From the NCBI GenBank assembly GCA_038253355.1, contig JBBSHF010000003.1, positions 1 to 56,975 on the forward strand: a DNA stretch of 56,975 nucleotides, read 5' to 3'. Shown here piece by piece: positions 1 through 56,975 of this stretch. How positions within the stretch are numbered: the stretch's first letter is position 1; each line of letters begins with the position of its first letter. This DNA comes from Candidatus Limnocylindria bacterium (GTDB lineage Bacteria > Chloroflexota > Limnocylindria > QHBO01). Made by a program: the position numbers and the translations under genes. Below the pieces are notes generated by a model. The model had not been told where the DNA came from. It did no database searches and worked only from the letters and a program-made list of their open reading frames with translations.

Positions 1-79
1 ATGCAGTCGCGGCCCGAGGCGTACGCTCACGGCCTGGCGTTGGCGCTCCCCGACCGGGTGAGCCGCGTAAGGGCTGGAT

Positions 80-126
80 TGGCGTGCCCGAGAGGACTCG
101 AACCTCCGACCTTCAGGTCCGCAACC
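80..126 (-). repeat. att core: duplicated 3' 47 nt of tRNA-Arg
   Basis: TGGCGTGCCCGAGAGGACTCGAACCTCCGACCTTCAGGTCCGCAACC is identical to 11832-11878. Identity stops just past the anticodon loop. Confidence 0.97.
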
Positions 127-163
127 CGGCGCGTGCGTACCTTCGTGTCCCGGAGCGTGCCAT

Positions 164-358
164 CTAGTCCCGTTCTACCCGTGGCGCGGGCTCCGTTGTC
201 CCTTCCCGTCCCGGTGCGTCCCGACCTTCACGGCCGCTGGCGCTCTCGCTGGCGCTCTCGGAGAGCACGGGCGGGTCCGTAGGCATGCAGAAGTGGATAC
301 TCCCATCTTCGTTCCTGAAGGGGTCAACCCAGCCATCAGGCCGCTGTTCGTCGTTCAT
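164..358 (-). CDS. Possible small hypothetical protein
   Basis: ATGA overlap with the integrase stop codon, but its 3' part runs through att-arm repeats, so it may be spurious. Confidence 0.3.
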   Translation of the reverse strand: MNDEQRPDGWVDPFRNEDGSIHFCMPTDPPVLSESASESASGREGRDAPGREGTTEPAPRVERD

Positions 359-1512
359 GCCGACACCACCTTAGTCCCGGCGTCAACCGTCGCTGCCAGC
401 GCGTCAGCAGCCTCCTCCTGCATGCCGGGCAGGACGTGCGCGTAGATGTCCATCGTGACTTGGACCGACGAGTGCCCGAGCCGCTCGCTTACGACCTTCG
501 GGTTGGCGCCGCCGGCCAGCATCAGCGTGGCCGCGGTATGGCGCAGGTCGTGGAGCCGGATGCGCGGCAGGCCGCTCTCGCGGACCAGGCGCTCGAAGGC
601 CCCGCTGACGCCATCGGGATCGAGCGGGCGCCCTGCCGCGTCGGCGAACAGGATGCCCTCCATCGTGATCACAACCTGTCGCGACAGGTGTTCCCGAAGC
701 TCCTGACAGGTGCCGGCGTCGAGCGCCACGCGCCGAGCCTTGCCGTTCTTGGTCGGGCCGATGGCCCAGCCGGCCAGCCCACGTGAGCGCGTGCGCCTGA
801 CGGTCACGAAGCCTGCGTCGAGGTGTAGGTCGTCACGCTGCAACCCTAGCGCTTCCCCGCGGCGCATGCCGCTCAGTGCGAGCAGGCGCCACAGGGCAGC
901 AAGGTCGCTGCCGGCGACGTGATCGAGGAACGCTCGAAGCTGATCGCGGTCCCACACCTTCATCTCGGGCCGCGAGCCTCGGGTGAGCCGGTGGGCGCCG
1001 TCAGCAGGGTTCTTGACGAGCAGATCGTTGCGAACCGCATCCGCCAGGCATCGGTGAAGGGTGAGGTGGAGGTTGTGCCGAGTCTTGACCGCGACCAACA
1101 GGTCGGCGTAGGCGGCCTCGATCTGCGCCAGCGTCAGCCGGCGTAGCTGTACGGCACCGAGGCGCGGAAGCAGGTGGTTGCGCATGGCGCCCTCGTAGCC
1201 GCGCCAGGTGCCGCCTCGAACCTTGCCCTGCACTGCCGGGAGCCACTGCTCCGACCACTGCGCCAGGGTCAAGGTGCTCGGCTCGGGTACGCCTGACTCA
1301 GCTGCGGTCGCAGCCTTACGCATCGCTTCGACCGCCTCGCCTCGGGAGGCCAGCCCGCTGCCGCCCTTCGTCCGGCGCGGTTCGCCGGGGCCGGCAACAT
1401 CGACGCGCCATGCCCACACGATGCGGCGGTCAGAGCCGCAGGTGCAGCGCCGGCCTTTGACGGTGCGGCCGTCGGCCTGGCACCGTTTGTACACGACGCC
1501 TGATCTGCTCAC
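355..1512 (-). CDS. int: Tyrosine integrase with N-terminal arm-binding domain
   Basis: Catalytic set R (GMRRGE), K (PTKNG), HDLRH, LGHS and Y (DIYAH). Adjacent to the att repeat. Confidence 0.97.
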   Translation of the reverse strand: MSRSGVVYKRCQADGRTVKGRRCTCGSDRRIVWAWRVDVAGPGEPRRTKGGSGLASRGEAVEAMRKAATAAESGVPEPSTLTLAQWSEQWLPAVQGKVRGGTWRGYEGAMRNHLLPRLGAVQLRRLTLAQIEAAYADLLVAVKTRHNLHLTLHRCLADAVRNDLLVKNPADGAHRLTRGSRPEMKVWDRDQLRAFLDHVAGSDLAALWRLLALSGMRRGEALGLQRDDLHLDAGFVTVRRTRSRGLAGWAIGPTKNGKARRVALDAGTCQELREHLSRQVVITMEGILFADAAGRPLDPDGVSGAFERLVRESGLPRIRLHDLRHTAATLMLAGGANPKVVSERLGHSSVQVTMDIYAHVLPGMQEEAADALAATVDAGTKVVSA

Positions 1513-1841
1513 TGGAGCACCGGCTTGGTCTCGACCGCGTCGACGTACTTCTCGATCATGGGCCAGAAGCCGTCAGTCGAGCCGCTCTTGTTAAACGCCT
1601 CGCTAAACGCACCCATGTCGTTCCCGAGCGCCTCCTCCTGGTCGCCGCGACCAGCATGGCCGAGCGCCATCATGGCTGCCCAGTAGATCGAGTGCATCCC
1701 GCCGAACGCGGTGGGCCGGACTTCGTCCAGGACGATGGTCGGGCGCGCTTCGTGGGGCCGGTGGCAGTAGCCGTCGGCTTGTGCCTTGTATTTGCAGGGC
1801 CGGCTCTTACCGCCCCGGTAGATGAGTCCTTGGCAGGTCAT
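1509..1841 (-). CDS. Hypothetical protein with N-terminal Cys/His zinc-finger-like motif
   Basis: MTCQG...RPCK...GYCHRPH. SD AAGGAAG. 4-nt overlaps with both neighbours. Confidence 0.65.
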   Translation of the reverse strand: MTCQGLIYRGGKSRPCKYKAQADGYCHRPHEARPTIVLDEVRPTAFGGMHSIYWAAMMALGHAGRGDQEEALGNDMGAFSEAFNKSGSTDGFWPMIEKYVDAVETKPVLQ

Positions 1842-2341
1842 GAGTGCTTCCTTTCGAGGAGTCCGAGCACTCGCGCTCGGTGGATATGGTTGGCTGCCTT
1901 CTTGGCAGTGCCGAGCCATTCGGCAACGGCCTTGTATCCGGATCTCCCGGATGCTCCGGCCTCTTCAAATCTCTGCGCCACCTCGGCGTAGTGCTCCGGG
2001 CCGTAACCCCTGCGCCCCCGGCGCTCGGGGCGCTCAAGGCGCCTTACGCTCTCCAGGCGCGCAACCTTGACCGCGAGGAGCGACTCCCCGACGCGGCTGT
2101 ATTGGACCTGCGCCCAACGCAGGGTCTCGCTGTGCAGCCGCGCCTCGATGGCGATGGCCGCGGTCTCGACGGATCGCAGGCGCTCAAGGATCGGGAGCAG
2201 GTCGTCGATCCCCTCGGCGCGGCGGACTAGATCGTCAATCCGCTCGCCGACGCGGCTCAGCGCTGCGGCGGCTAGGTCCAGGTCAGCGGCCACATCGGAG
2301 TCCTCCAGTCCGTCGACCGTGGCCTGATGGGCGGTCATCAC
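1838..2341 (-). CDS. Putative DNA-binding protein (helical N-terminus, C-terminal HTH-like region)
   Basis: C-terminal HYAEVAQRF...KAVAEWLG...HIHRARVLGLL resembles HTH proteins of integrative elements. Translationally coupled to neighbours. Confidence 0.65.
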   Translation of the reverse strand: MMTAHQATVDGLEDSDVAADLDLAAAALSRVGERIDDLVRRAEGIDDLLPILERLRSVETAAIAIEARLHSETLRWAQVQYSRVGESLLAVKVARLESVRRLERPERRGRRGYGPEHYAEVAQRFEEAGASGRSGYKAVAEWLGTAKKAANHIHRARVLGLLERKHS

Positions 2342-2574
2342 TCGTCTTCGTCTTCGCCGGCGCCGACCGCGTGCAGCGCGTCGATCAGAATCTCTTCGAG
2401 GTGCTCGAGGTCGCCGGGGAAACCCCAGTTGCGAGGGTCGGCGGCCTGCCCGCTGGCGTGGCGTTCGACCTCTACCTGCAGGGCAGTGATCATGCCGCGT
2501 ACCTGTTCGAGGTTGGTGCGGTAGGTGGCGTCGGCGCTGGTGGTGGAGGTGGAGGTGGAGGTGGAGGTGGTCAT
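2338..2574 (-). CDS. Small phage-type hypothetical protein
   Basis: SD AAAGGA. First gene after the leftward promoter. Carries a PRNWGFPGDL motif and an acidic tail. Confidence 0.7.
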   Translation of the reverse strand: MTTSTSTSTSTTSADATYRTNLEQVRGMITALQVEVERHASGQAADPRNWGFPGDLEHLEEILIDALHAVGAGEDEDE

Positions 2575-2626
2575 TCGAGGTGTTCCTTTTCGGTTGGCCG
2601 CGCTCTGATCAGCGGCTTGTATAGTG

Positions 2627-2654
2627 ATACTAGCATGGATATATCATTTGTCAA
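2627..2654 (-). promoter_or_regulatory. sigma70-type promoter of the leftward (int) operon
   Basis: TTGACA-16-TAGTAT with TG extension in an AT-rich island. Palindrome GATATATC (2638-2645) lies in the spacer. Confidence 0.65.
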
Positions 2655-2719
2655 GCCCTAAGCCCTGAGATTCCAGTCTTTGCGCAGAGTTGCACCGCAG
2701 CCTGTGCTACTATGGGGCC

Positions 2720-2989
2720 ATGGCAGGAAGATCAGGAACGAAATCGAGCGCGCTGACGCCCCACGACCTTATCGAGATTGCGTGGGCAGGGCACCTGGCC
2801 GCGTCCGGCGTCGCCCGCGAGCTCCGGGTCAAGAACAAGCTTCTGGTGACCCAGGTCGCGCGCTCCGTGGGGGCGTCTTCGGTATCGAACCTGGTCGCCG
2901 TTGAGCAGGGGCACTGGCCGCTGCCGCGAGTGCCATGGGGGCTGCGCTACGCCGCGTTCCTGCGCGAACTGGTGGGGTTGGATTCATGA
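2720..2989 (+). CDS. XRE/Cro-like HTH regulator (probably leaderless)
   Basis: RELRVKNKLLVTQVARSVGASSVSNLVAVEQG fits the XRE pattern. Extended -10 TGcTACTAT lies 6 nt before the ATG. Confidence 0.7.
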   Translation: MAGRSGTKSSALTPHDLIEIAWAGHLAASGVARELRVKNKLLVTQVARSVGASSVSNLVAVEQGHWPLPRVPWGLRYAAFLRELVGLDS

Positions 2990-3207
2990 GCCCCACTGCC
3001 CGCCGCGAGGTCCTCACCGTGAAGGAAGTCGCCGAGCTTCTCGACCTCAGCCGCAACGGCGTCTACCTGGGCGCCAAGCGCGGCGAGATTCCGAACGTCA
3101 CCGTCGGTCGCCGGGTCCTGTTCCCACGTCGGGCCATCGAGCAGTGGCTGGCGGTTCGGGGGACCGAATCTAAGAGGGTACCCGACGTCGGGAGCCCTCT
3201 TAGATGA
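2986..3207 (+). CDS. xis: Excisionase / HTH_17 DNA-binding protein
   Basis: VLTVKEVAELLDLSRNGVY...GEIP...VGRRVLFPRRAIEQWL is the classic excisionase-family pattern. Confidence 0.88.
   Translation: MSPTARREVLTVKEVAELLDLSRNGVYLGAKRGEIPNVTVGRRVLFPRRAIEQWLAVRGTESKRVPDVGSPLR
3168..3205. repeat. 38-bp near-perfect palindrome
   Basis: ATCTAAGAGGG-ta-CCCGACGTCGGG-ag-CCCTCTTAGAT. Confidence 0.9.
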
Positions 3208-3488
3208 GTAGAGGTCCCGGCTCCGCAATGCGTTACGCGCTGGCCTACCTTCAGGCGAACGGCGAGGCCACGCCCATGGCTATAGCGATCGCCATCGCGC
3301 GCGAAGCCGGAACGTATCGGCCTATTCCGTGGACGGGCCGGGCGGTCGGTTACGACACGCGGAACGCCCGCCGCGCCCTCGATCACCTCGTCGCGCGCGG
3401 GTTGGCGGCGCGGCGCCACAAGCCGACCTGGGACGGCTTAGAAGAAACGTCGCGCTGGCTGTACCGCGCCGTGGAGGCGCCCCGATGA
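3204..3488 (+). CDS. Putative winged-helix protein
   Basis: RNARRALDHLVARGLA...WLYR wHTH-like pattern. ATGA-coupled on both sides. Confidence 0.6.
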   Translation: MSRGPGSAMRYALAYLQANGEATPMAIAIAIAREAGTYRPIPWTGRAVGYDTRNARRALDHLVARGLAARRHKPTWDGLEETSRWLYRAVEAPR

Positions 3489-3943
3489 TCCACGCCCGCC
3501 GCTTCGAGGACGTCGACCCCGCGATCCTGGTCGCTATGCACGCCGGTGGAGGAGAAGCCGCCGCACCTCCGCTCGGGGGATGGCGCGTTATCCAAGCCCG
3601 GAGTGCCGGCACCTCCATCTTCACGGCGTCCTGCCCGCACTGGATTGCATCCTGGGACGCGCATCCCGCGTCGGATGCTGAGGCTGAGGCCGATCTGGCC
3701 ACGCTGGACGATTGCCCCGTGGTCGAGGTCTGGTTTTGTGTCAGCCCGGCGACCGCTGCACCGAAGGCGCTCGGCCGCGAGTATGCGGAGACCATCAAGC
3801 GGTTCCTGCGCCGCTATGCGCCGTGCCCTTGCGTCCCCGACCTGCGGATGGCGCTCAAAGCGCCGTTCCCAACAGACCGCGCGACCCTTCACCTCGAGCA
3901 CGACCGCGGTTGCCCAGGACTGGCAGCGCGAGCAAGCCGATGA
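3485..3943 (+). CDS. Hypothetical protein (Cys/His-rich C-terminus)
   Basis: SD GGAGG. ATGA overlaps at both ends. CPC...HDRGCP. Confidence 0.6.
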   Translation: MIHARRFEDVDPAILVAMHAGGGEAAAPPLGGWRVIQARSAGTSIFTASCPHWIASWDAHPASDAEAEADLATLDDCPVVEVWFCVSPATAAPKALGREYAETIKRFLRRYAPCPCVPDLRMALKAPFPTDRATLHLEHDRGCPGLAARASR

Positions 3944-4749
3944 ACCCCGTCGAGCAGGCACTAGCCCTAGCCGCTGAAGGCTTCGCCATCGTTGAGGTCT
4001 ACCCACCGACACCCGATGGCGGCTGCACCTGCCGCGAGGGCGCCGGCTGCGGCAGCCCCGGCAAGCATGGCGTCGGGCACTGGTCGAGGGACGCCACACG
4101 CAACCCGCGCCGGGTCCGGCTGCTCGAGTACCGCAGACAAGGTGGCATCCAGTCGAACTACGGTGTCCTGCCGCAGCGCGACTCCCGGCTGCTGATCATC
4201 GACAACGACGTAGCCGAGGTCCGCGGGCAGCTACCGATCCCCGAAACCCTCACGGTCACCCGCCCCAGCGCCCCTGTCGGCAAGGGTCATTGGTATCTGC
4301 GACTCCCCGAATACACCGAGGAGGCCGGTGTGCCACGCGCGTACGCTGGCGGGGAGATACGCATCGCCAGCAGTGGATTCGTGGTAGGCCCCGGCTCGAA
4401 GCACTTCAGCGGGGATTCGCTCGAATCCAACGGGCTGCCCATCGCCCTCGCCACCACTGAACTGGTCGAGGCCCTGCGGTCGCTGCCTCCCCAGCGGGAC
4501 GGGCTGGTGGCCGGCGAAGGTCGCCACTGGACGCTGGTGCAGGAGGCCCGCAAGCAGCGCGGCTGGGGCAAGGACCTCGACGATCTACTGGAGGCGCTGC
4601 TAGAGGTTAACGAGGGGTTCGCCGAACCGAAGGGCGCTGACGAGGTCGCCGCCATCGCCGCCTGGGCGGTCGAGCACGTCGACGTAGATCAGCTGATCTA
4701 CATCACCCGGACCCACCGGCCGTGGGAAGTGGTGGTGCGCCGTGGCTGA
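3940..4749 (+). CDS. Bifunctional DNA primase/polymerase (Prim-Pol with PriCT-like C-terminus)
   Basis: CTC...CGSPGKH, NYGV, LLIIDND (DxD), GKGHWYL, GFVVGPGSKH and C-terminal N..FAEP...EV..IA. Confidence 0.88.
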   Translation: MNPVEQALALAAEGFAIVEVYPPTPDGGCTCREGAGCGSPGKHGVGHWSRDATRNPRRVRLLEYRRQGGIQSNYGVLPQRDSRLLIIDNDVAEVRGQLPIPETLTVTRPSAPVGKGHWYLRLPEYTEEAGVPRAYAGGEIRIASSGFVVGPGSKHFSGDSLESNGLPIALATTELVEALRSLPPQRDGLVAGEGRHWTLVQEARKQRGWGKDLDDLLEALLEVNEGFAEPKGADEVAAIAAWAVEHVDVDQLIYITRTHRPWEVVVRRG

Positions 4750-6079
4750 TCAAGTCATCCTGACGCCCAGCAGCGCGATCCCGATCCGCCCCAACAAGTG
4801 GCTGTTCGATCAGCGGCTGCCGACCGTCGGCCTCGCGCTGCTGGCCGGGCGCGAGGGTGTCGGTAAGAGCAACTACGACTCCTGGCTGGCAGCAAGCGTC
4901 TCCCGCGGAACCTTGCCGGGCGAGTACTTCGGTACGCCGCGAAACGTGATCGTGGTTGCAGCCGAAGACGACTGGGAGACGATCCTGGCGCCCCGGCTGA
5001 TCGCAGCCGGCGCTGACATGGATCGCATCTACCGGCTCACGATCAAGCGCGAGCATGCGACCCACGAGGCCCAGATATCCCTGCCTGAGAACCTCGAAGC
5101 GCTGGAGGCTGCGCTCAAGGAGGTCGACCCGGCGCTGGTTGTGATCTCACCGCTCATGTCGCGGCTGAGCGGCAAGCTCAATAGCCACAACGACAAGGAG
5201 GTGCGCCAGGCGCTGGAGCCGCTGGTGGCGCTGGCCTTCGACTACCGGACCTTGTTCTACGGCTTGATTCACCTCAACAAGAGCATTACCAGCGACCCGC
5301 TCCGCGCGGTGATGGCTTCCGGCGCCTTCGTGGCGGTTGCCCGCGCCGTCGAGTTCATAGCCCGCGACCCGGATGACCCGGATGTTCGGATCGTCGGGCT
5401 GCCGAAGAACAACAACGGGCTGACGGATTACGAGCTCGGCCTGCGCACCTTCACCATCGAGCAGGTCCGCGTCGGCAAGTCGCCGGAAGGCGAGGACGTG
5501 TACGCGACCCGCGCGCGCTTCGGGAAGCCGCGGGATGGCACCATCGAGCAGGTACTGGACGATACAGCCGGCGGCAGCGAGCAGCGGACCGCTATCGGCG
5601 AGGCGCTCGAATGGCTACGTGACTACCTGTACCAGCACGGCGGATCAGCCCCGCGCGAGGAGATTGCCGCTGCCGCCGCAGCGCAGGACATCGGGCTGGA
5701 TGCGCTCAAGCGTGCGCGCGTACGGGGTGGCATCGAGACTAGGCGGACCCAGACGGTGCCGGCCTCCAGCATGTGGCGCCTACCTGGCCCGCAGGTGGTG
5801 CACAGTCGGAGCACCCCTCCTACTACCCCTCCAACTGCTCCAACTGCTCCAACTACACAGAGTAGACAGAGCAGACAGAGCAGACAGGGCGTAGGTAGGA
5901 AGGCTGCTCCGAGTAGGGAGCCACGCGTGTCGGGTCAGCGAGCAGTGCGATGTGCATCTATTCGCACTACGCCTACGCACCGGTCAGGTACCTGTTGCAG
6001 GACTACTCCCCCACATCCCCGCTGTCGTGGTACCTGTCGGGTCCCGTACCCGACGTGCAGCCCTGCAATCCACGCGTGA
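4742..6079 (+). CDS. AAA_25/RepA-like replicative helicase
   Basis: Walker A AGREGVGKS, AAEDD, variant Walker B VVISP and IHLNK. The C-terminal ~100 aa is low-complexity read-through of repeats. Confidence 0.85.
   Translation: MADQVILTPSSAIPIRPNKWLFDQRLPTVGLALLAGREGVGKSNYDSWLAASVSRGTLPGEYFGTPRNVIVVAAEDDWETILAPRLIAAGADMDRIYRLTIKREHATHEAQISLPENLEALEAALKEVDPALVVISPLMSRLSGKLNSHNDKEVRQALEPLVALAFDYRTLFYGLIHLNKSITSDPLRAVMASGAFVAVARAVEFIARDPDDPDVRIVGLPKNNNGLTDYELGLRTFTIEQVRVGKSPEGEDVYATRARFGKPRDGTIEQVLDDTAGGSEQRTAIGEALEWLRDYLYQHGGSAPREEIAAAAAAQDIGLDALKRARVRGGIETRRTQTVPASSMWRLPGPQVVHSRSTPPTTPPTAPTAPTTQSRQSRQSRQGVGRKAAPSREPRVSGQRAVRCASIRTTPTHRSGTCCRTTPPHPRCRGTCRVPYPTCSPAIHA
5829..5890. repeat. Two opposed 9-bp iteron arrays, candidate replication origin
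   Basis: CTCCAACTG x2 plus CTCCAACTA, then ACAGAGTAG, ACAGAGCAG x2 and ACAGGGC. Cores CTGCTC and GAGCAG are reverse complements. Confidence 0.7.
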
Positions 6080-6323
6080 ACGTGCCTGTTAGCCCCTGTC
6101 GCGGGCACGGTGCGAGAGCAGGTGTGAGAGCGCCTGCACGCGTGAACGGCGCCACACAGCGCCTGTGGTGGGCCGCCGGCCCCGGTATCTCGTGTGGACG
6201 GCGCACCTCCCAGGCCCGGTACGCTGAAACCGCCGGCCTCCTTGCGGGCCAATCGCGCCGAAACGCCGGCCCGCATGCCTTCGTAATCCGACCGTGGATG
6301 GTCCGTGGCGGGAGGCCCCGCTG

Positions 6324-6845
6324 ATGGCTGCCGTGTGCCGTACCTGCACCTCTCCGGACCGCCCGGCGATCGAGGCAGCTCTTGTCTCAGGTCAGAGCAT
6401 CCGTGGCGTCGCGCTGCGCTATGGCCTGAGCAAGGGTTCGGTGTCGGCCCACTTCAAGCACCACGTCAGCCCAGCGCTGGCCGGCATCGTGGAAACCAAG
6501 CGCACGCGGACCCTGATCGACCGCGCCGAGCAGCTGATCGGGGAAACCGAGTCGATCCTCCAGGCAGCCAAGGAGAGCGGCCGGGCTCAGCTGGCGCTGA
6601 GCGCGATCCGCGAATTGCGGGAGAGCATCAAGCTGCTCGGCCTGGCATCCGGCGAGCTTCGCCCCGAAGGGCAGGTTCAGATCGCCGTCGTGAATCTGGT
6701 TGAGAACCAGGAGTACCTGCAGGTGAAGGAGCGCCTGCTCCTAGCGCTGGCAGCCTTCCCCGAAGCCCGCGCCGCAGCGGCCACCGCGCTGCTGGCGGAA
6801 CCTACCGTGACGGTAAGTTCCCGGCAGGCGAACCTCAGGTCGTGA
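6324..6845 (+). CDS. Putative terminase small subunit (CxxC...HxxxH zinc/HTH protein)
   Basis: SD GGAGG. CRTC, then HTH (SIRGVALRYGLSKGSV), then HFKHH, then a helical region. Directly upstream of the terminase ATPase. Confidence 0.65.
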   Translation: MAAVCRTCTSPDRPAIEAALVSGQSIRGVALRYGLSKGSVSAHFKHHVSPALAGIVETKRTRTLIDRAEQLIGETESILQAAKESGRAQLALSAIRELRESIKLLGLASGELRPEGQVQIAVVNLVENQEYLQVKERLLLALAAFPEARAAAATALLAEPTVTVSSRQANLRS

Positions 6846-6852
6846 GGGTTTC

Positions 6853-7710
6853 ATGAGCAAACTTTCCGCCGATCTCGCCCGCTCTCTCGATCCCGCTGCC
6901 CTGTTCGCGGTCACCGGCAAGACGCCGGATGCCTGGCAGATCCGCGCGGTCAGATCGACGGCCCCGAAGCTGCTGCTCAACGTGACCCGCCAGGGAGGCA
7001 AAGGAGAGGTCGCCAGCGTGATAGCTGTGGACCGCGCCATCAACGATCCCGGCTCGTTGATCCTGCTCGTGAGTGCCGGCATGCGCCAGAGCCAAGAGTT
7101 GGCGATGCGAACCCGCGCGCTGGCCCGCAGCCTTCAGCTGACAGCCAGCAAGGACAACGCGCTCGAGCTGGGGCTTGAGAACGGCAGCCGCATCGTCTCC
7201 CTTCCGTCGAGTGAGGGCACCATCCGCGGCTTCGCGGCGGTCAGCCTGTTGGTCATCGATGAAGCTGCCCGTGTCGAGGACGAGGTGTACGCCGCCGTGC
7301 GCCCCATGCTCGCTGTCTCGGAGCGTGGCCGCATCGTCGCTATGTCGACGCCGTTCGGCCGGCGCGGCTGGTTCTGGGAAGCGTGGGACGCGGGCGGCTC
7401 CAGCTGGGAGCGCTACCAGGTGCCGGCCACCGACATCCCGCGCATCAGCCCGGCCTTCCTGGCCGAGGAGCGTGCCGCGCTGGGCCGCTTCTGGTACGAG
7501 CAGGAGTACCTGTGTGGCTTCGTCGACGCGGCCGGCTCCCTGTTCCGGGGCGACGACATTGATGCAGCCTTCGCGGCCGGCCGAGGCATCCCTCCGCTGT
7601 TCGACGAGTTCCCGGCGATGCGCCCACAGCAGGACGCACCCGACCTGTTCCCTAAACCCAACCTGCAAGAGTTCGAGGAGGCCGACAGACGCCTTCGGGA
7701 GAAGCTATGA
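6853..7710 (+). CDS. Terminase large subunit, ATPase half
   Basis: PDAWQ motif, Walker A RQGGKG, Walker B LLVIDEAA, coupling motif MSTP and QEYLCGF. Confidence 0.88.
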   Translation: MSKLSADLARSLDPAALFAVTGKTPDAWQIRAVRSTAPKLLLNVTRQGGKGEVASVIAVDRAINDPGSLILLVSAGMRQSQELAMRTRALARSLQLTASKDNALELGLENGSRIVSLPSSEGTIRGFAAVSLLVIDEAARVEDEVYAAVRPMLAVSERGRIVAMSTPFGRRGWFWEAWDAGGSSWERYQVPATDIPRISPAFLAEERAALGRFWYEQEYLCGFVDAAGSLFRGDDIDAAFAAGRGIPPLFDEFPAMRPQQDAPDLFPKPNLQEFEEADRRLREKL

Positions 7711-8351
7711 CCAGCCTGAACCTGGCGCTCGATCCGGGAAAAGTGGCTGACCCGGCAGCCCTCGTTATCGTTGAGCGGCTCACGGTAGCCGGCGGCCCGG
7801 ACCGTTACGTGATCCGCCATGCCGAGCAGTGGGACCTCGGAACGCCGCACACGGTGGTCGCCTCGGACGCGGTGAGGCTCAAGCAGTCGACCGGCGGCGA
7901 CCTGTTCTACGACGCCACGGGGATCGGCGAGGTCTACCACGAGCTGTTCCGAATGGCTCACCGGTCAGGCGATCTGAACTACCACGCGTACCCCGTCCTG
8001 ATCACCGGCGGCTCGACGTACAGCGACGAGGGCGTCTCGAAGGAGTACCTCGTCCGGAAGTTCGAGGCGAAACTCTCCACCGGGCTGATCGTGGTCGCTG
8101 AGACCTGCCGGCTGAAGGACGTGCTGCGGCATCAGCTGGAGCGCTTCAGCTACCAGATCAACCGGCGCGGCAATGCCACCTACGAGGCGATGCGCGAGAA
8201 GGATCACGACGACCTGCTCACCGCTGTGATGCTCGCCACCCTCTACCGGCGCTCGGCGCCGTCAGGACCCAGGTATGTCGCTCCGAATGGGAAGACATAT
8301 GAGTCACTCGCCGAAGCCGTCGTATGGCTCGGCCAAGGAGCCCACGCATGA
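7707..8351 (+). CDS. Terminase large subunit, RNase H-like nuclease half
   Basis: LALDPG..AD, YDATGIG and HDDLLTAVMLA acidic motifs typical of TerL nuclease domains. Has its own SD (GGAGA) and an ATGA overlap. Confidence 0.82.
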   Translation: MTSLNLALDPGKVADPAALVIVERLTVAGGPDRYVIRHAEQWDLGTPHTVVASDAVRLKQSTGGDLFYDATGIGEVYHELFRMAHRSGDLNYHAYPVLITGGSTYSDEGVSKEYLVRKFEAKLSTGLIVVAETCRLKDVLRHQLERFSYQINRRGNATYEAMREKDHDDLLTAVMLATLYRRSAPSGPRYVAPNGKTYESLAEAVVWLGQGAHA

Positions 8352-9346
8352 GCTACCAGACCAACATCAACCGCGTCCCTGGGCCGTCACGGTCGGCGGA
8401 ACCGCTCAGGCGGCCGATGGACGCCTACTCGCAGGCCATGCTCGAACGCACCTGGCAGCAGGTCCACGTCGACGATGCCCGCGCCTGGCTCGCTGTGGCC
8501 AAGGCGGGCGGCGACAGTGAGGAGATCAAGAGCCGCACGGAGAACCTTCGACGGCTCACCGAAACCCTGGCGCGTGCAACGACGCGCCTCAAGCAAACGG
8601 AGGCCACCATGGCACTCACAGACACTTACGCCGAGATCACCTCGGCTTGGAAACAAAAGGTCGGCGACGCTCTCGGCAAGATCGCTGAGATCGAAGGCGA
8701 CGAGAAACTCCCGGCGGCATACCGGGTATCTGAGAAGGATCGACGGCTGCGCGAAGTGCGGGCCGCTGATCAGCTGATCTCCTCAGCGATGGGCAACTGG
8801 CAGCAGGCGGCGGCGCAGGAAGCCGACAAGTGGCGGGCGAGCGCTGATGCCGGTGTCGACGCCACCACCCGGCTGGCGAACCAGATGGAGCACACCGCGC
8901 TGGTCGCCGACCGGCGGGATGGCTCCTACTTCCTCGGCGAGGCGCGCAAGCTGCTCAGCCTGGGCCAGCCGCAGCGGGCAGCGCTCCTGTTCGGTGTCGC
9001 GCAGGCGAAAGGCACCGCGGACCTGATGATCGGTCAGACCGGCGCAGCTATTGAGGCGGCGCTGGATGAGGCGATCCCGGATCGCGCCAAGGCATCCGCC
9101 GTCGAGCGCCTGGCAGTGGACAAGACCAGCGAGTTCAAGATTGGCCGCATGAAGGCGCTGTCTGTCGCTGGCGGCATCGGTCCGTCTGGTGAGGTCGGGC
9201 ACGGCACGCAGAGCGAGCGCTCAACCGCGGGCATCGCAGCCACCATGGGTGACTACTTCGAGGCCGAGCGTAAGGGCGAGAAGTACTCCGAGGAGTTCAA
9301 CCACCGGGAGGACGGTCGGATCGTTCCAGATGAAACAAAGCCGTGA
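8348..9346 (+). CDS. Hypothetical helical protein (332 aa) with in-frame internal start at 8609
   Basis: SD AAGGAG and ATGA coupling to the nuclease gene. A second SD-ATG (GGAGGccaccATG) lies in frame. Confidence 0.75.
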   Translation: MSYQTNINRVPGPSRSAEPLRRPMDAYSQAMLERTWQQVHVDDARAWLAVAKAGGDSEEIKSRTENLRRLTETLARATTRLKQTEATMALTDTYAEITSAWKQKVGDALGKIAEIEGDEKLPAAYRVSEKDRRLREVRAADQLISSAMGNWQQAAAQEADKWRASADAGVDATTRLANQMEHTALVADRRDGSYFLGEARKLLSLGQPQRAALLFGVAQAKGTADLMIGQTGAAIEAALDEAIPDRAKASAVERLAVDKTSEFKIGRMKALSVAGGIGPSGEVGHGTQSERSTAGIAATMGDYFEAERKGEKYSEEFNHREDGRIVPDETKP

Positions 9347-9507
9347 GCCGGTATCAGATACCTTGTGGTCCTGGCTGTGACCCGGCCGTGAAGGGATCAC
9401 GAGACCGGCGTAGGAAGTTCTTTCTGCCCTGCGTCGGCGCATGCGCGTGAAGCGCAGGCAGGGGGCGGGCGGTTGACCAGCGTTGACGTCGCGCCCCCAC
9501 CCTTTCC

Positions 9508-9765
9508 ATGAAACCTAGGCGCCGCGCTGGCATACAGATTCGACGCGGTGTGGGTCGCGCGCTGCTCAAGCGTCTGCGGCCGTCCGCTCGCGCGGCTGCT
9601 GCGCTCCTTCTCGCCAAGCGCGCTCCGGACCGACCAGCCGTTCAGGATCAGCCAGCCGTCCGTCATGAGGTCGACCGGGTCGGCGCTGCCATGCGATGTA
9701 CCTGCGGCTGGACGGGCGAGCCCAGGGAGGCCGTGGCGCACGTCTTCGCGCCGTGGCGGCGGTAG
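9508..9765 (+). CDS. Small basic hypothetical protein with CTCGW...H motif
   Basis: CxCGW..H motif seen in small phage proteins. No clear SD. Confidence 0.4.
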   Translation: MKPRRRAGIQIRRGVGRALLKRLRPSARAAAALLLAKRAPDRPAVQDQPAVRHEVDRVGAAMRCTCGWTGEPREAVAHVFAPWRR

Positions 9766-9819
9766 CCGCAGGGGTTGGCTCCTAGCCCGACTTCGACCTG
9801 AACTGGCGGATGTGGCGCC

Positions 9820-9966
9820 TTAGGTGCCCTCGGGCTCCTCCACCTCGTCCGCTTCGGTCGGTTCGCCGCTTCCGAACAACAGCGACGCCTGGACGCCGGG
9901 CGTGGCGGTCGCCCTGACGGCCCTTCGGTGGGTGACGTTCGCTCCCGAGACGTGCGGGTAGTGCAT
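9820..9966 (-). pseudogene. 48-codon ORF resembling an orphan C-terminal tail of an MTase-endonuclease
   Basis: MHYPHVSGANVTHRRAVRA...QASLLF. TGATG overlap with the MTase stop codon. Confidence 0.4.
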
Positions 9967-11624
9967 CAGTTTGAGTCGAACAGCTCACCCTGCTCGGCCG
10001 CCTTCTTGATGGGCTGCGCTTGCTGGTAAGGGGAGAGGATGAGCAGCGGCAAATTCGGCTTCCGGCCCTCTTCGAGCAGTTCGCGGATGGTGATAATCTG
10101 GACAGCCGGATAGTCTCGGCCCGACAGGTCGGAGTGGTAGAAGCCTGCCTCTGTCGCCTCTAGACGCATGGGAGCTGTTGGCTCCTCCAGCGTGACGAAC
10201 AGGCCCATCGCCGCGCCCTGTGCGCCCATGTCGCCCTTGAGTTCGGCAACCTGGGCTCGTCCAACGTGGCCAGACTTCACGCTCACGATGCAGCTTTCGA
10301 GCTTGCCCCCTGCCCCGGTGAAGGTGATGACGCCGTCCACGCCTTTGTCTGCGCCCTTCTTCTGGGTGCCGCCAACCGGCATCGCGCCCACGAGCGTCAG
10401 CGCCCAAAGCTCGAACTGCTCACGTCCATTCGGGAGCTGTTGTGACAGCTTGCGGGCTCCCTCCACCTCGGTCGGCGAGCCCTCGATCGGCACCTCGATC
10501 CCAAAGCTGTCGCGGAGCCGCGCTTGCATGACCGCGATGGCGAGGTAGGTCACGTCGATTCCGATCCATTGCCGTCCGAGCTTCTGGGCGGCAACGATGG
10601 CGGTGCCACAGCCGCAGAAGGGATCGAGGACGATGTCGCCGGGCTTTGACGAAGCGGCGATGATGCGTTCGAGCAGCGCGAGCGGCTTCTGCGTCGGGTA
10701 CCCCAGTCCCTCACTGGACCAAGAGACAACCGGTTGGACGCCCTTGTCGGCCCATAGGTCCTGAAGTGGCGTTCCTTCCATCTCGTCCAAGTACCGCTTG
10801 ATTCTCGGAAAGCCGTTCGGGGTGAAGTAGATTCGGCCGTCCGCGACGAACTGGTCTAGCTTCTCCTGTGTGAACCGCCAGTGCGAACCAGGAGGCGGCT
10901 CGCGAAGCACGCCCTTGAACAGGCGCGCCGGTCCCGGCCCGGCAGCGGCCACGTCCCCGGATGCGTAGCGTCGGCCGTTCGGCTCCTTGTAGCGATAGTA
11001 CTTGGCGACGTAATCCTCGTCATAGGGCTGGTAGACCTTGTTCCAGACATGTTCCTCCGACTTGGCATAGAACAGGAGCACGTCGTGGATGCGCCCCGCC
11101 CGCTTGCTGTCGCTGTGCGCAGTGGTCCGCTTCCAGATGACCTCATTCCGGAAGTTCTCCGGCCCGAAGATGGCGTCGAGGACCAGCCTCAGATAGTGCG
11201 ACGCGGTCGGGTCACAGTGAAGCCACAGCGTGCCGGTCGGCTTGAGGACCCGGTGTAGCTCGACGAGTCGGACCGCCATCTCAACGACATAGGCCAGCAT
11301 CGGGCTCAGCCTGATCCCCTTGTGGAAGGCGCCGACCAAATCGCTCACGGTGCTCGGCACCCGGCCACCGTGGTACCCGCTGTTGGTCAGGTACAGGTAT
11401 TGCGCCTCCGCATCCGGTCCCCAGTGCCACGTGTCATCGAAGGCGGTGATTTGCGCATCGCTCCGCCGGCCGGATTCGTCGCGGAAGATGACGTTGTAGG
11501 CCGCGTTAGAGTTGAACGGCGGGTCGAGGTAGATAAGGTCTACCGACTCAGGCGGGATGTAGGGCGGATCATGACGCAGGATGTCGAGGTTGTCCCCGTA
11601 GTAGAGGACGTTGGTCGCGGTCAC
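9966..11624 (-). CDS. Beta-class N6/N4 DNA methyltransferase fused to Mrr-like PD-(D/E)xK domain
   Basis: LYYGDNL, DPPF (motif IV), YPTQKP and VLDPFCGCGT (motif I). C-terminal FE...GADKGVDG...SVKSG. GTG start 6 nt after -10 TATGCT. Confidence 0.92.
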   Translation of the reverse strand: MTATNVLYYGDNLDILRHDPPYIPPESVDLIYLDPPFNSNAAYNVIFRDESGRRSDAQITAFDDTWHWGPDAEAQYLYLTNSGYHGGRVPSTVSDLVGAFHKGIRLSPMLAYVVEMAVRLVELHRVLKPTGTLWLHCDPTASHYLRLVLDAIFGPENFRNEVIWKRTTAHSDSKRAGRIHDVLLFYAKSEEHVWNKVYQPYDEDYVAKYYRYKEPNGRRYASGDVAAAGPGPARLFKGVLREPPPGSHWRFTQEKLDQFVADGRIYFTPNGFPRIKRYLDEMEGTPLQDLWADKGVQPVVSWSSEGLGYPTQKPLALLERIIAASSKPGDIVLDPFCGCGTAIVAAQKLGRQWIGIDVTYLAIAVMQARLRDSFGIEVPIEGSPTEVEGARKLSQQLPNGREQFELWALTLVGAMPVGGTQKKGADKGVDGVITFTGAGGKLESCIVSVKSGHVGRAQVAELKGDMGAQGAAMGLFVTLEEPTAPMRLEATEAGFYHSDLSGRDYPAVQIITIRELLEEGRKPNLPLLILSPYQQAQPIKKAAEQGELFDSN

Positions 11625-11831
11625 CGGGAGAGCATAAGGGCCGCGGCGCCAGCCGGCCACGTCGCACCAGTGGTGCCGCACCTGCCGATGTCAACGACCG
11701 CGGCCCTCTCAGCACCCTAACGGTCAACGCTTACCGGGGGCTTACTGGGGCTCATGCTCTCAGAGCGCTCTCGCAGCCGCCCTGCCAGGAACGACGAAGG
11801 CGCCCCAGAGGGCACATTCTCGCGTGAATTG

Positions 11832-11907
11832 TGGCGTGCCCGAGAGGACTCGAACCTCCGACCTTCAGGTCCGCAACCTGACGCTCTATCCACTGAGCTA
11901 CGGGCAC
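11832..11907 (-). tRNA. tRNA-Arg(GCG)
   Basis: 76-nt cloverleaf with acceptor GTGCCCG/CGGGCAC-G-CCA and anticodon arm TCAGG-TTGCGGA-CCTGA. Confidence 0.96.
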
Positions 11908-11923
11908 ACTTGGGGGCGATGGC

Positions 11924-12015
11924 TGGCGGAGAGGGAGGGATTCGAACCCTCGGAAGAGGTAACCCCCTTCAACGGTTTAGCAAACCGCCGCACTAGGCCA
12001 CTATGCGACCTCTCC
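11924..12015 (-). tRNA. tRNA-Ser(GCT)
   Basis: GGAGAGG...anticodon arm GCGGT-TTGCTAA-ACCGT, long variable arm, GGTTCGAATCC and GCCA end. Confidence 0.96.
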
Positions 12016-12118
12016 GGAGGCCGGCGCCGATGATAGCATGGTGCCCTTCGGGACGACCAATCGAGCGGCCGCCGGCCCCGATCCCCGTGAACACACCCCA
12101 GAACCGAGAGAGCATGCC

Positions 12119-12997
12119 GTGCAGCGCCTACCCATCATCGGACAACCCCTCGGTCACTCGGCAATGGAAGCCGTTCAGCAGGCCGCCTTCGAGACCGCCG
12201 GACTGAAGGTGGCCATCGAGCGCTGGGAGCGCAAGCCGCACCAGCTCGCCGAGGCGATCGCCACGCTCAAGGGCCGCGGCTACCTGGGCGCGCTGATCGC
12301 CACGCCGCACAAGGAGAAGGTCGGCGCGCTGCTCTCGAGCCTCTCCGAGGACGCGCGCAACAGCGGCGCGGTGAGCGTCGTGGTCAAGGACGGCGCGCGG
12401 CTGCGCGGCTACAACAGCGAGGTCGACGGCGTGCGCGCCGGGATCACCTCCATCCTCCCCAAGGTGCAGGGCAAGTGGCCGCGCCACGCGATCGTGCTGG
12501 GTGCAGGGGGCGGGGCCAGGGCGGTGGTATCGGTGCTGATGGGGTCCGGCTTCCAGCGCATCGCGGTCTTCAATCGCCATCTGCATCGGGCCGAAGCACT
12601 GGTGGCCCATTTCGCCAAGAGCGCCCGGCACATGGACCTGCGTGCAATGCCCTGGCACGAGACGATCATCGGCTCAGAGCTGGCGAAGGCGGGGCTGCTG
12701 GTGAACACCACCGCCATCGGCATCGAGGAAGGCGAGAGCCCCATTCCGGGCGACCTGCTGCTGGCCGGCCTCTTCGTGCTTGATCTGGTCCTCGACCATG
12801 AGGCCACGCCGTTGATGGCGCAGGCCACGGCCCAGGGCGGGACGGTGGCCAACGGCCAGGCAAGCTTCCTGCGCGCATCGGCCGAGACGTTCAGGCTGCT
12901 GACCGGCAAGGAGGCCCCCACCGACGCTATGCGCCAGGCGCTGGCGACCGAGCTTGGCCTGCCCGAGGAAGGAATCGCGGCCGTCGTCGGCGACTGA
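12119..12997 (+). CDS. aroE: Shikimate dehydrogenase-like protein (divergent active site)
   Basis: IIGQPLGHS, TPHK, LGAGGGARA, FNR and LVNTT. Confidence 0.8.
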   Translation: MQRLPIIGQPLGHSAMEAVQQAAFETAGLKVAIERWERKPHQLAEAIATLKGRGYLGALIATPHKEKVGALLSSLSEDARNSGAVSVVVKDGARLRGYNSEVDGVRAGITSILPKVQGKWPRHAIVLGAGGGARAVVSVLMGSGFQRIAVFNRHLHRAEALVAHFAKSARHMDLRAMPWHETIIGSELAKAGLLVNTTAIGIEEGESPIPGDLLLAGLFVLDLVLDHEATPLMAQATAQGGTVANGQASFLRASAETFRLLTGKEAPTDAMRQALATELGLPEEGIAAVVGD

Positions 12998-13020
12998 CCG
13001 ATGCACAGCGCCAGCGCGTG

Positions 13021-13599
13021 ATGTTCTACACCTCAGGCTGGGTGCACGTCATCTGCGGCTGCATGTTCTGTGGCAAGACCGATGAGATGCTGCGCCTGCT
13101 GCGCCGCTTCTCGATCGCCGGGCGTCGCGTCCTGCTGGTCAAGCCGCGGCTCGACACGCGGACCGCGGAGGTGCGCGTCGTGTCGCGGTCCGGGGCTCAG
13201 CACGAGGCGGTGACGGTCGACGACTCGTCGGAGATCGAGGCGGTGGCGCACGAGGCCGATATCGTGGCGATCGAGGAAGGCCAGTTCTTCGACGCCTTAC
13301 TGCCCGATGTCGTGGAGCGGCTTGCGGAGAGCGGCAAGCAGGTCATCGTCACCGGGCTCGACCGCGACTTCCGTGGCGTCCCCTTCGGACCGATGCCGCG
13401 CCTCATGGCCCTGGCCGACCAGGTGACCAAGCTGACCGCGATCTGCATGGTCTGCGGCGAGCCGGCGACCCGCACCCAGCGCCTGATCGACGGCCACGCC
13501 GCGCCGATGGATTCGCCGCTGATCGTCATCGGCGGCATGGGCGACGAGACCTACGAGGCACGTTGCCGCCTGCATCACGAGGTCCCCGCCGCGACCTGA
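13021..13599 (+). CDS. tdk: Thymidine kinase
   Basis: GCMFCGKT, EEGQFF, GLDRDFRG.PF, zinc site CMVCG...YEARCR.H. Confidence 0.96.
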   Translation: MFYTSGWVHVICGCMFCGKTDEMLRLLRRFSIAGRRVLLVKPRLDTRTAEVRVVSRSGAQHEAVTVDDSSEIEAVAHEADIVAIEEGQFFDALLPDVVERLAESGKQVIVTGLDRDFRGVPFGPMPRLMALADQVTKLTAICMVCGEPATRTQRLIDGHAAPMDSPLIVIGGMGDETYEARCRLHHEVPAAT

Positions 13600-13642
13600 C
13601 GGCAGCCGGGGCACCGCAGCGAGCCTGTAGACTCCATCGCGC

Positions 13643-14842
13643 ATGGTCCGCCGTATCGCCTTTTTCGCGCTCGTGACAATCGTGGTCTCCGCATGCTCGG
13701 CGAGCGTGTCGCCATCGGGCAGCGCGATGCCAAGCGCGACCCCCCCTAGCTCGAGCGCGAACGCCTCGCCGGCCGCCACCGCGTCCGTCAGCGGGGCATC
13801 GGCCGCACCGTTGCCATCGGCCGCACCGACGCAAGCTCCCGGCGGGGTGTACGCCGCCACCGTCAACGGCCAGCTGGCACCGGCCATCGCCGATCTGAGC
13901 CCTCGGGTCTACGTCCCCGACGAAGCCTCCGGCGATGTGGTCGTCATCGATCCGGCAACATTCAAGATTATCGGGCGCTTCAAGGTTGGCATCAGCCCCG
14001 AGCACATCACCCCCGACTGGGACCTGAGCCGGCTGTATGTCAACAACATGTCGAGCTCGAGCCTGACCATCATCGGCCCACGCACGTCAAAGCCGACCGG
14101 CACGATCGCGGTGCCCTACCCGTACAACCTGTACTTCACCATGGACGGTAGCAAGGCAATCGTCGTCGATGACTTCCTGGGCAGGGACTTTGTCCACCAG
14201 AACGGCCTGTACTTCTACAACCGCAAGACCTGGAAGCTCATCAAGTTCGTCGAGATTCCGTTCACGGGTGTCGATCACCTCGATTTCTCGGCCGATGGCA
14301 GCTACCTGATCATGAGTTGCGAGAGCTCAGGCGACGTGGTGAAGGTCGACCTCACGAAGCTGGAGCTCAGCGGAGTCGTGCGGGTGGGCGGCTCGCCGCT
14401 CGACGTTCGCCTCGACCCCGGCGGAAAGGTCTTCTACGTCGCCAACCAGGGGACCAACGGGGTCTCGGTCATCAACGGCGACACGATGAAGCAGGTCGGC
14501 TTCATCAAGACCGGGAAGGGTGCCCACGGGATTGGCATGAGCCGCGATGCCACGCGGCTCTTCGTGACGAATCGTCTTGGCGGGACGATCTCGGTGATCG
14601 ACCTCGCCACGCGCAAGGTCGTCGACACGTGGCAGGTCGGCGGATCCCCTGACATGATGGCCAGCTCGATCGACGGCTCACAGCTGTGGGTCTCGAACCG
14701 ATACAACGGCTCGGTCATCGTGATCGATGCGGCCACCGGCAAGATTCTCAGCACCATTCGCACCGGGCTCAACCCCCACGGCCTCTCGTTCTGGCCGCAG
14801 CCAGGCCGTTTCAGCCTGGGCCACAACGGCAACATGCGCTGA
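13643..14842 (+). CDS. YncE/YVTN beta-propeller lipoprotein
   Basis: Lipobox VSAC, Ser/Pro/Ala linker, repeated LYVxN...SVID...VGxxP blades. Confidence 0.88.
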   Translation: MVRRIAFFALVTIVVSACSASVSPSGSAMPSATPPSSSANASPAATASVSGASAAPLPSAAPTQAPGGVYAATVNGQLAPAIADLSPRVYVPDEASGDVVVIDPATFKIIGRFKVGISPEHITPDWDLSRLYVNNMSSSSLTIIGPRTSKPTGTIAVPYPYNLYFTMDGSKAIVVDDFLGRDFVHQNGLYFYNRKTWKLIKFVEIPFTGVDHLDFSADGSYLIMSCESSGDVVKVDLTKLELSGVVRVGGSPLDVRLDPGGKVFYVANQGTNGVSVINGDTMKQVGFIKTGKGAHGIGMSRDATRLFVTNRLGGTISVIDLATRKVVDTWQVGGSPDMMASSIDGSQLWVSNRYNGSVIVIDAATGKILSTIRTGLNPHGLSFWPQPGRFSLGHNGNMR

Positions 14843-14843
14843 G

Positions 14844-16052
14844 GTGACCGTTCGCCGCGGGCTGGTGGTGGCTGCGCTGACAGCATTGATGTCGGCGTGC
14901 TCGGCGAGCGGGTCACCGTCGAGCAGCCCGAGGCCCACCGCCACTCCCCCGGGTCCGAGCGCGAGCGCCTCTCCGACCCCGGTGGCGTCCGCCAGCACGG
15001 CCGCGACAGCACCGTCGTCATCGGTCAAACCTGCGGCATCGGCCGACGACGGGGTGTACGCAGCCACCGTCAGCGGTCGGCTGGCACCCGGCGTCGCCGA
15101 CCTGAGCCCTCGGGTCTACGTCCCCAACGAGCACTCGGGCGACGTGGTCGTCATCGATCCGGCGACATTCAAGATCATCGGGCGCTTCAAGGTTGGCACC
15201 TTCCCCGAGCACATCACTCCCGATTGGGATCTGACCCGGCTGTATGTCAACAACATGTCCAGCTCGACCATCACGGTTATCGACCAGCGCACGTCGAAGC
15301 CGACCGGCGAGATTCTGCACGCTCCCACGCCGTACGACCTGTACTACACGCCCGATGGCAGCAAGGCCATCGTGGTCAACGACTACATCTCGCCCACGCT
15401 CATCAGGTACAACGGCCTGAACTTCTACGACCGCAAGACGTGGAAGTTCCTGAAGTTCCTGGAGATCCCATGGCCGGGGGCCGATGACCTCGACCTCTCC
15501 GCGGACGGCAGCTATCTCATGGTCAGCTGCGAGTACAGCGGCATAGTCGCCCGCGTCGACACGCGCAAGATGGTCGTCACGGGATCGGTGCGGGTCGGCA
15601 GCCTGCCGCGCGACGTGCGCCTGGGACCCGATGGCAAGCTCTTCTTCGTCACCAACGAGGGTCGCGCGGGCGTATCGGTCATCGATCCGGTCCGTATGCG
15701 GGAGATCGCCTTCATCAAGTCCGGCGCCGGCGCACACGGGATCGAGTTCAGCCGTGACCTCACCAGGATGTACGTCAACAATCGGTCAGCCGGAACGATC
15801 TCAGTGGTCGACCTCGCGACACGAAAGGTCGTCACGACATGGCAGGAGGGTGGCTCGCCGGACGAGCTGAATCTCTCCATCGACGGCACCCAGGCGTGGA
15901 TCGCCGACCGATACCACGGCGGCGTGACCGTCATTGATACCCGCACCGGAGCGATCCTCGCCAAGATTGCAACGGGCGGATATCCGCACGGGATCCTGTA
16001 CTGGCCCCAGCCTGGACTGCACAGCATCGGCCAGAACGCCAACATGCGCTGA
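14844..16052 (+). CDS. YncE/YVTN beta-propeller lipoprotein (tandem paralog)
   Basis: Lipobox MSAC. Same architecture as 13643-14842, with near-identical stretches. Confidence 0.88.
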   Translation: MTVRRGLVVAALTALMSACSASGSPSSSPRPTATPPGPSASASPTPVASASTAATAPSSSVKPAASADDGVYAATVSGRLAPGVADLSPRVYVPNEHSGDVVVIDPATFKIIGRFKVGTFPEHITPDWDLTRLYVNNMSSSTITVIDQRTSKPTGEILHAPTPYDLYYTPDGSKAIVVNDYISPTLIRYNGLNFYDRKTWKFLKFLEIPWPGADDLDLSADGSYLMVSCEYSGIVARVDTRKMVVTGSVRVGSLPRDVRLGPDGKLFFVTNEGRAGVSVIDPVRMREIAFIKSGAGAHGIEFSRDLTRMYVNNRSAGTISVVDLATRKVVTTWQEGGSPDELNLSIDGTQAWIADRYHGGVTVIDTRTGAILAKIATGGYPHGILYWPQPGLHSIGQNANMR

Positions 16053-16068
16053 TCGCCGCTTGACCTGG

Positions 16069-16208
16069 CAAATGTCGGTGCCAGTCGCGCTAACGCCCTC
16101 GAATCCGCGGATGGAGCAGCCGCCCGCGTCCGGTTGCGCGTGGATTCCCCGGCGTCGTTCCCAAGTTCGGACCGTTGAGGTGGATACCGCCGCTGACAGC
16201 GACATTTG
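16069..16208. repeat. 140-bp element with imperfect 32-bp terminal inverted repeats (MITE/REP-like)
   Basis: 16069-16100 matches the reverse complement of 16177-16208 at 24/32 positions, with the outer 9 bp (CAAATGTCG) perfect. Confidence 0.55.
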
Positions 16209-16265
16209 GAACGTCGGGTCGCAGGACGTGCCGCGACGCCCGATCTTCGCTGCCTTGGCGCAAAC

Positions 16266-16353
16266 TGGCGGAGGGGGTGGGATTCGAACCCACGGAAGCT
16301 TGCACTTCAGCGGTTTTCAAGACCGCCGCATTCGTCCACTCTGCCACCCCTCC
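16266..16353 (-). tRNA. tRNA-Ser(TGA)
   Basis: GGAGGGG...anticodon arm GCGGT-CTTGAAA-ACCGC, long variable arm and GCCA end. Confidence 0.96.
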
Positions 16354-16420
16354 GGACAAACGGACGGTCGGACCTTAGCAGATCGAGCAGGAAGACTGCA
16401 GTGCCGGCCCAAGCGCGACT

Positions 16421-17983
16421 TCAGTGCGTCGACTCGACCTTGAGAACCCAGAATCCATCTGCGGGGTCGGCGAGCAGCGGCACCAGGTGAATTGCTCCAA
16501 TGCTCGCCGGTTGGCTCAGCTCCAGCTGCCTGGCCCCTTCGGTCGTTCTGCCCACCGCGCGGTCGTAGAAGATCAGCTGGCCGGGCGAGAGGTAGCTTCC
16601 CGAGGCGTCGATGCGGGCCGGATCCAGGCCCCCGACCGCGTACAGCGGCAGGTGCAGGTCCACCACCATCTGCGGGCGCAGCAGGCCTGACACCAGGAGC
16701 TTGACCTGGCGGCCGCTGGCCACCTCCGCAGCGATTGAAGCGCGAAGCCCGGGCTCACGGTCCAGCGCGGCATTCAGGACTGGAACTGCCCGATCGGCGT
16801 GGATGTGCTGCTGAAGCGTCGCGCGCACGCTCGAGACCAGCGAGCGGCTCATGGGTGCCATCGGAACGGTTGCGATGGCCATCACCATTGCGACCAGCAC
16901 GAGACCAGCCTGCCTCAGCCGAGGTCGCCGATCCGCCGCTGGCCAGCGGAGGCCCAGGTTCACCAAGCGCAGTCCGGTGAACCCGATGGAAGCGGCGAAG
17001 GCGAGCACCAGATCGATCGGCAGCAGATATCGGTCCGATACGTAGGTCCCTCGTACGGCGAGAAAGACCAGGAAGGCCGCGACGCCAGGGCCGAGCGCGG
17101 TCAGGCCGGCGACGATCGGCCATCGTCGGTCGCGTATCAGGATGACCGCGCCAATGACGGCGAGGAGGACGAGGGGCAGCATGCCCAGGTAGCGTGCGGT
17201 CATGAGTCGCAGCACGCCGTACGGGGTGAAGTTCGGCGCCGTGGCCGAAGCCACGAACGTCGAGTAGAACGGGTTCCCGGTGAGCAGGACGTCGTGGAGC
17301 GTCTGGATGGGTACCGTCCCCAGCCCGATGAGCACAAGAAAGGCTCGCCGGGGGATCACCCGTGGCGCTCCACGACGCGCACGCAGCTCCAGCCAGACCA
17401 GGACCAGGGCGGCCAGTCCACTGACCAGGACCGTCTCGAACCGAGCCAGCCCGGCGAGCATCAGCGCCACGCCGGCGATGCCATATCGCGGGCGATCCGC
17501 CACCAGGGCGAGGCCGGCAGCCAGCCAGCCGACGAGCGCCCATGGCTCCGCGTAGGCCAGGGCAACGTCGGCGAGCAGGCGCGAGGATCCGCCGAAGGCC
17601 ACGGCTGCAAATGCGGCGGCGAGCGGACCGCCCAGCCGCCAGGCGAGCATCGTGGCCAACACCACGGCCGTGGCAAATGCTGCAATCGTGGCCCAGGAGA
17701 GCGGCCGCCAATCCCCCGTGAGCGCGTGGAGGGCACCATAGACCAGCGTGAGCAACGGCTTCGGCGTGGCCGTCACGAAGCTCTCGAGCTGCCGCCCCGC
17801 AGTCAGCCGATCGAAATAGATGACCGATGCCGCGCTGTCAAAGCCCACCTGTCCCGCGGCGAACGGACGGATCAACCACGCGGCCACCGCCGCGGCCGCG
17901 GTGAACACGGCGCATGCGATCGCCAGCACAGGCCAGAGTCCGGGAAGCGGTTCGCAGATTCGGCCAGCCGTCCCCCGGCTCAC
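16421..17983 (-). CDS. Polytopic membrane protein, GT-C glycosyltransferase-like
   Basis: About 11 hydrophobic segments with KPL, RFE and DRY motifs. Start uncertain. Confidence 0.65.
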   Translation of the reverse strand: MSRGTAGRICEPLPGLWPVLAIACAVFTAAAAVAAWLIRPFAAGQVGFDSAASVIYFDRLTAGRQLESFVTATPKPLLTLVYGALHALTGDWRPLSWATIAAFATAVVLATMLAWRLGGPLAAAFAAVAFGGSSRLLADVALAYAEPWALVGWLAAGLALVADRPRYGIAGVALMLAGLARFETVLVSGLAALVLVWLELRARRGAPRVIPRRAFLVLIGLGTVPIQTLHDVLLTGNPFYSTFVASATAPNFTPYGVLRLMTARYLGMLPLVLLAVIGAVILIRDRRWPIVAGLTALGPGVAAFLVFLAVRGTYVSDRYLLPIDLVLAFAASIGFTGLRLVNLGLRWPAADRRPRLRQAGLVLVAMVMAIATVPMAPMSRSLVSSVRATLQQHIHADRAVPVLNAALDREPGLRASIAAEVASGRQVKLLVSGLLRPQMVVDLHLPLYAVGGLDPARIDASGSYLSPGQLIFYDRAVGRTTEGARQLELSQPASIGAIHLVPLLADPADGFWVLKVESTH

Positions 17984-18015
17984 GGATGAAGAGTGGAATG
18001 AACGCTGGCCCCGGT

Positions 18016-19287
18016 TCAGCGTATCGAGTCGCCTCCGAACTGTGGCCGCAGCGCCTCGGGAATGCGGATGGAGCCATCTGGCTGCAGGTGCGTCTCGAGC
18101 AGTGCGGCATAGGTGCGCGATATGCCAAGGCCCGAGCCGTTGAGCGTGTGCACCAGCTCGGGACGTGCATCGGGCGATGAGCGGAAGCGCAGGTTCATGC
18201 GGCGCGCCTGGAAGTCGGTGTAGTTCGAGCAGGAGCTGACCTCCAGCCAGCGGCCGACGCCGGGGGACCAGGCCTCGAGGTCATAGCCCTTAGCGGGGGC
18301 GAAGCCGAGGTCGCCGGTGCAGCGCTCGACGGTCCGATACGGCAGCTCCAGCGCCTCGAGCACCTTCTCCGCCGAGCGCGTCAGCGCCTCGAGCTCGTCA
18401 TAGCTGGTCGACGGCTGGACGAACTTGACCATCTCGACCTTGTCGAACTGGTGCACCCGCAGCAGGCCGCGAGTGTCCTTGCCGGCCGCGCCCGCCTCGC
18501 GCCGGAAGCAGGGCGTGTAGGCCGCGTGGTAGATCGGCAATGCGCTGCCGGGCAGAATCTCGTCGCGGTAGATGTTGGTGACCGGCACCTCGGCGGTGGG
18601 AATCAGATACAGGTCGTCGCGCTCGATGACGTACATCTGCGCCTCCTTGTCCGGCAGCTGTCCGGTGCCGCGTGCGGACGCGGCGTTGACCAGCAGCGGT
18701 GGCCAGACCTCGCTGAAGCCGCCCTGGTCGGCCAGCTCGAGCATCAGACCGATGAGGGCGCGCTGCAGCCGCGCGCCCTGCCCGGTGTACAGGATGAAGC
18801 CGGAGCCGGCGATCTTCGCTCCCCGCTCGAGGTCGAACAGGCCGAGCCGTGCGCCGATCTCCCAGTGCGGCGGCGCGGCACCCTCGGCGGCTGGTACTCC
18901 CCACCTGCGCAGCACCGGGTTGTCCAGCTCAGTGCGGCCGTCAGGGACGTCCGGATGCGGCAGGTTGGGAATCAGCAGCAGGTCGGATTCGATGGCCGCG
19001 GCGACCTCGCCGAGCGCCGCATCGAGCGTCTTGATGCGCTGCGAGAGGCCGCCCAGCTCCGCCTTGGCGGCCTCGGCCTGGTCGCGGTGGCCGGCGCGCA
19101 TCAGCTCGCCCACCCGCTTGCTGCCGGCGTTGCGCTGGTGCTTGGCGGCATCGGCTTCGGCGAGGAGGGCTCTTCGGCGCGTATCCGCCTGCAGAATGCG
19201 CTCGACCGCGTCAGGCGCCTCGCCCTTGCGCGCGATGGCGCGCTTGACCGCCCCGGGATCGTCGCGGATGGCCTGCAGGCCGATCAC
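18016..19287 (-). CDS. serS: Seryl-tRNA synthetase
   Basis: LIPTAEVP, FRREAG, RVHQFDKVE, EVSSCSN and HTLNGSG. Confidence 0.98.
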   Translation of the reverse strand: MIGLQAIRDDPGAVKRAIARKGEAPDAVERILQADTRRRALLAEADAAKHQRNAGSKRVGELMRAGHRDQAEAAKAELGGLSQRIKTLDAALGEVAAAIESDLLLIPNLPHPDVPDGRTELDNPVLRRWGVPAAEGAAPPHWEIGARLGLFDLERGAKIAGSGFILYTGQGARLQRALIGLMLELADQGGFSEVWPPLLVNAASARGTGQLPDKEAQMYVIERDDLYLIPTAEVPVTNIYRDEILPGSALPIYHAAYTPCFRREAGAAGKDTRGLLRVHQFDKVEMVKFVQPSTSYDELEALTRSAEKVLEALELPYRTVERCTGDLGFAPAKGYDLEAWSPGVGRWLEVSSCSNYTDFQARRMNLRFRSSPDARPELVHTLNGSGLGISRTYAALLETHLQPDGSIRIPEALRPQFGGDSIR

Positions 19288-20906
19288 GGCGAGCCGCCCT
19301 TCGTCCCCGCCGGTTCGCCGGCGCCGACGGCCAGGCGCAGCCGATCAATCACGAAGCCCCGTTCGAGCGAGGCGAGCAGCCATCCCGCCCGTGGTCCGCT
19401 GGCGCGACCGATGAACGCCAGGTACACGGCGTTGAAGGCTTTGCCCGGCGGTAGCTCAGCGTCGCGCGCCGTCTCGAAGATGACCGATTGCAGCGCCTCA
19501 CCCTCCCAGGGGTTGGCCTGCTCCAGGATCTCGGCAAGCGACTCGAGGTAGGCGCGCTGCGGCTCGGTGATGGCCGCAGCCGCGTTCGGCAGGCCGTCGA
19601 GCGCGACGCTGAAGCGGATGCGCTGCGGAGCCCACTCGGGGAGCCAGCGCCGCGCCGTTTCGAGGCGCTCCTCGAGCGCGCGCAGCTCGTCGGCGACCAG
19701 CGGCGTGCCACGCTGACGGCCGATCTGCTCGGCGACGGTATCGGTCGTGGCCGATGGCATCTGGGCATAGGTCGCGACCTGCAGGAAGGGCGGCAGGAAG
19801 TACCTCGGCACGGCGCTGCCCGGCAGCTGGGCAAGCTCCACGATCCGGCGCCTTTGGGCGACCTCGACCGGATCGCTGCCCTCGACCGGGCCGGGGGCGA
19901 CCTCGGCGACGTAGCCGTCGTACTCCTCGAAGAGGCGCGGGATCGTCTCGCCGGCCGGGTCGAACTCGATCGCCGCGTTGGGGCGGTAGCGCAGCATCAG
20001 GAAGCGGATCAGCTCGGCCGGCAGGAGCTCGACCATGGCCTGCGCCGTCGCGCCGGTGCCGGCCGACGACTTCATCTTGCGGCCGCCGATGGTCAGGAAC
20101 TCGTACGGCACATTGCGAGGCGGGGTGACGTCGAACACTTCGCGGGCAAGGGCGACGGCGCGGTCACGAGACCCACCTCGCGTCGACAGGTCCTTGCCGC
20201 CCGCCTCGATGGTCACGCCGAAATGCCGCCACTTGGCGACCCAGTGCAGGTTCCACGGCAGCTTGGCAGCCCCGCGGAAGGGCGCGACGCGGCCCTCGTG
20301 CCCGCATCCGATCGCCCATGCGACGCGGTTCGGCAGGCATCGGTAGTGGACGGTCTCGCCGTCCCAGTCGTCGGCGAACGTGGTGCCAATGCGGCCGCAC
20401 TGCTCGCAGATGACCTGCAACGGCAGCCAGTCGTCGCCGTGCCGCACGTTGGAGACCTCGGCGTAGACCCGCCGCACATCGACCGCCCGGTCGAGCGCCT
20501 CGCGGATGAAGCCATCGAAGATACCGGCCGCGTATTGCTCGCTGGCCCAGTACAGCTGGGTGCGCACGCCGAGCCGCTCGAACGTATCGAGGAAGGTCTG
20601 CGCGAAATGACGCGCCCAGCTGGGCTGCTCCGAGCCGTGCGGCGCCGGAACCCGGGCGAGTGGCACGCCCATGTACTCGGTCAGGCCTTCGCGGGTGGCC
20701 AGCGTGGCGGAGTCCATGGGATCGAGATCGTCGATCCCGTACAGGAACGGCGCCTGCAGCCCGCGATCGACCAGCGCGCGGGCGATCGCGTCATGAATCA
20801 CCACCCCGCGCAGCGCACCGATATGAATCGTGCCCGACGGAGTCTTCGAGTCGTTGACGACCTGCGGGCCGGACGCCTCGAGCGCGATCTCGTCGGCCCA
20901 GAACAC
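19284..20906 (-). CDS. lysS: Lysyl-tRNA synthetase, class I
   Basis: FWAD, TPSG.IHIG (HIGH), CEQCG, KLPW...W..KW, EAGGKDL, KMKSS (KMSKS) and GPRAG. Confidence 0.95.
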   Translation of the reverse strand: MFWADEIALEASGPQVVNDSKTPSGTIHIGALRGVVIHDAIARALVDRGLQAPFLYGIDDLDPMDSATLATREGLTEYMGVPLARVPAPHGSEQPSWARHFAQTFLDTFERLGVRTQLYWASEQYAAGIFDGFIREALDRAVDVRRVYAEVSNVRHGDDWLPLQVICEQCGRIGTTFADDWDGETVHYRCLPNRVAWAIGCGHEGRVAPFRGAAKLPWNLHWVAKWRHFGVTIEAGGKDLSTRGGSRDRAVALAREVFDVTPPRNVPYEFLTIGGRKMKSSAGTGATAQAMVELLPAELIRFLMLRYRPNAAIEFDPAGETIPRLFEEYDGYVAEVAPGPVEGSDPVEVAQRRRIVELAQLPGSAVPRYFLPPFLQVATYAQMPSATTDTVAEQIGRQRGTPLVADELRALEERLETARRWLPEWAPQRIRFSVALDGLPNAAAAITEPQRAYLESLAEILEQANPWEGEALQSVIFETARDAELPPGKAFNAVYLAFIGRASGPRAGWLLASLERGFVIDRLRLAVGAGEPAGTKGGSP

Positions 20907-20916
20907 GGCGGGCGGG

Positions 20917-21381
20917 CTAGCTGATCGAGACGACCGTGAAGACGACCGGCCCGGCCGGCGCCTGGACGGTGATCCTGTCGCCCTTCTTGCGGCCCATCAG
21001 GGCGACGCCGACCGGCGACTCGTTGCTGATGCGTCCCTCGCGCGGCGCAGCCTCGGCGGAGCCGACGATGGTGAAGGTCTCCTCGCCATCGGATCCGTTG
21101 ATGACCACCCTGGAGCCGATGCTGACCTTGTCGTTGCCGTCGACCGGCTCGATCACCTCGGCGTTCTTGAGCTGCCCCTCCAGGGTGGCGATGCGGCCCT
21201 CCAGGAATGATTGCTCCTGCTTGGCATCCTCGTACTCGGCGTTCTCGCTGATGTCGCCGTCGAGCTTGGCGTCGTGAATCCGCTGTGCAACGCGCGGCCG
21301 CTCAGCGGTGACGAGATGATGCAGCTCCGCCTGCAGCTTGGTGAGGCCTTCGGCGGTGAGATAGACAGGCTTGGTGTTCAT
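20917..21381 (-). CDS. greA: Transcription elongation factor GreA
   Basis: LTAEG, GDISENAEY and ISNESPVG. Confidence 0.97.
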   Translation of the reverse strand: MNTKPVYLTAEGLTKLQAELHHLVTAERPRVAQRIHDAKLDGDISENAEYEDAKQEQSFLEGRIATLEGQLKNAEVIEPVDGNDKVSIGSRVVINGSDGEETFTIVGSAEAAPREGRISNESPVGVALMGRKKGDRITVQAPAGPVVFTVVSIS

Positions 21382-21436
21382 CGATGCCCCCTTCGGGAAA
21401 CCGTGACGATCCGAGGCGTGGGTGTTCGGCTCCGGG

Positions 21437-21469
21437 AGAAGAAAAGCGCCCCGGCCGCCCCAGGGTCGC
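21437..21469 (-). terminator. Intrinsic terminator inside the greA leader
   Basis: GCG-a-CCCTGG-ggcgg-CCGGGG-CGC followed by TTTTCTTCT, between the promoter and the greA SD. Confidence 0.65.
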
Positions 21470-21551
21470 ATATTCGCCAGCGCTCGCCGGCTTCGGCGGC
21501 CAGATACCAGAGACCGGCGCCTCCGAGCAACGGACGCGCCGACTTCCGCGG

Positions 21552-21580
21552 ATTGTAGGCCGGCACCGCAGGGGTGTCAA
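21552..21580 (-). promoter_or_regulatory. sigma70 promoter of greA-lysS-serS
   Basis: TTGACA-17-TACAAT. Confidence 0.8.
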
Positions 21581-21656
21581 AACCGATCGACGGCCCGGGC
21601 GCCATCCTGGCGCCTGCTCAGCGCACGCGCCAGCTCGGCGCCTGCTCGGCGCCGGC

Positions 21657-22490
21657 TCAGCGCAAGACGACCGCGAAGACCACCAGCAGGACAGCGGCGA
21701 CCAGACGGTAGCCGATGAAGAGCGCTGTGCTCTGCCGACGCAGGAAGCTGAGCAGGAACGCGATGGCGATGAGCCCGGAGATCGCGGCGACCATGAAGCC
21801 CACCCCCAGCGGCAGAATATCGCCGCCATGCAGCCCACCGCCCAGCAGATCGCGGCTCTTGAAGATCCCCGCCCCGGCGATGATCGGGGTGGCCATCAGG
21901 AAGCTGAAGCGCGCCGCCGACTCGCGCTCGAGGCCTAACCCCAGGCCAGCCGCGATGGTGATCCCGCTGCGGCTGATGCCGGGAAAGAGCGCCAGCGCCT
22001 GCGCGATCCCGATCACCACGGCATCGGGCAGCCGCAGGTCGCGCAGATGCCGCGTGTGGCGCCCGAGCAGTTCGCCCAGGCCCAACAGCCCGGCGCCGAT
22101 CGCCAGCAGCAGGGCGATGAAGATCAGGCTGTGCTCACGGAAGAACGTGTCGAAGAAGCTCTCACCAAGCGCGCCGAGCACCGCTCCGGGGACCATCGAG
22201 ACGACGAGCAGCCAGGCCAGCCGTCGGCGCGGATCGTTTCCGATCGAACGGTCGCGGATCGACGCCAGCCACGCACCCAGCAGGTCGATCAGCTCGCTCC
22301 AGAAATAGATGAGCAGGGCGAGCAGCGTCCCCATGTGCAGCATCACGTCGAAGGCCGCCGAGTTGATGAACGGATCGGTCCAGCCAAGAAGGCGGGGCAC
22401 GACGATGAGATGCGCCGAGGAGCTGATCGGGATGAACTCGGTCAGCCCCTGCAGCAGCCCGATGACTGCGGCCTGGACGATCAGTGGCAT
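21657..22490 (-). CDS. uppP: Undecaprenyl-diphosphatase
   Basis: QGLTEFIPISSSAH, PGISRSGIT and ARFSFL. Confidence 0.97.
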   Translation of the reverse strand: MPLIVQAAVIGLLQGLTEFIPISSSAHLIVVPRLLGWTDPFINSAAFDVMLHMGTLLALLIYFWSELIDLLGAWLASIRDRSIGNDPRRRLAWLLVVSMVPGAVLGALGESFFDTFFREHSLIFIALLLAIGAGLLGLGELLGRHTRHLRDLRLPDAVVIGIAQALALFPGISRSGITIAAGLGLGLERESAARFSFLMATPIIAGAGIFKSRDLLGGGLHGGDILPLGVGFMVAAISGLIAIAFLLSFLRRQSTALFIGYRLVAAVLLVVFAVVLR

Positions 22491-24707
22491 CTAACGAATG
22501 AAGAGCGGCGCGAGGACCAGGGTGATGGTGGCCAGCAGCTTGACCAGCACGTGCAACGACGGGCCGGCGGTGTCCTTGAAGGGATCGCCGACCGTGTCGC
22601 CCACCACCGCGGCGGCGTGCGCCTCGGTCCTCTTGCCCAGGACGTTGCCCTGCTCATCGGTCAGGTGGCCTGACTCGATGTACTTCTTGGCGTTGTCCCA
22701 CGCTCCTCCGCCGTTGTTCAGCACCGTGGCCAGCAACACCCCGGAAATGGTGCCCACCATGAGCAGGCCGGCGATCGCCTCGTGGCCGAGCAGCAGGCCG
22801 ACAATGATCGGGGTCGCCACCGCGACCGCACCGGGCAGGATCATCTGCCGCAGCGCAGCGCGCGTCGTGATGTCGACGACGCGTGCGTAGTCGGGTCGCT
22901 GGGTGTAGTCCATGATCCCCGGCATCTCGCGGAACTGGCGCCGAACCTCGACGATGATCGTCTGCGCCGTGGTGCCAACCGCGCGGATCGCCAGGCTCGA
23001 GAAGAAGTAGGCCAGCATGGCGCCGATGAGCGCCGCGATGAAGACCGACACGTTCGAAAGGTCGACCGAGGTGAGCAGCGTCCCGGCGGCACGCGTGCCG
23101 GCCTCGATCTGCTTGCCCAGGATGAGGTTGACCTTGTCGATGTAGGCGTTGAAGAGGAGGAACGCGGCGAGGCTGGCCGAGGCAATGGCATAGCCCTTGG
23201 TCAGCGCCTTGGTGGTGTTGCCGACCGCATCGAGCCGGTCCGTGATCTCGCGCGCGCTCTCCTCTGCATTGCTGAACTGGGCGATGCCGCCCGCATTGTC
23301 GGTGATCGGACCGAAGGTGTCCATGGCCAGGATGTAGGCCGTGGTCATGAGCATGCCCATGGTTGCCACGGCAGTGCCGAAGATGCCGCCCACGTCCTTG
23401 CCATCGGTCGTCAGCAGGTGCGCCTGCTGGCCGAACCAATGGCTCAGGAAAAGGGCCAGGCCGATGGAGATGGCGGTCAGGAAGGTCGTCTCGAAGCCGA
23501 CCGCGGTACCGGCGATGATGTTCGTGGCCGGGCCCGTCTTGCTGGCCTCGGCGATCTCGCGGACCGGTCGGAAGCTTCCCGCGGTGTAGTACTGGGTGAT
23601 GTACACGAACGCGACGCTGGTCAGCAGCCCCACCACGCCCGCGCCGAAGAACCAGACCCAGGATGGCAGGCCGCTGGCGCCCGTGTGCGATCCGGTCTGC
23701 ATCATGACCGCGGTGGTCAGCGCCAGGCCGCCAACACACAGGATGGTCGTCACCCAGTAGCCGCGGTTGAGGATGTTCATGGGGTTCTCGTCCTCGCGAC
23801 CGCCGATGAAGAACATCGCGACGATCGTGGCCAGCAGCCCGAAAGCGCGGACGACGAGCGGGAAGAAGATCCACGCCTCCGGATGCGGCCAGCCCGAGCT
23901 CAGGGCGATGGTGTACACGGCCACACCCAGGATCATGGCGCCGATATTCTCGGCCGCGGTGGACTCGAACAGGTCGGCACCACGACCGGCGCAGTCGCCG
24001 ACGTTGTCACCGACGAGGTCCGCGACCACCGCCGCGTTGCGCGGGTCGTCTTCGGGGATCCCTGCCTCGACCTTGCCGACCAGGTCGGCGCCGACGTCCG
24101 CCGCCTTGGTGTAGATCCCACCGCCGAGCTGCGCGAAGAGTGCCACGAAGCTCGCTCCGAAGCCGAAGCCGACGATCAGGAAGGGCGCGTCGTGCGGATT
24201 GGTGAAGCCGCCGAAGGCGGCAAAGATGCCATACACCCCGAGCAGCGAGAGGGAGACCACCAGGAAACCGGAGACCGCCCCGCCACGCAGCGCAACCCGC
24301 ACTGCGCCGACCAGGCTGTGGCGGGCGGCGGCGGCGGTGCGCAGGTTGGCCTGCACGCTGATGAACATGCCGATGATGCCCGACGCCATGGAGCATGCGG
24401 CGCCGACGAGGAAGGCGATCGCCGTGCGCCAGCCAAGCTGGATGCCGTTGATCGACGTGTCTGCGACGCTGGGACCTTCAACCAGGGTGATGACGATGCC
24501 AATGATGATCGCGCCGCCGATGGCCAGGATGGCGATCGTCTGGTACTGGCGCCGGATGAAGGCGACCGCGCCTTCGTAGATGGTGCCGGCGATCTCCTGC
24601 ATCGCGGGAGTACCGGTGTCAGCGCGCAGCACATCCCAGGCGAGATACAACGCAAAGACGACCGATGCGAGTCCTGCGATCGGTATGACCCAGGTGATCA
24701 GCTCCAT
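22491..24707 (-). CDS. hppA: Membrane pyrophosphatase, K+-independent H+-PPase type
   Basis: DVGADLVGKVE, EDDPRN, DNVGD and GDPFKD. Lys in GNTTKA is the known K+-independence determinant. Confidence 0.97.
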   Translation of the reverse strand: MELITWVIPIAGLASVVFALYLAWDVLRADTGTPAMQEIAGTIYEGAVAFIRRQYQTIAILAIGGAIIIGIVITLVEGPSVADTSINGIQLGWRTAIAFLVGAACSMASGIIGMFISVQANLRTAAAARHSLVGAVRVALRGGAVSGFLVVSLSLLGVYGIFAAFGGFTNPHDAPFLIVGFGFGASFVALFAQLGGGIYTKAADVGADLVGKVEAGIPEDDPRNAAVVADLVGDNVGDCAGRGADLFESTAAENIGAMILGVAVYTIALSSGWPHPEAWIFFPLVVRAFGLLATIVAMFFIGGREDENPMNILNRGYWVTTILCVGGLALTTAVMMQTGSHTGASGLPSWVWFFGAGVVGLLTSVAFVYITQYYTAGSFRPVREIAEASKTGPATNIIAGTAVGFETTFLTAISIGLALFLSHWFGQQAHLLTTDGKDVGGIFGTAVATMGMLMTTAYILAMDTFGPITDNAGGIAQFSNAEESAREITDRLDAVGNTTKALTKGYAIASASLAAFLLFNAYIDKVNLILGKQIEAGTRAAGTLLTSVDLSNVSVFIAALIGAMLAYFFSSLAIRAVGTTAQTIIVEVRRQFREMPGIMDYTQRPDYARVVDITTRAALRQMILPGAVAVATPIIVGLLLGHEAIAGLLMVGTISGVLLATVLNNGGGAWDNAKKYIESGHLTDEQGNVLGKRTEAHAAAVVGDTVGDPFKDTAGPSLHVLVKLLATITLVLAPLFIR

Positions 24708-24904
24708 GAAACCTCCGAATTGGATGGCTGAGGCCGTCGATGGAGCGGGCGCGGAGGCGCGTCGTGCATCGGACAACCAATCTGAACACACGGAAATCGC
24801 CGGCGGTGCGCCGCAATCTGCGGCCGCCAGCGAAGCGGCCGAAATGGTATCCCGCGGAGCGGTCGGCGGTCAACTTCCGCGGCGGACCGCGGCCGGACGC
24901 GCCA

Positions 24905-27010
24905 TCAGGGAATCCAGCGTGGGAGCGTCCCCTGCTGCGCGCGCTGCTCCACCTGTCCGCTGCCGATGTTCGCCAGCCAGATGCCGCCATCCTGGTCGGA
25001 CGCCTCGGTGACGCGCGCGAGCAGCAGACGGTCGGGATCCGGCGTGAAGGCGATGGCGCGCACCACGACCCCCGGTACCGGCTCTCGGCCCGGGCCACGG
25101 TCGAGCCACGTCAGCCACGCGCCACCGACCGCTGCGCGACCGGCGCTGTCGATGCGCACGTAGGCGATGCGCCCGTTGGCGTCGACTGCGGGGCCCATGA
25201 CGCCGAGCGGCAGGTCGGTCGTGCGTACCTCGGATGCGCCGCGATCGAGGCGCATCACGCGCAGCGCGCTCAGCTCGCTGGAGGTCAGCCCGGCGCTGGT
25301 GGGATCGAGCGGCGCGACGGCCTCTTCGGGTCGCGGGTCCCGCAAATCTCGGACACCCATGGGCAGCTCATTCACCAGCACAGCGCTGGAATCGGGCAGC
25401 CATACCGGCGGACCCAGCGCGTCAGATGCGGCGGAGCTCAGGCTCCCGTCGGAAAGCCGCAGCACCGCGACCCGATGGGCCTGGTCGACGAAGGCCAGGG
25501 CGGTTCCATCCGGCGAATAGCGCGGCGCCCGCAGCAGCCGGGCGGGCGGAGCCTCGCCTGCGGAGCCCGACGACGATGAGGTGACCGTGGGGCTCGGCTC
25601 CCCGGGAACCCGGACCTGCTGCGGGTCGCCGCCACCGGGCGCGCGGGTCCACAGGCCCAGGCCGGCGCCGCTCGCCGCATCGGCGCGGCCGAAAACGATC
25701 TCGGAGCCGTTGGGCGAGTACGACGGGTCGAACTCCAGCATGCCGTCGGCGGTCAGCACTCGGCGCGAGCTGCCGTCGGACCGCTGCTCGACGAGTTGCG
25801 CTCCGTCGCCCACCACGAAGGAGCGCCCGTCGGGCGCGGCGGCATAGGAGCTCACCGGCGAGAGCTCCGTCGAGAGCTGCCGCTGCCCGGTCCCATCGGG
25901 ATTCATGGCCCACAGGTTTGTCACGCCCGAGCGATCGGAGAGGTACACGACCTGGTTGCTGAGCCCCGCGATTGGCGCACCGGTCAGGAAGGTCCAGCTG
26001 ATGGGGGCTGACATGCGCGAGCCATCGGCTGCACGAAGCTTCGGGGCGAGGGTGACCTCGAAGGTCGTGTTCGGAGGCAGCGGGCCCGATGGCTGGAATC
26101 GCAGGATGCGCAGCTCGTGGTCCGACAGTCCGGCGGCTCCGGACGGCGTGATGACCCGCAGATTCCCGGCGGTCACCGGCGTGATCTGCAGCAGGTCGCT
26201 GGTCAGGCTGGCAGGATCGAGGGCACGATCGAAGACGATCGCAATGGGCGAAGTGACCGCGATCCCCTCGCTCCCATCGGCGGGAACCACCGTCGTCCCC
26301 GAGAGGCTGGCGGTGACCGTCGAGAACTGCAGGCTGAAGGCCTCGGCGAGCGGCGTTCCGGCCAGGTCGTGCGCCGCGGTACCGATGCGCAGCGTGTACT
26401 GCTGGGCAGCCTCCAGTGCGTGGGCGGGCACGACGGCCAGCTCCTCGCCACTCCAGCGCAGCCGATATTCGAGCTGCGGCGAGACATGCAGTGCGGCGGC
26501 CACCGCCGAGGTGTCCATCAGGGTCGAGAAGGTGATCTGGACCGATGCGTCGAGCGGAACATCGGCCGCATCGCTCCCCGGATCGCTGCTCGCCACTCGC
26601 GGCTCACCGACGGTGGTGAATCCGAAATGCTGCGACCCGGCCTGCATCACGTTGCCGGCGGGGTCGCGCGCGCCGGGCGCGATGCTCACCGTGAACTGAG
26701 TCTTCAGCGACAGGCGCTCGAGTGGCGTGAAGATCATGGTGCTGCCGCTCCAGCTGAAGGAGCCTCGGACCTGCGGCTCCATGCGAAACGCTCGCTCGGC
26801 GCTCGTCGTCACGACCGGTTCGGAGAAGTCGACCTCCAGGCTGGTCGTGGTGAGCGCCACCGATTGGTCGCCCGAGAGGTGCTGGGTCAACGCGAATGAG
26901 GTGACCGCCGGTGGTCGCGAATCGACGGTGCTGGCGTAATACAGGATGCCTGCCAATGCGACGCCGCCAACGCCGAAGATCGCGATGGTCCGGAGCAGCA
27001 GACGCCGCAC
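24905..27010 (-). CDS. Exported protein with three Big_5 Ig-like domains and a TolB-like propeller
   Basis: N-terminal TM, three repeats of ...I.FS.../L.P.T.Y..I...A.D..G, then SDRSG..NLW and SPDG repeats. Confidence 0.8.
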   Translation of the reverse strand: MRRLLLRTIAIFGVGGVALAGILYYASTVDSRPPAVTSFALTQHLSGDQSVALTTTSLEVDFSEPVVTTSAERAFRMEPQVRGSFSWSGSTMIFTPLERLSLKTQFTVSIAPGARDPAGNVMQAGSQHFGFTTVGEPRVASSDPGSDAADVPLDASVQITFSTLMDTSAVAAALHVSPQLEYRLRWSGEELAVVPAHALEAAQQYTLRIGTAAHDLAGTPLAEAFSLQFSTVTASLSGTTVVPADGSEGIAVTSPIAIVFDRALDPASLTSDLLQITPVTAGNLRVITPSGAAGLSDHELRILRFQPSGPLPPNTTFEVTLAPKLRAADGSRMSAPISWTFLTGAPIAGLSNQVVYLSDRSGVTNLWAMNPDGTGQRQLSTELSPVSSYAAAPDGRSFVVGDGAQLVEQRSDGSSRRVLTADGMLEFDPSYSPNGSEIVFGRADAASGAGLGLWTRAPGGGDPQQVRVPGEPSPTVTSSSSGSAGEAPPARLLRAPRYSPDGTALAFVDQAHRVAVLRLSDGSLSSAASDALGPPVWLPDSSAVLVNELPMGVRDLRDPRPEEAVAPLDPTSAGLTSSELSALRVMRLDRGASEVRTTDLPLGVMGPAVDANGRIAYVRIDSAGRAAVGGAWLTWLDRGPGREPVPGVVVRAIAFTPDPDRLLLARVTEASDQDGGIWLANIGSGQVEQRAQQGTLPRWIP

Positions 27011-27013
27011 GGA

Positions 27014-28429
27014 CTAGCTGTGTCGGAGTCGAGCGGGCAGGATCTGCAGCTCGTCGCGGTACTTGGCCACCGTGCGGCGGGCGATCGACACGCCATCGGA
27101 CAGGAGCAGGTCGGCGATCTCCTGATCCGAGTATGGGTTTCCCGGCTCCTCCGCCTCGATCATCCTGCGGATCTGGTCCTTGATGCCCAACGAGGCGGTG
27201 AAGAAGTGGCTGAAGGGCACCACCTCACCGGCAGGGATCATCACGAACTTGTCGGCTGTGGCACGGCTCACCGTCGATTCGTGCATCCCGATCAGCTCGC
27301 CCACCTCGGCGCGGGTCAGCGACACGAGGTGTTGCACGCCGTGCAGCAGGTAGCCTCGCTGTCGCTCGCACAGACATTCGGCGATGCGCTGCATCGTGGC
27401 CCGCCGCCGGTTGATGTTGTCGATGAAGAACTTGGCGCGGCCGACGTAATCGCGCACATGCTGCTTCTCATTCTCGGTCGCCTCAGCGCTGCGCAGGTGC
27501 GACGAGAGGCTGGAGTAGATGGGCGTCACGCGCAGGCTGAATCGCCGCGACTCGACGACCTCCACCAGCAGCTCGTCATCGGTCGAACGGATGATCACGT
27601 CGGGACGAATGATCGTCCGTGAACTGCCGCCGCTGACCGCCGCAGTGAAGGCCGAGGTGGGGTACGGGTTCAGGTTGGACTTCACGAATTCCCAGGTGCC
27701 GAGCACGGCATCGGTAGGCACGCCCAGCTGCAGCGCGATCTCGCGGAACTTGCGCTCGCCGAGATGCCGCAGGTGGTCGCGCACCACCGCCTCGGCGATC
27801 TCCGGCACAACGACCTCGTCGTCGAATTCGCGAAGGTGGGCGATCTGGGCCAGGAGGCTCTCGGTGATCGAGCGTGAGCCGATGCCGATCGGCTCGAGGC
27901 CGCGCATCGCATCGAGGACCTGCCGCACGTCCCCGGTCGAGACGCCGGTGGCGGCTGCGATCGCCTCGTCGCTCTCGGTCAGGAACCCGCTCTCGTCCAG
28001 CGCGCCGATGACGTAGTCGGCGACCGGATGAAGCCACGTCGGCAGGAGCGCGTAAAGGTTCCAGGTGAGATGCTCGCTCAGCGTGAACTCGGCCTCCGCG
28101 CGCGCGATGGGGTCGAGCTCATCAGCTTCGTCGCGCAGGCGCTGCTGGGAGTCGGCCGGCAGTTCATCGACCGCCGAGTCGGCCGGGTTGCCGTCGTTCG
28201 CCTTGCGGGGCATGCATTCCGTGCAGAAGTTGCCCGTCACCGGCGAGCCGCAGATAGGGCAGCTCGCCATCTCGAGCATCTCGAGCGCAGGATTCTCGTC
28301 GAGCTCCTGGCTGATCGCGTCGTGGAGCTCAACAGAGCTCATCTGCAGGATGTAGTTCGCGGCGATCTGCTTGGGCGTGACCTTGACCTGCATGGTCGGC
28401 TGCAGCTGCTGCTTCAGATCGAGCGACAT
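27014..28429 (-). CDS. rpoN: RNA polymerase sigma-54 factor
   Basis: Gln-rich region I, ENPALE, HESTVSRA HTH and RpoN box ARRTVAKYR. Confidence 0.97.
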   Translation of the reverse strand: MSLDLKQQLQPTMQVKVTPKQIAANYILQMSSVELHDAISQELDENPALEMLEMASCPICGSPVTGNFCTECMPRKANDGNPADSAVDELPADSQQRLRDEADELDPIARAEAEFTLSEHLTWNLYALLPTWLHPVADYVIGALDESGFLTESDEAIAAATGVSTGDVRQVLDAMRGLEPIGIGSRSITESLLAQIAHLREFDDEVVVPEIAEAVVRDHLRHLGERKFREIALQLGVPTDAVLGTWEFVKSNLNPYPTSAFTAAVSGGSSRTIIRPDVIIRSTDDELLVEVVESRRFSLRVTPIYSSLSSHLRSAEATENEKQHVRDYVGRAKFFIDNINRRRATMQRIAECLCERQRGYLLHGVQHLVSLTRAEVGELIGMHESTVSRATADKFVMIPAGEVVPFSHFFTASLGIKDQIRRMIEAEEPGNPYSDQEIADLLLSDGVSIARRTVAKYRDELQILPARLRHS

Positions 28430-28470
28430 GGCACCTCGGGGCCTCGAGAATGGACGGACGCGGAAGCCGA

Positions 28471-29151
28471 TTATAGGCCCGCTGCCGCAGCCGCTCTCCC
28501 AGCCGATCCGGGCCCCGCCGGGGCGTTGATGCGACGCACGCCGGGCAGGCCGTCACCGAAGGTGATGAGGCTGTAGCCACCCGGATCCTGTGCCAGACGG
28601 CGACGGTAGTCACGCATGGGCCAGGCCAGCAGCGCGGTGAGGCGCAGCCGATTGACATGGTTGTGGGCAACGACGATGGCGCAGCGCGCCCGGTCATCGG
28701 TCAGCCAGGCCTCGAGCGCATCGAAGACCGGGAAGGCACGCCGGGCGACCTGCTCGCCGCTCTCGCCGTCGGGGCATCGCGTGCGATACGGGTCGGCGAT
28801 CCAGGCCCGGCGCAGCTCGGGGTCGCGGGCAAGGCATTCGTCGGCGGTCAGCCCGTCCCAGGCGCCGTAGTTGATCTCGATCAGGCCTGGCTCGATCTCC
28901 ACCGATGCGGGGTCGATGCCCAACATCCGGGCGATCGGCTCCGCAGTCTGGCGGCAGCGCAGCGCCGGGCTGCTGACCAGTCGGATGGTGTCGTGCGGCA
29001 GCTCCGTGAGCTCGGCCGACAGCGTGCTGGCCAGGGCACCGCCCAGGCTCATCCCCTCGGGCGCCAGTGGCGGGTCCTCGCGGCGCCCCAGGTTTCGCCC
29101 ACCGGCGCTCGCCGCCGTGATCGAATGCCTGATCAGGAAGAGGCTGCCCAT
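28471..29151 (-). CDS. Histidine phosphatase (PGAM-like) family protein
   Basis: LIRHS, SSPALRC.QTA, EINYGAWDG, GES and VVAH. Confidence 0.9.
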   Translation of the reverse strand: MGSLFLIRHSITAASAGGRNLGRREDPPLAPEGMSLGGALASTLSAELTELPHDTIRLVSSPALRCRQTAEPIARMLGIDPASVEIEPGLIEINYGAWDGLTADECLARDPELRRAWIADPYRTRCPDGESGEQVARRAFPVFDALEAWLTDDRARCAIVVAHNHVNRLRLTALLAWPMRDYRRRLAQDPGGYSLITFGDGLPGVRRINAPAGPGSAGRAAAAAGL

Positions 29152-29233
29152 CGATTGGAGTCTAGCCTCGACCAATGCGAGCGGTGCGGTATGCTACCGG
29201 CCGCCCGCATCTCCATCGCCCCACGGAGCGCCG

Positions 29234-29926
29234 ATGACCTACGCACCCGATCCGACCAGCAGCGACGGCACGCCCACGAACGGCGATCGGCCCGTCCGCC
29301 GCGGCCTCGGATGCGCCTTCGAGATCGTCGAGACGCTCGTACTCACCCTCGTCATCTACCTGCTCATCCACAACTTCGTGGCGCAGCCATTCGAAGTCCA
29401 GCAGCAATCGATGATGGCCACCATCAACCCGGGTGAGTACGTCCTGATCGAGAAGGTGACTTCCCGCTTCGGCGACTACCAGCGCGGCGACATCATCGTC
29501 TTCCACCCGCCCGCCGGGGCTGACCAGGGGAACGGAATCCCGTTCATCAAGCGCATCATCGGCCTCCCCGGCGACACGGTCCGACTGGAGAACGGCCGGG
29601 TCCTCATCACGCCGGCCGATGGTCAGGCCGTGCGCCTCAACGAGCCCTACGTGATCAAGGGCAGCGACGGTCGATCGGCAGCGACGCTGCCGCATGCTCC
29701 CGATGCCACAGCAAGCTGGACCGTGCCGCGGGGAAGCTTCTTCGTGATGGGCGACAATCGAACCTCGAGCGAGGACTCCCGGGTATTCGGCGCCATCAGC
29801 CGCGAGTCGATCATCGGACGGGCGTGGCTGCGCTACTTCCCGCTGGACCGCATCGGGTTCGTGGAACGGCCGGTGTACGCCGGCCTTGCCGCGCAGCAGG
29901 CGACCACCTCCGCGCCGGGGAGCTAG
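29234..29926 (+). CDS. lepB: Signal peptidase I
   Basis: TM, SM.ATI (Ser), IKRIIGLPGD (Lys) and GDNR.SSEDSR. Confidence 0.96.
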   Translation: MTYAPDPTSSDGTPTNGDRPVRRGLGCAFEIVETLVLTLVIYLLIHNFVAQPFEVQQQSMMATINPGEYVLIEKVTSRFGDYQRGDIIVFHPPAGADQGNGIPFIKRIIGLPGDTVRLENGRVLITPADGQAVRLNEPYVIKGSDGRSAATLPHAPDATASWTVPRGSFFVMGDNRTSSEDSRVFGAISRESIIGRAWLRYFPLDRIGFVERPVYAGLAAQQATTSAPGS

Positions 29927-30381
29927 CTCTCCTGGGCCAGTACCCAGGGGTCGATCGCGCGCTCATAATCGAGCAGCGTGGCGTCCGCGAACCACAGCTG
30001 CAGCTCAGCGACCGACGTCTCGGGAGCGTCGGAGGCGTGAATCAGGTTGCGCAGGCCGCTCAACCCGAAGTCTCCTCGGATCGTGCCTGCATCGGCCTCG
30101 TTTGGCATCGTCTTGCCCACCAGGCGGCGCACCGTGGCGATCACATCAGGCCCTTCGAGGGCGAGCGCGGCCACCGGCCCGGAGGTGATGAACTCGACCA
30201 GGCTCGGATAGAACGACTTGCCGGCATGCACCGCGTAGTGGCGCTCGGCCATCTCTCGCGACACCGTCAGCAGCCGCAGGCCAACGATCTTGAAGCCCTT
30301 GCGCTCGAAGCGCGCGATGATCTCGCCGACCAGGCCGCGCTGCACGCCGTCGGGCTTGACGACGATCAGGGTGCGTTCCAT
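29923..30381 (-). CDS. ndk: Nucleoside diphosphate kinase
   Basis: MERTL..KPDGV.R, GTIRGDF and NLIHASD. Confidence 0.98.
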   Translation of the reverse strand: MERTLIVVKPDGVQRGLVGEIIARFERKGFKIVGLRLLTVSREMAERHYAVHAGKSFYPSLVEFITSGPVAALALEGPDVIATVRRLVGKTMPNEADAGTIRGDFGLSGLRNLIHASDAPETSVAELQLWFADATLLDYERAIDPWVLAQES

Positions 30382-30457
30382 TGCGTTCCTCGTTGTGCTC
30401 TCTTCATGAGATGGTCGCGGCGGGCACGGGGCGCAACGGCATTCGACATCTGACCGA

Positions 30458-31225
30458 TCAGGCCCCGGCGGCGCGGTCGTAGGCGGCCGATGAATCGGCC
30501 ATCCGGCCCGATGCCCGCAGCAGATCGCCGTAGAGTAGCAGCCGCGGCGGCCCCGACTGCGCATCGAGGCTGGGTTCGATGAGCGCGACCCCCTCCGCCG
30601 CGACCCGCGGGTCGAGGCGCAGCGCCACGCTCAGCTCAGCATCACCGTGACCAAGGTCGCCCGCCCCGTAAGCCTGGCGTGCCGCTTCGAGCCGCGCATG
30701 CGCCGCCGCGGTTCGTTGCGGCGGCGGCTCACCGGGCGGTGGCTGCGGCGGCGCCAACGGGCGCCGGGCACCGGGCCGCAACGAGGCAGGCAACGGCCAG
30801 CCGAGCCGCGTCGGGACGCCGCCACGCAGGCGCCACGCCTCGTCGACGCCGACCGAGCCGAGGACCCGTTCCATGAGCGCGGCCGCGCGATCGGGCTGCC
30901 CGGAGGCGGCGGCGGCCTCCGCCTCGATGAGCATGACCAGTGGCCGCCGACGCTCGAGGGTCGAAGCCCGGATCCCCTCGACAGCGGCACCTGCGGCGAG
31001 TGGACGGCCCTGCCGCCACAGCGCCTCAGCGAGCAGTGCGCGCGCCAGGTCGATCTCCTCCAGCGCGCCGGGTCCCTCGAGCTCGAGCCGCGCGATGCGC
31101 CGTCGCAGGGTCGCCTCGGCGAGCAGCGCCAGCCCGGAGCCGAGCTGGGCGCGAGCCAGCGCCAGGTCGTCCGGAATCAGGTCAACCACGTACTCCTCCA
31201 CTGGGCCGCTCAATGGATCGCTCAC
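30458..31225 (-). CDS. Hypothetical helical-repeat (TPR-like) protein
   Basis: Ala/Leu-rich helical repeats, LYGDLL...G....S..AY. Coupled to the upstream peptidase gene. Confidence 0.65.
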   Translation of the reverse strand: MSDPLSGPVEEYVVDLIPDDLALARAQLGSGLALLAEATLRRRIARLELEGPGALEEIDLARALLAEALWRQGRPLAAGAAVEGIRASTLERRRPLVMLIEAEAAAASGQPDRAAALMERVLGSVGVDEAWRLRGGVPTRLGWPLPASLRPGARRPLAPPQPPPGEPPPQRTAAAHARLEAARQAYGAGDLGHGDAELSVALRLDPRVAAEGVALIEPSLDAQSGPPRLLLYGDLLRASGRMADSSAAYDRAAGA

Positions 31226-32601
31226 CGCCGCAGTGCTCGTTCGAAGCCGCGCGTCGAGCGGAACGGGCCGAGCACGGCCAGGCGCGCCTGGTCGGGACGC
31301 ACGAAGCGCCGCGCCACGCGCAGCAGGTCCTCGACGGTCACCGCCTCGAGCCGCTCGACGACCTCGTCGACGGTCAGGATGCGAGGCAGCAGGCTCTCGC
31401 CCATCCCCAGCCAGCCGGCGACCGCGCCCGTTTCGTCCATGCGCAGCTCAAGGCGGCCGCGGGTGTACGCTCGCGCACGCTCCAGCTCGGTCGAGCTGAT
31501 CGGCTGCTGCACGACCCGCTCGAGCTGCTCGACGATCGCCGCGACCACCTTGTGCGCCTGGTCGGGATCGAAGCCGGCGTGCACACCGAACGTGCCGCAG
31601 TCGGCATACGTGGCGCCGAAGGTGGAGACGTCGTAGGCCAGCGAGCGACGCTCGCGCAGCTCCAGGAAGAGGCGGCTGCTCATCCCGTCCCCCAGCACGG
31701 CGCTGAGCAGGTCGAGCGCCCAGCGGTCCGGGTCGTCGCGAGCGGTGCCGGGCATGCCCAGGCACAGGTTCCCCTGCGACAGCTTGCGGTGCGCGACCTT
31801 CAGCGCGCCCGGCTCGCCAAAGGCCGGCCGGCCTGCGTGTGCGATCCCGGCGTCGGCAGGCGTCAGCGGGGCATCGGCCAGCCACTCGCGCGTCTCGGGG
31901 TCCCACCAGCTCTCCGCCACGCGGCGCACCTCGGCGGGCTCGATGGCGCCGGCGACGGCCAGCACCAGGTGCTCGGGGCCGTACCAGCGGCGCCAGTGCG
32001 CCACCGCTGTCGCCCGCGTGGCGCGACGCACGCTGCGCGGCGAGCCGGCAATCTCGCGCCCGAGCGGGTGGCCGCCGAAGAGGAGCTCGTCGAAGATGGT
32101 AAAGACGTGGTCCGAGGGAGAGTCGACGTACATCCGGATCTCGTCGATGATCACCGGCTTCTCGGCGGCGAGGTCGGCTCGGCGCAGGAGTGGCCGCAGC
32201 GCGAGCTCCGCGACGACCTCCAGCCCGCGCGCGGCGTGCAGGCGCGGAACCCGCGACGAGTAGACGGTCAGCTCACGGTCGGTCGAGGCGTTGACGCTGC
32301 CGCCACTCCCCTCGATCGCCTGGGAGAGCCCGCCGGCATCCGGGTGGCCGCGGGTTCCCTTGAAGACGAGATGCTCGAGCAGGTGCGAGAGGCCCGCCTG
32401 CTCCTCGGTCTCGCGCCGCGAGCCGATTCCCACGAAAAGCGCGACCGCCACCGAGCGCGCCGCGGGCATCGGCTGGGTGATGATCCGCATCCCGTTGCCC
32501 AGGACGCTACGCTCGAATGGTGGCCCGTCGCCGCTCACTGCGGCAGACGGCGTGCGCCGGCGCGCCACGACCCGCCGCGTCCCGGCGAGGCCGCGGCTCA
32601 C
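31222..32601 (-). CDS. M16 (pitrilysin-family) zinc peptidase
   Basis: GSRRE, HLLEH (HxxEH), NAST and SSRLF.ELRE.R.LAY. Start may be the GTG at 32538. Confidence 0.93.
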   Translation of the reverse strand: MSRGLAGTRRVVARRRTPSAAVSGDGPPFERSVLGNGMRIITQPMPAARSVAVALFVGIGSRRETEEQAGLSHLLEHLVFKGTRGHPDAGGLSQAIEGSGGSVNASTDRELTVYSSRVPRLHAARGLEVVAELALRPLLRRADLAAEKPVIIDEIRMYVDSPSDHVFTIFDELLFGGHPLGREIAGSPRSVRRATRATAVAHWRRWYGPEHLVLAVAGAIEPAEVRRVAESWWDPETREWLADAPLTPADAGIAHAGRPAFGEPGALKVAHRKLSQGNLCLGMPGTARDDPDRWALDLLSAVLGDGMSSRLFLELRERRSLAYDVSTFGATYADCGTFGVHAGFDPDQAHKVVAAIVEQLERVVQQPISSTELERARAYTRGRLELRMDETGAVAGWLGMGESLLPRILTVDEVVERLEAVTVEDLLRVARRFVRPDQARLAVLGPFRSTRGFERALRR

Positions 32602-33107
32602 CGCGATGAGTCCTCCTCCTCGTCGGTCGAGTCGGCGACATCGGGCGACATGCTGAGCTCCATCTGGATGAAGCGCAGGTCGCGAGCGAGCTCATCGGCG
32701 TTGCGCGGCAGGGGTCGTCCGTTCGGCTGCAGCTCGTCGCCGTCGGCCGGATGCGGGGTGGCGGTGGCGAACTCCATCACCACCCGCTCGCTGCCGATCA
32801 CCAGCGTGTAGACCAGGAGCTGCTCCGAGGTGGTGTCGAACTGCAGGTAGTCGAAGGAGTCGAGGTTCAGGCAGATCGCCAGTGGCGTGAAGTAGCTGGC
32901 GATCTCCGGATGATCGACCACCACGCGCTCCACCCAGCCCGTGCCGCTGCTCGTGACCTGGTTGCCACGGTAGTAGGTGTAGCTGACGGTCTGCTTGAGC
33001 AGCGGACGCAGGATGTTGTAGATGTCGCCACGATTGGTGACGACGCCGGTGTTGATGTAGAGCTTGGCTCGTGCCTCGGACATCGGCTTCTCGATCAGAC
33101 GCGACAA
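32598..33107 (-). CDS. Hypothetical protein
   Basis: Coding-like composition, GTGA coupling to the M16 gene and upstream -10 TAGACT. Start may be the ATG at 33083. Confidence 0.75.
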   Translation of the reverse strand: MSRLIEKPMSEARAKLYINTGVVTNRGDIYNILRPLLKQTVSYTYYRGNQVTSSGTGWVERVVVDHPEIASYFTPLAICLNLDSFDYLQFDTTSEQLLVYTLVIGSERVVMEFATATPHPADGDELQPNGRPLPRNADELARDLRFIQMELSMSPDVADSTDEEEDSSR

Positions 33108-33181
33108 GGTGGCTAGTCGGCGAGTCTAGCACCAGGCCGATGTGAGCCGGGTGTCGTCGGCCGACTGGTACGATACGGCGC

Positions 33182-33994
33182 GTGAAGCTGCTGGCCGCCG
33201 ACATCGGCAACACGAACACCACGCTCGGCCTCTTTGCAGACGACGAGCTGGTGGGATCGTGGCGTGCTTCGACGCGCGCCAACGCGACGGATGACGAGGT
33301 GGCCGCCCTCAGCGCCGGCCTGCTTTCGCTCGACGGCCATCGCCTCGATGAGCTCGACGCGGTGGCGCTGGCGAGCGTGGTGCCGCCGCTGACCTCGACC
33401 TACGAGCGCTTCCTGCGCACCCGCCTCGGGATCGAGCCGATGCTGCTCGATGCCGCCTCGCTGGCATCAGTGCTGCCGATCGAGATCGACCGTCCCTCCG
33501 AGGCCGGTGCCGACCGGCTGGTCAACGCGCTCGCGGCACGCACCGAGTTCGGTGGCCCGGCAATCGTGGTCGACCTCGGCACCAGCACGAACTTCGACCT
33601 CGTCTCGGCCGATGGTGCCTATCTCGGCGGGGCCATCGCCCCCGGGCTGGGCCTCTCGCTCGAGGCGCTGGTGGGCTACGCCAGCAATCTGCCGCGCATC
33701 GAGCTGGCGCGGCCGCCGCACGCCATCGGCACCAACACGCTGCACGCCATGCAGAGCGGGACCGTGCTGGGATACATCGGGCTGGTGAGTGGCCTGCTGA
33801 CCGCGCTGCGCGGTGAGCTGCTCGAGCGGTCGCCGGCTGGCTCGCGCATCAACGTGGTGGCGACCGGCGGGTACACTCACGAGGCGTGGCTGCGCGACGT
33901 GCCGGGCATCGACGCCATCGAGCCGGACCTGACGCTGCGCGGCGTGCACTACGCCTGGCAGGCGCTGAGCGCCACCGCGGAGCTGCCGCGATGA
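33182..33994 (+). CDS. coaX: Type III pantothenate kinase
   Basis: DIGNTNT, GADR, VDLGT, GGAIAPG and ATGG. Confidence 0.96.
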   Translation: MKLLAADIGNTNTTLGLFADDELVGSWRASTRANATDDEVAALSAGLLSLDGHRLDELDAVALASVVPPLTSTYERFLRTRLGIEPMLLDAASLASVLPIEIDRPSEAGADRLVNALAARTEFGGPAIVVDLGTSTNFDLVSADGAYLGGAIAPGLGLSLEALVGYASNLPRIELARPPHAIGTNTLHAMQSGTVLGYIGLVSGLLTALRGELLERSPAGSRINVVATGGYTHEAWLRDVPGIDAIEPDLTLRGVHYAWQALSATAELPR

Positions 33995-35265
33995 GCGAGG
34001 AGCGCCTCGGCTCGCTCGCCGGCCGGCGGATCGTCGTTGGCGTGAGCGGCAGCATCGCCGCATACAAGGCGGTTCTCCTCGTTCGTCGGCTGCTCGAGGG
34101 CGGAGCCATCGTGGACGTGGTGATGACGCCGGCGGCCACGCGCTTCGTCGGACCGCTGACCTTTGCCGCGCTCACCCATCGCCCGGTGCTCAGCGACGTG
34201 CTGGAGCTCGACGGCGAGCAGCAGATCGCGCACATCGAGCTCGCCGAGGGAGCGGACGCGGTGGTCATCGCGCCCGCGACCGCCAACCTGCTCGCCCAGC
34301 TGGCCGCCGGCCTCGTCCACGACGCCCTGGGAGCGGTGGTCTGCGCCAGTCGCGCGCCAGTGGTGCTCGCGCCTGCAATGGACGCCGGAATGTGGACCCA
34401 CCCGGCGACGCAGCGCAACGTCGCGACGCTGCGTGATTTTGGCTACCTGATCGTGGAGCCGGAGGTCGGCGTGCTTGCCAGCGGGCTGACCGGCATCGGG
34501 CGCCTGGCCGAGCCGGGGCGCATCGCCGAGGCTGTTGAGCGACTCTTCGCGCGCTCCGGCGACCTGGACGGCGTGCACGTGGTGGTCAGCACCGGCGGCA
34601 CTCGCGAGCCAATCGACCCGGTGCGCTTCATCGGCAATCGCAGCAGCGGCAAGATGGGCGTGGCGATCGCCGAGGCTGCCCGCGACCGCGGCGCGACGGT
34701 GACGCTGATCGCCGGCGCCATGAGCGTCACCCGGCCCCACGGCCTGACGGTGGTCAACGCCACCACGGCGGCAGCCATGCGCGAGGCCGTGATCCGCGCG
34801 GCGCCGCAGGCCGACATCCTGGTCATGGCCGCGGCGGTCGCCGATTTCGCACCGGTTCGTGCCGCGAGCCGCAAGCTCAAGCGCGATGGATCAACCCTGA
34901 AGATCGACCTCGTCCCCAACCCGGATATCATCGCCGAAGTGGGCGAGATGCCCGCCGACGTGCGGCCGTTCCTCATCGGTTTCGCGGCCGAGAGCGACGA
35001 GCTGGAGGCCAACGCCACCGGCAAGCTGCGCGACAAGGGCCTGGACCTGATCGTCGGCAACGTGGTGGGCGGGCCGTTCGACGCGATCGGCTCGGACGAG
35101 AACAAGGTCACCGTGTTCGGCCGTGAAGGACCGCTGACCGATTGGCCGATGCTCCCCAAGCGGCAGGTCGCCGAGCGGCTCTGGGACCTGATCGCCGATC
35201 GCTATCGGCAGGCCAGCGGCGACGTTCACTCGGACAGCTCGCCGGAGAGCGACCGCCGCCGGTGA
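33991..35265 (+). CDS. coaBC: Phosphopantothenoylcysteine decarboxylase/ligase
   Basis: GSIAAYK, APATAN, PAM..GMW, TREPIDPVRFIGNRSSGKMG and GFAAE. Confidence 0.97.
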   Translation: MSEERLGSLAGRRIVVGVSGSIAAYKAVLLVRRLLEGGAIVDVVMTPAATRFVGPLTFAALTHRPVLSDVLELDGEQQIAHIELAEGADAVVIAPATANLLAQLAAGLVHDALGAVVCASRAPVVLAPAMDAGMWTHPATQRNVATLRDFGYLIVEPEVGVLASGLTGIGRLAEPGRIAEAVERLFARSGDLDGVHVVVSTGGTREPIDPVRFIGNRSSGKMGVAIAEAARDRGATVTLIAGAMSVTRPHGLTVVNATTAAAMREAVIRAAPQADILVMAAAVADFAPVRAASRKLKRDGSTLKIDLVPNPDIIAEVGEMPADVRPFLIGFAAESDELEANATGKLRDKGLDLIVGNVVGGPFDAIGSDENKVTVFGREGPLTDWPMLPKRQVAERLWDLIADRYRQASGDVHSDSSPESDRRR

Positions 35266-35272
35266 AGCCGCG

Positions 35273-36127
35273 GTGAAGGTCGTCCACAGCATTGCCGACC
35301 TGCGCGCTGCGATCCTGGAGCGGCGCGTGGCCGGCGCCTCGGTCGGCTTCGTGCCGACCATGGGCTTCCTGCACGCCGGGCAGCTCTCGCTGGTGCGCCG
35401 CGCTCGCGACGAGAACGGCTGCGTGGTCGTCAGCAGCTTCGTCAACCCGACCGACTTTCGGATGCTCGACGAGGCCACCCGAACCCCGCGAAACACACAG
35501 CACGACCTGGCGCTGCTCGAGCAGGCTGCGACCGACATCGCATTCCTGCCGGAGGTCGCCACGATCTTCCTGCCCGACAATCGCACCCGCGTCACCGTCG
35601 AGGGACTCACCCGCCAGCTGGAGGGCGCCTCGCGGCCGGGCCATCTGGACGGGCTGACCACCGTGATGCTCAAGCTGATGCACCTGATCGGCCCCGCCCG
35701 CCTCTATCTCGGGCAGAAGCACGCGCAGCAGGTCGTCGTGCTGCGCCGCTTGCTACGGGACCTGTTCATGAACGTGGACCTGGTGGTCTGTCCCACCCTG
35801 CGGGCCGATGACGGCCTCGCCCTCTCGTCGGCCAACGCCCAGCTCTCCATCGAGGAGCGTCATGCGGCCGCCTGCCTGTACACCGCGCTGTCGGCGGCCC
35901 GCAAGGCCTATGACGCCGGTGAGCGATCGGCCGAGGTCCTTCGTGCGCGCATGACCGACGCGATCGCCGCTGAGCCGATGGCCCGCCCCGACTACATCAG
36001 CGTCGCCGACGCGCACAGCCTCGCGGAGCTGCAGCGCGTCAGCGGTCCGGCGCTTGCCCTGCTCGCGGTGTGGATCGGCGGGACCAGGCTCACCGACAAC
36101 CTGCCGCTGGCCTGGGACGTCGCATAG
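35273..36127 (+). CDS. panC: Pantoate-beta-alanine ligase homolog (divergent motifs)
   Basis: GFVPTMG, FVNP, LEG.SRPGH, DGLALSS and RLTDN. Confidence 0.88.
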   Translation: MKVVHSIADLRAAILERRVAGASVGFVPTMGFLHAGQLSLVRRARDENGCVVVSSFVNPTDFRMLDEATRTPRNTQHDLALLEQAATDIAFLPEVATIFLPDNRTRVTVEGLTRQLEGASRPGHLDGLTTVMLKLMHLIGPARLYLGQKHAQQVVVLRRLLRDLFMNVDLVVCPTLRADDGLALSSANAQLSIEERHAAACLYTALSAARKAYDAGERSAEVLRARMTDAIAAEPMARPDYISVADAHSLAELQRVSGPALALLAVWIGGTRLTDNLPLAWDVA

Positions 36128-36281
36128 CGCCAACGAAGGTACTAGTGCTCAACACACCTTGCTTCGTATGATTCGCGCGACGCCGGTCCGCCGGCGCCCA
36201 GGAGGCCGGCGAGTGCCCACGCCCGGCCTCCTTTCCTGTGTGTCCAGCTCCAGCTTGGCCGGAATCTGTCAACGTCCTTGG

Positions 36282-37379
36282 CTACAGGCGCGCCAGCAGT
36301 CCGTCCACGTCGAGCGCCTGTGCCACGAGGTCGATGATGGTCGAGATCTTCTCGGTGTCCGACGGGTGGGTCTTGACCAGGATGTCGTCGACCGCCTGCG
36401 CGGTGCGATAGGTGTCTGTCGCCACGAGGTAGGCGAACAGCTCCGCTGCGCGCAGCTCGGCGATCACCGGCTCTCCCGGGCGGAAGCCGCCGGTGAGCAC
36501 CACGCCGGTCACCTTCGGCTCATCGGCAGCCAGGCGGTTGGCCGCGACCGAGGCCAGGACCAGATCCTCGCGATCGCCGGGAGTGATGAGCAGCGTCCGG
36601 TCGTGCAGCAGGGACATGGCGTGGCCGGCCTGCATGGCGCCGATCGCCACCTCGCCGATGATCTGGCCGGGCGTCGGCTCGCCGCTCAGCAGCTCGCCGG
36701 AGAGATGAGTGGCGATCAGCTCCAGCGACGGGTTCGCCAGGAAGTCGCTGTACGGCAGACAGCCGAGAAGCTCCACGTCGTGCTGCGCCAGGCCGCGGCG
36801 CAGCACCTCGCGAAGCTCCGGCCGCGCGGCCACGTCCACCTTGTTGACGATGGCGCCCAGCACCCGCACGCCGTGCTGGGCGAAGAGCGCGCAGTTGAGC
36901 ACGATCTCGTCGATCGGCCGTCCCACGCCGCCCTCCGAGACGATGATCACCGGCGCGTCGAGCAGGGCGGCGGCACGCGCATTTGAAAGACCCACCACGG
37001 CGCCCACTCCGGCGTGCCCGGTTCCCTCGATGATGACCAGGTCCTTGTCGGCAGCGACGCTCCGGTAGGCATCGGTCACCTGCGAGTCCAGGTCGTCGTC
37101 GACGCGCCCCATCACGAAGTCGGTCGTGAAGTGGCGAGGAAGGGTCACGGGGCTCATGTCGTCGAGCGCATCGGACAGGCCGAAGACGTCGCGCACCAGC
37201 ACCGCGTCCTCATCGGCGCGGGTGCCGTCGACCACGAGATAACGCTGGCCCACCGGCTTGAGGAAGCCGAGTCGATGACCACGCTTCAGGATCGCGGCGA
37301 TCAGGCCCAGCGAGACGGTCGTCTTGCCGCGGTTCTGTCCGGTGGCCGCCAGGAAGATGCGCCGAGCGCGGTCGCTCAC
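36282..37379 (-). CDS. AAA_26 + DRTGG protein (Pta N-terminal-like)
   Basis: GKTTVSLG, KPVGQ, IEGTG, ITPGDRED and VLTGG. Confidence 0.9.
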   Translation of the reverse strand: MSDRARRIFLAATGQNRGKTTVSLGLIAAILKRGHRLGFLKPVGQRYLVVDGTRADEDAVLVRDVFGLSDALDDMSPVTLPRHFTTDFVMGRVDDDLDSQVTDAYRSVAADKDLVIIEGTGHAGVGAVVGLSNARAAALLDAPVIIVSEGGVGRPIDEIVLNCALFAQHGVRVLGAIVNKVDVAARPELREVLRRGLAQHDVELLGCLPYSDFLANPSLELIATHLSGELLSGEPTPGQIIGEVAIGAMQAGHAMSLLHDRTLLITPGDREDLVLASVAANRLAADEPKVTGVVLTGGFRPGEPVIAELRAAELFAYLVATDTYRTAQAVDDILVKTHPSDTEKISTIIDLVAQALDVDGLLARL

Positions 37380-37978
37380 CGCGACTTGGTGCGACGCTCG
37401 ACCAGCTCGACCCCTTCGCGCAGCCGCCCGACCAGCTCGGCGTCGATCATCTCCGGCGCCAGGTGCTCGCCGAGCCGTTCCATCATGTCGGCCGCCACGG
37501 CCAGCAGGACGTCGGCATCGGCGATGAAGAACTGCGGCTCGTTGTTGTAGCGCACCAGGGTCAGCCGGCCCTGCAGCGTGGTGCCACCCTCGGCGTGCGA
37601 CAGCTGGGTGCCGAAGTTATGGCCCTGGATCCCATCGGGGTTGTTGAGGAAGTTCAGCGCGTTGTCGATCGCCAGGCCGAAGCGCGCTCGCCACGAGACC
37701 AGTCGTTCATGGACCTCCGGCGGCAGACCGATGTCGCCGAGCTCCTCGAAGACCTCGCGCGTGACGGTCAGCAGGCCGACCAGCGTTGAGCCGGCGCGTG
37801 AGCCGAGCATGACCTGCAGCGAACGTTCGAGGGTGAAGACGTCCGAGTCGAAGCGGGGGCTGGTCGTCACCTCGGCCAGCAGGTCCTCGACGTTGTCGAG
37901 GGCGCCCGGATCGGCAAGCGCGTTCGACATGTTCAGGATCTCCTCCCGGAACAGGAATCGCTCCTCGTGATCGAGCAT
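37376..37978 (-). CDS. Hypothetical protein (200 aa)
   Basis: ATG at 37978 with SD AAAGGGA. GTGA coupling to the downstream gene. Confidence 0.75.
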   Translation of the reverse strand: MLDHEERFLFREEILNMSNALADPGALDNVEDLLAEVTTSPRFDSDVFTLERSLQVMLGSRAGSTLVGLLTVTREVFEELGDIGLPPEVHERLVSWRARFGLAIDNALNFLNNPDGIQGHNFGTQLSHAEGGTTLQGRLTLVRYNNEPQFFIADADVLLAVAADMMERLGEHLAPEMIDAELVGRLREGVELVERRTKSR

Positions 37979-38046
37979 GAGGCTGGTCCCTTTCAGGCGT
38001 CGGCGCCGAACGCCGACGCCTGCATCGGTCTTGGCGAAAGATGAGC

Positions 38047-39318
38047 CTAGGGGTAGAGGCCGCGCAGGCTGGTTGCCTCGGCGACGCGGGCCACGGCCAC
38101 CATGTACGCGGCGGTGCGCATTTTCACATCGCGATGCTCGCTCATGGCGTGGACCGACTCGAATGCGCGGTCCATGATGCCCTTCAGGCTCTCGTTGATG
38201 CGGTCCTCTGTCCAGAAGAACGACTGCATGTCCTGCACCCACTCGAAGTAGCTGACGGTCACGCCGCCGGCATTGCACAGGATGTCGGGAATCAGGAAGA
38301 CGCCCTTGTCGTGCAGGATCGCGTCGGCGTCGGGCGTGGTCGGGCCGTTGGCCGCCTCGGCCACGATGCGGGCCTTGACGTTGCCGGCGTTCTGACGGGT
38401 GATCTGGTTCTCGAGTGCCGCTGGAACCAGGATCTCGCAGTCGACCTCGAGCAGTTCGGCGTTGGTCACCTCGTCCGCGGCGGGGAAACCGGAGACCGTT
38501 CCGTGCTCGCGCTTCCAGGCGCTCACCTTGGCTGGGTCAAGACCGCGCGGATTATGGATGCCGCCGGTCGAGTCTGAGACGGCCACGATCACGCAGCCTT
38601 CCTGGCTCAGCAGGGTGGCGGCGATCGAGCCGGCGTTGCCGTAGCCCTGGATCGCGACGCGCGCCCCGGCCAGCGCCAGGTTGAGGACCTTGCTGGCCTG
38701 CTGCAGGGTGAAGACGGCACCGCGGGCGGTGGCCTCGTTGCGGCCCAACGACCCGCCGATGCTGATCGGCTTGCCGGTCACCACGCCGCTGATGGTGTAG
38801 CCGTGGTGCATTGAGAAGGTGTCCATGATCCAGGCCATCGTCTGGGCGTTGGTGTTGACGTCAGGGGCCGGGATGTCACGGTCGGGACCGATGAGCGGAC
38901 TGATCTCGGTCGCGAAGCGGCGCGTCAACCCTTCGAGCTCCTTGAGGGTCAGCTGCTTCGGGTCGACGATGACGCCGCCCTTGCCGCCGCCGAACGGAAT
39001 GTTGACCGTGGCGCACTTCCAGGTCATCCACATGGACAGCGCGCGCACCTCGTCGAGCGAGACGTCCTGGTGGTACCGAATGCCACCCTTGGCCGGCCCG
39101 CGGGAGACGTTGTGCTGCACGCGGTAGCCGGTGAAGACCTCGACGTGCCCGTCGCCCATGGTGACCGGGAAGTTGACGGTCAGCTCCCGCTTGGGGACGC
39201 GCAGCACGCGTCGCAGGCCCTCGTCGAGATCGAGCTTGTCGGCTGCCGCGTCGAATTGCTGCTGCGCGATCGACCAGATGTTGGGCGCCTGTTCCTTGAC
39301 CGGGTTCTGGCTGGCCAT
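38047..39318 (-). CDS. gdhA: Glutamate dehydrogenase (Glu/Leu/Phe/Val family)
   Basis: GPAKGGIRY, GGGKGG, PAPD, GYGNAG, EAANGP and NAGGV.VSYFEW. Confidence 0.95.
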   Translation of the reverse strand: MASQNPVKEQAPNIWSIAQQQFDAAADKLDLDEGLRRVLRVPKRELTVNFPVTMGDGHVEVFTGYRVQHNVSRGPAKGGIRYHQDVSLDEVRALSMWMTWKCATVNIPFGGGKGGVIVDPKQLTLKELEGLTRRFATEISPLIGPDRDIPAPDVNTNAQTMAWIMDTFSMHHGYTISGVVTGKPISIGGSLGRNEATARGAVFTLQQASKVLNLALAGARVAIQGYGNAGSIAATLLSQEGCVIVAVSDSTGGIHNPRGLDPAKVSAWKREHGTVSGFPAADEVTNAELLEVDCEILVPAALENQITRQNAGNVKARIVAEAANGPTTPDADAILHDKGVFLIPDILCNAGGVTVSYFEWVQDMQSFFWTEDRINESLKGIMDRAFESVHAMSEHRDVKMRTAAYMVAVARVAEATSLRGLYP

Positions 39319-39476
39319 CGGCTGTTGAAATGCCTCCTGTGTTGGTGGCGGTCCGGCGCCTCTGCACGCCATCTCAGGCGGAAGCTGGCCAGTAATCGCG
39401 AGTAGCGAACCGATTATACGGTCGCTCACCCCTGCCGCTCGCATTCCCCGTGCCGGGGCCGAGGCTCAGCGCGCGC

Positions 39477-40658
39477 TCAGCTGAGCTCCACCGCGAGTGC
39501 CACCGCTCCTCCGCCGCCCAGACACAGAGTCGCCAGGCCCCTGCGCCCGCCGCGATGTCTCAACGCATAGAGCAGCGTGGTCAGGACTCGTGCACCCGAT
39601 GCACCGATGGGGTGGCCAAGCGCGATGGCACCGCCGTTGACGTTGACCTTGTCCCAGTCGAAGCCGAGCTCGTTGCCATCGGCCAGCACCTGCGCGGCGA
39701 AGGCCTCGTTGATCTCGATCAGGTCGAAATCAACGATGCTCATGCCAAGCTTGTCGAGCAGGCGCCGGACGCCGTGGATCGGGGCCTCGAAGAGCCACTC
39801 CGGCGCCACGTCCGCCTGCGCGTAGCCGGTGATCCTGGCCATGGGACGCAGGCTGTCGCGGTCGAGCACGGCTTCGCTGGCCAGCACCAGCGCGGCCGCC
39901 CCGTCGGTGATCCCCGGGGCGTTGCCCGCGGTCACCGTGCCTCCGTCCGGCTGAAAGGCCGGCTTCAGGCGGGCGAGTGCCTCGGCGCTGGTGTCGGCGC
40001 GCGGTCCCTCATCACGGCTCACCATGGTCGAGCCCTTCTTGCCTGGCACCTCTACCGGCACGATCTCGTCGTCGAAGGCGCCGCTCTGCTGGGCAGCCAG
40101 CGCACGCCGGTGCGACTGCAGCGCAAACGCATCCTGCGCCTCGCGAGTGATGCCGTGCTTGCCGGCCACGCGCTCGGCGTGCAGGCCCATGTGCACGTCG
40201 CAGCTGGAGCACCACAGTCCGTCATGAACAGTCGAGTCCACCACCTGCGCGTCGCCCAGCCGGTAGCCGGCTCGCGCACCTGGGAGCAGGTACGGCCCAA
40301 GGTTCATGCTCTCCATGCCTCCCGCGACGATCACCTCGGCGTCGCCGGCACGGATGGCCGCGCTGCCCATCATCACCGCCTTCAGGCCGGAGCCACAGAC
40401 CTTGTTGATGGTGGTCGCGCTGACGCCCTCCGGAAGGCCGGCCCTGAGGGCCGCCTGGCGGGCAGGCGCCTGGCCCACGCCGGCCTGCAGCACCTCGCCC
40501 ATGATCGCCTCGTCGACGCTCCCAGGCGCGATCCCGGCCCGCTCTATCGCGGCGCGGATGGCGACCGCGCCCAGCTCCGGCGCGGGCACGGTCGAAAGGC
40601 CGCCGCCGAACTTGCCGATGGGCGTACGGGCGGCGGAAAGGATGTATACGTCGTTCAT
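39477..40658 (-). CDS. Acetyl-CoA C-acetyltransferase (thiolase)
   Basis: [19 protein letters not shown] and CLGGG. Confidence 0.96.
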
Positions 40659-40716
40659 GTCAGCCATGGTACTGCCAGACCGCTGCCGTGGACGCTGCTC
40701 ACCTCTGGCGGGCGGG

Positions 40717-40843
40717 CTGATGCACCACATGCATCGGGCCGAGCCTTTCGGGCTCGTCTGGCGCCGGCTGATGCACCGCACGCATCTGGCCGAGCATTTC
40801 GGGCTCGTCTGGCGCCGACTGATGCACCACATGCATCGGGCCG
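40717..40843. repeat. Array of 2.5 units of 51 bp with TGATGCA-N5-TGCATC palindromes
   Basis: Units start at 40717, 40768 and 40819. A second hairpin CGAGC..TTTC..GCTCG lies in each spacer. Confidence 0.92.
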
Positions 40844-40904
40844 CCGTTTGGTGCGCCAAGTGACATCGCCGCTGTGCGCGTGGCCGGGTCTCCAGCTCTT
40901 GATC

Positions 40905-42854
40905 TCAGTCGCTTGACTCCTGGTCGAACAGCTGCCGGATCTTCTCGGGCCAGTTGGCAAGCACAACGCGGTTCTTGGTCTTCATCGACGGCGTCAGCTC
41001 GCCATCCTCCTCGGTGAGCAGGCGGGGCAGCAGCGCCACCCGGCGCGGGCGCTCGAAGATGGCGAATCCGTCCAGCGTGCGTTTCACCTCCTGATCGAAC
41101 AGCTTCTGCACGCTGCGCTCCTCGATGAGCTGATCCGGCGGCATCTCGGCCATGCCATTGCCGGCGGCCCAGCGACCGAGCTCCTCGAAGTCGGGCGCGA
41201 GCAGCACGCCGGTGTACGGCCGCCGATCGCCCAGGATCACGGCCTGCGCGATGTAGCGCGAGGTTGACAGCGCGGCCTCCATCGGTGCCGGAGAGACGTT
41301 CTTGCCATTGGCCAGGACGATGATGTTCTTGAGCCGATCCGTGATGCGGATCCGCCCGCCGGAGTCGATCTCGCCGATGTCGCCGGTGTGGAACCAGCCG
41401 TCATGATCGATGGCCCGCGCCGTTTCCTCCGGCTGGTTGAGGTAGCCGAGCATGATCTGTGGACCGCGCACCCCGATCTCGCCGCTTCCCGCCTCGATGC
41501 GCACCTCGGTGTCCGGCGCGGGACGGCCGACCGTGCCAAAGACGATGTCATCTGGCCGGTTGATGGCGACGAAGGGCGACGTCTCGGTCAGGCCGTAACC
41601 CTCGAGGACGAGCATCCCCATGGCGTAGAAGAACTCGCCGATCTCGCGCGACAGTGGGGCCGAGCCGGAAACGAAGTAGCGCACCCGGCCGCCGGTCCGC
41701 GAGCGGATCTTGCCGAACACCAGCCGGTCAGCCAGGCCCAGCTGCGCCCTCAGCCACAACGAGTCGCCACGACCGGCGAGGTGGTTGGCATACTTCTGCC
41801 GACCGAGGCCGACGGCCCACTGAAAGATGCGCTGCCGCAGCTTCGGACCGGACTCGACCGTCGACATGACGCGCCCGTAGACGCGCTCGTACAGCCGTGG
41901 CACGGCGACCATCACGCTGGGACGCACCTCGATCATGTTAGCCGGCAGCCGCTCGATCAGCGGCTCGGCGTAGGCGATCGTGCAGCCGCGACCCATCGGC
42001 ACCACCATGCCCGCCACGCGCTCGTAGATGTGCGACAGCGGCAGCCACGAGAGAAAGATGTCCTCCGGCGTGAAGTCGACGCACTGCACCACGGCCTCGT
42101 AGTTGAAGACGAGGTTGCCGTGGCTGATCATCGCGCCCTTCGGGTTGCCGGTCGTCCCCGAGGTGTGGATGATGGTCGCCAGGCTGTCGCGGGTCAGCCT
42201 GCGCCAGCCCTCCTCCCACAGGCGCCGATGATCCGGATCGGTGGGCGCCAGCTCGAACACGTCATCGAGCGTGATCGTCCCCTCCGGCGTCTTGCCCCGG
42301 TCCTCGACGACCACCACCCGCTCCAGCGTCGGGCATTCTTCCCTGACCGATGCGATCTTGGCCGCCTGCTGCGCGTTCTCGACGAAGATCATTCTCGCGC
42401 CGACGTTCTTGATGATGAAGGCCGCCTGATTGGCCTCCGAGGAGGGGTAGATCGGGCAGGAGATTGCGCCGAGCGCCATGGTCGCCAGGTCGGCGACGAG
42501 CCAGACCGGTCGGGTCCGGCTGATGATGCACACCCGGTCGCCATCGCCGATGCCCAGCTGCTGCATCCCGAGCGAGACGTCGCGAATCCACTCCCAGGTT
42601 TCGCGGTAGGTCGTGCTGGTCCAGCTCATCGCCTGGGCCCCTGGCTCGCCACCGGTCATGCGACGTGACTTGGGCAGCTTCCAGCGCAGCGCCTCGCGCT
42701 CCGGCTGGCGCACGACGGTGCGATGCACCAGGTCGAGCAGGTTGGCCGCGCGCTCGTCGGCGGGGAGACGCAGCGGCTCGAATGGCGCCGCCTGAGCGGC
42801 GTGCACGGGGGCGCTGGTCTCGGCCTCGTCGGTGCGCTGGTGCATCGCGGTCAT
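40905..42854 (-). CDS. Long-chain fatty acid-CoA ligase
   Basis: HTSGTTGNPKG, EGYGLTE, WFHTGD and TPSMK. Confidence 0.94.
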   Translation of the reverse strand: MTAMHQRTDEAETSAPVHAAQAAPFEPLRLPADERAANLLDLVHRTVVRQPEREALRWKLPKSRRMTGGEPGAQAMSWTSTTYRETWEWIRDVSLGMQQLGIGDGDRVCIISRTRPVWLVADLATMALGAISCPIYPSSEANQAAFIIKNVGARMIFVENAQQAAKIASVREECPTLERVVVVEDRGKTPEGTITLDDVFELAPTDPDHRRLWEEGWRRLTRDSLATIIHTSGTTGNPKGAMISHGNLVFNYEAVVQCVDFTPEDIFLSWLPLSHIYERVAGMVVPMGRGCTIAYAEPLIERLPANMIEVRPSVMVAVPRLYERVYGRVMSTVESGPKLRQRIFQWAVGLGRQKYANHLAGRGDSLWLRAQLGLADRLVFGKIRSRTGGRVRYFVSGSAPLSREIGEFFYAMGMLVLEGYGLTETSPFVAINRPDDIVFGTVGRPAPDTEVRIEAGSGEIGVRGPQIMLGYLNQPEETARAIDHDGWFHTGDIGEIDSGGRIRITDRLKNIIVLANGKNVSPAPMEAALSTSRYIAQAVILGDRRPYTGVLLAPDFEELGRWAAGNGMAEMPPDQLIEERSVQKLFDQEVKRTLDGFAIFERPRRVALLPRLLTEEDGELTPSMKTKNRVVLANWPEKIRQLFDQESSD

Positions 42855-44038
42855 CGGCCCGGCCTGCGGCGCAGCCCGTCGAGCAGCTGCTGGGCAATGA
42901 TCAGCCGGTGGATCTGGTTGGTGCCTTCGTAGATCTGCGCGCCCTTCGCGTCACGCATCAGGCGCTCGACCGGGTTGTCGCGGCTGTAGCCCGCACCACC
43001 GTAGATCTGCACCGCATCGGTACTGGCACGCATCGCGACGTCGCTGGCGAACATCTTGGCCATGCTCGACGCGGCGTTGATCGGCTGGCCAGCATCGCGC
43101 AGCCGGGCCGCGCGCCAGGTAAGCAGACGTGCCGCTTCGACGCCGGTCGCCATGTCGGCGAGCATTGCCTGGATCATCTCCTGCTCGGCGATCGGCCGGC
43201 CGAACTGGGAGCGCGCCAGGGCGTAGCTGGCCGCGTGCTGCAGCGCCGAACGGGCGAGGCCGACGCAGGCCGCAGCGATCGAGATGCGACCGGAGCCGAG
43301 CGCGCTGAGCGCGACCTTGAGCCCGTCGCCCTCCTGGTGCAGCCGGTTGGCGGCGGGGACGCGCGCGTCGTCGAAGACGAGCTCCGCGGCGGTCGTGCCG
43401 CGAATTCCCATCTTGTGCTCCTTGCTGCCGATGCGGAATCCGGGCGTATCGTGCTCGACGACGAAGGCGGTGATCGCCTCCTTGCCTCGCGCGCGGTCGA
43501 CGGTGCCGAAGACGACGTATGTGTCGGCCTCGCCGGCGTTGCTGATCCAGATCTTGCTGCCGCTGAGCAGATAGTCGTCGCCGTCGCGCGTGGCGCGGAG
43601 CGCAATCGCCGACGCATCGGAGCCGGCCTGCGGCTCGGTGAGGGCGAAGGCGCCCAGCTCGCGGCCGGCAGTCATCCGCGGCACGAAGCGCTGCTTCTGC
43701 TCGTCGGTCCCGTTGGCGACGATGCACAGCTCGCTGAGGATGTGCACCGAGAGGCTGACGGCCATGCCCATGTCGGCCGCGGCGATCTCCTCGCAGGCGA
43801 GGATCCAGGCGAAGGTGCCCATCCCCGTCCCGCCGACCTCCTCCGGATACGGCAGCCCGGTGATGCCCAGCTCGCCGGCACGCTCGAAGAGGTGCCGGTC
43901 GTAGCGCTCCTCCTCGTCGCGCTCGGCGGCTCCGGGCGCGATCTCACGCTGGGCGAAGTCGCGCACCGTGTCGCGGACGCTGCGCTCCTCGGCGCTGAGG
44001 GCGAAGGGATCGCGGACGGCCGCGGTCGATTTGGCCAT
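42851..44038 (-). CDS. Acyl-CoA dehydrogenase
   Basis: FALTEPQAGSD, KIWISN, KMGIRG and IYEGTNQI. Confidence 0.96.
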   Translation of the reverse strand: MAKSTAAVRDPFALSAEERSVRDTVRDFAQREIAPGAAERDEEERYDRHLFERAGELGITGLPYPEEVGGTGMGTFAWILACEEIAAADMGMAVSLSVHILSELCIVANGTDEQKQRFVPRMTAGRELGAFALTEPQAGSDASAIALRATRDGDDYLLSGSKIWISNAGEADTYVVFGTVDRARGKEAITAFVVEHDTPGFRIGSKEHKMGIRGTTAAELVFDDARVPAANRLHQEGDGLKVALSALGSGRISIAAACVGLARSALQHAASYALARSQFGRPIAEQEMIQAMLADMATGVEAARLLTWRAARLRDAGQPINAASSMAKMFASDVAMRASTDAVQIYGGAGYSRDNPVERLMRDAKGAQIYEGTNQIHRLIIAQQLLDGLRRRPGR

Positions 44039-44910
44039 CAACCGATCTTGTTGCCCTGCTTGTCGTAGCGGTAGAAGCCGCGCCCGCTCTTGCGACCCAG
44101 GTGTCCGGCGGCGACCATCTGGCGCAGCAAGGGCGCGGCACGGAACTTCGGATCACCGAAGCCACGCTGCAGCACGTCCATGACGCCGAGCATCACGTCG
44201 TTGCCGATGAAGTCGGACAGCTCCAGCGGGCCCATCGGATGGTTGAGGCCCAGCTTCGCGCCGGTGTCGATATCCTCGGCCGTGCCCGTGCTCTCCATCA
44301 GCGCGAAGACCGCCTCATTGATGAACGGGCCGAGCATGCGGTTCACCAGGAAGCCTGGGTAGTCCTTGCTGTGGATCACCGTCTTGCCAAGCTCCGCGGC
44401 GAAGGCGGCCATGGCGGCGTGCGTCGCGTCATCGGTCTCCAGGCCGCGAATGATCTCGATCAGCTTCATGACCGGGACCGGCGAGAAGAAGTGCAGGCCA
44501 ATGAACTTCGCCGTGCGGTCGCTCGCCGTCGCCAGGCTGGTGATGCTGATGCTGCTGGTGTTGCTGGCGAAGATGGTCCGTGGGCTGGCGACCTTGCTCA
44601 GCCTTGCCCAGGTGTCGCGCTTGAGCGCCTCGTCCTCGAAGACCGCCTCGACGATCAGGTCCTGGTCCGCCGCGCCCTCGGCACCGATGGTCGTCGTGAT
44701 GCGGCCGAGGATCTCGTCCGCGGCCGCCCGCACGAGCTTGCCCTTGTCAACCTGGCGCTCCAGGTTGCCCGCGATGCGCTGCTTGCCCTTCTCGGCGAGC
44801 TCTGGCGTGCGGTCGGCGAGCGTGACCTGCTTGCCTGCCGCGGCGCTGACCTGCGCGATGCCGTGGCCCATCAGCCCCGCGCCGATGATGAAGACGCGTT
44901 CGATGCTCAT
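44038..44910 (-). CDS. hbd: 3-hydroxybutyryl-CoA dehydrogenase
   Basis: GAGLMG.GIAQ, SNTSS, HFFSP, PGFLVNR and HPMGP. Confidence 0.93.
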   Translation of the reverse strand: MSIERVFIIGAGLMGHGIAQVSAAAGKQVTLADRTPELAEKGKQRIAGNLERQVDKGKLVRAAADEILGRITTTIGAEGAADQDLIVEAVFEDEALKRDTWARLSKVASPRTIFASNTSSISITSLATASDRTAKFIGLHFFSPVPVMKLIEIIRGLETDDATHAAMAAFAAELGKTVIHSKDYPGFLVNRMLGPFINEAVFALMESTGTAEDIDTGAKLGLNHPMGPLELSDFIGNDVMLGVMDVLQRGFGDPKFRAAPLLRQMVAAGHLGRKSGRGFYRYDKQGNKIG

Positions 44911-44981
44911 CTCCCGAAAGCGTAGCAGGGCCCCGACGCGTTCTTCCGCCTTCCCGATGCATGGCGTCTCGATGCGGGCCG

Positions 44982-45102
44982 TGATGCATCCCGTGCATCA
45001 CACCACGCCGCGGCGATGATTCCGACAACGCCTCATGCACGGGACGCATCAGCGGCCGCTGGAGCACCGGCTCTGGCACGCAGTGATGCACCGGGTGCAT
45101 CA
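44982..45102. repeat. Three 19-bp TGATGCA-N5-TGCATCA palindromes separated by unique 32-bp spacers
   Basis: Repeats start at 44982, 45033 and 45084 (period 51 bp). Confidence 0.85.
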
Positions 45103-45147
45103 GGCCAGATGGGCGCTGCCCTCCGAAGCAGCGTGCGCGCCCGGCTC

Positions 45148-45501
45148 TCAGCGGATCGGTTCGAGAAACTCGAGCCGGTTACCGAAGGGATCGGTGCTGT
45201 AGAAGCGGCGCATGCCCGGGAACGCGTCGTCCCAGGTCACCGCGTGATCCAATGCGATCAGACGTTGGGCCCACGCGTCGAGATCGTCAACGAGCAGACC
45301 CGGATGCGCCTTCGTCGCCGGCCGGAAGTCGTCCTCGACGGCGACGTGGATCTCGATCGCGTCGTGCCGAAACCAGCACCCGCCGCGGTCGGCGAGGGCA
45401 GCCGGCTTCGGAACCTCGTCGAATCCGAGGAGGTCGTGCCAGAAGCGGCGCTGCTGCTCCTCGCTTCCGCGTGGCGCGGCGAGCTGGACGTGATGGATCA
45501 C
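45148..45501 (-). CDS. VOC/glyoxalase family protein
   Basis: HHVQLA, GCWF, KAHP and DPFGNRLE. Confidence 0.92.
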   Translation of the reverse strand: MIHHVQLAAPRGSEEQQRRFWHDLLGFDEVPKPAALADRGGCWFRHDAIEIHVAVEDDFRPATKAHPGLLVDDLDAWAQRLIALDHAVTWDDAFPGMRRFYSTDPFGNRLEFLEPIR

Positions 45502-46418
45502 CGCTGCAACAGACGCTCGGCGGCCGTGACCGGGTCGAGCTCGCGCGCAGCAACGGCATCCAGCGTCGCCTCCCAGGCGCCTGCTCCACGCGCTCTGCGC
45601 AGGGCAAGGTCCGCCAGCGCCCGTGCAACTTGGGCGCGCGCCCGATCGCGCGCCTGCTGCGGCGCGCGCGCCACGGACCGATGCTTTTCGATGGCATCGG
45701 CCAGGGCCGCGACGCCGTCGCCGGTGGTGGCGCTGGTGATCAGGATCGGCGCGGGTTTGCGGGCAACGCGACCGCCGGCGCTCGACATCATGGCCCGCAG
45801 CTGGCCTGCGGCGCGCGTGGCGCCCGGCCGGTCGCCCTTGTTGACCGCGATCACGTCGGCCACCTCGAGCAACCCCGCCTTGATGGCCTGCACCTCGTCG
45901 CCCATCTCCGGCACCTCGACCACGACGGTCGTCTCGGCCAGACGCGCGATCTCCACCTCGGACTGGCCGGCCCCAACCGTCTCGACCAGGATCGGGTCGT
46001 AGCCGGCGGCATCCAGCGCCGCGGCGGCTATCCAGGTCGTGGCCGCCAGGCCGCCCAGCTCGCCCCGGGATGCCATCGAGCGCATGAAGACGTCACGGTC
46101 GGCCGCGTGGTCCATCATCCGAATGCGGTCACCCATGATCGCGCCACCGCTGTACGGCGAGGTCGGATCGACCGCCAGGACGCCCACCCGACGCCCTCGC
46201 CGGCGGAACTCGCCGATCAACGCATTGACCAGCGTGGATTTGCCGCTTCCCGGCGGACCGGTGATGCCCACCAGGTGGCCTCCGCGGCCGACGGCGAAGA
46301 GCTGCGGCAGCATCGGTCTCAAATCTGGATCGCCCCGCTCGATGGCCGTCAGCAGGCGGGCCAGGGGCCGTCGCTGGCCGTCCTGCGCGGCCTCGATGAG
46401 CGCCGCGAAATCGGTCAC
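45498..46418 (-). CDS. meaB: Methylmalonyl-CoA mutase-associated GTPase
   Basis: [33 protein letters not shown] and NKGD. Confidence 0.95.
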
Positions 46419-46819
46419 GCGCGGCTGCGCGCGTGCTCTCGAAAGTAGCGCGCGATCTGCCCGATGCTGGTGCCCGGACCGAAGACCTCGGCGATGCCCG
46501 CCTCCTTGAGCTTCACGATGTCGGCGTCGGGGATGATCCCGCCGGCCGCGACCAGCACGTCGTCCATCCCCCGCTCATGCACCAGCTCGACGATCCTCGG
46601 CAGCAGGGCCATGTGCGCGCCAGAGAGGATCGACAGACCGATGACGTCGACGTCCTCCTGCTCGGCCGCATCGGCCACCATCTCGGGCGTCTGGCGAAGC
46701 CCCGTGTAGATCACCTCGAAGCCCTCGTCGCGCAGGCCGCGGGCAAGCACCTTGGCACCACGATCATGGCCGTCGAGGCCGGGCTTGGCGATGAGAACGC
46801 GGATTGGCGTGTCAGGCAT
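46415..46819 (-). CDS. Cobalamin-binding subunit of an acyl-CoA mutase
   Basis: [17 protein letters not shown] and GGIIP. Confidence 0.95.
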
Positions 46820-46846
46820 TCGCGCCGATTCTACGCACCCCCGACG

Positions 46847-47152
46847 TCAGTGATGTGGTGCGCCCACCAATCGATCGATCTCGCCCGCGAGCTCGACGTC
46901 GCGCCGCGTGATCGCCTCGGCCGCGTGCGTCGACAGCGTGAACGTCACGTGCCGGTAGCCGTGGATCAGGATGTCCGGATGGTGGTTCGCCGTCTCGGCG
47001 GCATCGGCCACCCGGTTCACGAGCGCCACCGCCGCCCGAAAGTCGGCCAGGTCGACGGTGCGCGTGATCGTGGCGCCGTCGCGCGTCCAGTCGGGCAGAT
47101 TGGTGAGCGCCTCGTCCAGCTCGGCATCGGTCAATGGGGTGGCATACGGCAT
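46847..47152 (-). CDS. Pterin-4a-carbinolamine dehydratase
   Basis: NHHPD, STH and ITRRD. Confidence 0.93.
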   Translation of the reverse strand: MPYATPLTDAELDEALTNLPDWTRDGATITRTVDLADFRAAVALVNRVADAAETANHHPDILIHGYRHVTFTLSTHAAEAITRRDVELAGEIDRLVGAPHH

Positions 47153-47250
47153 GACCTTGATTGTAGGCCCGGGCATGTGTGGCTCACATGGCGCCATTGG
47201 TGGTCTGAATCGGGAAGAGCGGCCCGGCGCGGCCATCCCGAACCGATGGA

Positions 47251-47511
47251 TTATCGAGCGGCCCGACCATACGAGAACGGCTTGACGGTCTGCCCCGCGG
47301 CCGAATCCGCGATGAGCGCGGCGATCCGCCTGCTGTCGATCCAGCCGCGGCAGAGCGCCTCCTCGACCGCCTGCTCCCACCGCAGCGGTACGTCTCGCCC
47401 AGGCCTCAGCTTCCAGAGGCCGACCCATAGCTCGCGCTCACGCTCACCATGCTCGTCGAGCCAGGCGCCGAACGCGTCGGGCGATTCGAAGAAGATGGGC
47501 TCCGCAGACAT
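47251..47511 (-). pseudogene. YdeI/OmpD-associated family gene with large internal deletion
   Basis: FFES...F..WL...EEALC.GWIDS joined directly to C-terminal-like RRIAALIADSAAG. Only 86 aa. Confidence 0.7.
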
Positions 47512-47517
47512 CGGTCC

Positions 47518-48093
47518 TTACGAGGACGGACGGCCGATGAGGGTCAGGAATTCGGTGCGCGTCTTCTCGTCTCCGCGGAAGCGGCCGAGCATGGACGAGG
47601 TGACCATCCGTGCCTGCGCCTTCTTCACGCCGCGCATCATCGTGCACAGGTGCGCGGCCTCGACGACGCAGCCAACGCCCTTGGCATCGAGCCGCTCCAT
47701 CAGAAAGCCGGCGATCTGCTGGGTCATGCGCTCCTGGACCTGCAGCCGATGCGCGAACATGTCGACCACCCGCGGGATCTTCGACAGACCGATGACCCGG
47801 CCGCGCGGCAGGTAGCCGATGTGCGCGTGACCGTAGAACGGGAGCAGGTGGTGCTCGCACAGCGAGAAGAACTCGACATCGCGCACGACCACCATCTCGT
47901 CGTAGTCGACCTTGAAGCAGGCGCCGTTGATGAGCGCGTCCGGATCGGCCCCATAGCCCGATGTGAGCTCCGCGTACATGCGCCGCACGCGCTCCGGCGT
48001 GCCGACCAATCCGTCCCGCGCCGGATCCTCGCCGATCTCGACGAGCAGCGTGCGCACCGCCTCATCGAGCTGCGCGCCACCCTGATCGTCCAT
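47518..48093 (-). CDS. folE: GTP cyclohydrolase I
   Basis: CEHHLLPF, GLSK.PR, QVQER and HLC..MRG. Confidence 0.97.
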   Translation of the reverse strand: MDDQGGAQLDEAVRTLLVEIGEDPARDGLVGTPERVRRMYAELTSGYGADPDALINGACFKVDYDEMVVVRDVEFFSLCEHHLLPFYGHAHIGYLPRGRVIGLSKIPRVVDMFAHRLQVQERMTQQIAGFLMERLDAKGVGCVVEAAHLCTMMRGVKKAQARMVTSSMLGRFRGDEKTRTEFLTLIGRPSS

Positions 48094-48194
48094 GGCAGGC
48101 ATCCTAGCAGGCGTGCCACTAGGCGCCCGCTCGGCCAGTCGCTAGACTCAGGTGAGCGGATCCGCCCGTTTCACCAAAGGACCCTCGTCGACTC

Positions 48195-48761
48195 ATGCTC
48201 ATCCACCAGCCAAGCTCGCGGATGCATCGCATCGGCCTGTCGAGCCTCATCGGCGATCGGCTGGCGGACGGTCTCGCCCGCGACCTCGATGACGGCTACC
48301 ACTACCTGCGTCGCGTGACGCTGGGCGGCAGCGATCCGATCGACGCCGTGCTGGTCGGTCCCGGCGGAACGTGGGCCATCACGCTCGCCCATGCCACTGG
48401 CCGCTTCATGAAGCGCAACGGCCATTGGTACCGCTGGAATTCGTCGACCGAATCGTGGGTGCCATGGTCCGCCGAGACGATCACCGTGGCACGCCTCTGC
48501 GGGCATCGGCTCCAGCTGCAGCTGGATCGCGCCGGCCTTGCCGCGGGCGTGAGCCCGGTGCTCTTCGCCAGTCGCGACATGCTCATCGAGTGGGAACGCG
48601 GCGAACGCCCCGGAATCCACGTCGCCGACGATCCGCAGCACCTGGCCGCGCGCGTCGTCCGCGACGAGCTGCTCACTCCGGCGCAGGTGGATCGGATCGT
48701 GGCGCTCCTCGATCCGCGACAGCCCCTCCCCCGCCTGGCGACCGCGACGCCTCGCGGCTGA
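48195..48761 (+). CDS. NERD-like domain protein (catalytic ExK absent)
   Basis: IDAVLVGPGG.WAI matches NERD, but ITLAH replaces IE.K. Confidence 0.65.
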   Translation: MLIHQPSSRMHRIGLSSLIGDRLADGLARDLDDGYHYLRRVTLGGSDPIDAVLVGPGGTWAITLAHATGRFMKRNGHWYRWNSSTESWVPWSAETITVARLCGHRLQLQLDRAGLAAGVSPVLFASRDMLIEWERGERPGIHVADDPQHLAARVVRDELLTPAQVDRIVALLDPRQPLPRLATATPRG

Positions 48762-49401
48762 ACTGCCCGGCGGATTGCGCCCGGGTGGCGCCGACGAAGA
48801 GCAGCACCACCATGCCGCCAGCCAGCCAGCCCCCCAGCACGTCGCTGGGATAATGCACGCCCAGGTACACCCGCGAGATGCCCACCAGGCCGATCACCAG
48901 CGCCAGGATGGCGACCACCAGCCATCGGACCCAGCTCGGCAGACGGCTACGCAGGATGAGCACCGCGATGATCCCGTACGCCACCATCGAGAGCGCGGAA
49001 TGGCCTGACGGAAAGCTGTAGCCACGCTCGATCTCGATGGGGGGCAGCAGGTCGGGCCGCACGCGGTGCACCAGCTCCTTGACCAGCCCGTTGCCCAGCG
49101 ACGCCAGACCGATGGTCGCCGCAGCGGCAACACCCAGCCACGGGCGGCGGGCGACGACCTCCATCGCCAGCACCGCGAGCGAGACACCGGTGATCCACAC
49201 GGTCGAGCCGAGATTCGTCACCTGCGTCAGTGGCGAGAGTGGCGTCACCAACCCGGGGCTGCGCACGGCGTCGATGATCGCCACATCGAGGGACCGCGTC
49301 GCACCGGCCTCGATCAGCATGGCCAGCACCACGACCGAGAGCAGGCACAGGCCGGCCAGGAGCAGCATGACGGGCGGGCTCGCCCAGGGGCTCCGGCGCA
49401 T
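48673..49401 (-). CDS. PAP2-family membrane phosphatase
   Basis: K......RP, FPSGH and SRVYLGVHYPSD. Confidence 0.95.
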   Translation of the reverse strand: MRRSPWASPPVMLLLAGLCLLSVVVLAMLIEAGATRSLDVAIIDAVRSPGLVTPLSPLTQVTNLGSTVWITGVSLAVLAMEVVARRPWLGVAAAATIGLASLGNGLVKELVHRVRPDLLPPIEIERGYSFPSGHSALSMVAYGIIAVLILRSRLPSWVRWLVVAILALVIGLVGISRVYLGVHYPSDVLGGWLAGGMVVLLFVGATRAQSAGQFSREASRSPGGGGAVADRGAPRSDPPAPE

Positions 49402-49450
49402 GGCTGGCCAGTCTACTCCGGCCGCCTTGCCGGCTCCCTATGATGCGCAG

Positions 49451-50614
49451 ATGGACAGAGGCGCAGCCGGCGGCGCGGTCGTCGAGCTCGACCACATCAC
49501 CAAGCGCTACGGCCCCGGCTCAAGCGAGCCGGCGGTCAACGATCTCTCGCTGAAGATTCCGGCCGGCGAGATCTGCGTCCTGGTCGGTCCGTCCGGCTGT
49601 GGCAAGACGACCACCATGAAGATGATCAACCGCCTGGTGGAGCCAACCAGCGGGCGCGTGCTGATCGATGGCGAAGACGCCGCGCGGCTGCCGGCCGTTG
49701 AGCTGCGGCGCAGGATCGGCTACGTCATCCAGCAGGTCGGCCTCTTTCCGCACCTGACCGTCGCCGAGAACGTGGCCGTCGTTCCGCGGCTGCTGAAATG
49801 GCGCGAGGCGCGCATCGTCGAACGGAGCGACGAGCTGCTCGACCTGGTCGGCCTCGACCCGGCGGGCTACCGCGCCCGCTACCCGGCGGAGCTGTCGGGC
49901 GGCGAGCGCCAGCGCGTCGGCGTGGCACGCGCGCTGGCGGCCGATCCGCCGGTGATGCTCATGGACGAGCCGTTCGGCGCGGTCGATCCGATCCGCCGCG
50001 ATCGGCTGCAGAACGAGTTCCTGCGGCTGCAGGCCCGCGTCCGCAAGACGATCGTGTTCGTCACCCACGACGTGGACGAGGCGATCAAGATGGCCGACCG
50101 CGTCGCGATCCTGCAACGCGGCGGGATCCTGGCCCAGTACGACACCCCCGACGCCATCCTGGCCGCGCCTGCCAGCGACTTCGTCGAGCGTTTCGTCGGG
50201 GCCGACCGGGGGCTCAAGCGGCTGTCGCTGGGTCGCGTGCGCGACGTGACCCTCCTCGAGCCGGTGCTCGTCCATCCGGGCGACGCCCAGCCCGAGATCC
50301 GCCGCCGCCTGGCGGGCGCCGAGGTCGACTACGCCCTGCTGGTGGACGCGCGCGACCGGCCGCTCGGCTGGATCGACGAGGGCCAGCTCGCCGGCGATGG
50401 TCCGCTGCCGAAGGGGCTGGCCACCCCCGGCGCGCCACTCCTCGAGCCGGAGTCGACCCTCCGTGACGCACTCTCGGCGATGCTCGGCTCGAGTGTGCAG
50501 CTGGGCGCCGTGGTCGACGAGCACGAGCGCGTGATGGGCGTCATCAGCGTCGACCAGATCTCGGAGATCCTGCGCCGGCCAACGGCGGGACACGCGACGG
50601 CCGATGCCTCCTGA
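49451..50614 (+). CDS. Osmoprotectant ABC transporter ATPase with CBS domains (OpuCA/ProV-like)
   Basis: GPSGCGKT, LSGGERQR, MDEPFGA and VTHD. Confidence 0.94.
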   Translation: MDRGAAGGAVVELDHITKRYGPGSSEPAVNDLSLKIPAGEICVLVGPSGCGKTTTMKMINRLVEPTSGRVLIDGEDAARLPAVELRRRIGYVIQQVGLFPHLTVAENVAVVPRLLKWREARIVERSDELLDLVGLDPAGYRARYPAELSGGERQRVGVARALAADPPVMLMDEPFGAVDPIRRDRLQNEFLRLQARVRKTIVFVTHDVDEAIKMADRVAILQRGGILAQYDTPDAILAAPASDFVERFVGADRGLKRLSLGRVRDVTLLEPVLVHPGDAQPEIRRRLAGAEVDYALLVDARDRPLGWIDEGQLAGDGPLPKGLATPGAPLLEPESTLRDALSAMLGSSVQLGAVVDEHERVMGVISVDQISEILRRPTAGHATADAS

Positions 50615-51263
50615 CGAGCCGCTCATCCGCTTCGACTGGATCGCCGACAACCTCGACGTGATCGGGCAGCGACTGGGCGAGCACCTGGTGATGACCGCCA
50701 TTGCGGTACTTGGCGGCTTCGTCATCTCGTTCGGGCTCGCGCTGCTGATTCGACGGTACCAACGCGTCTACGGCCCGGTGCTGGCCATCTCGGGCGTGCT
50801 CTACACGGTCCCCAGCCTGGCCCTCTTTGCCCTGCTCATTCCGTTCACCGGCCTCTCGCTGCTGTCGGCGGAGGTTGCCCTGGTGAGCTACACCGTCCTG
50901 ATCCTGGTGCGGAACATCGTCGCCGGACTGGAATCGGTCCCCGCCGAGGTCACCGAAGCGGCAACCGGCATGGGCTACACCTCGTGGCAGCGGCTATGGC
51001 GCATCGATCTGCCGCTCGCGGCGCCGATCATCGTGGCGGGACTGCGCATCGCCACGGTGACCACCATCGGCCTGGTGACGGTGACCTCGCTAATCGGCCA
51101 GGGCGGCCTCGGCTACTTCATCGTGGTGGTCGGCATTCGGCAGTTCTTCCCGACGGCCATTTACGTCGGCGCGCTGCTCTCGATCGCCCTGGCCCTGGTC
51201 GCCGACCTCGCACTGGTGGCGCTGCAGGCCAGCCTGACGCCGTGGACCAGGGCGCGAGCCTAG
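50604..51263 (+). CDS. Osmoprotectant ABC transporter permease
   Basis: YTVPSLA and EAA.GMG loop. Confidence 0.93.
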   Translation: MPPDEPLIRFDWIADNLDVIGQRLGEHLVMTAIAVLGGFVISFGLALLIRRYQRVYGPVLAISGVLYTVPSLALFALLIPFTGLSLLSAEVALVSYTVLILVRNIVAGLESVPAEVTEAATGMGYTSWQRLWRIDLPLAAPIIVAGLRIATVTTIGLVTVTSLIGQGGLGYFIVVVGIRQFFPTAIYVGALLSIALALVADLALVALQASLTPWTRARA

Positions 51264-51268
51264 GACCG

Positions 51269-52000
51269 ATGCAGTTCCTCGCCGAAGCGCTCGCCTGGTT
51301 CACCGATCCCACGCACTGGAGCGGCGCGGGTGGCATTCCCGCCCGCATCGGCGAGCACCTGACGCTGGCCGGCGCGCCACTCGTGGTGGCGCTGCTGGCC
51401 GCCCTGCCGATCGGGCTGTACATCGGTCATAGCGGACGGGGCGCGCTCCTGGCGGTCTCGATCGGCAACATCGGTCGCGCGCTTCCCTCGCTCGGCATCC
51501 TGGGCATGATCCTGCCGCTGACCCTGCCGCTCACCGCGCACACCGATATCCCGCTGGGTGTGCCCCCGACGCTGATCGCGCTGTTCGCGCTCGCCGTGCC
51601 GCCCATGATCACCAACACCTACGCGGGGCTGCGCGAAGTCGATCGCGACCTGGTCGAGGCGGCGCGCGGCATGGGCATGCGCGAGATGCAGGTGCTGCGT
51701 CGCGTGGAGCTGCCGCTCGCGCTGCCGGTCATCCTGGCCGGGGTGCGCACCTCGGCCGTGCAGGTGATCGCCACCACGACGCTCGGCGCGGTGCTCGGCA
51801 CCGGCGGCCTGGGCCGCTACATTCTCGACGGGATCAGCCAGCACGACGACGGTCAACTGATCGTGGGCGCGGTGCTGGTGGCGCTGCTGGCCATCGCCAC
51901 CGAGCTGGCCTTCGCCGGCATCCAGCGCGCATCGGTGTCAGCCGGCCTGCGCACGTCGCGCCGGGAGCAGGCCTTCGAGCTCGCCGGGCAGGCGCCCTGA
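51269..52000 (+). CDS. Osmoprotectant ABC transporter permease
   Basis: RALPSL, EAARGMG and GGLG. Confidence 0.93.
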   Translation: MQFLAEALAWFTDPTHWSGAGGIPARIGEHLTLAGAPLVVALLAALPIGLYIGHSGRGALLAVSIGNIGRALPSLGILGMILPLTLPLTAHTDIPLGVPPTLIALFALAVPPMITNTYAGLREVDRDLVEAARGMGMREMQVLRRVELPLALPVILAGVRTSAVQVIATTTLGAVLGTGGLGRYILDGISQHDDGQLIVGAVLVALLAIATELAFAGIQRASVSAGLRTSRREQAFELAGQAP

Positions 52001-52125
52001 CCACGGGCCTGAACCTCGCCGCTTCATTGGACCTACATGCTATGGCTGATTAGACTCGCGCTGTGCGCCGCGACCGCGGCGTTACACACCATCGGACAAC
52101 GCAGCATCGGATAAGGAGGACCCAC

Positions 52126-53061
52126 ATGCGGATAGGCCGCAAGCTCGCCCTCGGGGCGTCGCTGCTCGCGCTGCTGGTCAGCGCCTGCACGACGGGTGGG
52201 GGCAGCAGCACATCGCCAACCGGCGGCTCGCCGGCAGCGTCGAAGCCGAAGATCATCGTCGGCTCGGCGGACTTCTACGAGTCGGCGCTCGTCGCCGAGA
52301 TGTACGCCCAGGCCCTCGAAGCGAAGGGCTACACCGTCGAGCGCAAGCTGAACGTAGGCGCCCGACAGGCAACCAACGCCGCGCTCAAGTCAGGTGACAT
52401 CAACCTCATGCCGGAATACATCGGCAGCGAGGCCCGCGAGCTGAAGGCGACGGCCACCGGCGACCCGGCTGCCACCGCCACCAACCTCAAGACGGCACTC
52501 CAGCCGCTGGGGCTGACCGTGCTCGATATCGCTCCCGGACAGGACCAGAACGGTTTCGTCGTCCGCCAGGAGACCGCCGACACGTACACCCTCAAGACGG
52601 TCAGCGATCTCGCCAAGGTCGCCGACAAGGTGAAGTGGGGCCTGCCCGGTGAGTGCTCGACCAACCCGTCATGTGGGCCGGCGCTGAACACGGCCTACGG
52701 GATCGACATCAGCAAGCTGCGGGTCACCAAGCTCGACGCCTGCAGCGCCGCCATGGCCACGGCGCTGAGCAGCAGCAACATCGATGTGGCCGAGCTGTGT
52801 ACCACGCAGCCTGATATCGAGAAGTTCAACCTGGTGCTGCTCGACGACGACAAGCAGTCGCAGGCGGCCGACAACATGGCGCCCGTGGTCAGGCAGGATC
52901 TGCTCGACAAGGCGCCGGCCGACTTCGCGGCCACGCTGAACGCCATCTCGGCCAAGCTGACCACCGAGGTGCTGACCAAGCTCGGGGTCAAGGTGGCGGT
53001 CGACCATCAGAAGCCGGAGGACGTCGCGAAGCAGTTTCTGACCGACAGCGGGCTCTCGTAG
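52126..53061 (+). CDS. Glycine betaine/choline-type ABC substrate-binding lipoprotein
   Basis: SD AAGGAGG, lipobox VSAC, VGSADF.ES and PEY.GS. Confidence 0.92.
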   Translation: MRIGRKLALGASLLALLVSACTTGGGSSTSPTGGSPAASKPKIIVGSADFYESALVAEMYAQALEAKGYTVERKLNVGARQATNAALKSGDINLMPEYIGSEARELKATATGDPAATATNLKTALQPLGLTVLDIAPGQDQNGFVVRQETADTYTLKTVSDLAKVADKVKWGLPGECSTNPSCGPALNTAYGIDISKLRVTKLDACSAAMATALSSSNIDVAELCTTQPDIEKFNLVLLDDDKQSQAADNMAPVVRQDLLDKAPADFAATLNAISAKLTTEVLTKLGVKVAVDHQKPEDVAKQFLTDSGLS

Positions 53062-53134
53062 GTCCGTTCTCCCTGAGCTGGACCGATGGGGCGGTCGACC
53101 CGCGGGGTCACCGCCCCTTATCCTTGCCCCGCCG

Positions 53135-53767
53135 ATGTACACCTCTGATCACCTGGAGCTCGCCGATTACCGGCGCCGCGTCTTCGCGCTGTACGACGCA
53201 CTGCGCCGTGATGGTCGCGCCGAGGCATTGCGCCTGGTGACCTTTCGGAGCCACAAGGACCGGCTCGTCGCCGAGCACGCGCAGTCGCCGATTCCGCTCG
53301 ACCAGCGGCGCGATTTCCGTGGCCTGGCGTACTGGCGCCACGATCCGGTTCTCCGCTTCTGGGCGCCGCTCGAGCACGATCCGCAGGCGGCCCCGCTCGA
53401 CCTGCCGCGTTCCGGCGAAGGCCCAGCCATGCCCTTCTCGCGCATCGGCTGGGTGAGCTTCCTGGTCGGTGGCACGGTGTGCCGCCTGGCGGTCTACTGG
53501 CTGAACGACTATGCGGGCGGCATCTTCATTCCGTTCCGCGACGCGACCAGCGGCAGCGCGACCTACGGCGGCGGGCGCTACCTTTGGGACTCGGCCAAGG
53601 GCGCGGACCTCGGCGCCTCGGGCGATCGCCTGACGCTCGACTTCAACTACGCCTATCACCCGTCGTGCACCTACGACCCGCGCTGGAGCTGCCCGCTGGC
53701 GCCGCAGGAGAACTGGCTGGCGCCGCCCATCGAGGCAGGCGAGCGGCTCGGGAGAGCGGACGAATGA
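53135..53767 (+). CDS. DUF1684 family protein
   Basis: PFRDATSG..TYGGGRYL, LDFNYAY.P.C.Y...WSCPL.P..N. Confidence 0.9.
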   Translation: MYTSDHLELADYRRRVFALYDALRRDGRAEALRLVTFRSHKDRLVAEHAQSPIPLDQRRDFRGLAYWRHDPVLRFWAPLEHDPQAAPLDLPRSGEGPAMPFSRIGWVSFLVGGTVCRLAVYWLNDYAGGIFIPFRDATSGSATYGGGRYLWDSAKGADLGASGDRLTLDFNYAYHPSCTYDPRWSCPLAPQENWLAPPIEAGERLGRADE

Positions 53768-54210
53768 CCGGCGCGCCCCGCCACTGCATCAAGTGCGGCC
53801 GCGAGGTCGGACCCGACGAGACGATCTGCGAGATCTGCAACCGCGCCGGGATGGCGACGCCGTCGGCGAGCCAGTACCACGGCACCATGGTCGTGGCGAT
53901 CGTGCTCGGCGTGATCCTGCTGGCGGTGGCCGGTAGCCTGGCGCTGCGCGGCGTGGGGCCGTACAGCGCGCAGGTCGTCGCCGTCGCGCCCGCGGCCGCC
54001 GATACGGCGATCACCATTTCGGTCGCCAACCAGGGGACCAAGGCGGGCCGCGCCAAGTGCCAGCTCGTGGCGAACGACAGCCAGGGCCGCTCGTTGCAGA
54101 GCATCTCGGTGGTCTCGCCGATTGTGCCCGGCGGGCAGCGCATTACCTTCGACGAGCACATGCCGGGCCTCGCCGCCCGGCCGCACAGCGTCAGCGTCGC
54201 CTGCCAGTAA
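53764..54210 (+). CDS. Zinc-ribbon / TM / Ig-like hypothetical protein
   Basis: CIKC...CEIC, then TM, then V.NQG...C. ATGA-coupled. Confidence 0.75.
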   Translation: MTGAPRHCIKCGREVGPDETICEICNRAGMATPSASQYHGTMVVAIVLGVILLAVAGSLALRGVGPYSAQVVAVAPAAADTAITISVANQGTKAGRAKCQLVANDSQGRSLQSISVVSPIVPGGQRITFDEHMPGLAARPHSVSVACQ

Positions 54211-54219
54211 GCCGCCCGC

Positions 54220-54801
54220 CTACTCGAGCAGCAGACGCACCGTGATGATGCCGCGCGAGCGCGGCGTGTCACTGACCGCGGACCAGGCCGCGTCGGTCAG
54301 GTCAACCACCCGCTGATCGAGCGTTCCCCAGTAGCACTGGCACCAATCGGCGACCGGCAGTCGTGCGCATCGGTCGGCGCAGACCGTGACATAGCCGTTG
54401 ATCGAACCGGTATACCGCCCGCCGAACGCGCTCGGCAGCGCGACGACCGGTTGGCCGACGAACCCGGCCGTTCCAGCGTAATTGCTCGCCAAACCGGTCG
54501 CCATCGGCGTGGCCGACGCCGGCGCGGATCGAGGCATTGACGTGGGGACGGTGCCGGCGGCCCCAGGCGGTTGATCTGGCGCGGTCAGTGGCTGTGTCGC
54601 GGACAGCAACCCCCGCTGCCGCACGCTGTCACGGGTCGACACGCCGCTGCGACTCGAGAGGACCTGCTGCTCCCCCGCCTGGGCGAGCAGATGACGTTGT
54701 GTGGGGTGCGTTGTGGGTGCCGCCGACACGCCGGCGGATGCCACGACCATGAGAGCCGCAGCGACGAACAGGGCGGCCAGCGCCCCGATGGAATATTTCA
54801 A
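54220..54801 (-). CDS. Secreted protein with RlpA-like double-psi beta-barrel C-terminus
   Basis: Signal peptide and Pro/Thr linker, then GLASNY...VTVC...V.DWC.C...RVVDLT..AW...GII.V. Confidence 0.7.
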
Positions 54802-54886
54802 TTCGGTTGTCTCCGTGGGGGTTCATCGGGAGGCCGCGAGCGTCGCCATTGAAGGCGGATGGCCACCCGGAATTGCCGTGGAAGGC

Positions 54887-54901
54887 GCAACAAGCGTGCC
54901 A
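54887..54901 (-). promoter_or_regulatory. sigma54 -24/-12 promoter
   Basis: TGGCACGCTTGTTGC matches the TGGCACG-N4-TTGC consensus, intergenic and ~85 nt upstream of the TTG start at 54801. Confidence 0.75.
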
Positions 54902-54961
54902 TCTGCCGCTCGCGAGGTCAAACGCAGCCACCGCGAATCGGGGTGGCGCTATCCTCCGCGC

Positions 54962-56707
54962 ATGCTGTCCCACCTGTACCGCCACCTCCCAGCCGGGCTG
55001 CTGCTCCTTGCCCTGGTCACCCTGGCCGCACCGGCCTTCGGAGCAGGTCCGCCGTTCCCGAATCCGGTGGCGAGCCAATCGGTCTATGACCCCGCGGACG
55101 CGATCCGCGCCAACACCGAGGCCGCGCTGAAGAGCCAGATCGATGCGATCGAGCTGCGCACTGGCGCCGAGATCGTGGTCTACCTGCAGATCAAGCCCGC
55201 GATCAGCGAGGAGGAGAACCTCGACGACGCGCACGCGTTGATGGACCAGTGGGGGGTTGGCCGCAAGGGGTTCGACGACGGGCTGGTGATCCTGCTGGGT
55301 CTCGACGAGACGCGGCTGCACGGGCGGATCAGCCTGTACGCCGGTGCGGGCTTCAAAAGCGCCTACATCGCCGAGAACGGGCTGAAGATGATCATTGACG
55401 ACCAGATGGTGCCCGCGGCACGAGCCGGCGACATCGACGGCGCACTGCTCAGCGCCATGGACGTGATCAACGCCCAGGTGACGCCCGAGCAGCGGGATCG
55501 ATTGACCGGGCTGCGGCAGCTCAACGCGGTGCTGGGCCTGATCGCCGCGCCACTCATTTTCCTGGTGCTTCTCGGCCTGGCGTTTCGTTCCTGGCGCCGC
55601 AACGGCGACGACCCTGACTACCTCGACAGCCCGTCGATCCTGATGGCGGGGCCGCCCGCCGGCATGACACCGCCGCTCGCCACCGTGGTGCGCAGCGGCC
55701 GCGCCACGCAGCACAGCCTCGACACGACACTCGTCGAGCTGGCCAGCGTCGGTCGCATCGGCTTCTGGAACCTGGACCGAGTCTCCGACGCACGCTCCGA
55801 TGATGAGCCGGACGCCGAGCAGGACCCGGCCATCCTGCTCGGCAGCGAGCCAGCCGGCCATGGCGCCCTGGCGGCGCCGGAGCAGCTCGCCGAGCAGACG
55901 ATCCGCGGCATGGCGGCCGACAGCGACCGCCTCAGCCGGTCGTCGCTGTGGCCGCTGAACGGTGCGCTGGGTCCGGTGAAGGAGGTGCTCGACCGCGAGG
56001 CGCTGCGGCTCGGCTGGTTCACGCACCTGCCCGGGCCGGCCATCACGCGCTGGACCGCCATCGGCGGCGGCGAGCTGGTGCTCGGCGTGGTGGCTGGCTT
56101 CATCGGCTTCGCGATACCGATGAGCGGGATGACGACGCTTGGCCTGGCCCTCGCTCTGGCGGGCATCGGCAGCATGCTGTTCGGACAGGCGATGAGCCAG
56201 CGCACGCCCAACGGCGCGATGGTCGACGCCATGCTGAAGGCCTATCGGCGCACCCTGCTGAAGACCCTGGAACAGGCGCGCTCCATGACGGAGGTCGTCG
56301 CCGATCGGACCGTGCAGATCCTGGCCGATACGCCGGACAAAGCGGTGGTCTGGGGATTCGCGCTCGGCCTGCACGACGAGATCAGCGCGGTCCTGGAGCG
56401 CAGCCTTGCCGATCAACGCGAGGGCAAGGCACCGGCGTCGGGGGTCTATTACCCGTACTGGCTCGGCTCGTCGTCTTCGACTTCTTCGCTGTCATCACTG
56501 GCCGATGCCGGCGCCGGAGGCGCGACCGTCTTTCCGGGTGGCGGGAGCGTCTTCTCAGGCTCCGGCGTGCCCGACTTCGGGGGCATGTTCTCCGCGCTGG
56601 GAAGTATCGGCTCCACGCCGCCATCGAGCTCCAGCAGCTCGAGCGGGGGCGGCGGCTTCGGTGGCGGCGGTGGCGGAGGCGGCGGCGGAGCGAGCGGCAG
56701 CTTTTAG
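54962..56707 (+). CDS. TPM-domain / DUF2207-like membrane protein with Gly/Ser tail
   Basis: VYD.AD.I, WGVGRKG.DDG, TM segments, PPAGMTP and GGGFGGGG tail. Confidence 0.85.
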   Translation: MLSHLYRHLPAGLLLLALVTLAAPAFGAGPPFPNPVASQSVYDPADAIRANTEAALKSQIDAIELRTGAEIVVYLQIKPAISEEENLDDAHALMDQWGVGRKGFDDGLVILLGLDETRLHGRISLYAGAGFKSAYIAENGLKMIIDDQMVPAARAGDIDGALLSAMDVINAQVTPEQRDRLTGLRQLNAVLGLIAAPLIFLVLLGLAFRSWRRNGDDPDYLDSPSILMAGPPAGMTPPLATVVRSGRATQHSLDTTLVELASVGRIGFWNLDRVSDARSDDEPDAEQDPAILLGSEPAGHGALAAPEQLAEQTIRGMAADSDRLSRSSLWPLNGALGPVKEVLDREALRLGWFTHLPGPAITRWTAIGGGELVLGVVAGFIGFAIPMSGMTTLGLALALAGIGSMLFGQAMSQRTPNGAMVDAMLKAYRRTLLKTLEQARSMTEVVADRTVQILADTPDKAVVWGFALGLHDEISAVLERSLADQREGKAPASGVYYPYWLGSSSSTSSLSSLADAGAGGATVFPGGGSVFSGSGVPDFGGMFSALGSIGSTPPSSSSSSSGGGGFGGGGGGGGGGASGSF

Positions 56708-56751
56708 ACGCCGTGCTGGCGAGGATCGGCGATAGCCGCTATCGTTAAAAA

Positions 56752-56975
56752 ATGCAAAACGACAGAAGAGGCCCTGGCGGCGGTCGACCGGGCCGCCCCG
56801 GCGGCGAGCAACGCGGCGGGGGCCGACCAGGTGGCGACTACCGGGGCGGTGGTGGATTCCGCGGCGGTCAGCGCAGTGATCGGCCCGCCCGGCCCGCGCG
56901 TGACTTTGACGAGCGCGACCGTGGCTACCGTCCACCGCCACGCGATTTCCCGCGTGACCGGCCCTTTCCGAGCGG
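56752..56975 (+). CDS. Partial CDS with RGG-rich disordered N-terminus
   Basis: MQNDRRGPGGGRPGRPGGEQRGGG...; open to the window end. -10 TATCGT lies 6 nt upstream. Confidence 0.65.
   Translation, partial: MQNDRRGPGGGRPGRPGGEQRGGGRPGGDYRGGGGFRGGQRSDRPARPARDFDERDRGYRPPPRDFPRDRPFPS

Follow-up and report, generated by a model that had tools for sequence, protein, structure and literature searches.

The window (the whole stretch of DNA analysed, 56,975 nucleotides) harbors an integrated island of 11,752 bp, delimited by two tRNA-Arg repeats. The left attachment repeat (80..132) duplicates the 3' end of tRNA-Arg, with 47 bp matching exactly and 53 bp at 96%, and the right one (11832-11884) lies within the tRNA-Arg(GCG) gene (11832..11907, minus strand), which represents the integration site. 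Between them we found a tyrosine integrase (355..1512, minus strand; PF00589, PF14659, phrog_1), an HTH_17 excisionase/regulator (2935..3207, plus; PF12728, phrog_66), a bifunctional primase-polymerase whose start is probably located further in (3712..4749, plus; PF09250), an AAA_25 helicase-like replication ATPase (4742..6079, plus; PF13481, phrog_10729), a likely small terminase (TerS) with a putative HTH and helical architecture (6294..6845, plus; start at 6294 or 6324), a terminase ATPase subunit of 285 aa (6853..7710, plus), a terminase nuclease subunit of 214 aa (7707..8351, plus), an all-helical protein (8348..9346, plus) and, as cargo, a fusion of an N6/N4 DNA methyltransferase with an Mrr-like nuclease domain (9966..11681, minus; PF01555, PF04471, PF22722). 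Searches with Pfam and PHROG profiles did not recognise any portal, capsid, or tail gene in the island, and neither a promoter nor a convincing pac/cos repeat was detected in it. Judging from this gene content, the island is complete, with att sites, an integrase, and a primase-helicase, and with no recognisable portal or capsid. Genomes of the same genus are similar to the window only from about the tRNA-Arg outward, and none of the five carries the ATPase gene; distant ATPase matches were retrieved from four of 60 relatives, three of them fused.

Tailed phages normally produce the large terminase (TerL) as one protein; in the island, the two domains that a large terminase joins in one chain are encoded by two ORFs. 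The first of these matches Pfam Terminase_6N (E 3e-6) and phrog_7579 (E 4e-54; the profile has 239 positions), and the profile of its homologs matches the ATPase domain of Thermus P74-26 (PDB 4zni; E 1.5e-16). The protein retains Q29, R46, K50, R125, the Walker B pair D136-E137, and S165-T166-P167, read as the coupling motif; D136-E137, S165-T166-P167, and R125 are conserved across 43 ATPase homologs. According to the 4zni match and to the available part of PMC5389665, R125 likely corresponds to P74-26 R139, and it is likely to be the arginine finger. Residues 226-266 form a putative linker/docking tail: 69 residues follow the QEY motif, about 34 more than the median in 201 relatives (35), in agreement with the additional tail of about 40 aa proposed in the preliminary description.

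The same description credited the 285-aa ATPase with all of its motifs, which holds for Q29, Walker B, the STP motif, and R125, but not for Walker A, where the Ser/Thr is replaced by Gly. The motif reads RQGGKGE, with Gly51 in the position of Ser/Thr (K50-G51-E52, window positions 7000-7008), and thus departs from the GK[S/T] form by which large terminases are recognised. Among the best 120 of 4615 ATPase homologs, 117 have Ser/Thr at this position and three (P0001-P0003) have Gly; the latter constitute a sub-clade about 74% identical, and the P0002 cluster includes the protein of the locus L162. Over 245 locus ATPases, the residue is Ser in 231, Thr in four, Gly in three (L162 and two distant fused proteins), and Pro in one, with six unscored. 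The weight of the Walker A Ser/Thr is a matter of general P-loop knowledge; we found no paper in the open literature on its importance in terminases. The loss of this residue throughout the sub-clade makes the ATPase activity of the GKG copy uncertain.

The second ORF, of the RNase H/RuvC type, matches phrog_27743 (E 1.5e-19) and, weakly, Terminase_6C (E 0.0015, under the cut-off); the profile of its homologs matches the G20c/P74-26 nuclease domain (E 3e-6). The 12 non-self homologs retrieved are all 214-254 aa long (search range 117-375 aa), and tblastn did not retrieve any nuclease relative among cultured phages. In the alignment of 13 nuclease homologs, D9, D15, H167, D168, and D169 do not vary and D69 hardly does, which bears out the earlier reading of a 214-aa RNase H-like nuclease with its acidic motifs. 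Their spacing equals that of D294/D300/D347/H427-D428-D429 in G20c, as given in the accessible portion of PMC5389553, and the three catalytic Asp expected of an RNase H/RuvC nuclease are present as D9, D69, and D169. The Thermus P74-26/G20c TerL (PDB 4zni, 5m1f) is a structural neighbour of the pair.

The nearest cultured relatives are the Thermus phage Riverbug (PQ109080) and the Meiothermus phage MMP17 (MH939157), whose TerL proteins are 50% and 47% identical, respectively, to the ATPase; the nuclease is homologous to that of Riverbug TerL, with an identity of 26%. In these phages TerL is a single chain of 415-417 aa encoded along with portal and head genes, whereas the island has two genes, no portal, and the GKG motif. 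Like the island, both phages harbor a TerS-like gene directly upstream of TerL, the product of which is 37% (Riverbug) and 34% (MMP17) identical to the protein encoded at 6294..6845. The TerS-like family occurs upstream of the ATPase in 101 out of 162 loci, its place there being taken alternately by PHROG-named TerS families, and its C-terminal segment is shared with the phrog_4044 TerS family (HHalign prob 96). No TerS profile matched the protein directly, fold searches retrieved nothing at E<=0.001, and its single-sequence model is poor (pLDDT 61). Position and partial homology point to a likely small terminase. We rejected the idea that only split motors have the C-terminal segment, since it is found also in Riverbug, MMP17, L235, and L237, whose TerL is fused. 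As a side observation, an unannotated ORF upstream of the Riverbug TerL (L248:2526-3008, Riverbug_33) is a homolog of the TerS-like gene, while the record assigns the name TerS to a downstream gene.

The ATPase and nuclease ORFs overlap by ATGA, and GGGAGAAG, a purine-rich ribosome-binding motif, lies 3 nt 5' of the nuclease ATG, as the preliminary description had reported. All 119 best non-self ATPase homologs (from the best 120 of 4615, with 156-499 aa allowed) are 245-337 aa long; among proteins of 500-2000 aa, 19 pass E 1e-30, the best of them scoring 231 bits versus 264 for the 120th short match. We fetched 241 loci, consisting of the best 80 of 339 from GTDB, the best 80 of 305 from IMG/VR, the best 80 of 133 from metagenomes, and one distant IMG/VR locus that came from a single-protein scan of viral contigs. 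In these best-matching loci the ATPase is split with an adjacent nuclease in 214, fused in 14, and either cut or with the nuclease undetected in 13, a ratio of split to fused that is biased because the search profiles came from split members. The split point falls in the same linker in all 214, which answers the proposed check of whether homologs share it, and 79 of the 80 GTDB loci (best 80 of 339) are split.

These data bear on the possibility that the two ORFs derive from an assembly error or a recent frameshift in a one-chain terL. A single indel at 7656-7707 would formally join the frames, and the read support consists of contigs from the run that is probably the source of the assembly. 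However, the closest relative, L162 (74% identical), has an identical ATGA junction, the top homologs (best 120 of 4615) are all split, and a contig assembled from run X1 (positions 7627-7957, with a depth near 10) spans the junction with zero gaps or mismatches; the proposed check for an indel near 7580-7710 found none in the contigs aligned there. X1 is probably the source sample, and for this reason its contig is not an independent support; among the assembled contigs of runs X2 and X3, no long piece matched the element. The scenario in which the closest homologs are fused and one indel restores a single ORF did not hold: the closest relatives are unfused, even if any ATGA overlap can be fused by one indel. 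We regard an error as extremely improbable, the split homologs having already refuted it. In the comparison with L162, the dN/dS of the ATPase was about 0.27 and that of the nuclease 0.49, both rough, with dS near 0.9; on these values, both genes are under purifying selection. At low depth, run X1 also yields contigs that share about 90% identity with the two genes (7476-7656 and 7716-8033); their changes are synonymous at 13 of the 15 codons in the ATPase and at 10 of the 11 in the nuclease (29 of 40 rows considered). This identity, together with almost exclusively synonymous changes, indicates that a second, related element is present in the X1 sample.

A different possibility is that a programmed -1 frameshift joins the ORFs during translation, in which case the working enzyme would be one chain. 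The nuclease frame is open for 17 codons ahead of its ATG, and over the 129 junctions scored, in which overlaps of 4 and 13 nt predominate, the nuclease is at -1 in 98; still, it is at +1 in 23 and in the same frame in eight, i.e., in other frames at 31 junctions, some loci have gaps of 100-370 nt, and an ATGA-type coupling by itself yields an excess of -1. Furthermore, a slippery heptamer occurs at only five of the 129 junctions and is absent from the one described here, and some loci have nuclease paralogs upstream of the ATPase. The spread of frames and the rarity of the heptamer argue for translational coupling rather than a shared frameshift, and we consider a translational fusion very unlikely. 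The closest homologs being split, the variable junction frames, the purifying selection, and the co-folding of the halves (see below) speak for an evolved two-subunit enzyme, as first proposed: on the sequence comparisons and the structural models, the two-gene split is real and evolved, and not an error. A quick tree, from which rows more than 68% identical, L001, L246, and the 13 undetermined loci were left out, is compatible with five changes between the split and fused states, in either direction; its deep support is weak and its outgroup non-monophyletic.

In the one-chain Riverbug TerL, the ATPase match extends up to residue 227, with the first Asp of the nuclease following at 255. The corresponding Asp occupies position 9 in the second protein of the island, and therefore the linker of about 30 residues stays on the ATPase, the cut falling just ahead of the strand that opens the RNase H fold. 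The co-fold of the ATPase and the nuclease, suggested as a check along with TerS, predicted binding, with an ipSAE of 0.85 (three runs) versus 0.01 for the best control, at least 86% of the contacts common between runs, and a partner pLDDT of at least 75; the mark used was attained by 116 out of 157 solved pairs and by two out of 215 mismatched pairs. This result supports binding rather than demonstrating it, since the halves of a split gene may pass through their likeness to solved one-chain terminases. The predicted interface brings nuclease residues 116-155 together with ATPase residues 226-266, 207-214, and a few more, and the model predicts that the docking of these two regions replaces the covalent link.

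A two-gene TerL has already been published for the cluster AY Arthrobacter phages (BillyTP, PP978841; PMC11920828). As in the island, the ATPase and the nuclease are encoded there by consecutive overlapping genes behind TerS; the AY phage is plaque-forming, its nuclease is of the PF20441 type, and portal and capsid come next. HHalign gave a prob of 0.5 for both halves, with no detectable similarity to the pair described here, and the AY split is probably an independent fission. In the open literature (subscription journals and supplements being outside its scope), we found no account of the split family or of TerL-bearing portal-less satellites. The matches to "split TerL" concern intron-split genes, in the available part of PMC12880540, or Twort, in that of PMC13729910, and the portions accessible of PMC6669507, PMC6536676, bioRxiv 2025.02.15.638363, and PMC13601566 contain nothing on split terminases in satellites. 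PHROGs keeps the two halves as separate profiles.

The distribution of the family revealed two lifestyles, one capsid-less and one virion-forming, to judge from the genes around the split motor. On the one hand, six local profiles did not retrieve any portal or capsid from the 80 GTDB loci (best 80 of 339), which carry 14 named phylum labels and include nine loci from methanogenic archaea; likewise, among 77 ORFs located downstream and 270 aa or longer (56 loci; plus strand, first three per locus), there was neither a portal nor a capsid, and three gave tape-measure matches. At L057:11838-16190, L070:12441-15215, and L072:2390-4447, a tape-measure-like gene follows shortly behind the nuclease and a portal was not detected, L070 being a 14.6-kb tRNA-Lys island. 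Repeat pairs anchored in a tRNA gene and 6.1-14.6 kb apart flank the module in 17 of the 72 loci that are 15 kb or longer. On the other hand, the split pair is near a portal gene in 25 of the 80 IMG/VR loci (best 80 of 305), many with scaffold and major capsid, the usual order being TerS, ATPase, nuclease, SPP1-type portal, scaffold, and capsid; 20 of these 25 form one clade and are not independent, and the others sit apart on the tree. Each of five portal-bearing records searched whole (40-82% complete) contains one TerL match, the two-gene motor itself, and a tape-measure search of the portal-bearing records gave a single weak match. These portal-linked pairs are the best argument for DNA packaging by a two-chain TerL. 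One IMG/VR locus, L103 (15,218 nt), has direct terminal repeats and carries an integrase, a primase, a TerS-like gene, and the split pair; it is possibly the excised circle of such an element. In 12 loci (L030, L033, L034, L041, L047, L053, L056, L058, L063, L076, L118, and L129), each ATPase is accompanied by two to four nuclease paralogs, some of them upstream of it, and Mom and ParB genes are often present.

The module is also located on small plasmids. A primase and a split pair of the same family, with no annotated capsid, are carried by pSR11 and pSR14 of Salinibacter ruber and by a Streptomyces virginiae plasmid of 16 kb, and pSR14 also has a TerS-like gene; unlike the island, these are extrachromosomal circles, and the Salinibacter ones have ParA where the island has an integrase. 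The part of PMC6060240 available mentions just a "terminase" on small plasmids.

In size and content, the island resembles PICIs/SaPIs, being an island of about 10 kb with an integrase and att sites, HTH regulators, a primase-replicase (PF09250 and PF13481), and a TerS-like gene, without tail or lysis genes. As regards the regulator typical of PICIs (an AlpA, MerR, or Stl homolog), the island gave only HTH_17 and weak HTH_31 matches, and no match was obtained for the facultative capsid-morphogenesis gene. The main difference is that PICIs redirect the helper's TerL, TerL being specific to cf-PICIs according to the accessible text of PMC10085698, whereas the island carries its own. With cf-PICIs it shares a satellite-like size and the possession of TerL; the capsid, the portal, and the head-tail connector/adaptor that the same text attributes to them were not found here.

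According to these data, we consider it fairly probable that the two overlapping TerL genes belong to a complete, capsid-less integrated element, the proteins of which, predicted to reassemble, would package the element DNA into helper procapsids. Against this reading stand the host genome, in which portal/capsid profiles detected no helper phage (see below), and the GKG motif of the ATPase. Beyond the gene content, every step of this mechanism is one that we infer. The island would excise and replicate by its own primase-helicase; the TerS-like protein would select or mark the element DNA; the ATPase ring would grip it; the nuclease, held by the ATPase tail, would cut it; and the ring would pump it through the portal of the helper, filling the procapsid. 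The all-helical protein encoded just downstream, whose ORF is ATGA-coupled to the nuclease (with a second strong start at 8610), is a candidate adaptor or capsid-size factor. It has 72 non-self homologs, and its family follows the nuclease in five related loci (L162, L165, L002, L003, and L245); it gave no PHROG, Pfam, or convincing PDB match, and its single-sequence fold is poor (pLDDT 53).

Alternatively, the terminase might be used without virions, for the cutting of concatemers or other DNA movement, or the elements might be short-lived, trimmed prophage remnants. The presence of the module on small ParA plasmids would be compatible with this, as would the host genome (97% complete), in which three Pfam families and six local profiles found no portal or capsid elsewhere and portal/capsid profiles found no helper phage; moreover, head-gene loss is a possible history because portal-bearing phages carry the same pair. 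Against it stand the intact att repeats on both sides of the island, the 17 of 72 long loci with a tRNA-anchored repeat pair just 6-14.6 kb apart, the lack of portal remnants in the downstream ORFs and under the six local profiles, and the purifying selection; we judge this reading unlikely.

It is likewise unlikely, in our opinion, that interference with phages is the main role of the module, with the ATPase poisoning the helper motor or portal and/or the nuclease cutting helper DNA while the helper terminase packages the element. The GKG Walker A of this sub-clade and the two to four nuclease paralogs per ATPase in some loci could be explained in this way, and the isolated nuclease domains of the T4, Sf6, CMV, and HSV terminases do cleave DNA (PMC5389665, in the part available). 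Yet Ser is kept in 231 of the 245 locus ATPases and Thr in four, the two-gene motor is the sole TerL match in the portal-bearing records mentioned above, the structural prediction places the nuclease on its own ATPase, and a PADLOC search gave no match. The earlier suggestion that a free nuclease could attack helper-phage DNA thus finds no support, also in view of the isolated nuclease of P74-26, the nearest solved relative, which neither binds nor cuts DNA according to the same portion of PMC5389665.

If the helper-packaging reading is correct, fission would make the nuclease a detachable, duplicable subunit, and DNA pumping would be possible without a covalently attached nuclease domain. Two models of the one-chain enzyme differ in this respect: in that of T4, a covalently hinged nuclease domain drives translocation (PMC3074133, available part), and in that of P74-26, the nuclease is the flexibly tethered passenger of a DNA-gripping ATPase ring (PMC5389665, available part). 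A two-chain TerL fits the hinge-mediated communication of the former less easily. A natural two-chain TerL that is 50% identical to one-chain phage enzymes would also allow the separate reconstitution of pumping and cutting. More tentatively, and with a chance that we place a little below even, these loci may represent a widespread, undescribed class of satellites from bacteria and methanogenic archaea, integrated or on plasmids, which have their own TerS and a two-piece TerL, lack portal and capsid, and dock their motor on foreign procapsids. Their strategy would be intermediate between that of PICIs (TerS only) and that of cf-PICIs (full head), and cultured carriers, such as those of Salinibacter pSR11 and pSR14, are open to testing. 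As for annotation, stand-alone "terminase" genes of about 250 aa from the split family should not be labelled as pseudogenes.

Lastly, outside the element, two tandem paralogous lipoprotein-like ORFs of about 400 and 440 aa, with repeated beta-rich motifs, are located at 13643-16052.
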